Made by a program: the position numbers and the translations under genes. DNA of 64,000 nucleotides. It comes from Candidatus Iainarchaeum sp. (GTDB taxonomy: Archaea > Iainarchaeota > Iainarchaeia > Iainarchaeales > UBA10191). The notes beneath the pieces were generated by a model that did not search any database, was not told where the DNA came from, and was given only the letters and a program-made list of their open reading frames with translations. Below are positions 1 through 64,000 of this stretch, piece after piece. The first letter of the stretch is position 1. The number at the start of each line of letters is the position of its first letter. The stretch lies in NCBI GenBank assembly GCA_030649735.1, contig JAUSFL010000008.1, forward strand, positions 32,001-96,000, read 5' to 3'.

Positions 1-59
1 TTAATTATTAGGAAAGGAAAAACTTTCTTTTTCGTGGTTTTTGGAGTTTGGTGGATTTA

Positions 60-545
60 ATGGCTAAGGTGAAGAATGAATTTCCTGAATCTGAGTTAGT
101 GCGCAGGACTTTCATGATTCGCGAAATGGACTTGCCGCCTCAAGTCCAGCTTACGCGGCGTTCAATGCTGCGCTGGTTTGCCTTGGCTTCTGGAATGATT
201 TCTGAAAAGGAATCCCGCTCCACAGTGCTTGAGGTTTTGGATGCTTTGTTTTACTTTCAATTCCAGAAAAAGCAGGATCCTACTGCTCAGGAAGTGATCA
301 AGTACATTAAGGAAAAGCACGGCAAGATTGTTTCTGAAAAGCTCTTGCGCTATCATTTGAACAGGTTGATTTTGCTTAATCTTTTGCAGAGGAAATCAAG
401 CCGTTATTTCTTCAATCCTTCCCCTTACGCGGAGCGCAAGGATTTGAAGGCTTCCTTTAATTATTGGATTCGCGAGCATTTGGAAAAGTCCTTGAAAGAC
501 TGTGAATTTGTGCTTGGAAAACTGCAGGATAATTACAGCAAGTGA
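60..545 (+). CDS. Hypothetical winged-HTH-like protein
   Basis: ATG at 60 after GGTGG; 'PTAQEVIKYI...SEKLLRYHLNRLILLNLLQRKSSRYF' resembles a wHTH. Confidence 0.6.
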   Translation: MAKVKNEFPESELVRRTFMIREMDLPPQVQLTRRSMLRWFALASGMISEKESRSTVLEVLDALFYFQFQKKQDPTAQEVIKYIKEKHGKIVSEKLLRYHLNRLILLNLLQRKSSRYFFNPSPYAERKDLKASFNYWIREHLEKSLKDCEFVLGKLQDNYSK

Positions 546-551
546 TGAAGA

Positions 552-926
552 ATGCCTGGTTTGGGAAGCGTTTTTTTAAGGCCTGGAAGAAAAATGCAGC
601 CAAAGCAGCCCCTGTTCAATAATAAGCCTAAAGCCTTGCCTGTTCAAAAGGCACGCGCGCCCGCGGCTGCAAGACCTATTTTGCGGGCTCGAATAAATTC
701 TCAAAAGCGCCGGCTTCTTTCGCGAGAAGAGCAAATCAGGAATTCTGCAGTTCGTGCTGAACGAGCCGCAATAATCCGCAGAGTTAATGTTCCGTTCGAG
801 CAAAGGCTTGCGAGAGTTGCTGCAGATGTTAAAGCAAGAAAATTGTCTTTTGATAATGGAGCTAAAATAATTGACAGGATTAATTTGCAGAGGGAAATTG
901 CATTGAGGAGATTGGGCTTGAAATGA
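552..926 (+). CDS. Arg/Lys-rich hypothetical protein
   Basis: 124-aa ORF filling the gap between the upstream gene and MEMO1; no family recognised. Confidence 0.6.
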   Translation: MPGLGSVFLRPGRKMQPKQPLFNNKPKALPVQKARAPAAARPILRARINSQKRRLLSREEQIRNSAVRAERAAIIRRVNVPFEQRLARVAADVKARKLSFDNGAKIIDRINLQREIALRRLGLK

Positions 927-927
927 C

Positions 928-1728
928 TTATTCCCAAACCACGCTTGCGTATCCTACAACGCTTGTTTTGTCTTTTGTGGCGCGCGCTGAAGTGTAATAA
1001 TCGAGCAGTTTGGCCTTTAACTTTTTTTCTTTGGCAAATTCTAAAAGCGCTGTAATGCCAGCGTATCCGCAGATTGAAAGGTCGTTTTCAAACACCAGGT
1101 CAAAAAAACCCTCAACACGATTATGTAGTATTTGTTCTATTGCTTCGTCGTCTTTTTTTTTCGCGCTTTCTTCAGTTTCAAAATGCGTGAAATCGCTGCT
1201 TGCAATAAGCCCAAAGTCGAATTGCTTATGCAGTTCGGCAAGTGCCTGCCCGAGCTTTTTTAAGACTTGCAGGTCTTGCCCTGCAATGCAAACAACCACT
1301 AGTTTGAAGTCTGTCCCGAATTTTTTTTGCAGTAAAATCAGCTGCATTTCTGCAGAATGCTCTTGCAAATGCGCTTTTTCGTCAGATTTGGCTTCAGGCA
1401 CTAATTCAATCAGCCTTTCCGCAAGTTCTTTGTTGATTTCGTTCATTCCTTGAATTGTTTGCCATTCGCCGGCTGGATAGATGCTTATTTTCTCTCCAAG
1501 GCCTGTGTGATTTGGACAGAGAATTATGTAGTTGCTGCTTTTTCTTAGGCTGTTAATGCTTTTTCCTGCAATTTCTCCGCTGTAAATCAGGCCCGCGTGC
1601 GCTGAAATGCAAGCTATTGCTTTTCCTTCTGTTTCTGGCTTTGGAATGTTTTTTGCCAGCTGCTTTTCCAGCAATGCTTTAGAATTAGGGTAAAACAGGC
1701 CTTGCACTGCAGGCTGTCTAATTGCCAT
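928..1728 (-). CDS. amrB: AmmeMemoRadiSam system protein B (MEMO1 family)
   Basis: IRQPAVQGLFYP, HAGLIYSG, PNHTG, EHSAEMQ, SSDFTH, SICG and VGYAS motifs; follows uS2 as in many archaea. Confidence 0.92.
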   Translation of the reverse strand: MAIRQPAVQGLFYPNSKALLEKQLAKNIPKPETEGKAIACISAHAGLIYSGEIAGKSINSLRKSSNYIILCPNHTGLGEKISIYPAGEWQTIQGMNEINKELAERLIELVPEAKSDEKAHLQEHSAEMQLILLQKKFGTDFKLVVVCIAGQDLQVLKKLGQALAELHKQFDFGLIASSDFTHFETEESAKKKDDEAIEQILHNRVEGFFDLVFENDLSICGYAGITALLEFAKEKKLKAKLLDYYTSARATKDKTSVVGYASVVWE

Positions 1729-1730
1729 TT

Positions 1731-2552
1731 TTACTCACCAGGCTTTGAGAATGACGGCCTTGGCCTGCTGCTAGAGCTGCCAAAGCTTCTTCCTCTTCCA
1801 AAGCGGCCTCTGCCAAACCTTGATTGTTTTGCCTCGGCTGCTTCCTGCTCTGCCTTGATGTCGTCTTCAGTAAGCTTGTATTCAAAGTCTTCGATCTTTT
1901 TGTCGAATTGCTCGTCTTTGGTTATCAATTCTTTTGCCTTCAAAACTTCCCTGGCCAAAAGCCAGTAAACTAGCGCAAGGCTTTTTCTTCCCTTGTTGTT
2001 TGCAGGAACAACCAGGTCAATGTTTTTTGTTGAATTGTTTGTTGAGCAGATTCCAATGACTATAGCCTTGGTCCTGCCTGCTTCGCTGATTGATTGGCTG
2101 TCGCTTTCAGGCTCTGTTGCAATTATCAATCGCGGCTCGAAAAAATCAGTGTGGTTTGCGTTAGTGAAAGTGCCTGGAACAAACCTGCTTGTGAAAGCCC
2201 TTGCGCCAATGGCTTCAGCGAATCTTTCGCTCGGGGTTTTTCCATAAAGCCTTCTTGCAACAACCGCAATCTTTTCTGCGGGAATTCTTGCAATGAATTG
2301 TGCGGCAATCCTGATTCTCTCGTCAAGCGTTTGGACGTCAAGGACGCTTAGTCCGTCAGGGCGCATTTTGTAAATGTATTTTTTCATGTCGCCTGACTTG
2401 AAGCGCGTTCCGATATGAGCTCCGCTTTTCAGGTACTTGTCTGCCCCAACCAATAGGTTTTGGCCGGCAATTTGCAATTGCTCTTCAATGATTACTTCTT
2501 TTTCCTGCGGGATTTCTGTGTCTTTTTTCATCAAACTGTTCACCAAACTCAA
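1731..2552 (-). CDS. rps2: 30S ribosomal protein uS2
   Basis: [34 protein letters not shown]. Confidence 0.97.
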
Positions 2553-2746
2553 ATTTTGTATTTCATTATATCGTCGATTGCTTCAACATGGCTGAAGATT
2601 GTCCTTCTGCAGCAGTAGCGCGTTATTCCCAAGTCGTCAAGCACTTTTTCAGGCTTTTCCTTGTTGTTTTGGGTTCTTTTCACGTATTCTTCGAAAACTT
2701 CAGAAACAAGTTTTCCGCAACTAAAGCACCTTACTGGAATAATCAT
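2549..2746 (-). CDS. rpoN: RNA polymerase subunit Rpo10 (N)
   Basis: [11 protein letters not shown]...RYCCRR; ATG at 2746 after AGGTGA. Confidence 0.97.
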
Positions 2747-2771
2747 ATTCTCTTTCACCTTCTTTTTTCAG

Positions 2772-3203
2772 TCATCTGAAAGACAGTTGTTTTTTTGCGC
2801 GGGCTCCTCTTCCCAGCGGTTTTTTTGATTCTTTTCTTCTTGCATCGTCAACAAGCAAGTTTCGGTCATACTTTAAGAGTTTTTCCTTGAGTTTTTTTTC
2901 CCCGTAATAATTCACTAGAGCTTTTGCGATTGCAGTTCTGGCTGAAAGCGCTTGCGCCATTGCGCCGCCGCCTTGAATGTTGATGTCAATGTCGACTTCA
3001 GCGTTTAATGGCTCTATTATTTCCAATGGCTCATTGATTAATTCTCGAATGTACCTGCTTCCGTAAACATTCAAGTTCATCCTGTTGATTCGGATTGTTC
3101 CTTTTCCTTTCCGTATTACAGCGCGTGCGATTGCTGTCTTTTTCTTTGACTTTGATGTAATGCCTTTGGCTTTTTTCTTTTTCTTAGCAACTTCTGCAGT
3201 CAT
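2772..3203 (-). CDS. rps9: 30S ribosomal protein uS9
   Basis: KKTAIARA, GGG..QA, YDRNLLVDD, ARAKKQLSFR. Confidence 0.96.
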   Translation of the reverse strand: MTAEVAKKKKKAKGITSKSKKKTAIARAVIRKGKGTIRINRMNLNVYGSRYIRELINEPLEIIEPLNAEVDIDINIQGGGAMAQALSARTAIAKALVNYYGEKKLKEKLLKYDRNLLVDDARRKESKKPLGRGARAKKQLSFR

Positions 3204-3213
3204 GTTTGATCAC

Positions 3214-3639
3214 TTAAAATTTTGCCCCTTGAATTCTGGAGATTTCCCCAATTGTCATTGATTTTTTGAAATTGTCTTTTTTTGCGTTCTCGATTGTTTC
3301 TGCCTTTTCGTTTTTTAGCGCTGCCGGAACTCCGACCCAAACGCGAAGGTTTCCGAAGGCTTTTCTTCCGCGAGTGCTGTATTTTGGAAGCATGTTCCTT
3401 ACTGCAGAGCGAATCATGCGGTCTGGCATTCTGGAAATGTGCGGGCCTTTTGTTGGATTGCTTTTTGGCGCCCTTGCGAGCTTTACGCGGACTTTTTCAA
3501 GAATGAATGGCTTGCTGCCTGACATTACTGCCTTTTCTGCATTGACTATTTCGACTTTTTCCCCGGAAAGGAGCGTTTTTGCGACTTTGCTTGCCATTCT
3601 TCCAAGGACAAGCCCTTCTGCATTGATTATTATTGCCAT
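3214..3639 (-). CDS. rpl13: 50S ribosomal protein uL13
   Basis: VLGRMASKVAK, VNAEKAV, RNMLP. Confidence 0.96.
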   Translation of the reverse strand: MAIIINAEGLVLGRMASKVAKTLLSGEKVEIVNAEKAVMSGSKPFILEKVRVKLARAPKSNPTKGPHISRMPDRMIRSAVRNMLPKYSTRGRKAFGNLRVWVGVPAALKNEKAETIENAKKDNFKKSMTIGEISRIQGAKF

Positions 3640-3657
3640 TTTTTCATCAACTCAATT

Positions 3658-4026
3658 TTATGCCGTAATCATTAATTTTGAAGCCGTGAATTTTTTTCCA
3701 AGGGCTTCTTTCAAGAGCATTGCGCTTCCTTTTTTTTCTTCGATTGCTTTTTTTGCGCTTGCCGAATAGCTTAATGCAATTACTTCGAGCTTTGCCTCGA
3801 TTTTTTTGTTTCCCAAAACTTTTCCCGGAACAACCATTGTTTTTTCAGGGAATTTTCCGCTCAAGAACTCAAGCTTTGAAGCGTTGACGTTAATCCTTTG
3901 CCTTGTTGGAAGCGCGATTTTGTCTGCGACTGCCTTCCAGACTGCCTGCTTTTCAGCTTTTGCCTTTTTTTTAAGCTTGTCTATGAGCATTTTGGTGCTT
4001 TGCTTTGTTGGTCCTGTTCTCTTCAT
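3658..4026 (-). CDS. rpl18e: 50S ribosomal protein eL18
   Basis: MKRTGPT, VVPGKVLG, SASAKKAI; operon position. Confidence 0.95.
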   Translation of the reverse strand: MKRTGPTKQSTKMLIDKLKKKAKAEKQAVWKAVADKIALPTRQRINVNASKLEFLSGKFPEKTMVVPGKVLGNKKIEAKLEVIALSYSASAKKAIEEKKGSAMLLKEALGKKFTASKLMITA

Positions 4027-4069
4027 TTCATTTCACTTTTTTTTGGCTGGTAATTTTGTAAGCGAGTTT

Positions 4070-4182
4070 TGCAGGGGAAGGGATTTGAACCCTTGAAGGC
4101 ACTAAGCCACAGGATCGCTAACCCATTTTTGTTCCCTTATAGGGCTTAAGTCCTGCCCCTTTGGCCGCTCGGGAACCCCTGC
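4070..4182 (-). tRNA. tRNA-Leu(UAA) with 29-nt intron at 37/38 (4116-4144)
   Basis: Acceptor GCAGGGG/CCCCTGC, anticodon stem CAGGA/TCCTG, loop CT-TAA-G|intron|A, long variable arm, GTTCAAATC T-loop; CCA not encoded. Confidence 0.95.
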
Positions 4183-4204
4183 AAGTATAATATTTTTCGA
4201 ACGT

Positions 4205-4214
4205 GCTTTTTATA
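4205..4214 (-). promoter_or_regulatory. Putative TATA box for tRNA-Leu/eL18 transcript
   Basis: TTATAAAA on the minus strand ~25 nt upstream of the tRNA 5' end. Confidence 0.55.
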
Positions 4215-4237
4215 ACACCCTTGTTTTTTTCTCCCAA

Positions 4238-4999
4238 TCATTCCTTTAATGAATTAATGCTTTTTTTGAATTCCGAAACTTTTTCTTTCAATGCCTCAAT
4301 TGCGTGGAGCGCGACTTCTTCGCTGTCTGATTGCCCGTGGCTTTCAATGAAGAACACAAAGTTTTCAGGGTCTGTTTCCAGCTTGATGTGGCCTTTGTCG
4401 CAGTAGTTTACGCAGGCCTTGCATGCATTGCACTTTAAGGCGTCTGTAATCACGATTTTTTTTGCCTTGACTTCCAGGATGTTTTTTGGGCAGTGCTTTA
4501 CGCAGTCTTCGCAGGCATTGCATTCTTTGTCCACTGTTATAGTGTGGGTGTTCCTGTAGCCTACTATTGCAGGCTGCCATTTTGAGTGCTCTTTGCCAGT
4601 GCTTATTGTCGCAATCAATTCCATTTTCACTCTTTGCCCCTTGTTTAATTTCACGAGCGGGACTTTTTTGCCTATGATTTCGACTGAAGGGTCTGCGCTT
4701 TTGATGTCTTTTCCATAGACTGTGCAAGGGCCTTCCTTGTCTAGAGTGAATTTTGCTGTTTCGTTCTTTTTGTAGTCTTTCAAGTCTGCCTTGATTGGAA
4801 TCATTCCAATCCTGTGCGCGAGAAATTCGTCAAACATTACTGAATTGTTTTCAAAGAAAGTGACTTCTTCGATTGCAAGTGTTGGAACTTCAAGCATTAT
4901 TGCTCTCCTGAAAGAGTTCATTAATTCCGGAGTTGCCCCCTTGATTAGGAGTTTTAGCAAATTTCCTTTCTTTTCCAATTGTTTGACTTCAAGATTCAT
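4238..4999 (-). CDS. rpoD: RNA polymerase subunit Rpo3 (D) with Fe-S/ferredoxin-like domain
   Basis: NSFRRAIMLEVPTLAIE, DEFLAHRIGMIP, GKEHSKWQP; CxxCxxCxxxC twice. Confidence 0.97.
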   Translation of the reverse strand: MNLEVKQLEKKGNLLKLLIKGATPELMNSFRRAIMLEVPTLAIEEVTFFENNSVMFDEFLAHRIGMIPIKADLKDYKKNETAKFTLDKEGPCTVYGKDIKSADPSVEIIGKKVPLVKLNKGQRVKMELIATISTGKEHSKWQPAIVGYRNTHTITVDKECNACEDCVKHCPKNILEVKAKKIVITDALKCNACKACVNYCDKGHIKLETDPENFVFFIESHGQSDSEEVALHAIEALKEKVSEFKKSINSLKE

Positions 5000-5017
5000 G
5001 CATTTTCTCTCCTTTGA

Positions 5018-5404
5018 TTAATGTTTTTTGCCCCTGTCTCTTTTTCTTTTCCTGCAGCCGTCGTGCGGAACTGGAGTCACGTTTTCTATTGTCCTGATTC
5101 TCATTCCCATTCTTGTAAGCATTCTGATTGCGGCTTCAGCCCCTGGTCCAGGGCTTTTTGACCTTAAGCCTCCTTGGCCTCTTACGCGCACTTCAACTTC
5201 TGAAATTCCTTTTTCGCGGGCTTTTTGCGCGACTACTTCCGCGACTTTCATTGCGGCGTAAGGCGAGGCTTCCTTGTGCTGTGCCTTGACCACGATTCCG
5301 CCAGAGCATTTTGCTATTGTTTCAGCGCCTGTAATGTCTGTGAGCAGAATGATTGTGTCATTGTGCGAGGCGTAAATGTGGATTATCCCGTTCTTTGAAG
5401 CCAT
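5018..5404 (-). CDS. rps11: 30S ribosomal protein uS11
   Basis: TDITGAET, SPYAAM, PGPGAEAAIR, TPVPHDGCR. Confidence 0.97.
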   Translation of the reverse strand: MASKNGIIHIYASHNDTIILLTDITGAETIAKCSGGIVVKAQHKEASPYAAMKVAEVVAQKAREKGISEVEVRVRGQGGLRSKSPGPGAEAAIRMLTRMGMRIRTIENVTPVPHDGCRKRKRDRGKKH

Positions 5405-6006
5405 TACTTTTCACCTTCTGCTTTTTCTTCAATTACTTTTTCTATAGCTTCTTCAGTCGCTGCTGATTCTTCAAAGTCTTTCTTCAAGTCTTTTTTTCCT
5501 TTCTTTTCCTGTTCTGGAGTCAATAGCTTCATTGGCTCTTTATAGTATGCCACTGTTGATTCCAGGTCTTTTGGAATGATGTATCCCGGAGTTGAGGCCT
5601 TTTTTCCGTTGACTGAAATTTTGCCGTGCGTTATGAATTGCCTGGCTTGCTTTGCAGTCAGTGAAAGGTTTTTCCTCATGACTATTGTCTGCAGCCTTCT
5701 TTCAAGCAAGGATTCAATCTTTAATCCCAGAATGTCATCGATTGTCGCGTTTGTTTTCAAAAGCCCTATTCTTGCAAGGCTGTTGATTAATTCTTTTTCG
5801 CGCTTTGCCCTTTCTTCAATGCTTAATGCCAGCATTTTCCTGGCATTCTGCCTCTTTTGGCGCAAAAATGTTTCTGCCTTCCAGATTTCACGCATGTTTT
5901 TCAGGCCGTAAGTGGCTTTTAATTTTCTGTCTTTCCCAAGCCTTTCCAAGTCCCAGACTTTTCTTGGCTTTTCGAAAGTTTTTCTTCTCTTTTTAGGGTC
6001 TCCCAT
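5404..6006 (-). CDS. rps4: 30S ribosomal protein uS4
   Basis: MGDPK, YGLKNMREIW, LERRLQT, ARQFITHG. Confidence 0.97.
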   Translation of the reverse strand: MGDPKKRRKTFEKPRKVWDLERLGKDRKLKATYGLKNMREIWKAETFLRQKRQNARKMLALSIEERAKREKELINSLARIGLLKTNATIDDILGLKIESLLERRLQTIVMRKNLSLTAKQARQFITHGKISVNGKKASTPGYIIPKDLESTVAYYKEPMKLLTPEQEKKGKKDLKKDFEESAATEEAIEKVIEEKAEGEK

Positions 6007-6021
6007 TCAAATTACACCTTT

Positions 6022-6546
6022 TTATTTTTTCTTCTCTTCTTTTGCGCCTGCTGCCGGCTTGGCTGGGCCTGCCGCGGTTTTTGCGTCTTTCTTCATTACT
6101 CCGACAGTTGCTCCGCGCTTTCTGAAAGAGCTTCTGGTTCTTTGTCCCCTGACTGGAAGCCCGTACATGTGCCTTACTCCGCGGTATGATTTTATGCGTT
6201 TCATTCTTTCAAGGTCTTTTCTCAAGTCAAAGTCGAGGTCAACCATTACGTGATGAATGTCAGTTCCTGTTTCAATGTCTTTTTGGCGGTTGAATGTCCA
6301 TTTTGGAATCCCGAATTTTTGCGGGCTTTGTATGATTTCTTCAAGCTTTGAGTCCATGTTTTCCTGCAGGTTTCCCAATTGCATGTCAAATGGCACTTTG
6401 GTGTTTTTTTCGAAAACATATGCTATGCTTCTTGCCATCCTGTGGCTTATTCCCTTTATTTTCATCAAGGCCCTGTAGATTGGAAGCCTTCCGTCAAGGT
6501 CTTTGTTGACTATTCTTACAATCAGCCTTAGTTCCTGCTCTTGCAT
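6022..6546 (-). CDS. rps13: 30S ribosomal protein uS13
   Basis: SYRGVRHMYGLPVRGQRTRS. Confidence 0.97.
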   Translation of the reverse strand: MQEQELRLIVRIVNKDLDGRLPIYRALMKIKGISHRMARSIAYVFEKNTKVPFDMQLGNLQENMDSKLEEIIQSPQKFGIPKWTFNRQKDIETGTDIHHVMVDLDFDLRKDLERMKRIKSYRGVRHMYGLPVRGQRTRSSFRKRGATVGVMKKDAKTAAGPAKPAAGAKEEKKK

Positions 6547-6547
6547 T

Positions 6548-6775
6548 TTACATTCCTTCCTTTAGTGCTTTTGTTATTTCTTCCCTTGAAGCATTCCTCA
6601 ACTCAACTTTGGATGCCGTGGGAAACAAGTGCCTTGCGTTGCATTTTTTCTTTTTGACTGTTATGCCTTCAATTGTCGGCTGTCCTTTTGCATCGACTTG
6701 TATGACTATTACTTTTTGGCCTGCATTGCGGCCTGTCCTTAAAACGCAAATTCTTCCTTCTTCAATCAATGCCAT
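6548..6775 (-). CDS. rpl14e: 50S ribosomal protein eL14
   Basis: EGRICVLRTGRNAGQKVIV, KKCNARHLFP. Confidence 0.93.
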   Translation of the reverse strand: MALIEEGRICVLRTGRNAGQKVIVIQVDAKGQPTIEGITVKKKKCNARHLFPTASKVELRNASREEITKALKEGM

Positions 6776-6789
6776 AATTTCACCGTTTT

Positions 6790-7260
6790 TTATTTTTGGA
6801 TTTTTTCAAGGAATTTTTCAATGAGGTTTATTGTTGAATTTTCGTCAAGCCTGTCAATGTTCAGCATCAGGTCCAGCTCTTCTGGAACAAATGCTTCTGT
6901 CCCAAAGATTGTCTTGGCGCTTTTTTCAAGGCTTTGCTGTTCTTCTTCAATCAGTTCCAGCGCTGAAGCGACAGGGATTTTTTCAAGCTCTGCAATGCTT
7001 TTTGCGCGGCTTCTTTTGGCGGAGTTCAAGAACACTTTGACTGATTTTTGAACCTGCTTTCCTGCAATCATGCTGTCTGTGACGAATTTTCCTTTTTTTT
7101 CCTCCTCTTGGATCCTTTGCTTTAATTCTTCCCATCCTTTTTCTTTCATTATTTTTTCAGCGTCTTCCTTTCCAAAATGCCTCAGCCCAAACCTTAATGC
7201 AATTGTCTTGCACAATTTTTTGGTCTGTGTGCCTGGAAATGCTGTTATGATAAGAATCAT
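6790..7260 (-). CDS. Cytidylate kinase-like protein, degenerate P-loop
   Basis: Occupies the cmk slot between eL34 and eL14; overall pattern Cmk-like but Walker A reads AFPGTQTK. Confidence 0.7.
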   Translation of the reverse strand: MILIITAFPGTQTKKLCKTIALRFGLRHFGKEDAEKIMKEKGWEELKQRIQEEEKKGKFVTDSMIAGKQVQKSVKVFLNSAKRSRAKSIAELEKIPVASALELIEEEQQSLEKSAKTIFGTEAFVPEELDLMLNIDRLDENSTINLIEKFLEKIQK

Positions 7261-7275
7261 TTCAAACCTCGGTTT

Positions 7276-7611
7276 TCACTTCATTTTCTTCATTGTCTGG
7301 TTCACGAATTTTTTGAGGCTTAAGTCAACGTTTTGGATGTTTTTTGAGTTTTGCTTTACCATTATTGCCTCGTCAATGACTTTGCGCCTGCATCTAGAGC
7401 AGAGCTTTCCGCCGAAAATCGCGCTTGGCCTTTTTTCTGTCTTGCTCATGGCTGCGAGCATTGCCTTGCTTTTTCCGTGCGGCACTCCATGCAATTGCTT
7501 CTTGCATAGGATGCATGTCCTTTTTTTTGTTTTCTTGACTTGCTGGCCGACTCGCACCTTTCCTGAAATTGTCCGAAAGAACTTTTTTCTCTTCATTTTT
7601 GCGCTTGCCAT
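7276..7611 (-). CDS. rpl34e: 50S ribosomal protein eL34
   Basis: CILCKKQLHGVP, KTEKRPS..GGKLCSRC. Confidence 0.93.
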   Translation of the reverse strand: MASAKMKRKKFFRTISGKVRVGQQVKKTKKRTCILCKKQLHGVPHGKSKAMLAAMSKTEKRPSAIFGGKLCSRCRRKVIDEAIMVKQNSKNIQNVDLSLKKFVNQTMKKMK

Positions 7612-7612
7612 T

Positions 7613-8080
7613 TCAAATCATTCCTTTTTCTTCCAATTTTCCTATAATAAAATTCAATGCCAGTGAAATAATTGCTCCTGAAACAAAGTATAGCTTTAAC
7701 CAGCCCCATTTTGCGCCGAGCAGTGGAATGTCCCAAGGCAAATGGACCAAGTAACCTGAATCTCCGTAATAAATCCTTATTAGCGTGAATGGCGGCAAGA
7801 ATATTATCAGGCTGATAATCATTTGTTTCGGAAGGTTTTTGAACTGTTCTCCCATGTCCGCCATTACCTGCTTTTGCAGTTCTTCGGCTTCTTTTTTCGA
7901 GTGTTCATCGCCTTTTTTCATCAGCTCCATTGCTTTCTTGTTTTTTTCCTGAATGCTCCTTTGCAATTGCCTTGTTTTTTTCCAGTTGAGGAATTTTATC
8001 TGCACAATGATTGAAACTGCCCCTAATATTGCCGCAAACATGATTATGTCAATTGTTGGGCTGATTATTTGAAAGCTCAA
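7613..8080 (-). CDS. DUF106 / EMC3-TMCO1 (Oxa1 superfamily) membrane protein
   Basis: TM, coiled coil, two TMs, WGWLKLYF; canonical position after secY. Confidence 0.85.
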   Translation of the reverse strand: MSFQIISPTIDIIMFAAILGAVSIIVQIKFLNWKKTRQLQRSIQEKNKKAMELMKKGDEHSKKEAEELQKQVMADMGEQFKNLPKQMIISLIIFLPPFTLIRIYYGDSGYLVHLPWDIPLLGAKWGWLKLYFVSGAIISLALNFIIGKLEEKGMI

Positions 8081-8093
8081 TCATTCACCTTTT

Positions 8094-9461
8094 TTATTTC
8101 CCCAAAAATCCCCGCAATAGAGGGTTCATTTCTGCAACCTGCTCTTTTGCTACTTCTTCGTAAAGCCTGTAAACTATTCCGACAGTGAGCAGTATTCCGG
8201 TTCCTGAAACCAGCGCTCCGGTAATTATGTCCGCAAAGCCTGCAAGAAGCCCGACAATTATTGATCCTAGTATTGTAATTGGGGGAATGTACCTGTTCAG
8301 TACTCCTTCAATGATTCTTGGATCGCGCCGAAATCCAGGAATGTACATTCCTGACTTTTGCAATTGGTTGGAAACATTTTCAGTGCTTTGGCCGCCGAGT
8401 TCCACCCAGAATTTTCCAAAAATAACGCATAGTACGACCAGCACTGAAATAAACACTGCGGCGTGCAATACTTCAAACAGCACTTTTTGGCTTGGCCCTA
8501 AAATGAGCAGTGCTTCAAGAATGCTGTAGCTGTCAACGCGCGGCACGCTAGTCATCCAGCTAATGCCGCCCACAATTGTCCCAAGTATTCCTGCCTTTAT
8601 GATTGATGCCATTATTTGAATGTTTGCAAAGAGAGCGCCGGCTAGGATGACTGGCATATTGCTTACGTAAAGCAGTTTCACTGGATACCTGCCCCCAAAT
8701 CCCTTGGGGCCCATGGCTATTGGAATGTTAACGTGCATTCCTTCCGCGAAAGTGACTGCAACAAATATTAGTATTGCAAACACTATGGGAATTATCAGCG
8801 TCAATGCAATAATGACTTTTCCTGAAACAATGTTTTCGAAAATTTGCCAAAGCATTGCCCTTGCTCCCGGAATTGGCGGAGAGAACACTTGCCAGAAGAA
8901 TCCTTGCGCGACTCCTGCCGCAATGAACAGGCCGACTCCGGACCCTATTCCGTACTTGCTTACTATTTCATCCATGTACATTACAATGATTGCGCCAATC
9001 ACGATTTGCGCGAAAACTATCAAAAACATGCCGTCGTTTGGGGTTATGAGGCTTGGAACTATTCCAAATCCAGTGTATGCTCCTGCTTCAAAGAATGCGA
9101 CAACAATTGTCAATACTTTTTGAATGCTTGAAAATTTTGCCCTTTGCTTTGGGTCTGTCAAGTCCATTTTGACAAAGCCGCCGCCGACAAGCAATTGCAA
9201 AACAATTGACGCAAGCACTATTGGCCCAATTCCCAAAGTCATTATTGTTCCCATATGGCTTGCGAGCAGGTCTTGGTAGATTCGCAGCTGCTCGAAGCTT
9301 CCTGACTGTATTCCGATGACTGGGATTGCCCCTAAAATGTAAAACAAAACCAGGATTGCGGCTGTCCAAAGAAGCCTTTTCTTGAAGCTTTGCTTTTGCT
9401 CTGGAGTCTTGACTTCTGGAATGAATCTTGAAAGAGATTCTATTGCGTCCAAAATTCCCAT
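8094..9461 (-). CDS. secY: Preprotein translocase SecY
   Basis: LGIGPIV, GIGSGVGLFI, YVSNMPVI, IPGFRRD, GTGILL. Confidence 0.98.
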   Translation of the reverse strand: MGILDAIESLSRFIPEVKTPEQKQSFKKRLLWTAAILVLFYILGAIPVIGIQSGSFEQLRIYQDLLASHMGTIMTLGIGPIVLASIVLQLLVGGGFVKMDLTDPKQRAKFSSIQKVLTIVVAFFEAGAYTGFGIVPSLITPNDGMFLIVFAQIVIGAIIVMYMDEIVSKYGIGSGVGLFIAAGVAQGFFWQVFSPPIPGARAMLWQIFENIVSGKVIIALTLIIPIVFAILIFVAVTFAEGMHVNIPIAMGPKGFGGRYPVKLLYVSNMPVILAGALFANIQIMASIIKAGILGTIVGGISWMTSVPRVDSYSILEALLILGPSQKVLFEVLHAAVFISVLVVLCVIFGKFWVELGGQSTENVSNQLQKSGMYIPGFRRDPRIIEGVLNRYIPPITILGSIIVGLLAGFADIITGALVSGTGILLTVGIVYRLYEEVAKEQVAEMNPLLRGFLGK

Positions 9462-9462
9462 T

Positions 9463-9915
9463 CTATTGCTCACCCTTGCTTTGTGCTTTGGCTTTTTTTA
9501 ATTCAATGCTTCCGCCAGCGTGCTTTATGCTTTCAGCTGCGTTTTCAGTGGCCTTGATATTTTTCAAAACCAGTTTCTCTTTTAACTCTTTGTTTCCGAA
9601 AACTCTTGCAATTCTTGCTGTTTTTCCGTCAATTATGATTTTTCCATCCTCTCTTTTGGCTTTTTTCTTCAGGATCAATTGCTCAAGCCTGCTTTCCAGG
9701 TCTTCAAGGCTTATTGCCTTTCCAAAAAATTTTTTGGACTTTAATTTTACCTTGTTTCCAAAATGGTCAAGAAAGCTGGAGTACTTGTGCTTGTGGCCGC
9801 CTGCGTTTCCAGTGCCGCCCCTGCATCCGGCTCCGCGCCTGTTTTTTGTGTTGCCGCCGCCGTGCGTCCTGTTTCCGCGCATTTTGTTTTTTTTCTTTCT
9901 ATGCCTTACAACCAT
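9463..9915 (-). CDS. rpl15: 50S ribosomal protein uL15
   Basis: RGNRTHGGG..KNRRGAGCRGGTGNAG. Confidence 0.96.
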   Translation of the reverse strand: MVVRHRKKKNKMRGNRTHGGGNTKNRRGAGCRGGTGNAGGHKHKYSSFLDHFGNKVKLKSKKFFGKAISLEDLESRLEQLILKKKAKREDGKIIIDGKTARIARVFGNKELKEKLVLKNIKATENAAESIKHAGGSIELKKAKAQSKGEQ

Positions 9916-9931
9916 TTCAAACCACTTTCTT

Positions 9932-10393
9932 TTACATCATTCTTTCAATAAGCTCGTTTATTTTTTCTTTGCGGTTCCCAAGCGCGCCGCCGACAGTGAA
10001 TGGCTTTTTGATTCCTTGCCTTTCAAAGCCTTTTTTTGGAGGCGCCAATCTAAACACTGGCTTTATTTCAAGCTTTCTCAAGTTGGCTTTTCCCGCAATC
10101 AATTCTTTCGCCAATGCGTCAAAGCCAGAGATTTTTTTGCCTTTCAAGAACTCTAAAGTCAATCGCTTGTTGCCTGCAATTCTTCCGCGCTTTTCCAAAA
10201 GCTTTGCGAGAGTTTTTTCGTTGATTTGCCCGAAAGTCGAATAATCCTGCACTTTTTGGATCATTCCTTTTGTCGAGTCGTTTTCTGGAAGCAGAACTGC
10301 CTGGTTGCATACTTTAAGGTTGAGCATTCTGAAAGTGTCCTTGATGTCCCATTTGACGTCAATGCTTCCCCTGATTCTTACAAGCGCAATCAT
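9932..10393 (-). CDS. rpl30: 50S ribosomal protein uL30
   Basis: ALVRIRG, PVFRLAPPKKGF, GGALGNR. Confidence 0.96.
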   Translation of the reverse strand: MIALVRIRGSIDVKWDIKDTFRMLNLKVCNQAVLLPENDSTKGMIQKVQDYSTFGQINEKTLAKLLEKRGRIAGNKRLTLEFLKGKKISGFDALAKELIAGKANLRKLEIKPVFRLAPPKKGFERQGIKKPFTVGGALGNRKEKINELIERMM

Positions 10394-11136
10394 TGCATTT
10401 CCCTCTTTTCAAGTTTTTGCCTTAGCTCGTCTGACACTTTCACATTGCTTGTGTTCCGTAAGGCGTCAACTGCTGCCTGTATGAAATTCAATTTTGTTCC
10501 AGTGCTTCCCCTGCTTTGGCACCAAACGTCAGTTACGCCGCCGAATTTTAAGACATCCTTGATGTTGTTTCCGCAGACTAGGCCTGTTCCTTTAGGCGCT
10601 GGAAGCAGTATTACTCTTACTGAAGCGCTTTTTCCCATTGTCTTGAATGGAATGCTGTGGTTTGTTGAGCAGCCGCATTCCCAGCTTCCGCAGCCTTTTT
10701 TGACTGTGATTAAATTCATTTTTGCGGCTGAAGTCGCTTTTTTTATTGCTGGCATTCTTTCCTTGTCTTTTGCAATTCCCAGTCCAACATGCCCGTAATG
10801 GTCTCCGACAAGCACTGATGCCCTGAAGCTGAAGCTTCTTCCTTGCCTTGTGACTCTTGTGGTTTTTCTGAATTCAACAAGCTTTTCCGCCAAGTCTGGA
10901 AGCAATGAATCAATGATTTCAGGCTCTAAAAGCGGGAGGTTTTTTTCCGCAAGCTGGTCAAAGCTTGTTATTTCATTCTTGATTATCATTCGTCCCAAGT
11001 CTGTTTTTGGAATCCAGTCTATCAAGGCCTTTTCTTTCCTTTGCTTTTCCCTGCTTTCCATGAATTCCTGCCTTTCGGCATTTTCCTGGGGGGTTCTTTT
11101 CCTTCTAGGGCTTCTTGCATTATTTCTTACAGGCAT
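10390..11136 (-). CDS. rps5: 30S ribosomal protein uS5
   Basis: WIPKTDLGR, GCGSWECGC, PAPKGTGL. Confidence 0.97.
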   Translation of the reverse strand: MPVRNNARSPRRKRTPQENAERQEFMESREKQRKEKALIDWIPKTDLGRMIIKNEITSFDQLAEKNLPLLEPEIIDSLLPDLAEKLVEFRKTTRVTRQGRSFSFRASVLVGDHYGHVGLGIAKDKERMPAIKKATSAAKMNLITVKKGCGSWECGCSTNHSIPFKTMGKSASVRVILLPAPKGTGLVCGNNIKDVLKFGGVTDVWCQSRGSTGTKLNFIQAAVDALRNTSNVKVSDELRQKLEKREMQ

Positions 11137-11154
11137 TTAATTTTCACCATTCTT

Positions 11155-11736
11155 TCACTTGAATTTTTCCTCGATTGTTTTTTTTGCTTTTTCAAAGTAT
11201 TCAGGGATTTTTTTCGGGTCTTGCCCTGTTGAGTAGTATTTTGAGAATTGCTTTTTTGCATCTTCCGGGGAAAGTTTTCCCGCAAAGTCTGCAATGTGCT
11301 TTCCTGAAATCCTTTCAATTGGAGGAAATGCTTTTTCATTGGCTGGAATTTTCAATCCTGCATCTATTGCGCCTTTTAATGCCGCAAAGCATCTGCTTCC
11401 TTGAATCGTGCTTGTCAACCCAACGTCCAGTATTGCTTCCTTCACTCCGTTCTTAAGGCCTTTTTTTGCGCATAGGAATCCAGTCAAGTATGCTGCCGGA
11501 AGATTCGAGTTTGCCGCCTTCCAGCCGTACTCTTCAAGCTCTTTGGAAACCGCTGTAGCCAAAGTAATGTCTCCTTCTGGCTTGAATTCTATTAATTGCG
11601 CGGAATAATTCTTGTTGAAACCGCGAACAACAAGCCTTGTCTTCTTGCTTTTCAAAAGCTGCAGGCGCTTTGCAAAGTCTGTTTTTCCTTCCCTTCTTCG
11701 CCTGAATTTTGTCTCAAATGTTGTCTTGCTTGCCAT
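11155..11736 (-). CDS. rpl18: 50S ribosomal protein uL18
   Basis: RRRREGKTD, NLPAAYLTG, GAIDAGL. Confidence 0.97.
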   Translation of the reverse strand: MASKTTFETKFRRRREGKTDFAKRLQLLKSKKTRLVVRGFNKNYSAQLIEFKPEGDITLATAVSKELEEYGWKAANSNLPAAYLTGFLCAKKGLKNGVKEAILDVGLTSTIQGSRCFAALKGAIDAGLKIPANEKAFPPIERISGKHIADFAGKLSPEDAKKQFSKYYSTGQDPKKIPEYFEKAKKTIEEKFK

Positions 11737-11747
11737 TTTGCTTCACC

Positions 11748-12221
11748 TTAGTCTTCTTTAGCTTTTGCTGTTTTGCTTGTTGCTGTTCCTTTCACTGCTT
11801 CTTCAAGCTGTTTTCTTCCCTTGAAGTAATTTCCTTTGATAAGCTTGTAGAATTTCTTGTACTGCCCTTCAGGAATTTCGCCTTTGGCTTTTAACTCAGT
11901 GAGTTTTTTCCTCAAGGCACGCACTCTTTTAATCCATGATTCGCGGGTTTTCATTCTTGCCTTTTGGGTTCCTTTTCTTTTTCCCTTTCCTTTTTTCCTG
12001 CCTTTTCTTTTCTGCGCCTGCAAAATCCTTGCAGTTCCGCGGCTGTGGAAGTTTTCGTGCTTTTTCTTGATTGTTGCGCTTTTGATGAGTGCCTTGACGT
12101 CTTCTGTTGTAATTGCTTCCTTCACTTTTGCGCCTTGCGCTTGGTCAATCCATACTTTGGACTGCCCGCAATTCAGCAGTTTTGCCGCAATTCTTCTAAC
12201 GCTTTGTATTCTCACTTTCAT
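11748..12221 (-). CDS. rpl19e: 50S ribosomal protein eL19
   Basis: RRIAAKLL..KVWID, KGRKKGKGKRKG, KGNYFK. Confidence 0.96.
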   Translation of the reverse strand: MKVRIQSVRRIAAKLLNCGQSKVWIDQAQGAKVKEAITTEDVKALIKSATIKKKHENFHSRGTARILQAQKRKGRKKGKGKRKGTQKARMKTRESWIKRVRALRKKLTELKAKGEIPEGQYKKFYKLIKGNYFKGRKQLEEAVKGTATSKTAKAKED

Positions 12222-12225
12222 TCAC

Positions 12226-12912
12226 CTAATAATTCAAAACATGGATTCCCAAATTGTTTGCTTGCTTTACAATTTCCCTTCTTTTCTTCTGGCCCACTGT
12301 CCCCAAAATCCTGACTGCAGTGTTTTCTTTTTGCACGCCTGCCAATTGCTTTGGGTTTGCAACAAGCACTTCCTTGAATCCTGAAGGATGAATGCTTTTT
12401 GTCTCGGCGAGCGATCCATACCCTGGCCTTGGGCTTGCGCCGTTTTCTTTTTTTCTTTTAGTGTCAATTCCGCGAGGCTTTCTCCATTTGCCGAATTTTT
12501 CAATATTGTGCCTTCTGATGTTTTCGCAGCCGAATTTTCCCCTGAAGACTGGAAGCCTGTTTTTTTCCTTTATTTTGTCCCTTAGGCTTTTCACTGCATC
12601 GCTTTTTCTGACTTTCATCAAGGCTACTTTTTCCTTGGGCTTCTTTTTCTTGGCTTCTTTTTTTCCTGCTTCTGAGTCTTTCTTTGCAGTCAATTTTCCT
12701 GTTTTTACCGCTGGCTTTGCGGGCGCTTTTGCTTCAGCGTGCTTGTGGCCGACGGGATCTTGCTTTTCGCTTTGCGCGTGCTCGTGTTCCGCATGCTCGT
12801 GAACGTGACTGTGCAGTTCTTCATTGTGTTCGCGGCTGTGGCCTTCGTGCTCTTTTGGAACATGGTCTTTTTCCGCTTCTTTGTCAATGTGCTTTTTTTC
12901 AGTGGTTGCCAT
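12226..12912 (-). CDS. rpl32e: 50S ribosomal protein eL32 with ~100-aa His/Glu- then Lys-rich N-terminal extension
   Basis: KWRKPRGID, PGYGS, HPSGFKEVLV, GIHVLN. Confidence 0.94.
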   Translation of the reverse strand: MATTEKKHIDKEAEKDHVPKEHEGHSREHNEELHSHVHEHAEHEHAQSEKQDPVGHKHAEAKAPAKPAVKTGKLTAKKDSEAGKKEAKKKKPKEKVALMKVRKSDAVKSLRDKIKEKNRLPVFRGKFGCENIRRHNIEKFGKWRKPRGIDTKRKKENGASPRPGYGSLAETKSIHPSGFKEVLVANPKQLAGVQKENTAVRILGTVGQKKRREIVKQANNLGIHVLNY

Positions 12913-13442
12913 TATTTATCGCCTTTGCTTGTTATGAATATTCCGTCTTGGAAAACTCTTCTGTCCTTGTCTTTTAAGCGTGTCAATTGCTCAATGTTTG
13001 CCGCTGTCTGCCCGACTTCTTCCTTGCTTGTTCCTTTCACTGTAATGTCTTTTCCCTTGATTTCAACAGTTGTTTTTCCCACGATTTTTGCGGCCCTTGC
13101 TTTTTTGCTTCCTAAAAAATTCATTATTTCAACTGTGTTTTCTTTTTTTACGGCTGTTAGTGGAAAGTGCGCGTAAACTATTGCGAGCTTGTAAACGTAT
13201 TCTTTCTGGCTTCCTTCAATCATGTTGTTCAAGTGCGCTTCAATGGAGTTCATCAATTTTTTCTCTTTTTTTGAGTCTTTTTCAGCGCTGATTTTGATTT
13301 TGCTTCCTTCGGCTTTGAAGCTGATTCCCAGTGCCCTGAACTCTTTTGACACTTCGCCTTTTGGGCCTTTTACTGTGACCTTGTTTCCCTGAATGTGGGC
13401 TTGGGTTCCTTGAGGCAATTCAATTATTGATTCCATAAACAT
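12912..13442 (-). CDS. rpl6: 50S ribosomal protein uL6
   Basis: KGPKG, YAHFP, GQTAANIEQ, DRRVFQDGIF. Confidence 0.97.
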   Translation of the reverse strand: MFMESIIELPQGTQAHIQGNKVTVKGPKGEVSKEFRALGISFKAEGSKIKISAEKDSKKEKKLMNSIEAHLNNMIEGSQKEYVYKLAIVYAHFPLTAVKKENTVEIMNFLGSKKARAAKIVGKTTVEIKGKDITVKGTSKEEVGQTAANIEQLTRLKDKDRRVFQDGIFITSKGDK

Positions 13443-13460
13443 GCACTATTTTTTCTTTTT

Positions 13461-13856
13461 TCAGTAGACAAAGGCAAGTAGCCTTCCTCCGGTGTTTTGC
13501 TTTTTTGCTTCCCTGTGCGTTATTACTCCTTTTGGGGTTGTGACTATCAGGATTCCAATGTCCCTTGAAGGCAGGTATCTTTTCTCGAATTTTTCGAACT
13601 CTTCCTTTTTGACTGCGTAGCGTGGCTTTATTGCCTTGCATTCGTTGATTTTTCCTTCAAGCATTACTTTGACTTGCGCGTGGTTGTTTTGGTCTTTTGC
13701 TGGCTCAAATCCTTTAATGTAGCCTTGGTCTTTCATTACTTTTAAGACTGCATTGAGCAGTTTGCTGGCTGGCTTGAGCGTGCATTCTTTCTTTGCGGTC
13801 TTTTCCTGATTTTTCATGTTTATTAGCGCGTCTGCTAATGGATCTGACATTGTCAT
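13461..13856 (-). CDS. rps8: 30S ribosomal protein uS8
   Basis: [23 protein letters not shown]. Confidence 0.97.
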
Positions 13857-13865
13857 TTTTTCACC

Positions 13866-14024
13866 TTAACTGTATTTTTTGAACCCCAATTGCTCTGCAA
13901 CGTCCTTGAAGCAACGCCTGCAAAGGTTAATTCCGTACTTGTGAATCATGCCCTTGTTGTTGTGGCAGATTTTGCAGTAAATGTGCTTTTTTGTCCTTTT
14001 TTTCTTTGGTCCTGTATTATTCAT
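13866..14024 (-). CDS. rps14: 30S ribosomal protein uS14 (Zn type; absent from the ORF track)
   Basis: Manual translation: MNNTGPKKKRTKKHIYCKICHNNKGMIHKYGINLCRRCFKDVAEQLGFKKYS*. Confidence 0.96.
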   Translation of the reverse strand: MNNTGPKKKRTKKHIYCKICHNNKGMIHKYGINLCRRCFKDVAEQLGFKKYS

Positions 14025-14533
14025 GCTACTTCAACCCCGAAAGTTTGCCTTATGAATTCCATGGCTTCCTCTTTTTTCACAGCGTGCTTTGAGATTTTTT
14101 TTGTCTTGAACATTCTGCGTTTAATCCTGTATCCTGGCTTTTCCAAAGTGACTAGGACGTCAAATCCTTTCATTCCTAATTTTGGATCGTACTTTGCGCC
14201 TGGCAAGTCAATGTATTCCTTGATTCCAAAGCCAAAGTTGCCTAGCGCGTCAAAGCTTGCTGCCTTGAGCTTTTTTTCCTTTGCCGCGAATGCTGTTTTC
14301 AAGAATTCCAACGCCTTTTTTCCGCGGATTGTGACTTTCACTCCGATTGGAAGCCCTTCCCTGATTCCCCAAGTCGGCTGCTTTATTTTGCAGATTGTCT
14401 GGATTGGCTTTTTGCCAGTGATTCTTTTGAGTATTTCCTCTGCTTTTTTGAGCTCGTCGCCGGCCTGGCCTACTCCAATGTTGAGGGTGATTTTTTCAAC
14501 CCTGACGTTTTGCATTCTATTGGTCAACTTCAT
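14021..14533 (-). CDS. rpl5: 50S ribosomal protein uL5
   Basis: EKITLNIGVG, PIGVKVTIRG, GNFGFGIKEYID. Confidence 0.97.
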   Translation of the reverse strand: MKLTNRMQNVRVEKITLNIGVGQAGDELKKAEEILKRITGKKPIQTICKIKQPTWGIREGLPIGVKVTIRGKKALEFLKTAFAAKEKKLKAASFDALGNFGFGIKEYIDLPGAKYDPKLGMKGFDVLVTLEKPGYRIKRRMFKTKKISKHAVKKEEAMEFIRQTFGVEVA

Positions 14534-15255
14534 TCACCTTTGAAAACTTCAATTTCCGCTTTTTCCTTTCCAATGACCAGGATGTTTTTTTCAGTTGTCT
14601 GGAATTCTTCGCTTCCGGAATTCAACTGCAAAATGCGCTCTTTTGTCAATGTGCCCGGAATTATTTCCGCGACTTTTGCTGTTTTTCCAACGTGCTTTCC
14701 TGCAATTAGCAGCACTGTGCTTCCTTCCTGTAGTTTGAGCTCTTGAATTATCTTGTTTTCTGGCACTTGCGTCTTGACGCTGTCGCCTGGCTTCAAGTCT
14801 GTTTTTGCAAGAATGAAGTTTCTTCCGTCACTGCTTGAAAGCATTATTTTTCCGCCTTTCATTGCCTTTTTTGACATGATTCTTGCAATCTTGAAGTTTT
14901 TTCCTGCGGGAAGCTCGCGAATTACAAGCCTTCCATTAGTGTCTATAAGAACCCTGAATGATTTTTTCAATTCTTTAATCTCAATAATGTCAAACAGCCC
15001 GATTGGAAAATTTCTTTCTTTCCTTACAATTCCGTCAACTTCAATTTGGCTGTTGTTGAGCAGGAATTTGATTTCTTTCGTGTTTTTGACAATTTTCATT
15101 ATGTCCCTTAGCGCAAACCCTAAAGGGACGCTTAATTTTTTCGCGTGAGTTCCCGGCCTGTAGGCTATTGTCCAGTTTTTTGTCTTGCGCGGCATGAAGT
15201 GCGATTTTGGGGCGCTTAGTGTCTTTTGCTGTTTTGAACCTTGCTTTTTTGCCAT
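14530..15255 (-). CDS. rps4e: 30S ribosomal protein eS4
   Basis: PGTH, VDGIVRK..FPIGLFD, GKHVG. Confidence 0.95.
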   Translation of the reverse strand: MAKKQGSKQQKTLSAPKSHFMPRKTKNWTIAYRPGTHAKKLSVPLGFALRDIMKIVKNTKEIKFLLNNSQIEVDGIVRKERNFPIGLFDIIEIKELKKSFRVLIDTNGRLVIRELPAGKNFKIARIMSKKAMKGGKIMLSSSDGRNFILAKTDLKPGDSVKTQVPENKIIQELKLQEGSTVLLIAGKHVGKTAKVAEIIPGTLTKERILQLNSGSEEFQTTEKNILVIGKEKAEIEVFKGE

Positions 15256-15259
15256 TTTC

Positions 15260-15631
15260 TCACTTTCCCTTCTTTGCAGGCTTTGGTTTTTTCTGCTTCA
15301 GTCTTTTGTCGTCATTCCTGTCAATTTCTGTAACTATCAAGTTTGAAGCGTTGATTCCCAATGGCTTTTCTGTGCCGTCGCTTTTTTTTACTTTGATTCC
15401 GTCAATGAAGACCCTGAACTTGTGCCTGTCAATGCCCGTGACTTTTCCATTGGCTTTGGTGTGCTCTCCGCGCATTACTTTGACAGTGTCGCCTTTTTTT
15501 ACTGTGATGTTTCTTAAGCCGAGCTCTTTTCGCAATTCCTTGCTCAAGTGCGCCTTGACGAATTTTTTCCTGTCTTTCAGGCTTGCTGAAAGCATTTCTT
15601 TCCTTTGCTTTTTAGGCTTTTTTGACACCAT
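15260..15631 (-). CDS. rpl24: 50S ribosomal protein uL24
   Basis: SKKPKKQRK, AHLSKELR, KGDTVKVMRG. Confidence 0.96.
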   Translation of the reverse strand: MVSKKPKKQRKEMLSASLKDRKKFVKAHLSKELRKELGLRNITVKKGDTVKVMRGEHTKANGKVTGIDRHKFRVFIDGIKVKKSDGTEKPLGINASNLIVTEIDRNDDKRLKQKKPKPAKKGK

Positions 15632-15664
15632 CTTAATTCACCAATATATCAACTTATATAATAT

Positions 15665-16063
15665 TCAAATTACTGCAGTTGCGAGCCCAGCTACTTTTGC
15701 CCAGCGTTCTCCAACTTCTTTTGCGACTACTCCTTTCACTTCGCTTGCTTTTGGAAGGCCTTTTTCATCCACTAGGACCACTGCGTTGTCTTCGAATTTA
15801 ATGCGTGTTCCGTCAGGCCTTTTGTACTCTTTCTTGACTCGGACTACAACTGCCCTTTCGATTTTTTTCTTGATTTCCGGCTTTCCCTTGCTTACCACGA
15901 CATTCACCATGTCTGCAATTCCTGCAGCCGGCTTTTGCCTGTATTTTGTATGGTGCCCGAAAACAGTGATTATGTAGACCTCTTTTGCTCCGCTGTTGTC
16001 AGTGCAAACGCAGGTTGTGTTCTGGTTCAGTGTTTTTGTTATTGAAGCGCTGATTGGTTTCAT
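15665..16063 (-). CDS. rpl14: 50S ribosomal protein uL14
   Basis: DNSGAK, RPDGTRIKFEDNAVV. Confidence 0.97.
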   Translation of the reverse strand: MKPISASITKTLNQNTTCVCTDNSGAKEVYIITVFGHHTKYRQKPAAGIADMVNVVVSKGKPEIKKKIERAVVVRVKKEYKRPDGTRIKFEDNAVVLVDEKGLPKASEVKGVVAKEVGERWAKVAGLATAVI

Positions 16064-16440
16064 TGCTTTTCACCTTTTATTGCCGCTGTTTTTATTTTCT
16101 TGTCGGGCTTTTTTGCCATTGATTCTTTCTTTTCTTCCGGCCTTTCGGCGCGCTTGTCAATGCTCATGATTGTGAAGTTTTTTGTCTTGCTTAATTTTCT
16201 TGTTTCCCCGACTGTTACAATGTCTCCTTCTTTGGCGTTCATGCAGCCCGGATTGTGTGCCGCAATCTTTGACTTGACTTTCTTGTATCTCTCGTACTTT
16301 TTCACGAAATGCACCACTTCTCTTTCTACTTTGATTGTCTTTGGGGCTTTTGCCGAGACTACTTTGCCAGTAAAGACATTTCCCCTTACCTTGACATTGC
16401 CGTGAACATAGCATTTTTCATCATTGCATTCTTGCGCCAT
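16060..16440 (-). CDS. rps17: 30S ribosomal protein uS17
   Basis: CNDEKCYVHG, KKYERY, ETRKLSKTK. Confidence 0.96.
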   Translation of the reverse strand: MAQECNDEKCYVHGNVKVRGNVFTGKVVSAKAPKTIKVEREVVHFVKKYERYKKVKSKIAAHNPGCMNAKEGDIVTVGETRKLSKTKNFTIMSIDKRAERPEEKKESMAKKPDKKIKTAAIKGEKQ

Positions 16441-16443
16441 TTT

Positions 16444-16749
16444 TTACACCATTGCCTTCATTTTTTTCGCGAGAGCTTTTATTCGGTCTTCGGGCCTGAA
16501 TTCAATCAGTTCTCCGGAAATCCGCGCTTTTTTTCCCGCAATTTCAAACTCAAAAATGTTTCCTTTCTTTTCCACCTTTTTCATTCCGTTTTTTGTTTCA
16601 ATCTCGAATGTTTTTTTCGTTTCCCACAGCAATCTTCCGCTGAGTCCTTTTTTTGAAGGGTCTTTGCTTTCCGCAATCCTGACTTGCAGTCCATTAAGCT
16701 CGTGCATTGGAAGCAATTCCGCACAAAGCCCAAAATCATGCTCCTTCAA
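16444..16749 (-). CDS. rnp1: RNase P protein component 1 (Rpp29)
   Basis: HELNGL, G..ETKKT, RPEDRIK; operon position. Confidence 0.92.
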   Translation of the reverse strand: MKEHDFGLCAELLPMHELNGLQVRIAESKDPSKKGLSGRLLWETKKTFEIETKNGMKKVEKKGNIFEFEIAGKKARISGELIEFRPEDRIKALAKKMKAMV

Positions 16750-17044
16750 TCAATTCCTCCTTGTATCCTTGCTGTTTAAGCATTTCTTTGACTTTCTTTC
16801 GATGGTCGCCTTGCAATTCAATGGTTTTGTCCTTTAAGGTTCCGCCGCAGGCAAGCTTTTTTTTCAAAAGCTTCTCTAGCTCTTTGGCTTTTTCCTTGTC
16901 GTCAAAACCGCTTACTGTTGTCACGATTTTCTTGAAGCTTGTTCGCATCAGCCTTATTTTGATTTTTTGCGTTTCTTTCTCGATTTCAACGCAAACGCAA
17001 AGGCTTTTCGGCAAGCCGCAAGTCTGGCATATTTCCTCGACCAT
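16736..17044 (-). CDS. Translation initiation factor aIF1 (SUI1)
   Basis: CQTCGLPKSLCVC, KLACGGT, IELQGDH. Confidence 0.95.
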   Translation of the reverse strand: MVEEICQTCGLPKSLCVCVEIEKETQKIKIRLMRTSFKKIVTTVSGFDDKEKAKELEKLLKKKLACGGTLKDKTIELQGDHRKKVKEMLKQQGYKEELIEGA

Positions 17045-17287
17045 TTACTTTTTTGCCTCCGTTTTTTTGCTTGCGTTTTGCAAACTTTTAGTCTGCTTTT
17101 CCTGAATGATTGTCAAGCATCTTGCAATGTCCCTGCGCAGGTTTCCTATTGTTGCGGGCTTTTCAGGCCTTGTTCCAGAGCTTTTAATGCTTCTTTCTTT
17201 CGCGAGCTTTGCCTTTAACTCTGCTGCCTTGTCCTCTAGCTCTTGCACTCCAAGGCCCCTGAACTGCGAGATTTTTTTCTTAGTCAT
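17045..17287 (-). CDS. rpl29: 50S ribosomal protein uL29
   Basis: LRRDIARCLT; operon position. Confidence 0.93.
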   Translation of the reverse strand: MTKKKISQFRGLGVQELEDKAAELKAKLAKERSIKSSGTRPEKPATIGNLRRDIARCLTIIQEKQTKSLQNASKKTEAKK

Positions 17288-18264
17288 TTTTCTTCACTTT
17301 TTTCTTTTGCTTCTTTTTCATGCTCTTTGTGGACTTCTTTCTTTTCAGAATGCTCTTTTTTCTCGTGCTCTTTGTGCGCTGGAGCCTCTTTCTTTTCTTC
17401 CTTGTGAACGTGAGTTTCGTGTTCCTTGTGTGAATGCGCTTCATGCTCTTTTTTTTCATGAGTGTTAGATTGTGCTTCTTTCTTTTCTGAGTGCTCTTTT
17501 TTCTCCACTGTTTTCTTTTTTTCCTCTTGCTTGTCTTCTGCTTTGACTTTTTCAGTCTCGAATTCTAAAGGCTTTGTTATTGTCCCTTCGGTTTTTGTTG
17601 AGAGCGCTTCTTCCGCCTTTTTTGTCGCGTTTTCTATCGCTTCCTGCCTTTTTGCAAAAAGCTCTTTCAAGTTTATCTTGTCAGGGAATACTGTGTCTGG
17701 ATGCACTATGCGCAGTTTTATTCCAATCGCGCCGTATTTTGGGTATGCTGTGACTTTGGCGTAATCGACAAGCTTTACCTGGTCTCCGGTTTTTTTCATG
17801 TATCCTGTCGCAATCCTTTGCTTTCTTTTTCTTTCTCCTTTTCCGCCCAATGCTCCTGCAAGCACTAATTCCACTCCTTGCGCGCCTTTCATTGAAATGT
17901 CATGCACTACTTTGTAGGCAATGCTTCTCCAGCTGTATCCGCGCTCTAAAAGCATTTTCAGCCTGTCTGCTGTTGCCTTGGCGTCAAGTTCTGGAACTTT
18001 GATTTCTTGGATTTCCAATTGCGGGTTTTCAATCTTGAATTTTTCCCCAAGCTCGAGAGTTAAGCGTTTTATGTTTTGCCCGCTTTTTCCGATTGCAAGC
18101 CCCGGGTGCGTTACATTAACTATGATTCTAGTGACTAGTGGAGTTTTCACTATGTCAAGCTTTGTGAATCCTGCCCTGTCCATGTTCTTTCGGATGTAGT
18201 TTTCTAGCTCGATTTTTTTCATGTTTTGCTGAATAAAGGTTCTTTCAATCAAGTTTTTCACCAT
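17284..18264 (-). CDS. rps3: 30S ribosomal protein uS3 with long His/Glu/Lys-rich C-terminal tail
   Basis: PGLAIGKSG (KH domain), GAQGVE, GYMKKTG, GAIGIKLRI. Confidence 0.96.
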   Translation of the reverse strand: MVKNLIERTFIQQNMKKIELENYIRKNMDRAGFTKLDIVKTPLVTRIIVNVTHPGLAIGKSGQNIKRLTLELGEKFKIENPQLEIQEIKVPELDAKATADRLKMLLERGYSWRSIAYKVVHDISMKGAQGVELVLAGALGGKGERKRKQRIATGYMKKTGDQVKLVDYAKVTAYPKYGAIGIKLRIVHPDTVFPDKINLKELFAKRQEAIENATKKAEEALSTKTEGTITKPLEFETEKVKAEDKQEEKKKTVEKKEHSEKKEAQSNTHEKKEHEAHSHKEHETHVHKEEKKEAPAHKEHEKKEHSEKKEVHKEHEKEAKEKSEEK

Positions 18265-18265
18265 T

Positions 18266-18754
18266 TTATGCCGCGTTTTCCCTTGCTATTACTTCCAAAT
18301 GTGCCGCTTTTTTAACGTGGGTTTTTCCTGAAATTTTTCCCTGCTTTTGATGGCTTGTCCTTCCAACGCCTTTGCTTGCAAAAGCATGAATGATTATCAA
18401 ATTTTCTGCGTTAAGCCCTTTGTAGTCTGCGTTTGCTTTCAATTGCTCTAAAAGCTCGACCCATTTTGTCGCGCATCTTTTAGGGTATCTTCCTGTTTTT
18501 GTGTGGCTTATTGCGTCTCCTTTCCTGTGCGGGACTTCCTTGTTGTAGCGCCTTAAAGGCAAGTGCCTTGTTTTTTCAGCGACTGCCTTCAGGAATTGTA
18601 TTGCCCACGCGACTCTTTTGCCCTTGATTTCACGGCTTATTTCAGTGCTGTACTTCAGGCTTACTGGCGCGTTGTTTGCTATGGCCTTGGCTATTGTTTT
18701 TTCAGTGCCGAGAGAGAATTGAACATTGTAATTTTTCTTGCTCATTCCAATCAT
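18266..18754 (-). CDS. rpl22: 50S ribosomal protein uL22
   Basis: VSLKYSTEI, GRYP, ANADYKGL. Confidence 0.95.
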   Translation of the reverse strand: MIGMSKKNYNVQFSLGTEKTIAKAIANNAPVSLKYSTEISREIKGKRVAWAIQFLKAVAEKTRHLPLRRYNKEVPHRKGDAISHTKTGRYPKRCATKWVELLEQLKANADYKGLNAENLIIIHAFASKGVGRTSHQKQGKISGKTHVKKAAHLEVIARENAA

Positions 18755-19152
18755 CCTCTTGCGTTAACTGCTGTGGAGCTTCTTGTTGCTCCAATTCCTG
18801 CCTTTCCGTGCTGTAAGCGTTTTCTTGTTTGCGAGAATTCCCCTAAAGTGTGCCCTATCATTTCGTCCTTTGCTTCCATTAAAATGAACTCGTGGCCGTT
18901 GTATATTGCAAACTTTAATCCAACAAACTTTGGCAGAATGATTGCTTCTCTTTTGTGGGTCCTGATTGATTTTGGCTCTTTTCCAGCCAGTTTTTCTTTC
19001 AATGCCTTGTCAACGCGTTTCATTAATGGGGAGTCAGTTCCGCGAAGAAGGCTTCTTCTTCTCCTGGATTTCGCGATTTTCGCGAATTCTTCATTTGACA
19101 TTTCCTTTAACTCGCCTAGAGTTTTTCCCTTGTAATTGAATTCTTTAGCCAA
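18751..19152 (-). CDS. rps19: 30S ribosomal protein uS19
   Basis: IRTHKR, MIGHTLGEF, GIGATRSS. Confidence 0.97.
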   Translation of the reverse strand: MAKEFNYKGKTLGELKEMSNEEFAKIAKSRRRRSLLRGTDSPLMKRVDKALKEKLAGKEPKSIRTHKREAIILPKFVGLKFAIYNGHEFILMEAKDEMIGHTLGEFSQTRKRLQHGKAGIGATRSSTAVNARG

Positions 19153-19165
19153 TTTTTCACCTTGA

Positions 19166-19888
19166 TTATTTCTTTAATCTTCCTGTTCTTTTGCTTGCAA
19201 TTGCCCCGACTTTTCTTCCAGGAGGAGCATGCCTTGAAGTAGACTTTGACTTTCCTGCGTGATGCTGGCCTCCGCCGAATGGATGGCTTAAAGGATTCAT
19301 TGCGACTCCTCTCACGCTTGGGTACTTGTGGTGCTTTGCGCGCATTTTGTGGAATGCAGCCCCTGCCTTTACCAATGGCTTTTCGCCTCTTCCGCTTCCT
19401 GCTCCGCACCCGATTGTTGCCCTGCAGCCTGGATTTAATTGCACTGTTTGGCCTGAAGGCAGTTTTACAAAAACTGTCTTGCTGTCTTTTGTCATTACCA
19501 GCCCGTACAGTCCGGAGCTTTTTATCAAGACTCCGCCATCGCCTGGTGTTTTTTCAACGCAAAATACTGGGGCTCCTTCAACAATTTCTCTTAATGGAAG
19601 CACGTTTCCGACACTCAATGCGGCTTTTTTTCCAAGCTCTATGTTTTGCCCCACGCTTAATCCTTCAGCAGCCAGCATTACGACTTCTTTGCCGTTTTCG
19701 AAATTTACTTTTGCCAATACTCCGCTGTGCAATTGGTCAATGAATAATTCTGAAACTCTTCCCCTGATTAATTCAGCGTCTTTAACGTCGTTTAATGTCA
19801 AGTATCCACTCTTGGCTTTGGCGTTCATTGACGCCTTGTAGGTTGGAGAACCTTTTCCTGCCCTTTGAGTCCTTGTTCTTTGCGCCAT
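19166..19888 (-). CDS. rpl2: 50S ribosomal protein uL2
   Basis: VRGVAMNPLSHPFGGG, PPGRKVG. Confidence 0.97.
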   Translation of the reverse strand: MAQRTRTQRAGKGSPTYKASMNAKAKSGYLTLNDVKDAELIRGRVSELFIDQLHSGVLAKVNFENGKEVVMLAAEGLSVGQNIELGKKAALSVGNVLPLREIVEGAPVFCVEKTPGDGGVLIKSSGLYGLVMTKDSKTVFVKLPSGQTVQLNPGCRATIGCGAGSGRGEKPLVKAGAAFHKMRAKHHKYPSVRGVAMNPLSHPFGGGQHHAGKSKSTSRHAPPGRKVGAIASKRTGRLKK

Positions 19889-19894
19889 AAAATA

Positions 19895-20386
19895 TTACAC
19901 TACTCCAAGCTTTGTCGCCAATTCTTGGGCCTTGAATGCCTTTCCTAATTTAACAATTGCCTTTTTCCTGCCTTGATTGTCCCTTAATGTCTGCACGCTT
20001 TCTACTTTTACTGCATAAAGCTTTTCTATTGCAGTCCTGATGTCTATTTTTGATGCTTTTTGGTTTACAATGAATGTGATTTTGTTTTGCGCTTCAATCG
20101 CGCCGACTGCCTTTTCTGAAATTAATGGAAAAATCAATACTTCATTCAATTCCATTCCAGACTCTGTTTTTTCATGGCTTGCTTTTGGGACAAAGATTGC
20201 CTTTTCTTTCTTGGTCTCTTTTTTCTCGGCTGCTGCCTTTTTTGAACTTACTGCCTCTTCGCTCCAAATGTCTTCCTTTTCCGCCTTTGCAGCGTCTTTC
20301 TTCAATTTTGCAGCCTTTGGCTGGTTTGAAGCCTTGCTTTTCAAGTCTGCTTTTGCGCCTTTTGAAGTGTAGTCTTTTTCAGTCAT
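19895..20386 (-). CDS. rpl23: 50S ribosomal protein uL23 with ~75-aa K/A/E-rich N-terminal extension
   Basis: PLISEKA, NKITFIV, KKAIVKL in the C-terminal half. Confidence 0.94.
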   Translation of the reverse strand: MTEKDYTSKGAKADLKSKASNQPKAAKLKKDAAKAEKEDIWSEEAVSSKKAAAEKKETKKEKAIFVPKASHEKTESGMELNEVLIFPLISEKAVGAIEAQNKITFIVNQKASKIDIRTAIEKLYAVKVESVQTLRDNQGRKKAIVKLGKAFKAQELATKLGVV

Positions 20387-21189
20387 TGCAATTCCTTCAA
20401 TGCTTTTTCAGTAATAATCGTCAATCTTCCCGCATTGGTTCCTGGAGCCAATTGCTCAGCGTTCAATAATTTTGCTGCAACAACGTCAACGCCTTCAAAA
20501 TTCCTTGCCGCTTTTTCGACAGTTGTTTTTGATTTTGAAACAATAATAAGCAGGCTTTTTCTTTTTTTGTACCTTCTTCCCCTTGACTTTCCTTTTCCTG
20601 CCCTTATTTGCTTTTTTGACTTTGCTTTTTCAATGTCTTGCATTACTCCAAGGCTTTCCAATACTTTTGCGACTTCTTTTGACTTTAGCAATTCTTCAAA
20701 CTTGTCTTCAATGATTATTGGAGTTTCCTTGATGATTGATTCGTCAAAAACATGCCCTCTTTTTTTCACGATTTCCTTGTCAGCGATTGCTGCAAGCGCT
20801 GAATGAGTTGCCTTTTGCTTTTCTTTCTTGTTAATGCTTTCCTGCAATACTCTCATGCTTTTTGGAGGATGCGCTTTAGGGCCTCCAACAACTCCGGCAA
20901 TTCCTGCAACTCTTCCGTAAAGCAAGAATCTCCTGTTTCTCAAGCGTGGCTTTCTTGCCCTTCCAGTATTGATTGTTCTCATTGGAGTCGGGTAATGCCT
21001 TGCTCCAATGTATTCTGCAGTGTTAGTTCTGCCTGCGCGAGGGTTTGCCCCATAGCTTTTCCGCTTTGCAGAGCGGATTGCCAATACTGCTCTTTTGATT
21101 AGATTAAAGTCAACTTCTTCATTGAATGCTTCAGGCAATTCAACGTGCTTTAATGCCTTGCCTTCTAGTGAAAAAACGCTTGCTTTCAT
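20383..21189 (-). CDS. rpl4: 50S ribosomal protein uL4
   Basis: AHPPK, IRAGKGKSRGR, LAPG..AGRLT. Confidence 0.96.
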   Translation of the reverse strand: MKASVFSLEGKALKHVELPEAFNEEVDFNLIKRAVLAIRSAKRKSYGANPRAGRTNTAEYIGARHYPTPMRTINTGRARKPRLRNRRFLLYGRVAGIAGVVGGPKAHPPKSMRVLQESINKKEKQKATHSALAAIADKEIVKKRGHVFDESIIKETPIIIEDKFEELLKSKEVAKVLESLGVMQDIEKAKSKKQIRAGKGKSRGRRYKKRKSLLIIVSKSKTTVEKAARNFEGVDVVAAKLLNAEQLAPGTNAGRLTIITEKALKELQ

Positions 21190-22196
21190 AATGCCACACC
21201 TGTGCTTGGCTGTGTGCTGAAGCTTTCAATAGGTCCAATCTTCCACTTGCTTTCCAGAGTCTTTCTTGCAGGCTCCCTTAATGCAATAAGCCTTTTCACA
21301 ATGCCTGGAGTGCTTCCGGCAATCAAAATGAAATCATTCCTCAAGTCTCCGTAATCCTCAAATCCTGCTGAAGGATTGATTTTCTTGAAATCGCTTGAAA
21401 TTAGCAAAACTTTCTTGTTGAATTCCACGCGCGCGTGGTATCCGTGCTGTCCTGCCCTTGCGACAGTGAACATGATGGAGCTTGGATTCCAAGGCCCGTA
21501 AGTTCCAGGCTTTCTGTGGTATTTTCCTTTTCTTCCAAAAACCTTGACTCCAAATCTTTTTACTGGGCCTGTAGTCCCAAATCCTTTAGTGACTGCCTTG
21601 ACATCAACAAACTGGCTGTCCTTGAAAACATCCTGTGCTTTCAATTCTTGCCCTAGCTTTGATTTTGCAAAATTGAATTGCTCTTCTGGAGTCCCGCTTA
21701 ACGCAATTTCTGAAATTGCAGGCTTTTTCTTGCCCATTGTGGTCATTGCAGGATTAGTATGAACTAATAAGTGAACTTCTGAAATTTCTGATTTTCTAGC
21801 TTCCAAGTCCTCGATTTTGTGCTCTTTTTTCTTTTTTGCAAAGCTTTGCTGCCTTCTTGCCAAGTTCTTGTCAAGCTTTGCAGTCAAGACTTCGCCCAAA
21901 ACATGGCTTCCGTAAGAGTCTTTAGTGTAGGCCCTTACTCCAAAAACCTTTAATGGAGGGCATTCGAGCACAGTGCAGGGAATTTGCATTGTCATTCCTT
22001 TCTTGTGGGATTTTGCATGGTCGTTTTTTGCCATTACGTGAACCATGCCTGCCTTGTAGCCGAAAAAATTCAATGGCTTAACGCCTTCAATTTTTGAGAC
22101 AGTCTTAAAGCTAGTGAAGACTGGAGTTTCCTTTAGAGCGCGCTTTCTTGGATAGAAAGCCATGCTTCCTTCTCTTGGCTTGTGCTTTTTTCCCAT
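21186..22196 (-). CDS. rpl3: 50S ribosomal protein uL3
   Basis: PREGSMAFYPRKR, GYKAGM, VTKG, RAGQHGYH. Confidence 0.97.
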   Translation of the reverse strand: MGKKHKPREGSMAFYPRKRALKETPVFTSFKTVSKIEGVKPLNFFGYKAGMVHVMAKNDHAKSHKKGMTMQIPCTVLECPPLKVFGVRAYTKDSYGSHVLGEVLTAKLDKNLARRQQSFAKKKKEHKIEDLEARKSEISEVHLLVHTNPAMTTMGKKKPAISEIALSGTPEEQFNFAKSKLGQELKAQDVFKDSQFVDVKAVTKGFGTTGPVKRFGVKVFGRKGKYHRKPGTYGPWNPSSIMFTVARAGQHGYHARVEFNKKVLLISSDFKKINPSAGFEDYGDLRNDFILIAGSTPGIVKRLIALREPARKTLESKWKIGPIESFSTQPSTGVAL

Positions 22197-22236
22197 TAAA
22201 TTTCACGTGGTTGGTGTTAAAGCTGTTTTTAGAGCA

Positions 22237-22396
22237 TCGGCATTAGGGTGCCGAAACAAAAAAATGCTTTTTGGTGGCTAAATTTTTACTGAAAAAGGAC
22301 CAGCGTTAAAACACTGGGCTTTTTGCATTTCCAGATGAAAAAACTCTCCTGGAAGTGTGCTTTATTACCTTAATATTTCAGGAAAAAGTATTTAAA
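22237..22396 (-). promoter_or_regulatory. Superoperon promoter (TTTAAATA ~22389-22396) and structured 5' leader
   Basis: TATA ~190 nt upstream of the uL3 ATG; three stem-loops between them. Confidence 0.5.
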
Positions 22397-22469
22397 GGGA
22401 AAGGTCGCTTTGCCTTTCCAGAACTCCTTAAAAACTACTTGGCATTTCCGCTCTTATTCTCAATTATTT

Positions 22470-23930
22470 TCATGGCCCCTCGCGGCCTGTGCTAATGCAG
22501 ATCGCATTGCACGCTCCTGGATTTTGGCAAGAATCTATTGTTGAAGGATTATTGTCATTGCACTCTGAGCTTGAAAAACAGTAAGGAGTTGTGCAGTTTC
22601 CATTGCAGACTACTTGAGTTGGTTGGCAATTTCTTCCAATATTTATTTCGGCAGAGTAAATATTCTGTATTTCGCTTAGCGAGAGCTGCCGCCCGTAAAT
22701 TTTTAAGTTATCTATTCTTCCATTAAATGTTCCGCTGAATGGAATGCTTCCTGACTGGTATGCCCCGTAAGTTGTTCCAATAAGCAAGTCTCTAGTTGCA
22801 GTTACGTCAATTTTTGGAGTGTTCTCATCGTAATCAGTCCAACTATTTGGGTAGGTTACAGTGTAATTCCTCAAGCCGCCGTCAATTATTGTAATGATTT
22901 TTATTGAATCAGCAGCTCTTTCGACAGTATAAGCCAAGTGGTGCCAGTTTCCGTCCATCCAACTGCCGCCTAAGTTTCCGAGCCAAGCACTGAATGCCTG
23001 GTTTGGCGGAGGGCTTATTGGCGAAGTGTGCCTTATGTCTCCGTCAGTAACATAAAACCTGTCCCTGTAAATTCCGAAGCCCGGGCCCACATCATAATAT
23101 GCATTTGCAAGCACTGCCTGCTGTAAAGTGTCGCCAGTGTTCAATGCCTTTGCCCAAAGCATTACTGTAAAGTTTGTGTTTTTTCCAAAGTTCAGGCTTT
23201 CGTTTCCTTGGATTTTTGGAATTTTGACATAGCTATTTGCTCGCCTGTCAATCACAAGCACTTTTCCCCTGACTGGATCGTTTTCTATGGCTGCGCTTCC
23301 AACAATTATTCCGTTGTTTCCAAGCCCTGACTTGTCCAGCACGTCAGTTTCAAAAGGCAAGAATAGTCTCAAATCGCTTGTGCATTTTGAAGTGTCAAAT
23401 GACTTGCAGTCTGTGCTGCATCCTAAAGTCCCGCTAATAAATCCTTGGGTCTGGCAAGTCTGTCCGCTAAGATCATTGCTGTCACAGACTTCGATGCCTT
23501 GCTTTATTCCATCGCCGCATTTGAAATTGTAGCATTCTGAAGTGTCAAACTGGCAGTCTTTGCAATATAGACCTCCGCCATCAAATCCCAGGTCTTTGCA
23601 AAGCTTTCCGCCAAGATTTGTACTGTCGCATTGCTCATTTTCGTCAATTATTTCATTGCCGCAAACTGCTTGAGTACTGCATGCTCCCAGGCAGCATCTT
23701 GAAGTGTCGCTTGCTGAAGTCCAGTCTTGCGAGCAGTTTTCTTTTTCATTGCATGTAATTCCATTTTGCTCTTGGCAGGTTTTCAGTGTTTGCTGGCAGT
23801 CTTGAGAGCAAGTGTATTGGTCTTCTCCTTGTTCGCAAACTCTGTTTCCGCAATATGCTGGCGGGTTAACGCATCCTGAAATCAAAATTAAGACGCTAGC
23901 AAACAATAACACAAATAATGCTTTTTTCAA
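22470..23930 (-). CDS. Surface lipoprotein: Cys-rich repeats + LamG/ConA-like domain
   Basis: TTG start after GGTGG; ILISGC lipobox; CGNxxCE and CDxxxLGGxxC repeats; WHHLAYT and FNGRIDNLKIY..LS LamG motifs. Confidence 0.8.
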   Translation of the reverse strand: MKKALFVLLFASVLILISGCVNPPAYCGNRVCEQGEDQYTCSQDCQQTLKTCQEQNGITCNEKENCSQDWTSASDTSRCCLGACSTQAVCGNEIIDENEQCDSTNLGGKLCKDLGFDGGGLYCKDCQFDTSECYNFKCGDGIKQGIEVCDSNDLSGQTCQTQGFISGTLGCSTDCKSFDTSKCTSDLRLFLPFETDVLDKSGLGNNGIIVGSAAIENDPVRGKVLVIDRRANSYVKIPKIQGNESLNFGKNTNFTVMLWAKALNTGDTLQQAVLANAYYDVGPGFGIYRDRFYVTDGDIRHTSPISPPPNQAFSAWLGNLGGSWMDGNWHHLAYTVERAADSIKIITIIDGGLRNYTVTYPNSWTDYDENTPKIDVTATRDLLIGTTYGAYQSGSIPFSGTFNGRIDNLKIYGRQLSLSEIQNIYSAEINIGRNCQPTQVVCNGNCTTPYCFSSSECNDNNPSTIDSCQNPGACNAICISTGREGP

Positions 23931-23993
23931 AACCCACCAACTCCTTTTTAGGAAAATTAAATATTTAAAGCTGAAATGCACAGCAGAAGCAAT

Positions 23994-26432
23994 TTATTTT
24001 GCTTCCACTGTCTCGCTAACCTTAAACCTATACCCAGGCAGCATGAAATATGCAGTTCCATCAGCAACCCTGGCAATTGCTCCAGTGTCATCGTATGCTT
24101 TTGCATAGTATGAGTCTGGAGTGTCGCTCCTTAGGTTCAATGCCTGGATGTTTGTTTCGGCAATTCTTTGGACTTGGTAGTTATATCCTGACAAATTTGC
24201 GTTAGGCAATGTTATCAAGCTGCCATCACCGTATTTTGTTGAAATATGCGTTTTCCATTCAATATTTCCATTGGCTTGTCCATTGCCTTGCGCTCCAGAA
24301 TCTATGTAAAATTCTGCAACATAAAAAGTGTTGTCTGCTGCATCTCCACCAAATGCTGCATCATCTGGCCTGTAGTATTTTGTTTCTGGCATTGCATCTT
24401 CTCCAGCATCAGTTCCGTCAAACACTATTTTTTTGTTGAGCTGTGTTATAAATTCTTGGTTTGCCATTACTAGCCATAGTTTGCTGTCCCCTTCTCTGAC
24501 TTGCAAGGCATACTTGAAGGTTTGCGAGTTTGCGCCTTCTAATTTGAAAGCCTCTCCTCTTGGATCCCAAACTTGTCCATCAGTGTAGTAGACATATCCA
24601 TAACCTGGCGAGGTTGTGTTAAAGTCTCCAATGTACGCCAATGAATCTGCGCTTCTGGTTGTTGAGTTCTTCAAGAATTGGATTTTTCCGCTTGTTGAAA
24701 GCCAGACAAAATTTGGCCCTCGTCCAGTTATGTTGTAAGTCACTCCGTCAACACTAAGACCGCTTGGGTTTCCCAATTGCCTTATGCCTGCCACTATTAT
24801 TGAATTGCTGTCTATAATCCATTGTCTTCCGTTAATGATGTTTCCGCTGTTGACTTTAAAGTTAGTATCTGTTTTGTCGACTTGGTAGTTGATTGTTTTG
24901 CCGTCGAAAGTGAATGCCTGCCACTGGTCGTCTGAGGCATCGCCCTTGTAAACCATTGGGATTGAATGCGATACTCCGTCAAGGTCGGCATATCCTATTT
25001 GCTCTCTTCCGATTTTAATTTCTGTGACTTGCTGGGCTGGCCCAAATCCATTGAAGGTTATGCTGTATTTTCCGCCAGTAAATTGTGCTGTTTGGCTGCC
25101 ATCCAATGCTTTTGCGTCAGTCCATCTTTGGTTGGAATTGCTGATTTCAATTCCAGTCAAGGCATCGTTGGCTATAATTAATTTTGCTTTCCAATCGTAA
25201 ATTCCAGTAGTGTTGTTTGGGTCGTAAGGGAATCCTTTATTGTTGAAAATTGTCATTACTGGTTGGCTCAAGTCTGATTCTTTTCCTAAAACAAGCTGTT
25301 CATTTCCGGCCGAATCCAGTTTGAGCGATATGACTGAGTATAATTTTCCAAGTAATGGAATGTTTCGGTTAGTTCCTGGAGTTATTGCATTGAAAGCAAC
25401 AACATACTTGAATGCTCCAGCATCAATGTCCAATGCCATTCTTTCAACGTCTGATGCTGTATTGAATCTTGGGTTTGCCGCAAGAACAAGTTTTTCTCCA
25501 TCAAGCAAACTAGTCAATTCTGTTTTGGTTAAAGTTTTATTGAATCCTGCTTCTAAAGGAGTTGTTGCAGAAATCAAATTGTCGCTTAAAGTGACTTTAG
25601 AGCTTGTTTGAACGCAGTCTTGCGGGCAGTTTGAAGTGTCTTCTGTTGCTTCGCAAACGCTGTTTCCGCAAATTACTTCCCTAATGTATTCTTTTCCGTC
25701 CTTGGAATAGCTTTCAAAAACGCTTGATCCTCCAATGCTTCCATCTCCTGAAAGATAGCTTAATTTCAGCACGCAGGCTCCTGAATTGTAAACATTCCTT
25801 TGGAAGTAATACCTGCAGTTTGTTCCTTGATTATAGTCAATGCCTTCAGAGCACACCGGCTCGCCGTAAGTTGCCAGGTGGATGTTAAAGCAATTGTCAA
25901 AGCCCGAAGCTAGTTGGGCACTGTTTAATTGTCCTTTTCCATCCTTGAAGTTTGCCCAAACCCTGTGGCTGTCTCCGCCAGCTCCAATGTCAAATGACGG
26001 CGCTGAATATTGCTGGGTTTGGATTTTTTCCAATACTACTATAAAATTCTGATTTTCTTTAAGAACTATTTCAATTTCTTTTTTTGGGTAATATCCATCC
26101 AGGCTTACATTGGCCAAGTAAGTGTCTGGCTCAAGCACGAATGTCGCGCTTCCTTCAGAGTCTGTGCTTCTTTGATCTGTTGGCCCATAGTTAACTCCGT
26201 CAACTTCAATCATTGCGCCCGCAAGCGGATTTCCGTCAACATCTTTTGCCATGAATTTTAATTCAAAAGTCTGCTGTGTGCAATCTTGTGCGCAGTATGT
26301 TGGAAGGCTTGAATTGTCTTCAAGGCCTTGCTCGCAAATATTGTCTCCACAGACTGGATTGGGCGGGTTTACGCATCCAGAAATCAATATTATTCCGACA
26401 GCAAACAGTAATGCAAATAGAACTTTTTTCAA
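23994..26432 (-). CDS. Large surface lipoprotein (carboxypeptidase-regulatory-like domain, S-layer-like C-terminal region)
   Basis: IILISGC lipobox; DVDGNPLAGA...TDSEG beta-sandwich; two CGxxxCE...CxQDC modules; long beta-rich D/N/G/T region. Confidence 0.7.
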   Translation of the reverse strand: MKKVLFALLFAVGIILISGCVNPPNPVCGDNICEQGLEDNSSLPTYCAQDCTQQTFELKFMAKDVDGNPLAGAMIEVDGVNYGPTDQRSTDSEGSATFVLEPDTYLANVSLDGYYPKKEIEIVLKENQNFIVVLEKIQTQQYSAPSFDIGAGGDSHRVWANFKDGKGQLNSAQLASGFDNCFNIHLATYGEPVCSEGIDYNQGTNCRYYFQRNVYNSGACVLKLSYLSGDGSIGGSSVFESYSKDGKEYIREVICGNSVCEATEDTSNCPQDCVQTSSKVTLSDNLISATTPLEAGFNKTLTKTELTSLLDGEKLVLAANPRFNTASDVERMALDIDAGAFKYVVAFNAITPGTNRNIPLLGKLYSVISLKLDSAGNEQLVLGKESDLSQPVMTIFNNKGFPYDPNNTTGIYDWKAKLIIANDALTGIEISNSNQRWTDAKALDGSQTAQFTGGKYSITFNGFGPAQQVTEIKIGREQIGYADLDGVSHSIPMVYKGDASDDQWQAFTFDGKTINYQVDKTDTNFKVNSGNIINGRQWIIDSNSIIVAGIRQLGNPSGLSVDGVTYNITGRGPNFVWLSTSGKIQFLKNSTTRSADSLAYIGDFNTTSPGYGYVYYTDGQVWDPRGEAFKLEGANSQTFKYALQVREGDSKLWLVMANQEFITQLNKKIVFDGTDAGEDAMPETKYYRPDDAAFGGDAADNTFYVAEFYIDSGAQGNGQANGNIEWKTHISTKYGDGSLITLPNANLSGYNYQVQRIAETNIQALNLRSDTPDSYYAKAYDDTGAIARVADGTAYFMLPGYRFKVSETVEAK

Positions 26433-26517
26433 AACCCACCAACTCCTCTATAAAAATAATCCTTGAAACAAGAAGCGGTTAAGGAGTATATTAACTTTTT
26501 GTGCGGCTTTTAAGCGC

Positions 26518-28854
26518 TTAAAGGTTTGCCGGCAAATCAGTTTGCGGTTCCTTGATTGCCGATTTTACTTTAATCAGGATTGCGGCCTGTATCAGGAACA
26601 CAATTACTGCTCCGGGAATTTCGAAAAGCCTTGCCGCAATCAAAGGCGCTATCATGAAAGTTGCCGCAATGAAAATTATAAGCAAGTACTTGAGCTTTGA
26701 CTTTTGGGTCTGCATGAAATGGTTTGTTATTACTGTAGTAAAAACTAGCATTGTTATTGCAGCCAATATCAGGAAGTACAAAAATCCATTCTCTGCTGTC
26801 GCCTGCTTTCCTGCAATGCTTTCAATTTTTTTGGATTCTATTGGCAGTCCGGGAATCACGTTGATTATTGGCTTTCTTACTGTGAATTCTCCGCTGATTT
26901 TTTGGCCTTCAAATGATATTTGGAAGAAAGTCTTGCCGTACTTGTCTACCTTGAACACAAATTCTCCATTTGAGTTTGGCTGCAGCACTTGGGTGTTGCC
27001 GTCAGGCGTGGCAAGCAATAATGTCGCGTTTTTTATTGTGTTCTGGTTTTCGTCCTTTACTGAGATTATTTGATAGTCTCCAACATCAACCACTTGGCTA
27101 AAAACTGCCTTTGGAGGCTGTTTTTTCGCTGGAGGCAGTATTACCGGCTTGTTAGTGTCTTTTTTTGGTGGTGGCACTGGTGGAGTAATTCCCCCGCCTG
27201 GTGGATTTCCGCCTCCCCCTCCTCCGCCCCCACCGCCGCCTGGAGGTTGTGTTATTGTATTGTTTACGCAGGTTGAACTGCAAGTTCCCGGGCTAGTGCA
27301 AGAATCTGATGTGGAAGGATTGCTGTCGTCGCATTCTGCGCCTGAAGAGCAGTAAGGAGTTGTGCAATTGTGGTTGCAGAGTATTTGGTTTCCAGTGCAA
27401 GTAGGGTCTGTTGGGGAATTGACGCACAGCGCATTGCACAATCCTGCATTAGTGCAAATGTCCAATGTTAAAGGATTATTGTCATTACATTGTGAACTCA
27501 AAGTGCATGTTGGGGTAATGCAGCTTCCAGTGCACAGGATTTTTCCCGCAGTGCAAGTAATTAAAGTGTGAGTGCAGGAAGCAGTGCAAGAGCTTGGGTT
27601 ATTGCAAACGTCAATAGTGTTTGCGTTGCTGTCATTGCACGCTGAATTTGAATCGCATGCTGGAACTATGCAGTTTCCGCTGCAAGACAATTGAGGCAGG
27701 ACACAGATTGCCTGGTTTGTTTTGGCAGGCAGGTTCGCGCTTAAATTGCTTTCATTGCCTACATTGTCTAATGCGCTGATTTGGAAGTTGTAGTCTGTGT
27801 TTGGCGTTAAGCCAGTTACCTTGTATGTTATTGCCGGCTTGTTGACTTTTGTCACTAGCGCTCCGTTAGAGTATATCCTGTAAGCGTTCAAGTCTGTTTC
27901 AAAGTTTGCGTTCCATGCTAGAGTGACGCTGTTTGAGTCTTTTGTTGAAACCCTAAAGTTTGCCGGGGTGTTTGGCGCATTATTGTCTGCTGAAATCGGG
28001 TCTGTTTTAATTGTTAGAATGCCGCTTCTTGGGCTTTCGTTTTGAGTATGGTCTAGCGCTGTGATTTGGAAATTATAATCAGTGTTTTGCGTCAAGCCAA
28101 TTGCAGTATAGGTTACTGTTGGCTTGTTGACCTTAATCAAAAAAACATTGTTTTTGTAAATTTTGTAAGAGTTCAGGTCTGTTTCAGGGTTTGCGTTCCA
28201 TGCAAGGCTTATGCTGTTTGTGGTGTTGGCTGTAGAGCGAAAGTTTGTTGGGGTGTTTGGCGCATTGGTGTCTGTTGTTGTCTGGCAGTATGAATTGCAA
28301 GATCTTGGCTGAATGCAAGTTTGGCCTGCACTGCAGTTTGAATCCTGAAAGCACGCTATTGCATGGCCGCAGGTTGAAACTGACCCATTGGTTACTGTAA
28401 ATGCAATTGGCTGGCCTGAATTGTTTGAAAGCTGTGCATTGACAATGCTTATTCCGCTGAAATAGTTGGTGTCTGCATGAAATGTCAGTGTTGCCAGAGT
28501 TCCATTTGCTGTAATCCCCCCAGTAGCCATGCGCACGCAAGTTAATTTTGAAACAAGGCCAGAACCGACTTGCCAAATGCTTGAGTCAGTGCACCAAACG
28601 TCAGTTCCGACAATCCCTATAATATTTGCAAATCTTGCGTTCTGGAATGAAATAACGCTTCCATTGTACTGCACGTCAAATTGGAAGCCGTAAAGATTGC
28701 TGATGCTTTCTGCGGAAATGTTCACGTCAAAGTTGGAATTCAATGACGCAATGCCGTTTGCTGGCTGGACCAAGAGCTTTTGCGCGCTTACAAGCGCGGC
28801 TGGTAGAAGAAAACAAAGCAGAATTGCAGTTAAAAACAATGAAGCCTTTCGCAT
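26518..28854 (-). CDS. Membrane-anchored scaffold: cohesin + 2 FN3 + Cys-rich repeats + Gly/Pro linker + C-terminal TMs
   Basis: Signal peptide; 'FDVNI..SNLYGFQFDVQYN...GTLATLTF' cohesin; two 'APNTP..SLAW..YxIY..GLTxNTDYNFQIxALD..NES' FN3; ~3 TMs. Confidence 0.8.
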   Translation of the reverse strand: MRKASLFLTAILLCFLLPAALVSAQKLLVQPANGIASLNSNFDVNISAESISNLYGFQFDVQYNGSVISFQNARFANIIGIVGTDVWCTDSSIWQVGSGLVSKLTCVRMATGGITANGTLATLTFHADTNYFSGISIVNAQLSNNSGQPIAFTVTNGSVSTCGHAIACFQDSNCSAGQTCIQPRSCNSYCQTTTDTNAPNTPTNFRSTANTTNSISLAWNANPETDLNSYKIYKNNVFLIKVNKPTVTYTAIGLTQNTDYNFQITALDHTQNESPRSGILTIKTDPISADNNAPNTPANFRVSTKDSNSVTLAWNANFETDLNAYRIYSNGALVTKVNKPAITYKVTGLTPNTDYNFQISALDNVGNESNLSANLPAKTNQAICVLPQLSCSGNCIVPACDSNSACNDSNANTIDVCNNPSSCTASCTHTLITCTAGKILCTGSCITPTCTLSSQCNDNNPLTLDICTNAGLCNALCVNSPTDPTCTGNQILCNHNCTTPYCSSGAECDDSNPSTSDSCTSPGTCSSTCVNNTITQPPGGGGGGGGGGGNPPGGGITPPVPPPKKDTNKPVILPPAKKQPPKAVFSQVVDVGDYQIISVKDENQNTIKNATLLLATPDGNTQVLQPNSNGEFVFKVDKYGKTFFQISFEGQKISGEFTVRKPIINVIPGLPIESKKIESIAGKQATAENGFLYFLILAAITMLVFTTVITNHFMQTQKSKLKYLLIIFIAATFMIAPLIAARLFEIPGAVIVFLIQAAILIKVKSAIKEPQTDLPANL

Positions 28855-28898
28855 AATATACCTAATTTAGAAAGCTCTTTGCCTATTTATACTTTTTC

Positions 28899-31019
28899 TC
28901 AGCATGCTGTTCCAAAATGCTTTGCAACTTCCTGCAGGTCTTGGATGTTGACTCCGTCATTTCCTATAATGTCTGCTGGGTCTCCTGTTGTATTGCCTAA
29001 GCGCAGGCTGACAAAGACCAGGTCAAACACGTCAACTTTTAAGTCCAAGGTTAAGTCAAAGCAGGTTCTTGCCGGGATTGGAGTGTGGGTGCAGTTTGCA
29101 GTGCAATTGCTTGGATTATTGCAAGTGTCTGTTGTCAAAGAATTGCTGTCGTTGCAGGCTGCATTGCTAGAGCAGGCTGGAGTAATGCAAGAGCTGCTGC
29201 ACAATATTTGCGGCAAAACACAAGAAGGTAAACTGCCAGAATACTCGAAAGCGCCAATGTCTGGAGAATCAATTATTGGGTTTCCTGCATAGTCGCTTGT
29301 CAAGCCCACGTCAGTTCCTGCATTGATTGCCTGGCTGCCTTGCTTTAGCTGGAAGTCTCCTGGATTTCTGAAGCTTCCGCTTGCATTAATTAATTGCGGG
29401 TCAGCAAGCCAGGAGTTGGAGTCGCCAGACTTTACAACCCAATCAGCATAGTTTGTCGAGTCTTTTCCAAGCCAGCGGAACTTGTTGTTTCCGCTTAAAG
29501 TGTCTGGCCAGTACAAGTTGTTGCTGATTTTAATTAAATTATTGCTAGTGACTGCAGGCATTGGGGTGTAATAGAAATTTCCACCGCTTTTTGGATTTAG
29601 CGTTATATTATTCTTTGCGGTAAACCCAATTCCTCCAGGCAAGTGAGGATAATAAATTTTAGAACTTGGCGGGTTTTCGTATCTTCCCAAATCTGCCCAG
29701 AAAATTCCCCCAGCAACATCATGGAATACATTGTTGTAAATTGCTGCAGGCACTTCCCCGCCATCTCCTTTGCCGCGAATTGCATAGCCTACTCCAAGGG
29801 TTTCCGGATTGTTTTTTGTGCCAATGTTGCTGAAAATATTATTATAAATTTGCCAATTGTTTGAGCGCGAGCCAAAGTTTGCAGCATTAGTTCCATGCTT
29901 TGCAACTCCGTAATGCAAGTGTGCGCCTTCATCATCATTTAAGTTTGTAAAACTGTTGCGGCGAATTGTTACGTTTTCCATTTTTCCAGTCGAGCCCATG
30001 TAATCAATTACTCCATCGCCATGCCAGTCGTGAATATTAGAATCTTCAATAAGCAGGTTTGACATGTTTTGCCCGCCGATTGCATGCGCGTCATTATTTC
30101 CAAAAATATTGTAGTGGCGCTGTTCTCCACTGTAGATTTCAACTTTACTGAATGTCCAGTTATTGTGAGCTGCTCCGCCGCCGTAAATTGCATAGCTTCC
30201 GCAGGTTACATCGTGAATTTTCACGTTTTCAATTAGGATGTTGTCAGTGCTTGCTCCTTGCGCATAAACTGCAGTGTAATTCCCGAATGCAATTTCGCTG
30301 TCAATGATTGAGATATTTGAGGTTGGTGTTGGGTTTGGGTCTGTGGCTTTTACCAATCGAATTCCGCCGTCATTTCCAGAGCCTCCAAAAAGCCTTAGGT
30401 TTCTGTATTCAATGAAATCACTTCCCCGGTTATACCAGGAGGCAGTCCAATTCCAGTAAATGTCATCCAATTTTCCAAGTGGATTGACATACATTATTCT
30501 TGCATTTGCGTCAATCCATGCGCTGCCGTCAGTATTTGCAACTTCGCTTGGAGTATTTACATTATTGTAAGACCGCAATAAAATTGGAGAATTTGCGGGG
30601 TCGCCCTGCCAAAAATAAGCACCGCCGTATCCTCCAGTTGGCGCTGAAAAGCTTCCGTCATGCAAATCAGTGAATGACGCTTTCAGCATCTTTCTTGCTG
30701 CAATAATAACTCCTGGATTGTTTGGGCAGTTTCCGCGGATTATAATATGCTTGTCGGCAGTGCCGCTTGCAAGCGTTTGGTTAGAGCCATAATTGAAATC
30801 CACTGGATAAATGAAGGTTCCGCAAATGTAAAGAGTGTCGCCCGCCTTAACGCCGCTAGCGCCCCACACAATTTTTTGAAAGCCGTCAAAAGCAGTTTCA
30901 AAACTAGTTCCGTTTTCTGTTGCATTCTCAAATTGGGTTGCAGGCCTTACAAACCAGTCTGTCGCAAAAGCAAAGCCTGAAAGAAAAAGTAATGCAACAA
31001 TCGCAAATGCAAATCGCAT
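28899..31019 (-). CDS. Secreted right-handed beta-helix (pectin-lyase-like) protein with C-terminal dockerin
   Basis: Signal peptide; AGDTLYI; Asn-ladder repeats; DFQL..SQAINAG...PDIGAFEY; duplicated Ca-loops DLTLDLKVDVFDL and DIIGNDGVNIQDL. Confidence 0.78.
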   Translation of the reverse strand: MRFAFAIVALLFLSGFAFATDWFVRPATQFENATENGTSFETAFDGFQKIVWGASGVKAGDTLYICGTFIYPVDFNYGSNQTLASGTADKHIIIRGNCPNNPGVIIAARKMLKASFTDLHDGSFSAPTGGYGGAYFWQGDPANSPILLRSYNNVNTPSEVANTDGSAWIDANARIMYVNPLGKLDDIYWNWTASWYNRGSDFIEYRNLRLFGGSGNDGGIRLVKATDPNPTPTSNISIIDSEIAFGNYTAVYAQGASTDNILIENVKIHDVTCGSYAIYGGGAAHNNWTFSKVEIYSGEQRHYNIFGNNDAHAIGGQNMSNLLIEDSNIHDWHGDGVIDYMGSTGKMENVTIRRNSFTNLNDDEGAHLHYGVAKHGTNAANFGSRSNNWQIYNNIFSNIGTKNNPETLGVGYAIRGKGDGGEVPAAIYNNVFHDVAGGIFWADLGRYENPPSSKIYYPHLPGGIGFTAKNNITLNPKSGGNFYYTPMPAVTSNNLIKISNNLYWPDTLSGNNKFRWLGKDSTNYADWVVKSGDSNSWLADPQLINASGSFRNPGDFQLKQGSQAINAGTDVGLTSDYAGNPIIDSPDIGAFEYSGSLPSCVLPQILCSSSCITPACSSNAACNDSNSLTTDTCNNPSNCTANCTHTPIPARTCFDLTLDLKVDVFDLVFVSLRLGNTTGDPADIIGNDGVNIQDLQEVAKHFGTAC

Positions 31020-31080
31020 GGCAACAAATAGAAATTCAGAATATTTAAGGTTTTTTAATTAAGAAAGCAATTGGCCGGAA

Positions 31081-31845
31081 TTATCTCTTTTTCTTTGCAA
31101 AGACCTTGTCGAGGTTTCTTGCCAAGTCCAGCACTTCAACCGGGATTGCAATGACTACTGTGTTGCTTGAAGTTGGCCCGAGGCCGTCCAAGGTCTGCAA
31201 AGTCCTGAGTTGCATTGCTCCGGGGCTTTTTGCCATTACTGAGGCTGCCTTTGCCAGGTTTTCCGAGGCCATTCTGTCTCCCTCGGACTTTATGATTGTG
31301 GCCCTTTTTTCCCTTTCACTGGAAGCCTGCCTGCTCATAAGCCTTTTCAAGTCTTCAGGCATGTCAATGTCTTGCAGCTTGATGTCTGTGACTTCAATGC
31401 CCCAGTTTTTTGAGGCTTCTTCAACAATTTGCTCAATGTCTTTTCCAATGCGCTCTCTTTCGCCAAGCACTTGGTCAAGGGTCATGCTGCCTACAACATC
31501 CCTTAATGCTGTCTGCGCGTATTGTGAAACAGCGTACTGGAAGTCCTGCACTTTAATGATTGCGGTTGCAGCGTCAACAACCTTGAAGTAGACCACTCCG
31601 TTAATGTTCATTGGAACATTGTCTTTTGAGATCACTTGCTGTCTTGGAATGTCAATTGTCAGAATTCTCATGTCTATTTTGTGCACTATGTCAAATATTG
31701 GGACCACAAAATTCAGCCCTGGTTGCAAGGTTCCCTTGTATCTTCCAAGCCTGAATTTCACCCCGGTTTCCCACTGGTTGACAATGCGAATGCTTGCAAG
31801 GATTATGACAATTATTACAATTAGCAAAATTATTTCCAGAACCAT
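31081..31845 (-). CDS. SPFH/band 7 (slipin/stomatin-like) protein
   Basis: N-terminal TM, FRLGR, PGLNFVVP, SKDNV, AQTALRDVVG, MQLRTLQT. Confidence 0.95.
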   Translation of the reverse strand: MVLEIILLIVIIVIILASIRIVNQWETGVKFRLGRYKGTLQPGLNFVVPIFDIVHKIDMRILTIDIPRQQVISKDNVPMNINGVVYFKVVDAATAIIKVQDFQYAVSQYAQTALRDVVGSMTLDQVLGERERIGKDIEQIVEEASKNWGIEVTDIKLQDIDMPEDLKRLMSRQASSEREKRATIIKSEGDRMASENLAKAASVMAKSPGAMQLRTLQTLDGLGPTSSNTVVIAIPVEVLDLARNLDKVFAKKKR

Positions 31846-31921
31846 ATTCTCTGAATGAATTTTGAGAAGTAATGCTTAAAAAGCGTTTCTTTTGGCTTTA
31901 AAAAAAGAAAAAGGGCAAGAC

Positions 31922-32026
31922 TTAGTTTCTTGCCGCAATGTTTGCAAAGAATTTCCTGGCTTTTGCGAAAAAGCCGGCTTTTTTTGCCTTGAATTTGGCT
32001 TTTGCTGTTCTTGATTTTGTTTTCAT
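31922..32026 (-). CDS. Putative 34-aa cationic amphipathic peptide
   Basis: GGAGG 8 nt before ATG; MKTKSRTAKAKFKAKKAGFFAKARKFFANIAARN*; T-rich tract follows. Confidence 0.6.
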   Translation of the reverse strand: MKTKSRTAKAKFKAKKAGFFAKARKFFANIAARN

Positions 32027-32072
32027 TCAAAATTCCTCCATTGTGGTTGGTTAAAAGAAAAAAGGCAAGAAT

Positions 32073-34172
32073 TCAGTTCGCTGATTTTTTCCACTTTAAT
32101 TTTGCTTCTTCAGAATTCTCGTTTTGGATTTTTGCCGCGAAATAAAATGCAGACACCGCAATTAATGCCAGAACAAGCAGTCCGAGCCAGAATGCGTTTG
32201 CGCCGAGGACCGCGAATGCAGTGAACATTGCGGCAAAAGCCGGCCTGTTTGCCTTCAAGAGGATTGGCTCTGAAAAATTGAAGCCGGTGCTTGTTTGGAA
32301 CAGCATTTGGGCCTGAACGTCTTTGTCATTAAATCCTGAAGGCGGCATTGCCTGAAGCATTATTGTCCTTGATTCCATTGCGCCTAAAGAAACATTTGGA
32401 TTTCCCTGGATTTCCCACCCGCTCGGCAAGTCCACTTCAATGCTTCCTGAGACTGGAAAATTGCTTTGGTTTTGCACTGTAACATTCAAGTTGTAATTTC
32501 CATCATTCAATGGCTGCACTGTTGTTTGAATGTCAATGTTTGGGTTTTGCTGAATTGGCTGGGGCTGCGGTTGTGGAGTTGCGGTAATTGCTTTGACCTT
32601 GACTATTTTTGAAACCCTTGATAGTGTGGTGAAGTTTGGCAGGAAAATGTCGTAAAACAGCCATGCCTTGTTTGCGTCAAGATTGCTGATTGTTATTTTT
32701 GCGCTAACGCTGTTTGAAGTGCTTGGAATCACAATTGCCTGAGGATCAACAAAAGCATCTGGACTGTATACTTTTATATAACCTGAATTTCCGGTGTTGT
32801 TTACTATGGTTACTGTGATTTGCTGTGGGCCGTTTTCTGGAACTTGGATTGTTTCCGGAAAGAAAATCTGGAAATCGTTTTGATTTGGAGTTTCAGGGTC
32901 GTCTTCAATTGCGCTGATTGAAAAGTCATTGTTTCCGATGCTGTCTGTTCCACAATATGAGTTGTCTTCAAACACCCCGGAAATCTTGAAAGTTCCTGAA
33001 GCTGTCTTTCCCGCGGAGTTTTCAAAACTGTCAACTCTTATTGGAACCTGCAGGGCGCCGTGCGCGTTAATGCTTGTTCCATCTGCCTTCAGGGCTGTTG
33101 TTGTGAAGAATTCTGAATCGTCAAAGGCCTGGATGCTTTCGACAAAGAATGCCTTGTCCGAGTCGTTTTTTACAATAAAATACTCTTTTTTTGAGTCGTT
33201 TTTTGCGAGAAAGAATCTTTTAGTGTAGGAAATAATATTTGAACAGGCTGTTGTCCCGCTAATGCTGTTTTCGCTTAAGTAATTGGTTGTTGTGTTGAAG
33301 CTGTCTACTGTGTTATAGCTGTCTGTGACATTGTTGTAGTAATAATTGCTTGGGCTTGCTCCTGAGAATTCTGCCGTGCTGTAATCAGTTGAACCGCTGT
33401 CTGTTTCTGCCTGTTGTATTTCGCTTCCTTTCACGTAAGTCTGGAAGTTTTCTGAAATGTCTGAGAAAGAACAATCCTGTTCTGAATCGTCAAAATAGCC
33501 TTCAATTTTCAAGTATGCTGTGGTGCTTTTGCTTTCGATTCCAGGGTCTGCCTGCACTCTCAAGGTAACTGTTCCGCTGCTGTTGTCTGGAATGAAATCG
33601 TCAATGCTATAAGGGTCTATTTCAACTTCTGAGTCGTTTTCCACGACAATAACTCGGGAAATGCTGAAAATGAAGTTTGACTTGTTGTCTATGTAAAAGT
33701 CTTCATAGCTTGTCTGGCCTTCATTGATTGTTATTGGCCTTGTTGCAATGTCGATGTCAGTGCAGTATGGCTTGTCTATTTGCTCAACAGAGCTTATCAT
33801 TGAGTAATCTGTTGAGTAAAATGCTGTCGGGTAGTAATAGTAGCTGTAGGTTGGGTTGTACCAGTAATTGTCATAATAGCGCCAGGCATTGTCTCTGTAC
33901 CAATTATTGCCGTTGTAATAGAACCAGCCGGAATTTTGATAGTACCACTGGCTGTTGTAGTTGTAGCGAAAATTGTTTGGAAAATAATAATAATCGCTTC
34001 CGTAATAATAGTAAGGGTCTGCAGAGTAATAGTATCCGTTGTTCTTGTAAATTTCAAAATAAACCTGCCCCGGCCCCCATTGCATTGTCAAGCCAGAATA
34101 GCCTGCCGCCTGTACTGTGCAAACCATTGCAATTAGTGCCATTGCAGTTAAGAAAATGTTTCTCAATTTCAC
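32073..34172 (-). CDS. Cell-surface protein: Tyr-rich N-terminus, Ig-like repeats, NEW3-like domain, C-terminal TM
   Basis: Signal peptide; YYY/WY-rich segment; two Cys-bracketed ~115-aa repeats; VDLPSGW; TM with basic tail. Confidence 0.8.
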   Translation of the reverse strand: MKLRNIFLTAMALIAMVCTVQAAGYSGLTMQWGPGQVYFEIYKNNGYYYSADPYYYYGSDYYYFPNNFRYNYNSQWYYQNSGWFYYNGNNWYRDNAWRYYDNYWYNPTYSYYYYPTAFYSTDYSMISSVEQIDKPYCTDIDIATRPITINEGQTSYEDFYIDNKSNFIFSISRVIVVENDSEVEIDPYSIDDFIPDNSSGTVTLRVQADPGIESKSTTAYLKIEGYFDDSEQDCSFSDISENFQTYVKGSEIQQAETDSGSTDYSTAEFSGASPSNYYYNNVTDSYNTVDSFNTTTNYLSENSISGTTACSNIISYTKRFFLAKNDSKKEYFIVKNDSDKAFFVESIQAFDDSEFFTTTALKADGTSINAHGALQVPIRVDSFENSAGKTASGTFKISGVFEDNSYCGTDSIGNNDFSISAIEDDPETPNQNDFQIFFPETIQVPENGPQQITVTIVNNTGNSGYIKVYSPDAFVDPQAIVIPSTSNSVSAKITISNLDANKAWLFYDIFLPNFTTLSRVSKIVKVKAITATPQPQPQPIQQNPNIDIQTTVQPLNDGNYNLNVTVQNQSNFPVSGSIEVDLPSGWEIQGNPNVSLGAMESRTIMLQAMPPSGFNDKDVQAQMLFQTSTGFNFSEPILLKANRPAFAAMFTAFAVLGANAFWLGLLVLALIAVSAFYFAAKIQNENSEEAKLKWKKSAN

Positions 34173-34188
34173 TCTTCAAACACCTTTT

Positions 34189-34698
34189 TTAATTATAGTA
34201 ATATGGTGAATAATAGCCGTAATTGTAGTTTGTTTGGTATGGTGAATATGTATTGTATGTTGCGGCGTAAGGGTATCCGCCAATTGAGTCTGCGTAATAA
34301 GTTCCATAAGTGGTTAATGGCGGCCTTTGGTTGTCATAGCTTACTACTGAGTTAGAATAGTATGTTGGAGTATAGACTGCGGTGTATGTTGGATAATAGT
34401 AGCTTGGCGTGTAATAGCTTGGTTCATAATATGAATTGGAATAATAACTGTCGCTGTAATAACTCGGAGCGCTGTAGTTTGAGTAATAGCTTGGCTCGTA
34501 ATAATTATCTGAATAATAGCTTGGCGCAGAGTAGCTGTCAGAGTATGAGTAATTTACTGCGCAGTATGTGCAGTCGCCGTTAGAGTAGCTTAGGTTGAGA
34601 GAGTAGGATTTTGCGCTTACTGCCTGTGCGAGGATAAATACTCCTAAAACAATTGCGGCAAACTTGAGAACATTTTTGACAATATTCTTTGAGTCCAT
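34189..34698 (-). CDS. Secreted Tyr/Ser-rich low-complexity protein
   Basis: Signal peptide (AVSA|K); PSYY motif x5; TATA ~24 nt upstream of ATG 34698. Confidence 0.75.
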   Translation of the reverse strand: MDSKNIVKNVLKFAAIVLGVFILAQAVSAKSYSLNLSYSNGDCTYCAVNYSYSDSYSAPSYYSDNYYEPSYYSNYSAPSYYSDSYYSNSYYEPSYYTPSYYYPTYTAVYTPTYYSNSVVSYDNQRPPLTTYGTYYADSIGGYPYAATYNTYSPYQTNYNYGYYSPYYYN

Positions 34699-34773
34699 AA
34701 TATTAACTTCCATGCAAGAAGTATTTAAACTTAACCCCCCTTTAACTAGAAACAGTTAATTATTATGTAGTTG

Positions 34774-36204
34774 TTAGCCTTTCATAACGCCTAATGGCCT
34801 TAATTTTACCACGATTTTTCCAATTCCCGCAAGCTCCACGCTTTTCACAACTTCATCAACGTCCTTATATGCTTCAGGCATTTCTTCAGCCAATCCTTTA
34901 ATGCTCAATGCTTTCACAATCTCGCCTTTTGCCTCCAGTTCTGCCTTCACTTGCGCTCCGCTTTTTTGCTGCATTGCGCCATGCCTTGACATTACCCTGC
35001 CTGCTCCGTGACAAACTGATCCAAAGCTTTCTTCCATTCCCTTTTCAGTTCCCACAAGCACATAGCTTGCAGTTCCCATAGAGCCCGGAATTATTGCTGG
35101 ATGGCCTGTTGAGCGATAGACTTTTGGATTGTCCTTGTGCTCTGCAGGGAAAGCGCGCGTGGCGCCTTTCCTGTGCACTAGAACTTCCTTTTTTTTGCCG
35201 TCAATCCTGTGCTTTTCAAACTTTGCAATATTGTGTGACACATCATACAAGTGGTTTAAGCCCAGTGATTCAGCATCTTGCTTGAAAACATGCTCAAAAG
35301 CTTCCCTAACCCAGTGCATCATTGCCTGCCTGTTCGCGAAAGCAAAGTTTGTTCCCGCATTCATTGCATTCAAGTAATCCTGGCCTTCCTTTGAAGAAAT
35401 CGGCGCGCAAGCCAATTGCCTGTCTGGAACTTGAATGTTGTACTTTTGCATTGCATTGAGCATTGTTTCAATGTAATCGCTTGCAATCTGGTGCCCGCAG
35501 CCCCTGCTGCCTGAATGAATCATGACAACAATTTGCCCTTCTTTCAAGCCGAAGGCTTTTGCAATTCTTGCATCCAGGATTTTCTCGACTTTTTGCACTT
35601 CAATGAAATGGTTTCCGCTGCCTAGAGTGCCAATTTGCGGCATTCCCCTCTGCAATGCCTTTATTGAAACCTTGCTAACATCAGCCTGCTTTAAACAACC
35701 GTAATCTTCAATTCGTTCAAGATCTTCCTTCCACCCATAGCCTTTGTTCACTATCCATTCTGCGCCTTGCTCCAAGACTTCCTTTAGTTCCTTGTCGCTG
35801 AGCTTTAGCTTTCCCTTGCTTCCGACTCCGGATGGAATTTGCTTGAACAATTCATCCATTAATTCCTTCAATTTTGGCCTGATTTCTTTTTCATTCAAAT
35901 CAGTCAGCAAAACCCTGACTCCACAGCTTATGTCAAATCCAACTCCGCCAGGGCTTACAATCCCTTCCTCCAAGTCAAAGGCGGCCACTCCGCCTATGGC
36001 AAATCCATATCCATTGTGCACATCAGGCATGGCAATTGAATATTTTTGAATTCCCGGAAGCTCTGCTACGTTTTTAATTTGCTGAAGTGCGCCTTGCTCC
36101 ACAGCGGTTACAATTTTTTCAGTGCCAAAAATTCTCCCAGGAACCCGCATTTTGCCTTCTTGGGGAATCTCCCAAATTGCTTCTGAAAGTTTTGTGGCAG
36201 TCAT
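34774..36204 (-). CDS. rtcB: tRNA-splicing ligase RtcB
   Basis: MPDVH.GYG, GGVGFDISCG, GSGNHF, HSGSRG, HRKGATRAF, HGAGR. Confidence 0.97.
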   Translation of the reverse strand: MTATKLSEAIWEIPQEGKMRVPGRIFGTEKIVTAVEQGALQQIKNVAELPGIQKYSIAMPDVHNGYGFAIGGVAAFDLEEGIVSPGGVGFDISCGVRVLLTDLNEKEIRPKLKELMDELFKQIPSGVGSKGKLKLSDKELKEVLEQGAEWIVNKGYGWKEDLERIEDYGCLKQADVSKVSIKALQRGMPQIGTLGSGNHFIEVQKVEKILDARIAKAFGLKEGQIVVMIHSGSRGCGHQIASDYIETMLNAMQKYNIQVPDRQLACAPISSKEGQDYLNAMNAGTNFAFANRQAMMHWVREAFEHVFKQDAESLGLNHLYDVSHNIAKFEKHRIDGKKKEVLVHRKGATRAFPAEHKDNPKVYRSTGHPAIIPGSMGTASYVLVGTEKGMEESFGSVCHGAGRVMSRHGAMQQKSGAQVKAELEAKGEIVKALSIKGLAEEMPEAYKDVDEVVKSVELAGIGKIVVKLRPLGVMKG

Positions 36205-36227
36205 GAAAGAATCTTCCTTGCAAATCA

Positions 36228-36234
36228 TTTTATA
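36228..36234. promoter_or_regulatory. Shared TATA between divergent rtcB and methyltransferase
   Basis: TTTTATA lies 24 nt from both ATGs (36204 and 36258). Confidence 0.5.
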
Positions 36235-36257
36235 GCGTTTTGCAGCATGATTCAATA

Positions 36258-36899
36258 ATGTCAAAAAAGGGCAGTGTTTTGCATTCTTTCTATTCTGAAA
36301 AAACCCAAAGGTTTTACAGGCTTGTTGAAGTGCAGGGCGATTTTCCCTGCCTTGAAATTTCAGGCATTAAAATGCACTGCCAAGGGGCAGGCATCAAAAG
36401 CACAGTCAATGCAATGGCTGCAAGCCTTAAGCCTGTGAGGGGAAAAGTTTTGGATTGCTGTTTTGGCCAAGGCTATGCTGTCTTGGAGCTTGCAAGACAG
36501 CCTGGCGTTGAAAAAGTGTTTTCTTTTGAAAAAGATCCTAATGTGCTTGAAATCGCGCGCGTTAATGAATTCTCAAAAAGCGTTTTTGAAAATCCAAAAG
36601 TATTGGTTGCAAACCGGCCTGTTGAGGAAGCATTGAAAGAATTTCCTTCAGGGTTTTTTGATGCAGTACTGCATGACCCGCCTTCAATGAAAATTGCCGG
36701 AGAGCTTTACTCGCAAGAGTTTTACAACTTGCTGTTTCAAAAACTCAAGAAAGGCGGAAAACTGTTTCATTATGTTGGCTCGCCTGGAAAAAAGTCTGGA
36801 AAAGACATAAGGCGCGGAGTCATTGAAAGGCTGAAAAAGGCAGGATTCAAGCAGGTTTTGGAAGTCCCGAAAGCTTTGGGACTTTTGGCTGTTAAATAA
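36258..36899 (+). CDS. Archaeal class I SAM-dependent methyltransferase (COG2521-like)
   Basis: EISGIKMH, VLDCCFGQGY, HDPP, AGELYS.EFY, LFHYVG.PG. Confidence 0.85.
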   Translation: MSKKGSVLHSFYSEKTQRFYRLVEVQGDFPCLEISGIKMHCQGAGIKSTVNAMAASLKPVRGKVLDCCFGQGYAVLELARQPGVEKVFSFEKDPNVLEIARVNEFSKSVFENPKVLVANRPVEEALKEFPSGFFDAVLHDPPSMKIAGELYSQEFYNLLFQKLKKGGKLFHYVGSPGKKSGKDIRRGVIERLKKAGFKQVLEVPKALGLLAVK

Positions 36900-36940
36900 T
36901 CCTGCAAATGCTTTTAAACAAAAAAGGCCTGTTTGAAATT

Positions 36941-37615
36941 ATGGTTTCAAAAAAACTGAAAGTCCTCATTGTTCTAATTATTTTTGCGGCAGTAATGCTT
37001 TCTTACTTTTACTATGTCGGCGAAAGAGAAAAGGAGCAATTCAATAAATTATCAGCTCTTATTTCAAGTAACCAAAAGCTTGAAGCAGTTGTCTCTTTGG
37101 TTTTATTGGTAACAAAGCTTGACCAAGTTAGGTTTGATGCTAACTTGGCTGACTCTAACTTATTTTCAGAATGCAGCGAGGCAAATCGTTTGGGAATGCA
37201 GGAATGCAATAAGAAATGCAAGGTTGGCAGAACTCCCGACGGGGTGTTAGCCTGCAGCAATGACTGCTATGTGCCAGTTGGCGAAAAATTTTATGAATGC
37301 ATTGGAAGGCCTGAAGTCAATGTACAGCTCCGCGAATGCCGTTCTGATTATTTGAAATGCGTTGATAATTTTTCTCCAAACAATGATATTAAAGAATCCT
37401 GTAAAGCCGCCGCAATTTCCCTGCATGATTTTTCAGGGGCTTTTTTGAAAAGCAATTCAATCTTTCTTGGCGCAAGCGTTACGATTAGCCAAATAGCTTC
37501 TTTTGGGGGCGCAAGCGAATCTGATGCTTGGAAGGTAAGTTCTAAAGAGCAGACACTTTTAGCAGACTGCATTTCAAAAATCCAAAAAATTAAGAAGCCT
37601 TCAAACGTCCAGTAG
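36941..37615 (+). CDS. Single-pass membrane protein with Cys-rich helical ectodomain
   Basis: N-terminal TM; about 10 Cys including CxxxC spacings; TATA at ~36912. Confidence 0.6.
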   Translation: MVSKKLKVLIVLIIFAAVMLSYFYYVGEREKEQFNKLSALISSNQKLEAVVSLVLLVTKLDQVRFDANLADSNLFSECSEANRLGMQECNKKCKVGRTPDGVLACSNDCYVPVGEKFYECIGRPEVNVQLRECRSDYLKCVDNFSPNNDIKESCKAAAISLHDFSGAFLKSNSIFLGASVTISQIASFGGASESDAWKVSSKEQTLLADCISKIQKIKKPSNVQ

Positions 37616-38029
37616 CACAGTGCTTTCCCAGCCTTCCTTGGTTTTTTTCAGGGAAAAATCGTTCCAAGTGACTGCTTTCACGTCAGTCTTTATTTCATGC
37701 CTTGTTGAGTTAATTCTTTCTCCAATGATTTTCCCGCTCAACTGCACCCAGCTGTTCTTGCTTTCGCCAAACTTGAGCTCGGCTTTTGCCGTGAGAAACT
37801 CTTCAACCTGGAATTGGAAAAGAATTTCTTCCAAAAACTTGTGCAGCAAATCTTCATAATTTTCAGCGTCAAGCTCTATTGGCCTGTTGAGCTTTGGGCT
37901 TATTGTTTTCTCGTCAACCAAAGTGTGCACTAAAGCGCGCGCTGAGTTTGAAAAGCATTCGCCCATTGTTTTTCCGACTGCCTTGAACTTCACGTCTGCA
38001 GTGTGCTCCAAAAATTCAATGTTTTGCAT
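37601..38029 (-). CDS. Archease
   Basis: EFLEHTADV, FLEEIL, DVKAVT, C-terminal LDV. Confidence 0.95.
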   Translation of the reverse strand: MQNIEFLEHTADVKFKAVGKTMGECFSNSARALVHTLVDEKTISPKLNRPIELDAENYEDLLHKFLEEILFQFQVEEFLTAKAELKFGESKNSWVQLSGKIIGERINSTRHEIKTDVKAVTWNDFSLKKTKEGWESTVLLDV

Positions 38030-38071
38030 TTACAACCAATTTATAATAATTCAACCTGTTTTAAATATATT

Positions 38072-39391
38072 ATGAAAAGGCAAAAAAGCCGGGATTCTGG
38101 ATTTTTAGGGCGCCTGGACAAGGGATTGTTCATTGTCTTGCTCGCTGCCTTGGCTGGAATAGTGCTTTTGCAGGCAATGGCAAACATTTCTTCAGACTCT
38201 GTTGATTATTATGCCATTTTGCAGAAGACAGTCAGCAGCCCCTCGCAAGCCCCAATTGTTGCAAACCTTCATTTTATGGGGCAGCGGTTTCCTGGCTATC
38301 CATTAACTGCCTTGATTCCTTACGCTTTTGCCGCATTTTTTATCGGCCCTTTTGTTGAAAAGCAGGCAATAATTGACGTGCCCAAGTTTCAAAATCAAGG
38401 CATTGGGAATGAAGGCCAGCCGAAAGAGTTGATTCCAAGCAGGCCTTTGCCAATTTTTGCAATTTTTTTCAAGGAAATAACAATCAAGCCGCAGAATGGA
38501 TTGTTTGACTGGAAGATTGCGTTTGCATTGCTTTTCACAAGCTTTGCGCTCTTGTTTTTGGGAATTTTCTTCATTGCAAAAACCCTGCTTAAAGAAAAAG
38601 CAGGGAGCATTGCAGGAATTTCATTGGCTGCAATTGCGGTTTTCTTGTCCCCAAGCCTAATGCAGAATGCGATTCAGACCCCAATGTACGCAACGCTTGC
38701 AGCCTTTGGATTCTCGGCAATTTTCGCTTACTTTTTCATCAATGCATTCAGGCAGTATTCTGCAAGGAACGCGTTTTTTGCAGGAATCTTCCTTGGCGCT
38801 TTGGCAATAACCCGGCTTGAAGGATTTGTGTTTTTGATTGTTATTGCAGTAATGCTTGCGCTTTGGGAAAAGATTGATCTTTTGAAAAACTTGCTTTTGG
38901 GTCTTGCTCCTTTTGTAATTATTTTGCTCGCGTATAATTTTGCAATGTTTGGCAATGCATTTCATTTTGGCTTTCTGGCTGGAGACATTAATAAGATTGG
39001 ATTTGACATTGGCTACGCGTTCGCAAACCTTGCAAACCCCGCATCAGGAATTTTGTTTTATTCGCCAATTGTTGTTTTGGGAATTGCCGGGCTTTTTTTG
39101 AGCCGCAAAAAGCATTTTGAAATTTTGGGGCTTTGTGCAATTGCATTGATTGTTTTGATGCTTTTCAGGATTCCTGTAATGTACTCTTGCACTGGAGAGA
39201 ACGTAATTATTGGCGGAGTTGACGTTGGCTGCGCCAGCACTGAAATGCAAAAGCTTGCTTTGGTCCAGTCTGACGCAAATAGGTACGTGACTGTGCTGAT
39301 TCCTTTCGCGGTTTTTGGAATCCGCGAATTGATCGCCGCAATTTTCAGAAAAAGGGGGAAGAGAAAGAATGAAGCTTGGCTTTCTTCATGA
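38072..39391 (+). CDS. Multi-pass membrane protein, GT-C/PMT-like glycosyltransferase candidate
   Basis: SDSVDYY after TM1, PGYP, TRLEG, YN..FG, G.LFYSP, RY..VLIP. Confidence 0.6.
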   Translation: MKRQKSRDSGFLGRLDKGLFIVLLAALAGIVLLQAMANISSDSVDYYAILQKTVSSPSQAPIVANLHFMGQRFPGYPLTALIPYAFAAFFIGPFVEKQAIIDVPKFQNQGIGNEGQPKELIPSRPLPIFAIFFKEITIKPQNGLFDWKIAFALLFTSFALLFLGIFFIAKTLLKEKAGSIAGISLAAIAVFLSPSLMQNAIQTPMYATLAAFGFSAIFAYFFINAFRQYSARNAFFAGIFLGALAITRLEGFVFLIVIAVMLALWEKIDLLKNLLLGLAPFVIILLAYNFAMFGNAFHFGFLAGDINKIGFDIGYAFANLANPASGILFYSPIVVLGIAGLFLSRKKHFEILGLCAIALIVLMLFRIPVMYSCTGENVIIGGVDVGCASTEMQKLALVQSDANRYVTVLIPFAVFGIRELIAAIFRKRGKRKNEAWLSS

Positions 39392-39860
39392 ATTGTGGAA
39401 AAGGATTCTGCAGGCAAAAATTCAATTCCTGGCTTCAATAATCCTTGGGTTGATTTCAGTCGCCTTGGGAATTATTGCATGGACTGCCTTTGGCTCTGAT
39501 GAATTTGCGAGGTTGAACTTGCTTGCAATTGTCGCAATTATCGGGTTAATTGGATTGCTGGTTCCTGTGTGGGTTGGTTTTGATTTGAGGAAGAAAGGCG
39601 CTTCTTTTTGGTATGCTGCGATTGTTGGAGCGACTGTTTCCGGAGTTGCCGGAACTTTGATTGGCGCCTTGAACTTGCTAATTATTGCTCCATTGGCTCC
39701 TGCTTTCTCGCAGCCTTTTGGGCCTAGTGCTTTGGCTTTTGGAGCCTTTAGCACTGGCTTTGGCTTTGAAGGATTCTTGATTGGAAGAACTGTTGCTTCC
39801 ATTGCAGGAGCATTGCTTGCATTGCTTGGCGCTTTGCTTTCAAATTTTTCTAAAAAATAG
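39369..39860 (+). CDS. Small Gly/Ala-rich 4-TM membrane protein
   Basis: Four hydrophobic segments; overlaps the upstream gene end. Confidence 0.65.
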   Translation: MKLGFLHELWKRILQAKIQFLASIILGLISVALGIIAWTAFGSDEFARLNLLAIVAIIGLIGLLVPVWVGFDLRKKGASFWYAAIVGATVSGVAGTLIGALNLLIIAPLAPAFSQPFGPSALAFGAFSTGFGFEGFLIGRTVASIAGALLALLGALLSNFSKK

Positions 39861-39933
39861 CATTAATTTTTCTTTTTCTTTTTTCGTTTATATTTCCAAA
39901 AAGCTTAATAGCCTGAATTTGCTTATTTCAATT

Positions 39934-40494
39934 ATGCCTAGAGAACCGCCGAAAAGGCCTGAAAGGCCTGGAAGAGGATTTCCTGAAGAAGATCCAATGT
40001 CTGTCAGGCGCAAAGTTGTTGAACGGGCAGCCAAGCAAAGGGAAATTGCAAAAGAAAAAGGCGCTCAGGAACTTTTGAAAAAAAGTCGCCTTAGGCATTG
40101 CCAGGCCGGAGGTTTTATTGACTTGAATCCACGCACTGAAAAGGGAATTTTTTTGCGCTTGTTTGTTAAGGGAAAAAAGGGAAAATTGCAGAGAGTTGTA
40201 GTGCAGCCTGGAGTGCAAAAATTCAAGTTTTTGGAGGACACAGTCCATAATTTGAAGCGCGAGCTTTCCCATTATGGCCGGGTTTTGAATTCTGAAAATT
40301 CGGAAATAACTCTTTACGGCCAGAGAAACATGATGTCTTTTGTTCAAAAAGGCCCAAAGCTAGGGGTTGTGAAAATAATTGTCGAGGCCTTTCCTTTTTT
40401 CAAGTTCACTGAGGCAACAAGCCTTTTCTTTGACAGAAAAGGAGATTTGATTATAGAGCACATTCAAAGCCCTTGGGAAGAGCCAAAAAAATAA
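39934..40494 (+). CDS. Basic hypothetical protein
   Basis: ATG ~24 nt after a TATA-like CTTAATA; Pro/Arg-rich N-terminus. Confidence 0.65.
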   Translation: MPREPPKRPERPGRGFPEEDPMSVRRKVVERAAKQREIAKEKGAQELLKKSRLRHCQAGGFIDLNPRTEKGIFLRLFVKGKKGKLQRVVVQPGVQKFKFLEDTVHNLKRELSHYGRVLNSENSEITLYGQRNMMSFVQKGPKLGVVKIIVEAFPFFKFTEATSLFFDRKGDLIIEHIQSPWEEPKK

Positions 40495-40524
40495 TTAGTT
40501 TTCTTTCAGTTCGATTTCAACGTG
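40495..40524 (-). pseudogene. Orphan copy of the rps10 3' end (HVEIELKEN*)
   Basis: CAC GTT GAA ATC GAA CTG AAA GAA AAC TAA encodes the same last 9 aa as rps10. Confidence 0.85.
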
Positions 40525-40585
40525 ACTGGTACTGGAAATAGTTCTATTTCTTTAGTTATTAAAAAAAAAATAAAAATTGCCCGGA

Positions 40586-41242
40586 TTATGCGGGCAATTG
40601 CGGAGCATTTGGAACTATTGGAGTTCCGGAAAGCTGGCAATCTGAAGTAACCCTTGCAACAAAGGTCATTCCAACCATAGTTTGAGTCAATTTATCCGCA
40701 GATACTGCTCCATTAGTAACTGCGTTATTTCCCCAAGATTGAGTTTCAGGATACCATGCGTAAACTCCTTGCAAAGTGCAATTTTTGAAAAAATCATTCA
40801 AGTTCAATCCACTGTTGACCATTGCTTGAGTAATGCTCAGAAAATTCCAGCCTTTGAAAAGCTTTTTTTCTAAAAAACTACTACTATTTGAATAATCTGT
40901 GTTTATAGTCAATGTTATTGGACTTGAAAAATACATCCAAGTACCGGTTCCGACTTCATTTGGGATTAAATAACTGTCATTAGAATATAGGTTACTTGGT
41001 AATGATGTGCCATTAACACTTCCATTGACAGTTAAGCTGCCGCCATAATATTTGTTGTCAAGAGGAGAATATACCCAAACGTACTTCGCATTCCCAAATA
41101 CTTTGCTATCATTAATCTGCCCAGCACTTGTTCCGCCTGGAATAATATTCCAACCAGAGTAAATCTTAAGATCTTGCATTGCTGCGGATCCAAAACTCGC
41201 AAGCATAAGCAGAACTGCACTAATCAATAGTATTTTTTTCAT
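40586..41242 (-). CDS. Secreted hypothetical protein
   Basis: Signal peptide; repeated GWN motif (YSGWNII, FKGWNFL); ends VPNAPQLPA. Confidence 0.8.
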   Translation of the reverse strand: MKKILLISAVLLMLASFGSAAMQDLKIYSGWNIIPGGTSAGQINDSKVFGNAKYVWVYSPLDNKYYGGSLTVNGSVNGTSLPSNLYSNDSYLIPNEVGTGTWMYFSSPITLTINTDYSNSSSFLEKKLFKGWNFLSITQAMVNSGLNLNDFFKNCTLQGVYAWYPETQSWGNNAVTNGAVSADKLTQTMVGMTFVARVTSDCQLSGTPIVPNAPQLPA

Positions 41243-41259
41243 TCTTCAAAACCTCCAAG

Positions 41260-41460
41260 TTATGCCGGCAATGCTGGCGGTTGTGGAACTGCAGCATTTG
41301 CGTTATTGTTTGCTCCGTTATCTTCCGGCAGTGCTGGAGGACTTGGAACATTATTGTTTGAGTTATTATTGTTAATTGGGTTTGTTTGAGTGCAGCCAAA
41401 CAACAAAACGCTTGAACTAACCAAAACCAACAAGATTAGAATAGAAATTTTAGAATTCAT
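41260..41460 (-). CDS. Small Asn/Pro-rich lipoprotein
   Basis: LLFGC lipobox; VPSPPALPE and VPQPPALPA repeats. Confidence 0.7.
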   Translation of the reverse strand: MNSKISILILLVLVSSSVLLFGCTQTNPINNNNSNNNVPSPPALPEDNGANNNANAAVPQPPALPA

Positions 41461-41530
41461 TTAGGATTCAGCTTTAAAGTAGTATAATACTGTTTTTGCG
41501 GGTTTAAGAAATTTGAATAAAGGACTAGAA

Positions 41531-41845
41531 CTAATTCTCCTTAAGCTCTATTTCAACGTGCACTGATTCCGGGATTTCAACGCGCATTATGTGCCTTAAA
41601 GTCCTTTCGTCGGCTTCAATGTCAATTAGCCTTTTGTGCACTCGCATGTGCCATCTTTCGTAGCTTTCAGTTCCGCCACCGTTGGGGGATTTTCTGCATG
41701 CAATGACCATTTTTTTTGTAGGGAGTGGAATGATTCCAGAATGTTTGACTCCTGTTCGTTTTGCAACTTCAGTGATTTGGTTGCAGATGTCTGTCAACTG
41801 CTTGAAGTCAGTGCAGCTTAATTTTATTCTTGCTTTCTGTGTCAT
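41531..41845 (-). CDS. rps10: 30S ribosomal protein uS10
   Basis: ARIKL, IPLPTK, RKSP.G.G, RVHKRLID. Confidence 0.97.
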   Translation of the reverse strand: MTQKARIKLSCTDFKQLTDICNQITEVAKRTGVKHSGIIPLPTKKMVIACRKSPNGGGTESYERWHMRVHKRLIDIEADERTLRHIMRVEIPESVHVEIELKEN

Positions 41846-41887
41846 TCTGGCTCACCAAGTAAAAAAAATAAATTGAAAAAGCAATTT

Positions 41888-43156
41888 TCATTGCTTTTTC
41901 GTTATGCTGAGGATTATTCCTGCAGCGACTGTAGCTCCCATGTCTCTAACCGCAAATCTTCCAAGCTGCGGGAATTCCTTGAAGGTTTCAACGCAGATTG
42001 GCCTTGTTGGAGTTATTTTCACTATTGCAGCGTCGCCGGTTTTCAAAAACTTTGGGTTTTCTTCCTTGATTTGCCCTGTTTTTGGATCGAGCTTTTTTTG
42101 CAATTCGCTGAAAACACAACTTAATTGTGCAGTGTGCATGTGGAATACTGGAGTGTAGTTAATTGGGATTGCCGTTGGATGGTTCAATACTACAATTTGT
42201 GCTGTGAAGTCTTTTGCGACTGTTGGCACATTGCTTGGATGTCCTACAACGTCTCCTCTGGCTATTTCGTTTTTTGCGACTCCGCGAACATTAAATCCGA
42301 CATTGTCTCCAGGGATTGCCTGTGCCAATTGCTCGTGGTGCGCTTCAACGCTTTTTACTTCTCCAGTCTTGTTGGATGGCATGAAGACTACTGTGTCGCC
42401 TGGCTTTAAGATTCCAGTTTCGACTCTTCCTACAGGCACTGTTCCAACTCCTTTGATGTTGTAAACGTCCTGTATTGGCAGCCTTAAAGGCTTGTCTGTT
42501 GGAGGGCTTGGGGCATTCAAATTGTCCAATGCTTCAACCAGTGTTTCGCCTTTAAACCATGCAAGTTTTTCTGATTTTTTGTTTACATTGTCTCCAATGA
42601 ATGCAGACAATGGAATTAATTTGAATTGCTCTGGCTTGAATCCTACTCCAGTGAGCATTTTTGTCATTTCGTCCTTGACTTCGTTAAAGCGTGCTTCTTG
42701 GTATCCGACTTCGTCCATTTTGTTGATTGCGACAATCAATTGGCTTAGTCCTAATACTTTTGACAAGAACGCGTGCTCTTTTGTTTGTGGCTGCGGACCT
42801 TCTTTGGCTGCTACAACAAGCACTGCTGCATCTGCCTGGCTTGTTCCGGTAATCATGTTTTTGACAAAGTCTTTGTGCCCTGGAGCGTCAATTATTGTGA
42901 AAGTGTTCTTTTTTCCTTCAAACTTTCTGTAAGCTACGTCAATGGTTACTCCGCGTTCTCTTTCTTCCTTTAACTGGTCCATTGCGTATGCAAAGGCAAA
43001 GGTTCCTTTTCCCCTTGATTCTGCTTCTTCCTTCAATTTTCTGTACTCTTGTTCTGATAAAGAGCCAGTATCGTACAGTGTTCTTCCGACCAAGGTAGAC
43101 TTGCCGTGATCGACGTGTCCTATAAAGACCAAGTTAATGTGTGGTTTTACTGCCAT
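41888..43156 (-). CDS. tuf: Elongation factor EF-1alpha
   Basis: [25 protein letters not shown]. Confidence 0.98.
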
Positions 43157-43298
43157 ATATAATTCCTCCAAAAACCCTCCGATTAAAGGCTGGTTATAAA
43201 ATTCGCGAAATTATAGCCTTTTGACGCGTTTTGTTATCATAATTTTTAAGCGAATTGTTTAAATACCTCACCGGTTATGTTTAACTTTTGGTTTTTTT

Positions 43299-45494
43299 TT
43301 ATTCCATCCAAAAGCTTGCTGGCTTTACTTCAGGATCCATTGCTTTTCTTTTCCTGATTTCAGTCACTGTTTGCTTTTGCAGTTCTTTAGGAAGCCTTTC
43401 AAAACCGCAGTATTCTGCAGTCCAAATCGCCCGGCCTTCAGTTGCAGAGCGGATTGTTCCTGAAAACCCAATCAATTCTTTCACTGGGGCTTTTGCAATG
43501 ATTATTGCAACATCGCCTTCGTTCCTGATTTCAGTGATTTGGGTTCTTTTATTCCCTAATTCTTTTGTTGCTGCGCCCATGAAGTTTTCAGGCACATTGA
43601 TTGTAAGAATTTGCTTTGGCTCTAAAAGCGCCGGGTCTGCAAGCATCATTGCCGCAAAAATTGCCCTTCCAACTGCTGGAAGAACTTGTGCTGGGCCCCT
43701 GTGGATTGCGTCCTCGTGCAGTGTTGCGTCTTCCAAGTATACTTTGACTCCCATGCATTTTTCCTTTGCCAATGGGCCTGCGTCCATTGTTTCCTGGAAT
43801 GATTGGATGATTAATTCTTTGACTTCATTCAACGCCTGTATTCCGCGGGTTGAATCAACTAGAATGCTGTTGTTGTGGATGCACCATGTTTTCTTGCTTT
43901 CATCGCGGTTAAAGCCCATGTTGATTAATTTTTCAATAATGTCCTTGTCTTTTAAATCGCGAATTTTCAAGTCCAATTTGCTTTCCATTAATTTTTCAAG
44001 CAGTTCTCCTTGTATTGGCTCTACTGAAAGCTTGAACTTGTTGTGCTTGTTGGGAGACTTGCCTTCAACTGTTGGAGAAGTTCCCGCAATTGTTTCCCTG
44101 TAAACTACAATCGGGTTTCCCACAATTATTTGAATCTTGTGGTCTGTTTCAATCCTGTACCTGGTTACTTCCAAGTGCAGTTCTCCCATTCCTGAAATCA
44201 AGTGCTCTCCGGTTTCCTGGTTCAGGCTTGCTTTCACATTAGGGTCTTCTTTGGAAATTTGATGGATTACTTCAATTAATTTTGGCAAATCCTTTGTGTT
44301 TTTTGGCTCCACGCTGATTGTCATGACTGGCTCAGCATTGCTCATGAAGCTTTCGAATTCCTTGATTTTTTTCGAGCTTACTGTCTCTCCAGAGTAAATG
44401 TCCCTTGCGCCAATAATGCTTGCGATGTTTCCTGCGGGAATTTCATCGACAGTGACTCTTTCAGGCCCCATCATTACGGCAACCTGCTGTATTACGACTT
44501 CTTTCTGGCTTCCAATCAAGTACACTTTAGTCCCTTTCTTTACAGTGCCTGAGTAAAGCCTTCCAGTGGCTACGTCGCCTGCGTGAGGGTCTACTGAAAC
44601 ATCATTGATCATCATTGCGACTACGCCTTTAGGGTCGCATGTAAGCATTGCCTGTCCTTCTTCGCTTTCCACTTCTCCGCCCCAAATTTTTAGAATCCTG
44701 TACTTTTGCGATTCTAGCGGGGAAGGCAAGTGCTTTGCAACCATTCCTAAAATTGCAACGTGCAGTGGGCTTTTTTGCGCCAATTCTTTTTGCTTTCCTT
44801 CCTTGCAGTAATTGTAAACGTCCTTGAATGTGATTCCGTTCTTTTTCATTGAGTCAGTGTTTAGTGCCCAGTTGTTGTAAGCGCTTCCGAAAGTCACGCT
44901 TCCATCCTGAACTTTAACCAGCCATTTGTCCCCGAATCTTTCAGGACTGTTTTTTTGAATTAGCTTGTTCACTTGAGTAATTGTCTTGACAAAGCGTTCT
45001 TGCATTTGCTCTTCAGTAACTTGCAGTTCATTGAACAAGCGATCAACCTTGTTGATGAACAGCACTGGCTTTACGTTTTCTTTCAATGCCTGCCTTACGA
45101 CTGTTTCAGTCTGCGGCATTACGCCTTCAACTGCATCAACAACTAGAATTACTCCGTCAACTGCGCGCATGGCCCTGATTACTTCTCCGCCAAAGTCAAT
45201 GTGTCCCGGAGTGTCAATGACATTGATCAAGTATTCTTTTCCTTCAATGTTTTGCACTAGGCTGATGTTTGCCGCGTTGATTGTGATTCCGCGGGCCTGC
45301 TCGAGCTCGTAATAGTCCATGAAGCATTGCTTTCCGGACAGCTCTTCGCTGATTAGGCCGGCTGCGGCAACCAGATTGTCTGTCATTGTGGTTTTTCCAT
45401 GGTCAATGTGCGCGACAATTCCGATATTCCTGATTGTTTCGCGAGTGTTCATTAACTTTGTTGCCATTTCGACAATCTGCTCTTTCTTTACCAT
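43299..45494 (-). CDS. fusA: Elongation factor EF-2
   Basis: AHIDHGKTT, DTPGH, NKVD, HEDAIHRG diphthamide loop. Confidence 0.98.
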   Translation of the reverse strand: MVKKEQIVEMATKLMNTRETIRNIGIVAHIDHGKTTMTDNLVAAAGLISEELSGKQCFMDYYELEQARGITINAANISLVQNIEGKEYLINVIDTPGHIDFGGEVIRAMRAVDGVILVVDAVEGVMPQTETVVRQALKENVKPVLFINKVDRLFNELQVTEEQMQERFVKTITQVNKLIQKNSPERFGDKWLVKVQDGSVTFGSAYNNWALNTDSMKKNGITFKDVYNYCKEGKQKELAQKSPLHVAILGMVAKHLPSPLESQKYRILKIWGGEVESEEGQAMLTCDPKGVVAMMINDVSVDPHAGDVATGRLYSGTVKKGTKVYLIGSQKEVVIQQVAVMMGPERVTVDEIPAGNIASIIGARDIYSGETVSSKKIKEFESFMSNAEPVMTISVEPKNTKDLPKLIEVIHQISKEDPNVKASLNQETGEHLISGMGELHLEVTRYRIETDHKIQIIVGNPIVVYRETIAGTSPTVEGKSPNKHNKFKLSVEPIQGELLEKLMESKLDLKIRDLKDKDIIEKLINMGFNRDESKKTWCIHNNSILVDSTRGIQALNEVKELIIQSFQETMDAGPLAKEKCMGVKVYLEDATLHEDAIHRGPAQVLPAVGRAIFAAMMLADPALLEPKQILTINVPENFMGAATKELGNKRTQITEIRNEGDVAIIIAKAPVKELIGFSGTIRSATEGRAIWTAEYCGFERLPKELQKQTVTEIRKRKAMDPEVKPASFWME

Positions 45495-45523
45495 TTGAAA
45501 CCATTCCTTTTAATTAGAATTCA

Positions 45524-46297
45524 TCAGCGTGAAGACTTGGCGATTCTTTCAATCTCGTCTCTTCTTTTAATGCTGAAGCTTTGAGGGTCTTCCTTGCTTG
45601 CAAGGACCAGTTCTTTTGCGAGCGCTTCAGAAGCCGATGTCTTGTTGTTGAAGCTTTGCGCAAATCCCGCGATTGCGATGTTTTTGAGGCTTTCGTCAAT
45701 TCTTTTGATTGGCGCAATGTCCACTGCCTGCGAGTATGAAATTCCCCCGCGAGTCAACCTTGTAGTGTCTTCTCTTGGCGCTGCTCTTTCAATTGCCTTC
45801 ACAAGAATTTGCACTGGGTTTTCTTTTGTCTGGCTTTCGACAATTTCGAATGCTTTTTCAACAATTGCCATTGCCTGCTGTTTTTTTCCACAGCTTCCCC
45901 TTCCGCGAATGTATTTTCCTGAAAGCTTTCTTTTTCCCTGTCCAGAGCGCATTATTTTGTTTATCAGCCTTTCAACAATGCTGATTTTTGACTTTGCCAT
46001 TGCCTTATTTGAGTGCGAGCCGAAAGTGTGCGGGACTTTCTTGCTTTCAATGTCAATGTATTTTGCAAGCGAATAGTCTGTGATTTTGACTGTTCTAGGG
46101 TCCCATTTTCCAAAAATCAAGTGCGCTTTTGTCTTTCCTGCGGGCTCTTCAGCATGGTGTGCAGTATGGGCTGCTGTGGTAGTAGTAGTGTGCGTGGCGT
46201 GTGTTACAGCTGCTGCTGCCGGATGGCCTGCTACTGATGCCTGCACTGCGTGCTTTATACTGTGCGCTGGTGTGGTTGGTTCTGTCATAAAAATCAT
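45524..46297 (-). CDS. rps7: 30S ribosomal protein uS7 with His/Thr/Ala-rich N-terminal extension
   Basis: IVERLINK, ENPVQIL, APREDT, ERIAKSSR. Confidence 0.96.
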   Translation of the reverse strand: MIFMTEPTTPAHSIKHAVQASVAGHPAAAAVTHATHTTTTTAAHTAHHAEEPAGKTKAHLIFGKWDPRTVKITDYSLAKYIDIESKKVPHTFGSHSNKAMAKSKISIVERLINKIMRSGQGKRKLSGKYIRGRGSCGKKQQAMAIVEKAFEIVESQTKENPVQILVKAIERAAPREDTTRLTRGGISYSQAVDIAPIKRIDESLKNIAIAGFAQSFNNKTSASEALAKELVLASKEDPQSFSIKRRDEIERIAKSSR

Positions 46298-46720
46298 TCA
46301 TCTCTTGACTTTTTCTTTCTTGCCAGTCCTTAGCATTTCCAAGGCTTGGTTGTTAACGTGGGTTACGCGGTATTTTACTCCCCACTGCGATCCGTAAGGT
46401 CCGCCTTGGGCTCCGCCGACTCCTTCAACTATTACTTCATCGTGCTCGTCAATGAACTTGATTGCTCCGTCCCTTGGGGCAAAAGCCGTCAGTTGCTTTC
46501 CGTTCTTGATGAGCTGTACGCGCACGCATTTCATGATGCCGGAGTGGGGCTGCTTTTGGGTGACTCCTCTTTTTTCAGTCACGATTCCGCGTCCTTGCGG
46601 GCTTCCTTCAAGCAGGTTGTACTTTGCACCGAACATTTTTTTCTTGTATTTTCTGTGCTTTCTTTTCCACTTGTTGCGCTTTTTTTCAAGCTGCCTTGCT
46701 GCAAATTCTCCTGACGCCAT
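46298..46720 (-). CDS. rps12: 30S ribosomal protein uS12 (divergent)
   Basis: GEFAAR, KCVRVQLIKNGK, IDEHDEV. Confidence 0.96.
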   Translation of the reverse strand: MASGEFAARQLEKKRNKWKRKHRKYKKKMFGAKYNLLEGSPQGRGIVTEKRGVTQKQPHSGIMKCVRVQLIKNGKQLTAFAPRDGAIKFIDEHDEVIVEGVGGAQGGPYGSQWGVKYRVTHVNNQALEMLRTGKKEKVKR

Positions 46721-46733
46721 TTAATTCACCGTT

Positions 46734-47150
46734 TTACTTGATCCTGATTTCATCAATATCATATTCTCTTTTCACAATATCTTTTAATCTCTTCAGTTTT
46801 CCAATGTTGTTCAGCAATTTTCTCCTGTTTTCAGAGTCCATTGAAAGCAAAACAATTTTTTTTCCGCTGTCATTGCTTGAAATTTCAGAGTTTTCTATCT
46901 TAATTTCATTCAATGCCTTTTTAACAAAAGCGTTTGCGTCAGAACTGTACTCCATTAATTCAATGTTTTTTCCCATTCTTTCAGTCAATTCCTTGACTGT
47001 TTTCCCGTTTTTTCCGATTGCTTTCCCCAAATCCTTGCTTTCAATGAGGTAAGTGAGCTTGTTTTTTGAGATTACGCAGTCTTTTGCATTGACTCCGGAA
47101 ACGATTTCCAAGGCCTGCAAGTACCGCATTTCTTCATTTCCAAGCTTCAT
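46734..47150 (-). CDS. nusA: Transcription factor NusA (archaeal, KH)
   Basis: AKDC, GKAIGKNG; operon position. Confidence 0.93.
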   Translation of the reverse strand: MKLGNEEMRYLQALEIVSGVNAKDCVISKNKLTYLIESKDLGKAIGKNGKTVKELTERMGKNIELMEYSSDANAFVKKALNEIKIENSEISSNDSGKKIVLLSMDSENRRKLLNNIGKLKRLKDIVKREYDIDEIRIK

Positions 47151-47161
47151 TAAACATTCCT

Positions 47162-47695
47162 TCAATGACTGTCTTTTTGCAGCTCAGAATCTTCTTCGTC
47201 TTCAATTTCGAATTCTTCTTCTTCGGTTTCAGTCGGCATTTCCTTGTCCGGCTCTTTATTTTCTTCAATGGCTTCTTCTTTTGCCGCTGCTTCCTTGTCT
47301 GCCGCTTTTTTTGCTTTCTTTTCCTTTTTCTTTGCGGTCTTTTTTGAGACTTTTTTTTCGGCTTTCTTTGAGCTTGCTGACTCTGTTTCCTTGATTGCGG
47401 TCAAGACCTTGCTTTTGCCAGAGTCTTGCACTGTAAGGAAAGACACTACGAAAGGCTTTCCGCAAACAGCTCCCAGTTCCAGGCCGCTTCCTTCGAAAAC
47501 AAAGCATGGAATTCCCGCAATTGTCGAGTATTCCTGCACGCGGGCCTTTTCTTCTTTTGGCGCATTCCTGCTGAAAACAATGAGTTCTGCATTTTGTGTC
47601 AAAAGAATTTTTTCAGACTGCTTGAAGCCAAAGGCCACTTTGCCTGTGTCTACAGCGCGCCTGATTTCCTTGCTAACTTCGCTCATGTCTGCCAT
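47162..47695 (-). CDS. rpl30e: 50S ribosomal protein eL30 with basic then acidic C-terminal extension
   Basis: AVDTGKV, ELGAVCGKPF. Confidence 0.94.
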   Translation of the reverse strand: MADMSEVSKEIRRAVDTGKVAFGFKQSEKILLTQNAELIVFSRNAPKEEKARVQEYSTIAGIPCFVFEGSGLELGAVCGKPFVVSFLTVQDSGKSKVLTAIKETESASSKKAEKKVSKKTAKKKEKKAKKAADKEAAAKEEAIEENKEPDKEMPTETEEEEFEIEDEEDSELQKDSH

Positions 47696-47816
47696 AAAAA
47701 AAACCACGGTTTAAAGCAAAAAACTAATTCATTGAAAGAATTAGCTGGTTGGTAAAGTATTATTTCTGCAAAACTTTTAAAAAACAAATAAGCCTTTTTC
47801 CCCCAAAACCCCAATT

Positions 47817-49034
<1,218 letters not shown>

Positions 49035-51662
49035 TCATTTCTTTGACTCTCTTGTTTCTTTTGCCAGAATTTTTTCAACATTCAAGCTTTTGCCTTTCAC
49101 TGCCTTCATTGGGAAGACTGAATCTTCGCCGTAAACAAACTGTATCAGGTTCTTGTTCGCTGTCCTTACTGTCTCGTCATTGTCGACCATTAGGTCTTTC
49201 AATGAGTTTGCAAGGCGCCTGTACAGGTATCCTGAGACTTTTGTCGCGACTGAAGTGTCGACTTCTCCCTGCCTTCCACCCATGGAGTGCACGAAGAATT
49301 CCCTGATGTTAAGGCCTTGCACGAAGTTGTTTTGCACAAATCCGCCGGCAATTGCCCCAATGTCTCCTTTCCTGTTGATTGAGTTTAGGCGGCCCTTAAA
49401 TCCTCTTCTAGGCCTTCCTTCCCTGACTGAAACCTGCCCCAAAAACCCGGACATGTTTGTCAAGTTTAATGGGCTTCCTTTTGCCTTGCTCAAAATAATA
49501 ATTGCTGTATTGTAGTGCGGGGTTGTTGTTGTGAGAGTCTGCTCGATTTTTTCCTTCAGGATTAATTTTTCAATCTTGCTTCTCATTTTCGCTCCGACAA
49601 CCATCATTTTTGTTTCAAAGCTTTCTGGAAGAGTTTTTCCTGGAATTGACTCTAAAGTCCCTTTCTTGAATTCTTCAACAAGCTTTCCTGTTTCCTCAAG
49701 CTCTTCGGCAACAAGCTCTTCCCTTAATTTTTCAACGTTTTCTGAAGTTTGGTACTCGTCAATGCCTGCAGTCATTCCTTTTTTTGTGATTATATAAGGG
49801 GCCAGGCGGCACATTCCGCGGTAGAATTTTTCCAAGGCGTCAGGGCCGTAATCCCTGAAGATTGTGTCAACAACTGCGCCTTTTCTTTCGCCTAAGGCCG
49901 CGCTGTCAATGACTCCGGAACTTAATTTTCCGTTCTTTATTTTCACGAAAGCGTCAAAACCGCATGCTTCTTTCTTGCATTCCTTGCACAATCCAGACCT
50001 TTTGACAAGGCCGCACGCGTAGCTTTCGAATTCCAAGTTCAGGTCTTTTGGGAGCATTTGCGAGAAAATGAGCTTTCCTGAATAGTATTTTCCGTCAATG
50101 TCCGGCTCTGGAAGTTCTGAGAATCCCAAGTCGTAGAGAATTTTCATTGTTTCTTCCCTGTCGAATTTAGTGCTTGCCAAAGTCAATGTAAAGCAGCCTG
50201 AAACCATGTCTTCATCCATTACTATTACTGGGCCTCCGTGGCGCGGGCTTATAATCTGCCTTGAGCAAAGCATGAGGTTTTTTGCCTCTGCCTTTCCTTC
50301 TTCAGTCTGCGGGACATGAAGGTTCATTTCATCTCCGTCAAAGTCGGCGTTGTAAGGCTTGCATGCCGTTGGATTCAGCCTGAATGTTTTGTTGGGCATT
50401 ATTCTTGCGTAATGCGCCATCATTGAAATCCTGTGCAGTGAAGGCTGCCTGTTGAACAGTACGACATCCCCGTTCTGCAAGGTCCTTTCGACCTTGAATC
50501 CTGGAGCCAATTCTTCCTCGATTTCTTTCCTGTTTTCTTCATTGACTTTTTTCCTTTGCCCGTTTGGCCTTATTACATAAACAATATTGGTTTCTTCCTT
50601 GAGCATTTTTTTCATTGCTTTTTCATTCCATTCTGTAACGAATTCTGGAACAGTCAGTTCTTTGGCAATCAATTCTGGAACTCCAACTTCATCAATGCTT
50701 AGGTAGGGGTCTGGCGAGATTGTGGAGCGTGCTGCAAAATTGACTCTTTTTCCAGTCAAGTTGTATCTAAAGCGTCCGCGCTTTCCCTTGAGCCTTTGGA
50801 CTAAAGTGCGCAGTGCTCTTCCAGAGCGGTGCTTTGCCGGAGGAACTCCGGCAGTGTTGTTGTCAAAATAAGTGGTAACGTGGTATTGCAGCAAATCCCA
50901 CAAGTCTTCAATGATTAATTGCGGAGCGCCTGCTTCAATGTTGTCTTTCAATCTAATGTTGATTCTGATGATGTCAACCAATTTGTGCGTCAAGTCGTCT
51001 TCGCTTTTAATTCCAGATTCAAGTGTTATGGACGGGCGGATGTTGATTGGAGGCACTTGCAGTGTTGTCAGAACAAACCATTCTGGCCTGACTCTTTCTG
51101 AATTATACCCGAATAATTCCAGGTCTTTGCTTGGGATTTTTTCCATCCAGTCCCTGATTTGGGTTGGGTAAATCCTGTCCTTGTCGAGATAGAAGTTTGT
51201 TGGCTTGTCCAAAAGTACTTGCGGCCTTTCTCCAGAGCAGTGAGGGCATTTTTTTGCCTTTTTTGTTTTTATAAGAATTCTTTTACTAATGTCAATGCTT
51301 TCGTCATTCATCAAAGCCTTTAATTCATTGAGCTTTTCGTCAGAGAGTGCGATTCTTCCGCAGCTTTGGCAAGTCGCGTGCATTAATTCCTCGATTTTTT
51401 TCGAGAATTCTGAATGCGCGACTGGCCTTACAAGGTTCAAGTGTCCAAAGTGGCCTGGGCAGGTTTTCATTTGCTGTCCGCAAGTCTTGCACCTTAATCC
51501 CGGGTTAATGACTCCAAGGTGCGGGTCCATTAGTCCGCCTTCCATTGGGTATCCATCCTTATCGTAAGTCTCCGGAGTTTTTACTTCGAGAGCTGACATT
51601 TTCCTGATCATTTCAGGCCCTAAGACAGAAAACTCAATGTTTGCGATTTTCTTCAGAAGCAT
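49035..51662 (-). CDS. rpoA1: RNA polymerase subunit Rpo1N (A')
   Basis: CPGHFGH, NRQPSLH, NADFDGD. Confidence 0.98.
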   Translation of the reverse strand: MLLKKIANIEFSVLGPEMIRKMSALEVKTPETYDKDGYPMEGGLMDPHLGVINPGLRCKTCGQQMKTCPGHFGHLNLVRPVAHSEFSKKIEELMHATCQSCGRIALSDEKLNELKALMNDESIDISKRILIKTKKAKKCPHCSGERPQVLLDKPTNFYLDKDRIYPTQIRDWMEKIPSKDLELFGYNSERVRPEWFVLTTLQVPPINIRPSITLESGIKSEDDLTHKLVDIIRINIRLKDNIEAGAPQLIIEDLWDLLQYHVTTYFDNNTAGVPPAKHRSGRALRTLVQRLKGKRGRFRYNLTGKRVNFAARSTISPDPYLSIDEVGVPELIAKELTVPEFVTEWNEKAMKKMLKEETNIVYVIRPNGQRKKVNEENRKEIEEELAPGFKVERTLQNGDVVLFNRQPSLHRISMMAHYARIMPNKTFRLNPTACKPYNADFDGDEMNLHVPQTEEGKAEAKNLMLCSRQIISPRHGGPVIVMDEDMVSGCFTLTLASTKFDREETMKILYDLGFSELPEPDIDGKYYSGKLIFSQMLPKDLNLEFESYACGLVKRSGLCKECKKEACGFDAFVKIKNGKLSSGVIDSAALGERKGAVVDTIFRDYGPDALEKFYRGMCRLAPYIITKKGMTAGIDEYQTSENVEKLREELVAEELEETGKLVEEFKKGTLESIPGKTLPESFETKMMVVGAKMRSKIEKLILKEKIEQTLTTTTPHYNTAIIILSKAKGSPLNLTNMSGFLGQVSVREGRPRRGFKGRLNSINRKGDIGAIAGGFVQNNFVQGLNIREFFVHSMGGRQGEVDTSVATKVSGYLYRRLANSLKDLMVDNDETVRTANKNLIQFVYGEDSVFPMKAVKGKSLNVEKILAKETRESKK

Positions 51663-51910
51663 TATTTAGCACCCTTAACTTTTGCATTTTCTTTTTTTGT
51701 TTTAACTTTGCAACAAACACTTGCAATTACATAAGCGATAATTCCCGCGATTAATGAAATGATTATTACTGCGACAGTATCCCAGTAACTTCCGCAAGGC
51801 ATTCCTTGAGCTACGCATAGTTTCATGGTCAATGGCAAGGTGAGGAAAAATGCTATTATGAAAACAACTATTCCAACAATGACATTTCCTTTTCTCGGTT
51901 TTAAATCCAT
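51662..51910 (-). CDS. Small 2-TM membrane protein inside the RNAP operon
   Basis: 82 aa, two hydrophobic helices, CxxxxxxC loop, basic tail; stop overlaps the rpoA1 ATG. Confidence 0.7.
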   Translation of the reverse strand: MDLKPRKGNVIVGIVVFIIAFFLTLPLTMKLCVAQGMPCGSYWDTVAVIIISLIAGIIAYVIASVCCKVKTKKENAKVKGAK

Positions 51911-51913
51911 TTT

Positions 51914-53734
51914 TTACACCTTGTCCGTGATGTTGATTTTTGGCATTATTCCCAAAGCCTTTAATTCATCTAAGAGTAATTTGAATCCGTAAGCCATTTC
52001 TACAGGGTATACTTTTGATGAATTGCAGATTGGGCAGTATTTCTTGTTCCTGATGTGGTCGTTGATTGCGATTACTCCGCATTTTTCGCAGACTAATTCT
52101 GTGACTTTGTCAGAGTCTTCAATGAATTTTTCCTGCAATAGCATTGCCGCTCCGTGGCCTACAAGTGTTTCTCCTTCCATTTCTCCAAACCTTAAGCCGC
52201 CTTCTTTTTCTTTTCCTTCAGTTGGCTGGCGGGTGAGCATTTGCACCGGGCCTCTGGACCTTGCCTGCATTTTGTGCGCTACCATGTGGAATAGTCTCCT
52301 GTAAGAGATTACTCCGACAAAAATTTCTCCGTCCATTTTTTTTCCAGAAATTCCATCATAGAACACTTCTTTTCCGTCGCTTCTGAAGCCGTGCTCAAGC
52401 AAAATTTTTCTCAATTCTTTTTCTTTCACGTTGTCAAAGCCTGTTCCGTCAATTGTTTCTGCTGAAAGCGCGCCTGCTTTTCCGGCAAGCATTTCCAATA
52501 AGTGCCCAATTGTCATTCTTGATGGGACTGAGTGAGGGTTCATTATCAAGTCTGGCCTTAATCCAGTTTCTGTGAATGGCATGTCTTCTTCTGGAATTAG
52601 CGCTCCGCAGACTCCTTTCTGCCCGTGCTTGCTTGCGAACTTGTCTCCGGGCTCTGGAATCATTTCTCCGCGGATTTTGATTTTTACTAGCTTGTTTCCT
52701 GACTCGCCCTCAGTGACCATTACTTTGTCAATATATCCCGGCTTTCCTTTCCTGATGCCTACAGAGCTTTCGCGCCTTTTTTCCTGGATGATTCCAAATT
52801 CTGAAACTTCTTCCAAAAACCTTGGAGGGCTTGTCCTTCCAATAATAATTTCTTTTTCCTTGACGTACTGTTCCAGTTCTGCAAGGCCGTCTTCTCCCAA
52901 GTGATTGTATGCTTCAGGCCCCATTTGGCCTATTGTTTCTTCTTTTGGAACTTCAAACTTGTCGACTTGCCCGCCAGGATACCTGATTTCTTCGGCTTCG
53001 TAGCTTCTATAGTATGCTGAACGCCCAAGGCCCCTGTCTATGGAACCTTTGTTCAATACTGCGGCATCAAGCGAGTTGAATCCGTAAAATGGCAGTATTG
53101 CGACAACAAAGTTTTGCGCCTGCGGCCTTTCCGCAATGTGCAATAAATCCATTGTTTTTGTTGTGACTATTTCTTTTTGCGGGTAATACAATAAGTGCGC
53201 TTCAGTGTCGCTTCTCAAGTTATAATTGATTGCTCCAAGCCCGAGCGCTTGCTTTGCCATTTTTGCCCCGTGCAATGACCTTCCTGAAAGATTGTGCTCT
53301 ACGTAAGGAATCATTGAACTGATGATTGAGAGTGCTGCAATTCCTGAAATTTCCAAGTGAGTGTGCTCTTTGGTCAATTCTTTTTCTTCTGCAGCAACCA
53401 ATGCGTTTTCTTCCTCTTCAGAATCCAAGTATTCGACAAATCCCTTGTTTACCAAGTCTTGCCAGACGATTTTTCCGTCCTTGATTTGCTTTACAATGTC
53501 TTCTGTTATTTTTGGCGCTGCGCCTTCAACAACAATCAATGGCCTTTGGACCCTGCCTGAATCAGTGTTGATGTAAATTTCATTGGTGTCTTCGTGGAGT
53601 GCAATGTTTACTTGCTGGTCGATTTTTCCCTGCCTTCTTTTTTTGACCAAGTCTTTGACCAAGTCCTGGGGCTCTCTGTGGAAGCCAATCAATCTTCCGT
53701 TGATGAAAACTTTTGCTTTTTCTCCAATTGCCAT
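51914..53734 (-). CDS. rpoB1: RNA polymerase subunit Rpo2C (B')
   Basis: GDKFAS.HGQKG, NPH..PSRMT, GGLRFGEME, Zn ribbon. Confidence 0.97.
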   Translation of the reverse strand: MAIGEKAKVFINGRLIGFHREPQDLVKDLVKKRRQGKIDQQVNIALHEDTNEIYINTDSGRVQRPLIVVEGAAPKITEDIVKQIKDGKIVWQDLVNKGFVEYLDSEEEENALVAAEEKELTKEHTHLEISGIAALSIISSMIPYVEHNLSGRSLHGAKMAKQALGLGAINYNLRSDTEAHLLYYPQKEIVTTKTMDLLHIAERPQAQNFVVAILPFYGFNSLDAAVLNKGSIDRGLGRSAYYRSYEAEEIRYPGGQVDKFEVPKEETIGQMGPEAYNHLGEDGLAELEQYVKEKEIIIGRTSPPRFLEEVSEFGIIQEKRRESSVGIRKGKPGYIDKVMVTEGESGNKLVKIKIRGEMIPEPGDKFASKHGQKGVCGALIPEEDMPFTETGLRPDLIMNPHSVPSRMTIGHLLEMLAGKAGALSAETIDGTGFDNVKEKELRKILLEHGFRSDGKEVFYDGISGKKMDGEIFVGVISYRRLFHMVAHKMQARSRGPVQMLTRQPTEGKEKEGGLRFGEMEGETLVGHGAAMLLQEKFIEDSDKVTELVCEKCGVIAINDHIRNKKYCPICNSSKVYPVEMAYGFKLLLDELKALGIMPKINITDKV

Positions 53735-53751
53735 AAGCGCACCTTAAAAAA

Positions 53752-55218
53752 TTATTTTAATTTCACTCCCATTTCCCTGAGCATTTTTTCAACTGGCTCT
53801 TCGCTTGATTCAGTGGTCACTTCAGCCATTAACGCCAAGTTTTTTACCAGGCCGCATTGCGGTCCGTCTGGAGTTTCTATTGGGCAGAGTCTTCCAAAGT
53901 GAGTTCCGTGGACATCTCTTGCCTCGTAAAGTTCGCGGTTTTTGTCCAATGGGCTTTTTACTTTTCTCAAATCAGTCAATGGCGCCAAGTAGTTTACGCG
54001 ATCCATGAATTTTGAGACTCCTGTAGCTCTTCCAATCCAATTGCCTGTGCTCATTGCAAACTTTATTCTTTCAGTTACTGCTCCAGGCCTTACGATTGTT
54101 GAAATATTCAATTTTCTCCTTCTAGTAATAGTCCTATCAATTTGGAACTTCAGGTCTTTCACAAAGTACTTGAAAGAATACCTGAACAAGTGCTCCATTA
54201 ATTTTCCTGAAAGCTCGAGCCTTTTGTTCGCGTAATGGTCCTTGTCGTCCTGTCCTCTGAGCTTGTAAGAGCGTTCAACGGCTTTTGTCGCCATCATTGT
54301 CAGATAGTATGCTTTTGCCAATCTGTCTTCTGGCTTTTGCCCAATGTGCGGCAATAGGAAAGCATCAATTACTTCCTGCGCCCTGCGCAATCTATAATCT
54401 ATTACTTGCCCTGGAGCAACATATTTTCCAATCCGGTCCAAGGCTTCTTCCTGGTCTTTGACCATTAATTGCTCAAGGTTTAATGCAACATCATTCTTGA
54501 TTTCAATTCTTTCATCAAAAGCGTCAGTGATTTCCTTGTCTGAATTCAATCCCAAAGCCTTCAAAAGCGTGAACAGCCTTAGTTTGCGCGGTGATGCTGG
54601 AAAAGAAACTGCAAGCATTCCGTCAGGGCTTCTTTGAATCCTGACCCTGCCTTTGAAAGCGCCTTTTGTGGAAATTACTTCCGCAATGATTTTTTCCTGC
54701 GCTTGCTCGCTGACCAAAACCCTGTCTGAAGCCAGGACTTCCTGAGTCATAAGGGCCTTTTCAGAGCCGTTAATGATAAAGTATCCGCCGAAATCTTTCG
54801 GGTCTTCGCCGACTTCAATCAATTCTTCTTCTGTCTTGTTTTCAAGCCAGCACCTGTTTGATTTCAGCATTATTGGCAGTTCGCCAATGTAAGTTTTTTT
54901 CACGTCTTGCTCGACGTCTCTTCTTGAAAGCCTCATTGTCAAATAGATTGGAGCGCTGTAAGTCCTGTTTCTCATTCTGGCTTCCATTGGGGAAATTACC
55001 CTTGGAGAGCCGTCTGCTTCAGTGAGCTTTGGCTTTTGGATTTCAATGTCTGAAAGCTCGATTTTTACTTCTTCAATTTTTGGAATGATTTGCTTGTTCT
55101 CTTCAACAATGTCTTTCAGCTTCCAGTCCACGAACTGGTTGAAGGAGTTTATTTCCATTTGCGCAAAATTCCTGTTTTTAAAGTATGCCTGGATTATTGG
55201 CCAAGTTTTTAGTGCCAT
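53752..55218 (-). CDS. rpoB2: RNA polymerase subunit Rpo2N (B'')
   Basis: GGYFIINGSE, DKDHYANKRL, CPIETP.G..CGLVKNL. Confidence 0.97.
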   Translation of the reverse strand: MALKTWPIIQAYFKNRNFAQMEINSFNQFVDWKLKDIVEENKQIIPKIEEVKIELSDIEIQKPKLTEADGSPRVISPMEARMRNRTYSAPIYLTMRLSRRDVEQDVKKTYIGELPIMLKSNRCWLENKTEEELIEVGEDPKDFGGYFIINGSEKALMTQEVLASDRVLVSEQAQEKIIAEVISTKGAFKGRVRIQRSPDGMLAVSFPASPRKLRLFTLLKALGLNSDKEITDAFDERIEIKNDVALNLEQLMVKDQEEALDRIGKYVAPGQVIDYRLRRAQEVIDAFLLPHIGQKPEDRLAKAYYLTMMATKAVERSYKLRGQDDKDHYANKRLELSGKLMEHLFRYSFKYFVKDLKFQIDRTITRRRKLNISTIVRPGAVTERIKFAMSTGNWIGRATGVSKFMDRVNYLAPLTDLRKVKSPLDKNRELYEARDVHGTHFGRLCPIETPDGPQCGLVKNLALMAEVTTESSEEPVEKMLREMGVKLK

Positions 55219-55219
55219 T

Positions 55220-55453
55220 TTAGACCACAATCCTGAAGTATGTCGCTTTTCCAGCAGTCCTGCTGTTTCGGATTATTTTGATCAAGTCGCCTTTTTTTGC
55301 GCCGATTTCTTCAATCATTGGATCGTCGCGCAGAATTTGAGGGAATTTTTTAGCGTCAGCGCCGTATTTTGCAAGTATTTCTTGGGCTTTTTCCGCGGGA
55401 ATTATCTCGTGCCTTGGAACAAGTAGATTTTCTGAAAGTGTTTTCAAACCCAA
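55220..55453 (-). CDS. rpoH: RNA polymerase subunit Rpo5 (H)
   Basis: LVPRHEI, PQI..DDP, GDLIKIIR.S.TAG. Confidence 0.96.
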   Translation of the reverse strand: MGLKTLSENLLVPRHEIIPAEKAQEILAKYGADAKKFPQILRDDPMIEEIGAKKGDLIKIIRNSRTAGKATYFRIVV

Positions 55454-55730
55454 AATTTCACCTGCTTAGTGAAAAACCACTCTGGTGCTGGGGATTGTTT
55501 CTCAATTGCCAAATCTTTGGTGCTGATAGCTGTCTTGAGCGCGGATTACAATTCAAGGCTTAGGCTTAACATTAAATTTACACCGTTTCTTTGGCTGAGA
55601 AATCGATAAGGGTGGTTTTTAGTTAATTAACATAAGAAAACGTTTTAAAACTATTGTCGAAGCCTGCAAAAAGCCTTGAAAACCATTGGTTATTGAAAAA
55701 ACTTATTAAACTGCCTTGCCTGATTTTCTA

Positions 55731-57182
55731 ATGCCTTTCAAGGAAAAGCTTGGCTTGTTTGACACCACTAATTTGGTGATTGGGGCAGTAATAGGTTCTG
55801 ACATTTATGTAGCAACTTATTTTGGCATGAATCAATTAGGGCCTTCAAGCATTTTGGTCTGGATTGTTGCGGGAATTTTTGCAATCATTACCGCATTGGC
55901 TTTTGCGCAGTGCGCGCGTTCTGTAAAAAAAGTCGGCGGGCCTTACGCCTTTGTAAAGCAGGCCTTTGGGCATTTTCCTGCATTCATTTCGGGCTGGCTT
56001 TTGTGGCTTGCAGAGCTTGCCGGGCTTTGCGTCTTTCCCCTTGCTTTTGTGACTTACTTGCAATTCTTCATTCCTTTGGATTTTATTGCGCGAACTGCAG
56101 TGATTGGGTTGTTCATTTGCTTTCTTTTCTTCACGAACTATTTTGGAATCAAAAAGGCTGCGCACACCAATGACATTTTCACTATTGTAAAGCTTTTTCC
56201 ATTGCTTTTGATAATGCTTTTGGGGCTTTTTTTGGTTTTCTTCCGGCCTTCGCAAGTTTTCGCAAATTTCATGCCTTTCATGCCTTTCGGGTTTTCTGGA
56301 TTTGGAGAATCATTAGTCTTGATTTTTTGGGCTTTTGTTGGATTTGAAATTGCAACAATTCCCGCGGGGGAAATAAGAAATCCTGGAAAAACAATCCCAA
56401 AGGCAATAATGATTGGAATGATCATAGTCACTGTCTTTTACTTGCTGACTAATCTTTCCTTGATTGCCATTGCTGGAATGCAATTGGCGGAGCATGATGC
56501 TCCATTGGCTTTTGCGGCTTCTTTAATGCTTGGAAGCATTGGCGCTTTAGTCATTGCAGTCGGGGCCTTGGTTTCTGTCTCTGGAAGCGATGAAAGCAAT
56601 TTGATTGGGACTGTTCGCTTGGGATATGCCTTGGCTGCTGATGGCTATTTTCCAAAGCAAATGGCAAAATTGCATCCAAAATACGCAAGCCCTTATGTTT
56701 CTCTAATTGTCCACAGTATTTTGGCTTTCATTCTCACTGCGTTTTTTTCAATAAAGCAGTTCATTATTTTTTCAACATTCAATTTTGCATTGGTGTATTT
56801 GCTGGTGACTTTTTCTGCCTTCAGGATTGGCGGAGCCAAAAACCTTTTCGAGAAGGCAGTGCTTTATGCCAGTTCCTTGATTTGCCTTTATTTGCTCGCC
56901 AACATTGGAATCAATGAATTCCTTGCGGGAATAGCGTGCATTGCGTTTGCAGTCGTGATTTATCCTTTCTTTTCAAAGCAAGAGTTAAAGGACGAGAAAA
57001 AGTTCTTTTTCAGGGAAGAGCACGTGCTTTACAGGATGGTAAGGCATGAAGAGTCTTTTTTGGCAAATGCTTTCAAGCATTTTAAAATTCTCGCGCGAAA
57101 GCTCCTTGGCTTGAAGCATGCGCATTCCTTGAGGGAAAGGCCTCACTCGCATTCTGGCAGAAAGTTTGCGGTAAAATTCTGA
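55731..57182 (+). CDS. APC-family amino acid permease
   Basis: IGAVIGSDI, GGPYAF, WAFVGFE, A.DGYFP; ~12 TMs. Confidence 0.92.
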   Translation: MPFKEKLGLFDTTNLVIGAVIGSDIYVATYFGMNQLGPSSILVWIVAGIFAIITALAFAQCARSVKKVGGPYAFVKQAFGHFPAFISGWLLWLAELAGLCVFPLAFVTYLQFFIPLDFIARTAVIGLFICFLFFTNYFGIKKAAHTNDIFTIVKLFPLLLIMLLGLFLVFFRPSQVFANFMPFMPFGFSGFGESLVLIFWAFVGFEIATIPAGEIRNPGKTIPKAIMIGMIIVTVFYLLTNLSLIAIAGMQLAEHDAPLAFAASLMLGSIGALVIAVGALVSVSGSDESNLIGTVRLGYALAADGYFPKQMAKLHPKYASPYVSLIVHSILAFILTAFFSIKQFIIFSTFNFALVYLLVTFSAFRIGGAKNLFEKAVLYASSLICLYLLANIGINEFLAGIACIAFAVVIYPFFSKQELKDEKKFFFREEHVLYRMVRHEESFLANAFKHFKILARKLLGLKHAHSLRERPHSHSGRKFAVKF

Positions 57183-57224
57183 ATTTCTAAAAAGCTTTAA
57201 AACGACTTTAGACATTGATTAATC

Positions 57225-57710
57225 ATGCATAGGCCTTTTAGGAAGACTCCTTTGAAAAAGAGAGTCTTGAAATACACCATTAAAGTCCAGAAAGAATGGC
57301 CTGACAAGACAGCGCATCTTCCGGGCCGCTTGGCGCTTTCAGAAAGAGCGGGCTATTTTCGCGGCTTGACTGGCATGCTTGTCAAGGATGAAGTTCTTGC
57401 TTATCTCTTGCTTGACTACCATAATTCTCCAGAAAAAATAGTCCAGGACATTCAAAAGCACGTTGCCAATGTCACGAAAGGCAATATTCCGCGCGCTATC
57501 CATTACATTGATGATACAATCCGCAGAGTGCGTGACGCCAGCGTTCAAAATCCCACTTCATTGGTTTTGCAAAGAATGGCGCGAATTAAGGGCTTGAGCG
57601 AGAAGGATTCTGAAAAGTACGCTCAGCAAATTGGCCATTTGATAAACTACCAGACAAGCGAAATAATCTCGACTTTAGAAATTTGCAAAATGCGCCTTCA
57701 AAGAAAATAA
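57225..57710 (+). CDS. Basic hypothetical protein
   Basis: ATG ~23 nt after TTTAAAA; no family recognised. Confidence 0.65.
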   Translation: MHRPFRKTPLKKRVLKYTIKVQKEWPDKTAHLPGRLALSERAGYFRGLTGMLVKDEVLAYLLLDYHNSPEKIVQDIQKHVANVTKGNIPRAIHYIDDTIRRVRDASVQNPTSLVLQRMARIKGLSEKDSEKYAQQIGHLINYQTSEIISTLEICKMRLQRK

Positions 57711-57722
57711 AGAAAGAAAAAG

Positions 57723-57752
57723 AAAAAACCCAGGTTTGCTGGGTTTTTTTTT
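57723..57752. terminator. Bidirectional hairpin terminator between convergent genes
   Basis: AAAAAACCCAG-gtttg-CTGGGTTTTTT with A/T tracts on both sides. Confidence 0.7.
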
Positions 57753-57754
57753 AA

Positions 57755-58759
57755 TTATTGATCTGTTCGAACTATTCTAATTGAATACAGTCCTTTTTCG
57801 TTAATTCCCAATTCCAATCTTTGAGAGCCGGTATCAACGCCATTAGGCAAGTATTGGAAATTTCCGCTTTCCCGCAGAGTGAACTTTCCTGAGCTTCCAT
57901 CACTTGAAATTGCAGTCAGCCCTAAGTATAGGCTTTTTCCAGCATATGCTCCTGCGCCTCTAACACCGAAAGACCCTCCATTTGTATTTAACTCAACCAA
58001 TTCATTAGAGTCTGAATTTTGGAGATTGATTTTTGCATATCCTGAAGTTGATCCTGTTGCGACAATGTCAATTACAGTTACTGTAGTCTCCATTAAATCA
58101 GTTCCATTGTCTGCTGTAAAATCCAGGTCTCCTTTTCCTTGGACAACTGTAGATATTAGAAAGTTACAGTGGCCTTCTCCAGAAACTGTTATTGAGTTTG
58201 ATGTTATTTCGCACAAAGTAAGTGCCCTTTGATTATCAATGAAGTATTGCTCATCGTCTTCTCCAGTGTCCTTGAACAGTTTTATTTCTGGATTGAAGTT
58301 CCATCTTTGTTCTTTTTCAGCATAAGCTGTAGATTGTGTTACATCGTAATAGTCATTGTCCAGTTTTTCACTCAAGACTTTGTTTTTGATTAATACTATT
58401 TTTATTGTTTGCGAGCTTGTCAGCATTACTTCTGCCCCGTTGTAAAAGTAATTGTTTTTGTATGCATTAATTGCATATTTTGACTGAGGCAATGTGAAGC
58501 TAACTGTTCCGTCAGCGCCTGTTTTTTGGCCTGCGTCAAGGTTTCCGCTCAAATTTGCCCACCTAAGACTTTCTCCAAGCTGGTTAATGTTAGAGCTTAG
58601 CGTGTAGTTTGTGTAAACATTCACTGTTGCGCCGTCAATTGGGACTCCTGCCTCGTCAACGACGTTAATTGTCAAAGTGTTCAGGCTTTGGTTTGTGCAA
58701 CCGAACAAGAACAATCCCGCAAGCAAAAGCAGCGGAAGTATCAAAATTTTTTTCTGCAT
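57755..58759 (-). CDS. Surface lipoprotein with carboxypeptidase-regulatory-like domain
   Basis: LFLFGC lipobox; VVDEAGVPIDGATV...TGADG; beta-rich C-terminus. Confidence 0.75.
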   Translation of the reverse strand: MQKKILILPLLLLAGLFLFGCTNQSLNTLTINVVDEAGVPIDGATVNVYTNYTLSSNINQLGESLRWANLSGNLDAGQKTGADGTVSFTLPQSKYAINAYKNNYFYNGAEVMLTSSQTIKIVLIKNKVLSEKLDNDYYDVTQSTAYAEKEQRWNFNPEIKLFKDTGEDDEQYFIDNQRALTLCEITSNSITVSGEGHCNFLISTVVQGKGDLDFTADNGTDLMETTVTVIDIVATGSTSGYAKINLQNSDSNELVELNTNGGSFGVRGAGAYAGKSLYLGLTAISSDGSSGKFTLRESGNFQYLPNGVDTGSQRLELGINEKGLYSIRIVRTDQ

Positions 58760-58922
58760 TTAAAAAAACCTCCAAAATAGAATTTTGTATTGCATTGAAG
58801 GCGTTTCCTGGATTTAAAGCTTTGGCTTGGCTTTAAAATAAAAAGAAAGAAGGAAAAAAAGCCTTGAAAAGAGATTGTTTCTTTTCTTATACAATCTTTT
58901 CCACGGCTTTTTTTTGAACAAG

Positions 58923-61571
58923 TCACTTTTTCTTGTCTTTCAATGCAGCGTGCGCTGCCGCAAGCCTTGCGATTGGCACGCGGAATGGAGAACAGCTCAC
59001 ATAGCTCAAGCCGACATTGTGGCAGAACTCGACTGATTTTGGGTCTCCGCCTTGCTCTCCGCAAATTCCGACCTTTAATTCAGGCTTTGTTTTGCGGCCT
59101 TTTGAAACGCTCATTTTGATGAGCTCTCCAACGCCTTCCTGGTCTACTGATTCGAAAGGGTCGTCCTTGAAGATTTTCTTGTCCAAGTAGTGCTTGATGA
59201 AAGTTCCTGCATCATCCCTTGAAAACCCGAAGGTTGTTTGCGTCAAGTCGTTTGTTCCAAAGCTGAAGAATTCCGCATGCTCTGCAATCTTGTCTGCTAT
59301 AATGCATGCCCTTGGCAGTTCCATCATCACTCCAACTTTGTACTTGACTTTTTCGCCCTTGGTTTGCATTATTGCTTTTGCAGTGTTGTCAATGAGCTCT
59401 TTCATGAATTTCATTTCATTTTCCAAGCAAAGCACTGGAACCATGATTTCTGCTTTTGCGTCAATGCCCTTGCGCTTTGAGTCAATTGCCGCCTCAATTA
59501 TTGCCTGCACTTGCATTTCAGCAATTTCAGGATAAACTATTGCAAGCCTGCAGCCCCTGAAGCCAAGCATTGGGTTGAACTCGTGCAGTGCGTGAATTGT
59601 TGACTTGACTTTTTCAACGCTTATTTTCATTTCAGTCGCCAAGTCCTTGATGTCTTTTTCTTCCCTTGGCAAAAACTCGTGCAATGGAGGATCCAAAAGC
59701 CTGATTGTTACATCAAGCCCGTTCATTGCCTCGAACAGTCCCAAAAAGTCTGCTTTTTGGTAAGGCAATAATTTTGTCAATGCTTTTTTCCTGCCTTCTA
59801 AAGTGTCTGCCAGAATCATTTCACGCATTGCCTTGATTCTTTCGCCTTCAAAAAACATGTGCTCTGTCCTGCAAAGCCCGATTCCTTCAGCGCCAAAATT
59901 GCGCGCAACTTGCGCGTCGTGCGGAGTGTCGGCGTTTGTTCTAACGCCCAGCTTTTTGAAACTGTCGGCCCATTTCATTAATTCCCCGAATTCTCCCTTC
60001 ATTTGCGGTTCAACTAATGGAATTTCTCCCTGGTATACTTCTCCAGTTGCTCCGTCAAGGCTTACTATTTCGAATTCCTTGATTTTGATGCCTTTTGAAG
60101 GAACTTCAAAATATCCTTCCTTTTCATGCACTGTTATTTCTCCGCAGCCTGAAACGCAAGGCTTTCCCATTCCTCTGGCTACAACCGCAGCATGAGATGT
60201 GATTCCGCCCCTTGCCGTCAAAAATCCCTGGCTTACGTGCATTCCTTCAATGTCTTCAGGGCTTGTTTCAGTCCTGATGAGCACGATTTTTTCTTTAGGG
60301 TTTTTTTCAAACATGTCTTTTGCTTTTTCTGCGTTAAAGACTGCCTTTCCCACTGCTGCTCCAGGGGATGCCGCGAGTCCTTTTGCAATGACTTCATGCT
60401 TTTCCCTGGCAATTGGATCAAGCTGTTTGTGCAGCAATTGGTTCAATTGGTTCGGGTCAACGCGCAATACTGCCTCTTCTTTGGAAATTATTCCTTCCTT
60501 TTCCATGTCCACTGCGATTTTCACTGCGGCGTGCGCTGTCCTTTTTCCTTTTCTTGTCTGCAATAAATAGAGCTTGTTTTTTTCTATTGTGAATTCAAAG
60601 TCTTGCATTTCCTTGTAATTCTTTTCAAGGATTTCATAAGTTTCAATTAATTCCTCGTAGGCCTTTGGCAGGTATTTTTTCAAGGCGTCAATTGGCTCTG
60701 GAGTCCTGATGCCTGCAACAACGTCTTCTCCTTGCGCGTTAATCAGGAATTCTCCATAGTGTTCCTTGTTTCCGTTTGCCGGATTGCGCGTGAATGCAAC
60801 CCCGGTTCCAGAGTCATTTCCCATGTTCCCAAAAACCATTGACTGTACATTGACTCCGGTTCCAGCATCGTCGCGGAGCTTGTTGATTCTTCTGTACGCG
60901 AGGGCGCGGGTGCAGTTCCAAGAGCTGAACACTGCGTCAATTGACAACGTTAATTGTTCCCAAGGGTTTTGCGGGAATTCTTTCCCTTTTTCCTGCTTTA
61001 CTATTGCCTTGTATTCTGAAACTATTTTTTTCAAGTCTTCAGCGTCAAGCTCTGTGTCGAAAGAAACTCCTTTGGTCTCTTTTGCCTTTTCAAGCACGTG
61101 CTCGAATTTTGGCATGTCAATTTCCAGCACGACATCACCGAACATTTGGATGAACCGCCTGTAAGAGTCCCATGCTGCGCGTTCATTTTTTGTTTGTGAG
61201 CCAAAGGCAACAACGCTTTTGTCATTCATTCCTAAATTAAGGATTGTTTCCATCATTCCAGGCATTGAAACATAGCTTCCGCTCCTGACTGACACAAACA
61301 GCGGGTTTTTGTCGTCGCCAAGCTTTTTTCCCATTTTTTTTTCCAAGGCCTCAAGCTTTTTCTTTACCTGTTCATTAAGCCCGACTGGCCATTTTTTTCC
61401 CAAATCGTAAAATTCCCTGCAGCCTTCAGTGGTTATTGTGAATCCTGGAGGCACTGGCAGGCCTTTGCTTGTCATTTCGCACAATTGCGCTCCCTTATTT
61501 CCAAGCAAAAACTGCGCTTCTTCAGTATTTCCTTCTTTTATCTCTTCAAAGCTGAAAACATAATCTTTCAT
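58923..61571 (-). CDS. ppdK: Pyruvate, phosphate dikinase
   Basis: LLGNKGA, SMPGMMET, GGITSHAAV (phospho-His), FSFGTNDLTQ, GICGE. Confidence 0.98.
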   Translation of the reverse strand: MKDYVFSFEEIKEGNTEEAQFLLGNKGAQLCEMTSKGLPVPPGFTITTEGCREFYDLGKKWPVGLNEQVKKKLEALEKKMGKKLGDDKNPLFVSVRSGSYVSMPGMMETILNLGMNDKSVVAFGSQTKNERAAWDSYRRFIQMFGDVVLEIDMPKFEHVLEKAKETKGVSFDTELDAEDLKKIVSEYKAIVKQEKGKEFPQNPWEQLTLSIDAVFSSWNCTRALAYRRINKLRDDAGTGVNVQSMVFGNMGNDSGTGVAFTRNPANGNKEHYGEFLINAQGEDVVAGIRTPEPIDALKKYLPKAYEELIETYEILEKNYKEMQDFEFTIEKNKLYLLQTRKGKRTAHAAVKIAVDMEKEGIISKEEAVLRVDPNQLNQLLHKQLDPIAREKHEVIAKGLAASPGAAVGKAVFNAEKAKDMFEKNPKEKIVLIRTETSPEDIEGMHVSQGFLTARGGITSHAAVVARGMGKPCVSGCGEITVHEKEGYFEVPSKGIKIKEFEIVSLDGATGEVYQGEIPLVEPQMKGEFGELMKWADSFKKLGVRTNADTPHDAQVARNFGAEGIGLCRTEHMFFEGERIKAMREMILADTLEGRKKALTKLLPYQKADFLGLFEAMNGLDVTIRLLDPPLHEFLPREEKDIKDLATEMKISVEKVKSTIHALHEFNPMLGFRGCRLAIVYPEIAEMQVQAIIEAAIDSKRKGIDAKAEIMVPVLCLENEMKFMKELIDNTAKAIMQTKGEKVKYKVGVMMELPRACIIADKIAEHAEFFSFGTNDLTQTTFGFSRDDAGTFIKHYLDKKIFKDDPFESVDQEGVGELIKMSVSKGRKTKPELKVGICGEQGGDPKSVEFCHNVGLSYVSCSPFRVPIARLAAAHAALKDKKK

Positions 61572-61660
61572 TAAAACTCACCTGCTTTTTTTCCGTGAAA
61601 ACTCAAAGAAATTTGCTGTTAATCTTGAAAGTAGAAGTCAATAAAAAAGGAATCTTTTTT

Positions 61661-62899
61661 TTACAAGATTCCGACTTGCTGCAAAACCAGTGTAATGCTT
61701 AAAGCGCTTAGCGCTATTGCAGAAACCCACGCGATTATGTTGAACCATTTTCCGTTGGTGTACTCGCCCATTATTTTCTTGTCATTGATTATCAAAAGCA
61801 TCATTATCAGGATTATGGGCAGCATTATGCCGTTAATCACTTGCGAAATGTACATTATTGGAATTAATGGAATGTTTGGCAGCATTATAATCAACGCTCC
61901 AACCGCAATGAGTATTGTAATAAGCCCGTAAAATTGCGGCGCTTCCTTGAATTTCTTGTTCACTCCGGAATTCCACCCGAATGCCTCGCAAACAAAGTAT
62001 GCAGTGGCCAATGGCAAAATTGCGGCCGCGAACAATGACGCAATGAACAGTCCAATCCCGAATAATACTGTTGCGTAAGCGCCTGCAAAAGGGCCTAAAG
62101 CCATTGCGGCGTCTTTTGCGCTGTCAACTGCAATTCCACGAGAGAACAAAGTCGCCGCGGTCGCGACAATTATGAAAAACATTATCACTACTGTCACAAT
62201 GCTTCCCAAAATCACGTCAATTCTTGAATATTTTAGGCTTTCTTTCTGCAATCCTTTTTCAACCACGGCGCTTTGCAGGTAGAATTGCATCCAAGGCGCT
62301 ATTGTTGTTCCAACCAATGCAACAAGCATCATCAAATACCCGGCTTCAAAACTTATTACCGGGTTTACAAGGCTGGTTCCGATTGTTCCCCAGTCAGGAT
62401 TTGACATCAGGCCCGCAATCACGTAAGAAATGTAAAACAGGCACGCAATCAAGAATGCCTTTTCCATGCTTTTGTAATTGCTTTTCACAATCAACACCCA
62501 CACGAAAATCGCGCAAGCAGGAACCAAGAGCAGTTTGCTGATTCCAAACAATTCCCCAGAGGCCGCAATGCCTGCAAATTCTGCAATCACGTTCCCCAAG
62601 TTTGTAATCAGCAATCCAACCATTAATGCAAAAGTTATTTTCACGCGAAAGTTTTCCCTTATCAGGTCGCTCAGGCCTTTTCCAGTCGCGATTGCCATCC
62701 TGACTCCCATTTCCTGGATTATGATGAGGACTATTGCGATTGGAATCATTACCCAAAGGAATGCATATCCAAAGTGCGAGCCTGCAATGGAGTATGTTGC
62801 AATTCCGCCGGCGTCATTGTCCACTGCGCTAGTGATTAGTCCAGGCCCGATTGTCATCAAGAACAATAAGAATATTTTTTTGTCAAACTTTAATTCCAT
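61661..62899 (-). CDS. NRAMP-related divalent cation (probably Mg2+) transporter
   Basis: GPG..DNDAGGI in place of DPGN, GTTIAPWMQF. Confidence 0.88.
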   Translation of the reverse strand: MELKFDKKIFLLFLMTIGPGLITSAVDNDAGGIATYSIAGSHFGYAFLWVMIPIAIVLIIIQEMGVRMAIATGKGLSDLIRENFRVKITFALMVGLLITNLGNVIAEFAGIAASGELFGISKLLLVPACAIFVWVLIVKSNYKSMEKAFLIACLFYISYVIAGLMSNPDWGTIGTSLVNPVISFEAGYLMMLVALVGTTIAPWMQFYLQSAVVEKGLQKESLKYSRIDVILGSIVTVVIMFFIIVATAATLFSRGIAVDSAKDAAMALGPFAGAYATVLFGIGLFIASLFAAAILPLATAYFVCEAFGWNSGVNKKFKEAPQFYGLITILIAVGALIIMLPNIPLIPIMYISQVINGIMLPIILIMMLLIINDKKIMGEYTNGKWFNIIAWVSAIALSALSITLVLQQVGIL

Positions 62900-62904
62900 G
62901 AAAA

Positions 62905-64000
62905 TCACTCGTGATTTTTCCTGACTCTCACTGGCTTTGTCCTGACTGGCTCTGTCTGCCATGCTTTCGGCAATACTTCGTCAAACACGTCGCTCATTTG
63001 GATTGTTCCAATTAGCGTTGAATTGTCGTCAATCACTGGAAGCGCCAAAAAATGGTATTTGAAGAAAGTTTTTGCGGCTTTTTTCAAATTGTCATTGGCG
63101 TGCAAAAATACCAGGTTTTGCTCCGCAAGGCTTTTCACCCGGCTTTTAGGGTTTGGGAATACAAGGTCCCTTATTGAAACAACTCCTGAAAGCTTGTTTT
63201 CTTCATTGATCAAGTAAAAATAGTACGGGCTTTCCGGAGTCTTTTGCTTCCTTAAGAAAGCCAGAGTCTGTCCCACAGTATAATTTTCAGGGATTGAAAT
63301 CAATTCCGCCTTCATCAGTCCCCCGACTGAAATTTTTGGGTATTTCAGGATTTGCGAAACTTGCTCTGCCTTTTTGCCGTCAACATGCCTTGCAATGTGC
63401 TGCATTTTTTCCCCGCTTAAAGCAGTGCTCAAGTCCGCGATTTCGTCAGGCGAAAGGTTTTTCACAAGCCTTTTGATTTTTTGCGCGTGCAAGTGCTCCA
63501 TCAAAGAGCGCTGGACATTAGGGTTGGATTCTGCAAACGTATCCGCGGCCTTTTCGTCATTCAATGCATTGAATAAAATGTTTCTTTCAGAATGGCTTAA
63601 TTCTTCAAGCAAGTCCGCAATGTCTGCAGGATGGACCTTGTTTATTTTTGTTTTTGAAAGATTCAGGCTCAAGTGCGCCGGGCTTAATGACAATGCCTGC
63701 ACGTAAGCCCATGGAATAAGCACTGGCTTTAGGCCTGGCTTTAACGCGAGGACTATTTTTTCCACGCCAAGCCTTTTCAAAAGGCTTGTTATTCCGACAG
63801 CAACGCTTGAGATGAAGAACTTTTCCCCGATTTTTGAAAGCAAGACATCATTCACCCTGACGACCTTCAATCCATTAGTGTCAACCAATTGCCTGTCAAG
63901 CAGAATGTCGTTGATTAAAAGGTCAGAGTCTTCAAGTTCTTCGCGCTTTAGCTTTTCTTTAGGGCAGTAAAGGAACACAGCATTGCTTATGCTTGCAATG
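62905..64000 (-). CDS. MgtE N-domain/CBS protein (5' end outside the window)
   Basis: LLDRQLVD..G.KVVRVND (PRC-like), HPADIADLLE, CBS pair; no TM region; frame open to the window edge. Confidence 0.88.
   Translation of the reverse strand, partial: IASISNAVFLYCPKEKLKREELEDSDLLINDILLDRQLVDTNGLKVVRVNDVLLSKIGEKFFISSVAVGITSLLKRLGVEKIVLALKPGLKPVLIPWAYVQALSLSPAHLSLNLSKTKINKVHPADIADLLEELSHSERNILFNALNDEKAADTFAESNPNVQRSLMEHLHAQKIKRLVKNLSPDEIADLSTALSGEKMQHIARHVDGKKAEQVSQILKYPKISVGGLMKAELISIPENYTVGQTLAFLRKQKTPESPYYFYLINEENKLSGVVSIRDLVFPNPKSRVKSLAEQNLVFLHANDNLKKAAKTFFKYHFLALPVIDDNSTLIGTIQMSDVFDEVLPKAWQTEPVRTKPVRVRKNHE

Follow-up and report, generated by a model that had tools for sequence, protein, structure and literature searches.

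Two adjacent open reading frames lie on the minus strand of the window (the whole stretch of 64,000 nucleotides that was analysed), where the first-pass annotation had placed them: P1 (26518..28854, 778 aa) and, upstream of it, P2 (28899..31019, 706 aa), separated by a spacer of 44 nt (28855..28898). All features given below are on the same strand. Inside the spacer, some 30 nt ahead of the ATG of P1, lies an AT-rich, TATA-like box, which, judged by the layout of archaeal promoters, may be a promoter.

Architecture of the cohesin anchor P1 and origin of its locus

P1 starts with a hydrophobic N-terminal segment read as a signal peptide (residues 1–24, 28783..28854), followed by a cohesin domain (residues 25–161, 28372..28782), a linker recognised by its six Cys (residues 162–190, 28285..28371), two FN3 domains (residues ~199–374, 27733..28260; two Pfam fn3 stretches, E 2.9e-19, best at 296–374), three tandem 44-residue 8-Cys modules (residues 384–427, 434–477 and 486–529, 27268..27705; regular expression and custom HMM) and a Gly/Pro-rich hinge visible in the translation (residues ~536–583, 27106..27249). 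An Ig-like (CarboxypepD_reg-like) domain (residues 599–653, 26896..27060) is a weak assignment, with a PF13620 match of 16.5 bits (E 0.011), under the family cut-off. Approximately three C-terminal transmembrane segments (residues 686–768, 26551..26799) are indicated by Kyte–Doolittle peaks of 2.3–2.5 in a 19-residue window at 686–714, 720–746 and 733–768. All parts of the stalk described in the first-pass annotation (two FN3, Cys modules, Gly/Pro hinge, C-terminal helices) were located in this way. In alignment, the Cys linker is kept in a paralogue at another locus of this genome (C24) and in two cohesins of the relative G019 (L054 and L058), while the 8-Cys module of the stalk is also found in P2 and in four other proteins carrying the same class of dockerin tag as P2 (class A, see below).

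The Pfam Cohesin match covers residues 39–159 (~28378–28740). The whole protein scored 21.0 bits, under the cut-off of 24.1, and the isolated domain scored 25.8 bits against PF00963 (E 1.3e-5), above the cut-off, spanning profile positions 13–137 of 139. A profile of 12 cohesins gave 23 matches in the PDB (best E 2.1e-15), each of them a cohesin or a cohesin-like module. The AF2 model of the domain reached a pLDDT of 90.6, and all of its top Foldseek matches are cohesins (best E 1.7e-10, TM 0.71/0.76), including 2xdh of Archaeoglobus fulgidus (E 2e-9, TM 0.73/0.79). The N-terminal cohesin proposed earlier is a true one, carried on a membrane-anchored stalk.

P1 and P2 sit on a 149-kb contig amid archaeal ribosomal-protein genes and genes for SecY, EF-2, EF-1alpha and split RNA polymerase subunits, and 16 of the 25 organism-named matches of EF-2 are Candidatus Diapherotrites, which agrees with the DPANN-type archaeal genome suggested before. 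Since ribosomal and RNA-polymerase genes flank the locus, a non-archaeal origin of this contig was already unlikely. Bacterial contamination of the bin as the source of the cohesin and dockerin genes could be suspected from the contamination estimate (2.27%), from several tag genes on very short contigs, and from the class-A patterns, whose sole match in named species genomes is a Pirellulales bacterium (42% identity); however, the contig of P1 and P2, with its archaeal informational genes, carries two more tag genes, others lie on contigs of 71–160 kb, the closest named homologue of P1 is labelled as an archaeon, and the cassette is common to relatives of the same order, all of which makes this explanation exceedingly improbable. 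For the P1–P2 locus itself contamination is refuted by the archaeal flanking genes, and it is possible only for the tag genes on C2, C10 and C19, which sit on contigs of 1.3–1.7 kb whose binning is uncheckable.

The beta-helix protein P2 and its dockerin tail

In a Kyte–Doolittle scan of P2 the only hydrophobic stretch is an N-terminal, signal-peptide-like segment, and no transmembrane helix was found beyond it. AF2, Foldseek and VIA-align point to a right-handed parallel beta-helix body (residues ~20–580, 29280..30962; ~20–570 in the AF2 model), with pLDDT mostly 70–95 as far as residue ~440 in the full-length model, so the description of P2 as a secreted beta-helix protein without an anchor holds. 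Fourteen clusters of homologues were found, P2 itself counted. The best structural match was the GH120 XylC in Foldseek (E 2e-9) and the polysaccharide lyase RbmB in VIA-align (Z 29.2, rmsd 2.6, 311 aligned), followed in the latter by PL6, AlgE, GH28 and tailspikes (Z 24–27). The matches are tied between lyases, hydrolases, epimerases and one adhesin; taken together they support a polysaccharide-active type of fold, as had been expected of the cargo. Residues 556–593 match NCBIfam choice_anch_Q (30.6 bits), and by module alignment the 8-Cys module of P2 (residues 600–643, 29091..29222) is closest to the first module in the P1 stalk.

The last 54 residues, Cys653 to Cys706 (28902..29063), hold the two Ca-loop repeats reported at this end, as two EF-hand-like loops. 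Of the Pfam families named in the first-pass annotation, PF00963 finds the isolated P1 cohesin, whereas Dockerin_1 (PF00404) misses the P2 tail, giving nothing even at E≤10; the tail was likewise missed when the genome was scanned with Pfam in six frames. Residues 572–706 are under pLDDT 50 in the full-length AF2 model, hence this model offers no independent fold of the tag. The tail is nevertheless more than a chance motif: a module 61–78% identical to it stands at the end or start of 12 further open reading frames, and it scores 97–113 bits with an HMM built from this genome. This class A aligns in hhalign with a second class of tags in the genome, class B (96.7%, E 3.2e-10, 53 columns), the copies of which make the Dockerin_1 cut-off. 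Searched against 1.84 billion proteins, the class-A profile (13 members) matched 695 at E≤1e-3, and 31 of the 35 second-tier matches scanned have Dockerin_1 above the cut-off; in the PDB, six of its seven matches are dockerins, at marginal E values (0.012–0.6). On these profile comparisons, the P2 tail is a real but divergent dockerin. Both loops are partly degenerate, as had been noted, and position 3 departs from the canon in all 13 class-A copies (Thr in loop 1, a variable hydrophobic residue or Lys in loop 2), so Ca binding is not assured.

Anchors, tags and their proposed pairing

The first-pass annotation regarded the two genes as a minimal system, which does not stand, as the genome of 1.28 Mb encodes four cohesin proteins, P1 included, and a count of dockerin cargo gave 24 tagged proteins in two classes (13 class A, 11 class B). 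Each of the four has a signal peptide, a cohesin, a stalk and then a C-terminal transmembrane segment with a basic tail; neither a multi-cohesin primary scaffoldin nor a CBM was found among them. The cargo includes GH10, GH18, GH39, GH88, a heparinase II/III-like lyase and an SASA esterase, together with beta-helix, LamG (lectin-like) and cadherin/Ig domains. With four anchors and 24 tags, the cargo of P1 is probably not P2 alone but exchangeable, as the earlier interpretation had it, among as many as 13 proteins of class A. No other genome among the 215 of the phylum comes near this tag count, a comparison that favours the present genome, as the census profile was made from its own copies.

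The P1 cohesin and the P2 dockerin, predicted together with two Ca, scored 0.32 (runs 0.30, 0.32 and 0.33) against 0.09 for the best control, with at least 95% of contacts agreeing between runs and a partner pLDDT of at least 87. Of 80 solved complexes 58 reach the score mark, as do 2 of 110 mismatched pairs; at 0.60 or under it is reached by 7 of the 80 and by both mismatches. These counts hold roughly, since the prediction was run on custom alignments with a riding ligand. Solved cohesin–dockerin complexes exist, and the pass may therefore reflect memory of them by the predictor. The proposed complex model thus lends the pairing weak support.

As 13 class-A tags face two P1-type cohesins, adjacency is no proof that P2 is the partner of P1. 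The modules could be real and the two proteins not partners, with the P2 tag docking to the small or large anchor at C13 or to the C24 paralogue, P1 taking class-B tags, and adjacency arising as a by-product of surface-protein gene clustering. Such an arrangement fits the excess of tags (13 and 11) over four cohesins, the run of surface-protein genes around P1 and P2 in the window and the weak complex score, but gene order speaks for the pairing. Both P1-type cohesin loci of the genome have a class-A gene directly upstream: at the C24 locus a class-A beta-helix gene is directly followed by a P1-type anchor, 63% identical. In the complete genome G019, a tag leaning to class A (38.9 bits vs 24.7 for class B) lies at a distance of 2.2 kb from the cohesin that most resembles that of P1 and shares its Cys linker, whereas the G008 tags before a C13-type tandem lean to class B (98.8, 60.8 and 57.9 bits vs 40.1, 37.1 and 28.8 for class A). 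We consequently consider it unlikely that P1 and P2 belong to different pairs.

The synteny proposed in the first-pass annotation was found also beyond this genome, with a dockerin-module gene ~0.1–2.2 kb from a cohesin gene in five of the eight cohesin-positive relatives (G008, G019, G030, G047 and G141). Across the phylum, cohesins occur in 9 of 215 genomes, tags in 10 and both in 6, counts in which kin are not independent. Four genomes have tags and no Pfam cohesin (G103, G138, G140 and G143, 61–92% complete), and three have cohesins with no tag at E≤1e-5, so the tags may need no cohesin to act: they could be C-terminal modules, stabilised by Ca and clasped by a disulfide, that aid folding or stability, bind glycans or direct sorting, with the cohesin proteins serving another role, e.g., cell–cell adhesion. 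The degeneracy of both loops at position 3 would suit such a use, and passages in 10.1101/680553 describe enrichment in just one of the two module classes as common. Against it stand the joint occurrence in six genomes, the repeated adjacency of the two kinds of genes, the incompleteness of the tag-only genomes and the specific binding of archaeal cohesin–dockerin pairs reported in passages of PMC9012536; we hold it to be quite improbable.

Probable surface display and likeness to known systems

The locus is confirmed as a sequence feature, and its earlier interpretation is partly supported. It is fairly probable, in our judgement, that P1 is one of four single-cohesin membrane receptors and P2 one of 24 dockerin-tagged secreted proteins of a surface display system. 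P1 would be exported and fixed in the membrane by its three C-terminal helices, the stalk of FN3 domains, Cys modules and Gly/Pro hinge raising the cohesin off the membrane. P2 would be exported by its signal peptide, and its dockerin, which has two Ca loops and is probably clasped by a Cys653–Cys706 disulfide, would dock non-covalently, possibly in a Ca-dependent manner, into a cohesin, so that a polysaccharide-cleaving beta-helix enzyme would be retained at the cell surface. Since 13 proteins have the class-A tag, the socket would be exchangeable, and the whole system may display glycoside hydrolases, lyases, an esterase, and lectin-like and cadherin/Ig-like proteins.

The same mechanism could, as the first-pass annotation suggested, be directed at another target, the lyases and hydrolases of an episymbiont breaching a host cell's wall or capsule, while LamG and cadherin-like cargo grips it, in place of nutrient foraging. 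A DPANN lineage with a genome of 1.28 Mb, lectin-like and cadherin-like cargo, a GH88, a heparinase II/III-like lyase and beta-helix depolymerase-like proteins suited to acidic heteropolysaccharides, and one class-A protein with a sub-threshold disaggregatase-repeat match (26.8 bits vs the cut-off of 33.9) are in keeping with this. However, GH10, GH18 and GH39 point to environmental polymers of xylan and chitin type, no host is known, and the evidence fits host wall and detrital polysaccharide alike; attack on a host is thus conceivable but on balance the less likely use.

Single-cohesin surface anchoring proteins of cellulosomal Clostridia include SdbA and ScaE. Of this kind, OlpA and OlpC of C. 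thermocellum (3ul4, 4dh2) are among the fold matches of the P1 cohesin; like P1, these anchors have one cohesin per protein, are held at the cell surface and accept any protein with a matching dockerin, but they are attached by SLH domains or sortase, whereas P1 relies on transmembrane helices at its C-terminus, has a stalk of FN3 and 8-Cys modules and belongs to a small-genome archaeon. The non-cellulosomal modules of A. fulgidus (Bayer 1999 and Haimovitz 2008, both referred to in passages of PMC9012536) are likewise archaeal and non-scaffoldin, with 2xdh as a fold match; the present genome, for its part, has four anchors and 24 Cys-bracketed tags, many of which belong to carbohydrate-active enzymes.

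In the amylosome of Ruminococcus bromii (PMC4611034), cohesins and dockerins assemble glycoside hydrolases whose target polymer is not cellulose, but that system is bacterial, GH13-dominated and otherwise anchored, compared with GH10, GH18, GH39, GH88, lyases and adhesin-like cargo here. Cellulosome-type cohesin and dockerin genes are also reported, in reduced genomes and beside glycoside hydrolases and lyases, from ultra-small bacteria of the CPR (Cand. Shapirobacterales, Cand. Roizmanbacterium); the passages of PMC9123182 that describe them mention nothing comparable in DPANN archaea from the same groundwater. ANME archaea are described as having surface proteins rich in cohesin and dockerin modules, with up to five cohesins plus a dockerin, in contrast to one cohesin and a transmembrane tail per anchor and a largely CAZyme cargo here.

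Our literature search found no paper on cohesin–dockerin display in DPANN. The system is of a known kind, archaeal and bacterial cohesin–dockerin display, met here in a DPANN genome with single-cohesin transmembrane anchors, 24 tags and CAZyme-rich cargo, and it probably holds about two dozen enzymes and adhesins at the cell surface. If this is true, the organism would have a cellulosome-like, cell-bound apparatus for polysaccharide foraging and adhesion, in which single-cohesin membrane anchors replace the multi-cohesin scaffoldin.

The cohesin anchor P1 and its genomic setting

The two genes of interest are both read from the minus strand and lie 44 nt apart: P1 (26518-28854, 778 aa) is the membrane-anchored protein with a single cohesin, and P2 (28899-31019, 706 aa) is the secreted beta-helix protein with a dockerin, the boundaries of both ORFs being those that the first-pass annotation had given. 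P1 begins with a hydrophobic signal segment, and residues 39-159 match the Pfam cohesin family (PF00963) over profile positions 13-137 of 139. The curated cut-off of this family is 24.1 bits; the isolated domain lies above it (25.8 bits, E 1.3e-5), the six-frame Pfam scan of the genome gave 24.6 bits, and scoring within the whole protein gave 21.0 bits, which is under the cut-off. When a cohesin profile was built from 12 domains (P1, three paralogues from the source genome, G000, and eight from same-order relatives), it matched 23 distinct sequences in the PDB, all of them cohesins, with a best E of 2.1e-15. The AF2 model of residues 25-175 is all-beta (pLDDT 90.6, pTM 0.84), and every top-ranked Foldseek match to it is a cohesin (best E 1.7e-10, TM 0.71/0.76), the cohesin matches including the non-cellulosomal 2xdh of Archaeoglobus fulgidus. 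The cohesin that had been proposed at the N-terminus of P1 is real, both by sequence family and by its jelly-roll sandwich fold. The stalk and anchor are likewise as first described, with two fn3 stretches (Pfam, E 2.9e-19), three 44-residue modules of eight Cys apiece (residues 384-529) and C-terminal TM-like segments, which a hydropathy scan placed at 686-714, 720-746 and 733-768. Anchors of the P1 type are scarce, since only 4 clusters were retrieved from a large protein collection, with P1 and its own paralogue counted. Two P1-like proteins, P0016 and P0017, are close orthologues, at 89% and 66%.

TATA-like AT-rich boxes are found on the minus strand at 28884-28891 and 31040-31047, upstream of P1 and P2, respectively, with about 30 nt between box and ATG in both cases, and by the usual archaeal layout they may be promoters; with such a box ahead of both start codons, P1 and P2 may each have their own promoter and a very short leader. 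Several other minus-strand genes are observed nearby. Directly downstream of P1, an 812-aa secreted protein (23994-26432) has a lipobox-like N-terminus (..LISGC) and a CarboxypepD_reg domain at cut-off, with neither a TM segment nor a tag. Two genes downstream of P1, a 503-aa protein (22470-23981) combines a LamG domain (37.9 bits) with a single 8-Cys module of the type seen in P1 and P2, and it has neither dockerin nor cohesin. Upstream of P2, past an SPFH/Band-7 gene (31081-31845), there is a 699-aa protein (32073-34172) that matched no Pfam family; its N-terminal region is extremely rich in Tyr and Asn, and a TM segment is present at its C-terminus. A 3,130-aa ORF on another contig of the genome (C41, 6211-15600, plus strand) also has the 8-Cys module, in three copies that match less well (E 8.4e-9).

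The genes on either side of the locus code for archaeal L32e, S4e, L5e/L18, SecY, EF-1alpha, EF-2 and RtcB, together with the split A and B subunits of RNA polymerase. Among the best 120 homologues of EF-2, 25 carried an organism name, and these were 16 Candidatus Diapherotrites archaeon, 2 Candidatus Micrarchaeota and 7 "archaeon". The assignment to a DPANN-type archaeon is therefore supported by the flanking genes and the Diapherotrites matches together, and contamination of the bin as the source of the P1-P2 locus is ruled out by archaeal informational genes on both of its sides. As a separate observation, EF-2 of this genome (43299-45494, minus strand) has 731 aa, and many close homologues have 900-1,280 aa with the intein families PF14890 and PF14528, so that the relatives have EF-2 inteins and G000 is without them.

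The beta-helix body and the dockerin tag of P2

The hydropathy scan of P2 found nothing hydrophobic beyond the signal segment, in agreement with a protein that has no membrane anchor. Pfam Beta_helix scored 20.3 bits on P2, below the family cut-off, NCBIfam choice-of-anchor-Q scored 30.6 bits, and one copy of the 8-Cys module found in P1 is present at residues 600-643. In the AF2 model, which was made from an alignment of 9 sequences and has a mean pLDDT of 65, the body folds as a right-handed parallel beta-helix with pLDDT mostly 70-95 to about residue 440; the Cys module and the dockerin were not resolved in this full-length model, with pLDDT below 50 from residue 572. The best Foldseek match was the GH120 enzyme XylC (3vst, E 2e-9, TM 0.45/0.50), and VIA-align placed RbmB, a polysaccharide lyase of Vibrio cholerae, at the top (Z 29.2, rmsd 2.6, 311 aligned residues), followed by the glycoside hydrolase BT_1002 (Z 27.6), AlgE epimerases (Z 27.3) and, further down, PL6 alginate lyases, phage tailspike depolymerases and GH28 (Z 24-26). 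The beta-helix nature first assigned to P2 holds on these comparisons. Because the structural Z values are effectively tied, no single enzyme family can be named among those compared (PL6, PL9, GH28, GH110, GH120 and the RbmB type), and the models support P2 as a putative polysaccharide-active beta-helix protein at the level of class, with neither family nor substrate assigned.

A D-x-H-A-x-G-G-Q-N stretch around D310 is conserved in the 9-sequence alignment. Homologues of P2 are few, with just 14 clusters among 5.8 billion, P2 itself included; one orthologue, 75% identical, has the same Cys module and a tag of class A, the first of two groups of Cys-bracketed dockerin tags in G000, and several relatives consist of the body alone. 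Two paralogues of P2 occur among the class-A proteins (39% and 28% identity across ~590-660 residues), and both are found in a row of three class-A genes on one strand of contig C32 (12193-19060; L031-L033). In another homologue (P0007, 26% identity), PKD repeats seem to be followed, in the C-terminal part, by a dockerin-like pair of segments and then by a cohesin-like stretch, as judged by eye only.

The tail of P2 has 54 residues (653-706; 28902-29063), with a Cys at both ends and two loops between them. The first-pass annotation had called it a dockerin, and here Pfam is silent: cut into pieces of 67 and 133 residues, the tail had no family match at E<=10, and it was absent from a six-frame scan of the genome for Dockerin_1 (PF00404, curated cut-off 22.9 bits). 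Therefore, family profiles were made from the genome's own copies. The class-A copies are 61-78% identical to the P2 tail, and its siblings scored 9.5-21.4 bits against Dockerin_1 (23.4 bits with neighbours); class-B copies scored 22.6-26.9 bits, with examples above the cut-off at 26.9, 24.2 and 23.7 bits, and hhalign aligned the two classes over their full length (96.7%, E 3.2e-10). In a set of 1.84 billion representative proteins, 695 matched the class-A profile at E<=1e-3; the number fell to 20 at E<=1e-10, and no protein reached 1e-30. The best 15 matches (>=97.9 bits) are class A proper, most of them with the lengths of the genome's own proteins. The Pfam scan covered 40 of the 150 listed matches, and in the second tier of 35 (P0153-P0187) Dockerin_1 was above cut-off in 31 and absent in 2, the other two, with at least 25 families listed each, being counted in neither group. 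The same profile gave seven marginal matches to PDB sequences (E 0.012-0.62), six of which are dockerins. Judged by this profile-level homology to true dockerins, the P2 tail is a real but divergent dockerin, and the earlier assignment stands in this form.

A type I dockerin consists of two tandem segments, each with an EF-hand-like Ca loop and then a helix, and we number the ligand positions of the loop as 1, 3, 5, 9 and 12 of 12, as in known dockerins. The P2 tag has both loops. Positions 1, 5, 9 and 12 are kept in all 13 class-A copies (D/D/D-N/D and D/N/N/D); at position 3, loop 1 has Thr, and the residue of loop 2 varies and is not a ligand. Since position 3 is non-canonical in both loops, the initial caution that they are partly degenerate was justified. 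The invariance of the first and last Cys suggests a disulfide clasp. Two strict class-A peptide patterns, when run across named species genomes, found a single locus, in a Pirellulales bacterium (42% identity), and because the patterns are strict this is no evidence of absence elsewhere.

The P1 cohesin and the P2 tag were then given to complex prediction as their two alignments with 2 Ca, in one run set. The score was 0.32 (runs 0.30, 0.32 and 0.33), and the best control reached 0.09; at least 95% of the contacts agree between runs, the pLDDT of the partner is at least 87, and the 54-residue P2 chain, below 50 in the full-length model, is predicted here at 87-88. In calibration, the mark was reached by 58 of the 80 solved complexes and by 2 of the 110 mismatched pairs; with scores of 0.60 or less, only 7 of the 80 and both mismatches reached it. 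Given our own alignments and the riding ligand, these counts hold only roughly here. Cohesin-dockerin complexes have been solved, and the model may have memorised them, in which case the pass may stem from this. We take the prediction as a weak, small increment in favour of binding between the P1 cohesin and the P2 dockerin.

Anchors and tagged proteins in the genome and its relatives

The genome (1.28 Mb, 51 contigs, 92.7% complete, 2.3% contamination) has four Pfam cohesin matches, one in each of four proteins. All four share a plan of signal peptide, N-terminal cohesin, variable stalk, C-terminal TM helix or helices and a basic tail. The anchor on contig C24 is 63% identical to P1, with a stalk that includes FN3 and LamG domains, and contig C13 has a tandem of a small anchor (~190 aa) and a large Cys-rich one (~1,040 aa). 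All ORFs were scanned with a regex and then with an HMM, and 24 of them were found to have the Cys-bracketed module of ~54 residues. Class A comprises 13 ORFs including P2, with the tag C-terminal in 12 and N-terminal in one, and class B comprises 11. A system described at first as minimal is thus a matter of 24 tagged proteins and four cohesin anchors, the candidate receptors of the tags.

Class-B cargo includes GH10 (162 bits), GH18, GH88 (290 bits), heparinase II/III N and C domains, a SASA-type esterase and GxGYxYP proteins, and class-A cargo includes GH39 (the N-terminal tag), three Pfam Beta_helix proteins and LamG lectin-like, He_PIG, Big_9 and cadherin-like domains. Among the tagged proteins, at least a dozen either are carbohydrate-active or resemble beta-helix depolymerases, and five had no family at E<=1e-3. 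Some further loci are recorded here as observations. C10 and C19 (L038 and L041, 1,699 bp each) carry near-identical 519-aa class-B proteins of the GxGYxYP type at the same coordinates, a pair that probably reflects strain variation or a duplicate in the assembly. On C18 (8732-8812, minus strand), half a dockerin module (profile 27-53) in a 26-aa frame broken by a TAA stop looks like a tag remnant. A module on C47 (L003; 30708-30854, minus strand), in a 1,353-aa frame, scored 23.7 bits against Dockerin_1, above cut-off, and was missed by the class A and B HMMs; possibly it represents a further tag type beside these two.

The adjacency of P1 and P2 recurs. On C24, a gene for a 1,476-aa class-A beta-helix protein is directly followed by that of the P1-type anchor, in the order and on the strand of P2 and P1. 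A match to the P1 cohesin is present in 5 of 60 same-order relatives and a Pfam cohesin in 9 of 215 phylum genomes (7 of 79 genera), G000 counted, and in five of the eight cohesin-positive relatives (G008, G030, G047, G019 and G141) a gene with a dockerin module lies ~0.1-2.2 kb from the cohesin gene. At two loci that were read, a cassette is kept, which consists of a tagged protein, a small cohesin anchor (SP, cohesin, TM, KKK) and a large Cys-rich cohesin anchor; the C13 tandem is this cassette cut by the contig end. This gene context supports a probable functional link between cohesin and tag genes. The cohesin-adjacent tags of G008 score far higher with the class-B than with the class-A profile, and the tag beside the P1-like cohesin of G019 scores higher with class A, which, together with the two loci of G000 where class-A tags accompany P1-type anchors, suggests two specificity groups of cohesin-tag pairs. 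With the combined class A and B profile, 25 matches are obtained in G000 (24 intact and one stop-broken fragment) and 1-4 in each of nine other tag-positive genomes among the 215, in a comparison that favours G000, as the profile was built from its own copies.

Comparison with cellulosomes and biological meaning

A strict cellulosome has a multi-cohesin scaffoldin that gathers many enzymes into one complex, dockerin-borne enzymes for the plant cell wall, cellulases among them, and a cellulose-binding CBM on the scaffoldin. In the system of G000, no cellulase or CBM family was found at E<=1e-3 in the 26 proteins scanned or in P1 and P2, and its four cohesins are spread over four separate proteins, with no multi-cohesin scaffoldin in the genome. 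Therefore, the strict definition fails, although the working principle is the same, in that enzymes are tagged for docking to cohesins. In PMC9012536, cohesin and dockerin modules are described in diverse archaea without a link to cellulose, archaeal cohesin-dockerin pairs are shown to bind, archaea are said to be without multi-cohesin scaffoldins, and ANME are rich in cohesin/dockerin proteins. As far as the accessible text of PMC9123182 goes, cellulosome-type genes are reported from ultra-small CPR bacteria and not from the DPANN of the same study, and the abstract of a recent review (PMC12484212) mentions enzyme docking of the cellulosome type in certain anaerobic bacteria and fungi only. 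In our literature search, which did not extend to most subscription journals or to supplements, no paper on such a system in DPANN or in Diapherotrites came up.

Taken together, the evidence upholds the modules and the logic of display, and it partly supports a scaffoldin-free, membrane-anchored, two-class, Cys-bracketed cohesin-dockerin system that would carry CAZymes in a DPANN archaeon. To hypothesize further, there could be two orthogonal codes, class A for the P1 and C24 type of cohesin and class B for the small-plus-large tandem, both locked by an N-to-C disulfide and together assembling a membrane coat of multiple polysaccharide-degrading enzymes and adhesive proteins, which we consider possible and rather unlikely. 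If this two-code reading is true, it would be a scaffoldin-free archaeal functional equivalent of the cellulosome. The pairs of cohesin and dockerin, compact and possibly stabilised by a disulfide, may be of interest for synthetic scaffold design.

DPANN archaea are mostly regarded as metabolically poor and dependent on a host, and here four membrane anchors and 24 tagged proteins are given over to surface docking in one 1.28-Mb genome. If the system works, a small cell would have a means of retaining at its surface both the scarce enzymes that it secretes and what they release, and, should the two codes be true, a genome-reduced archaeon would be able to feed on complex glycans, or to break through them, without help. 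This bears on whether some Diapherotrites-like DPANN are free-living and saccharolytic or direct glycan-cleaving enzymes at a host.
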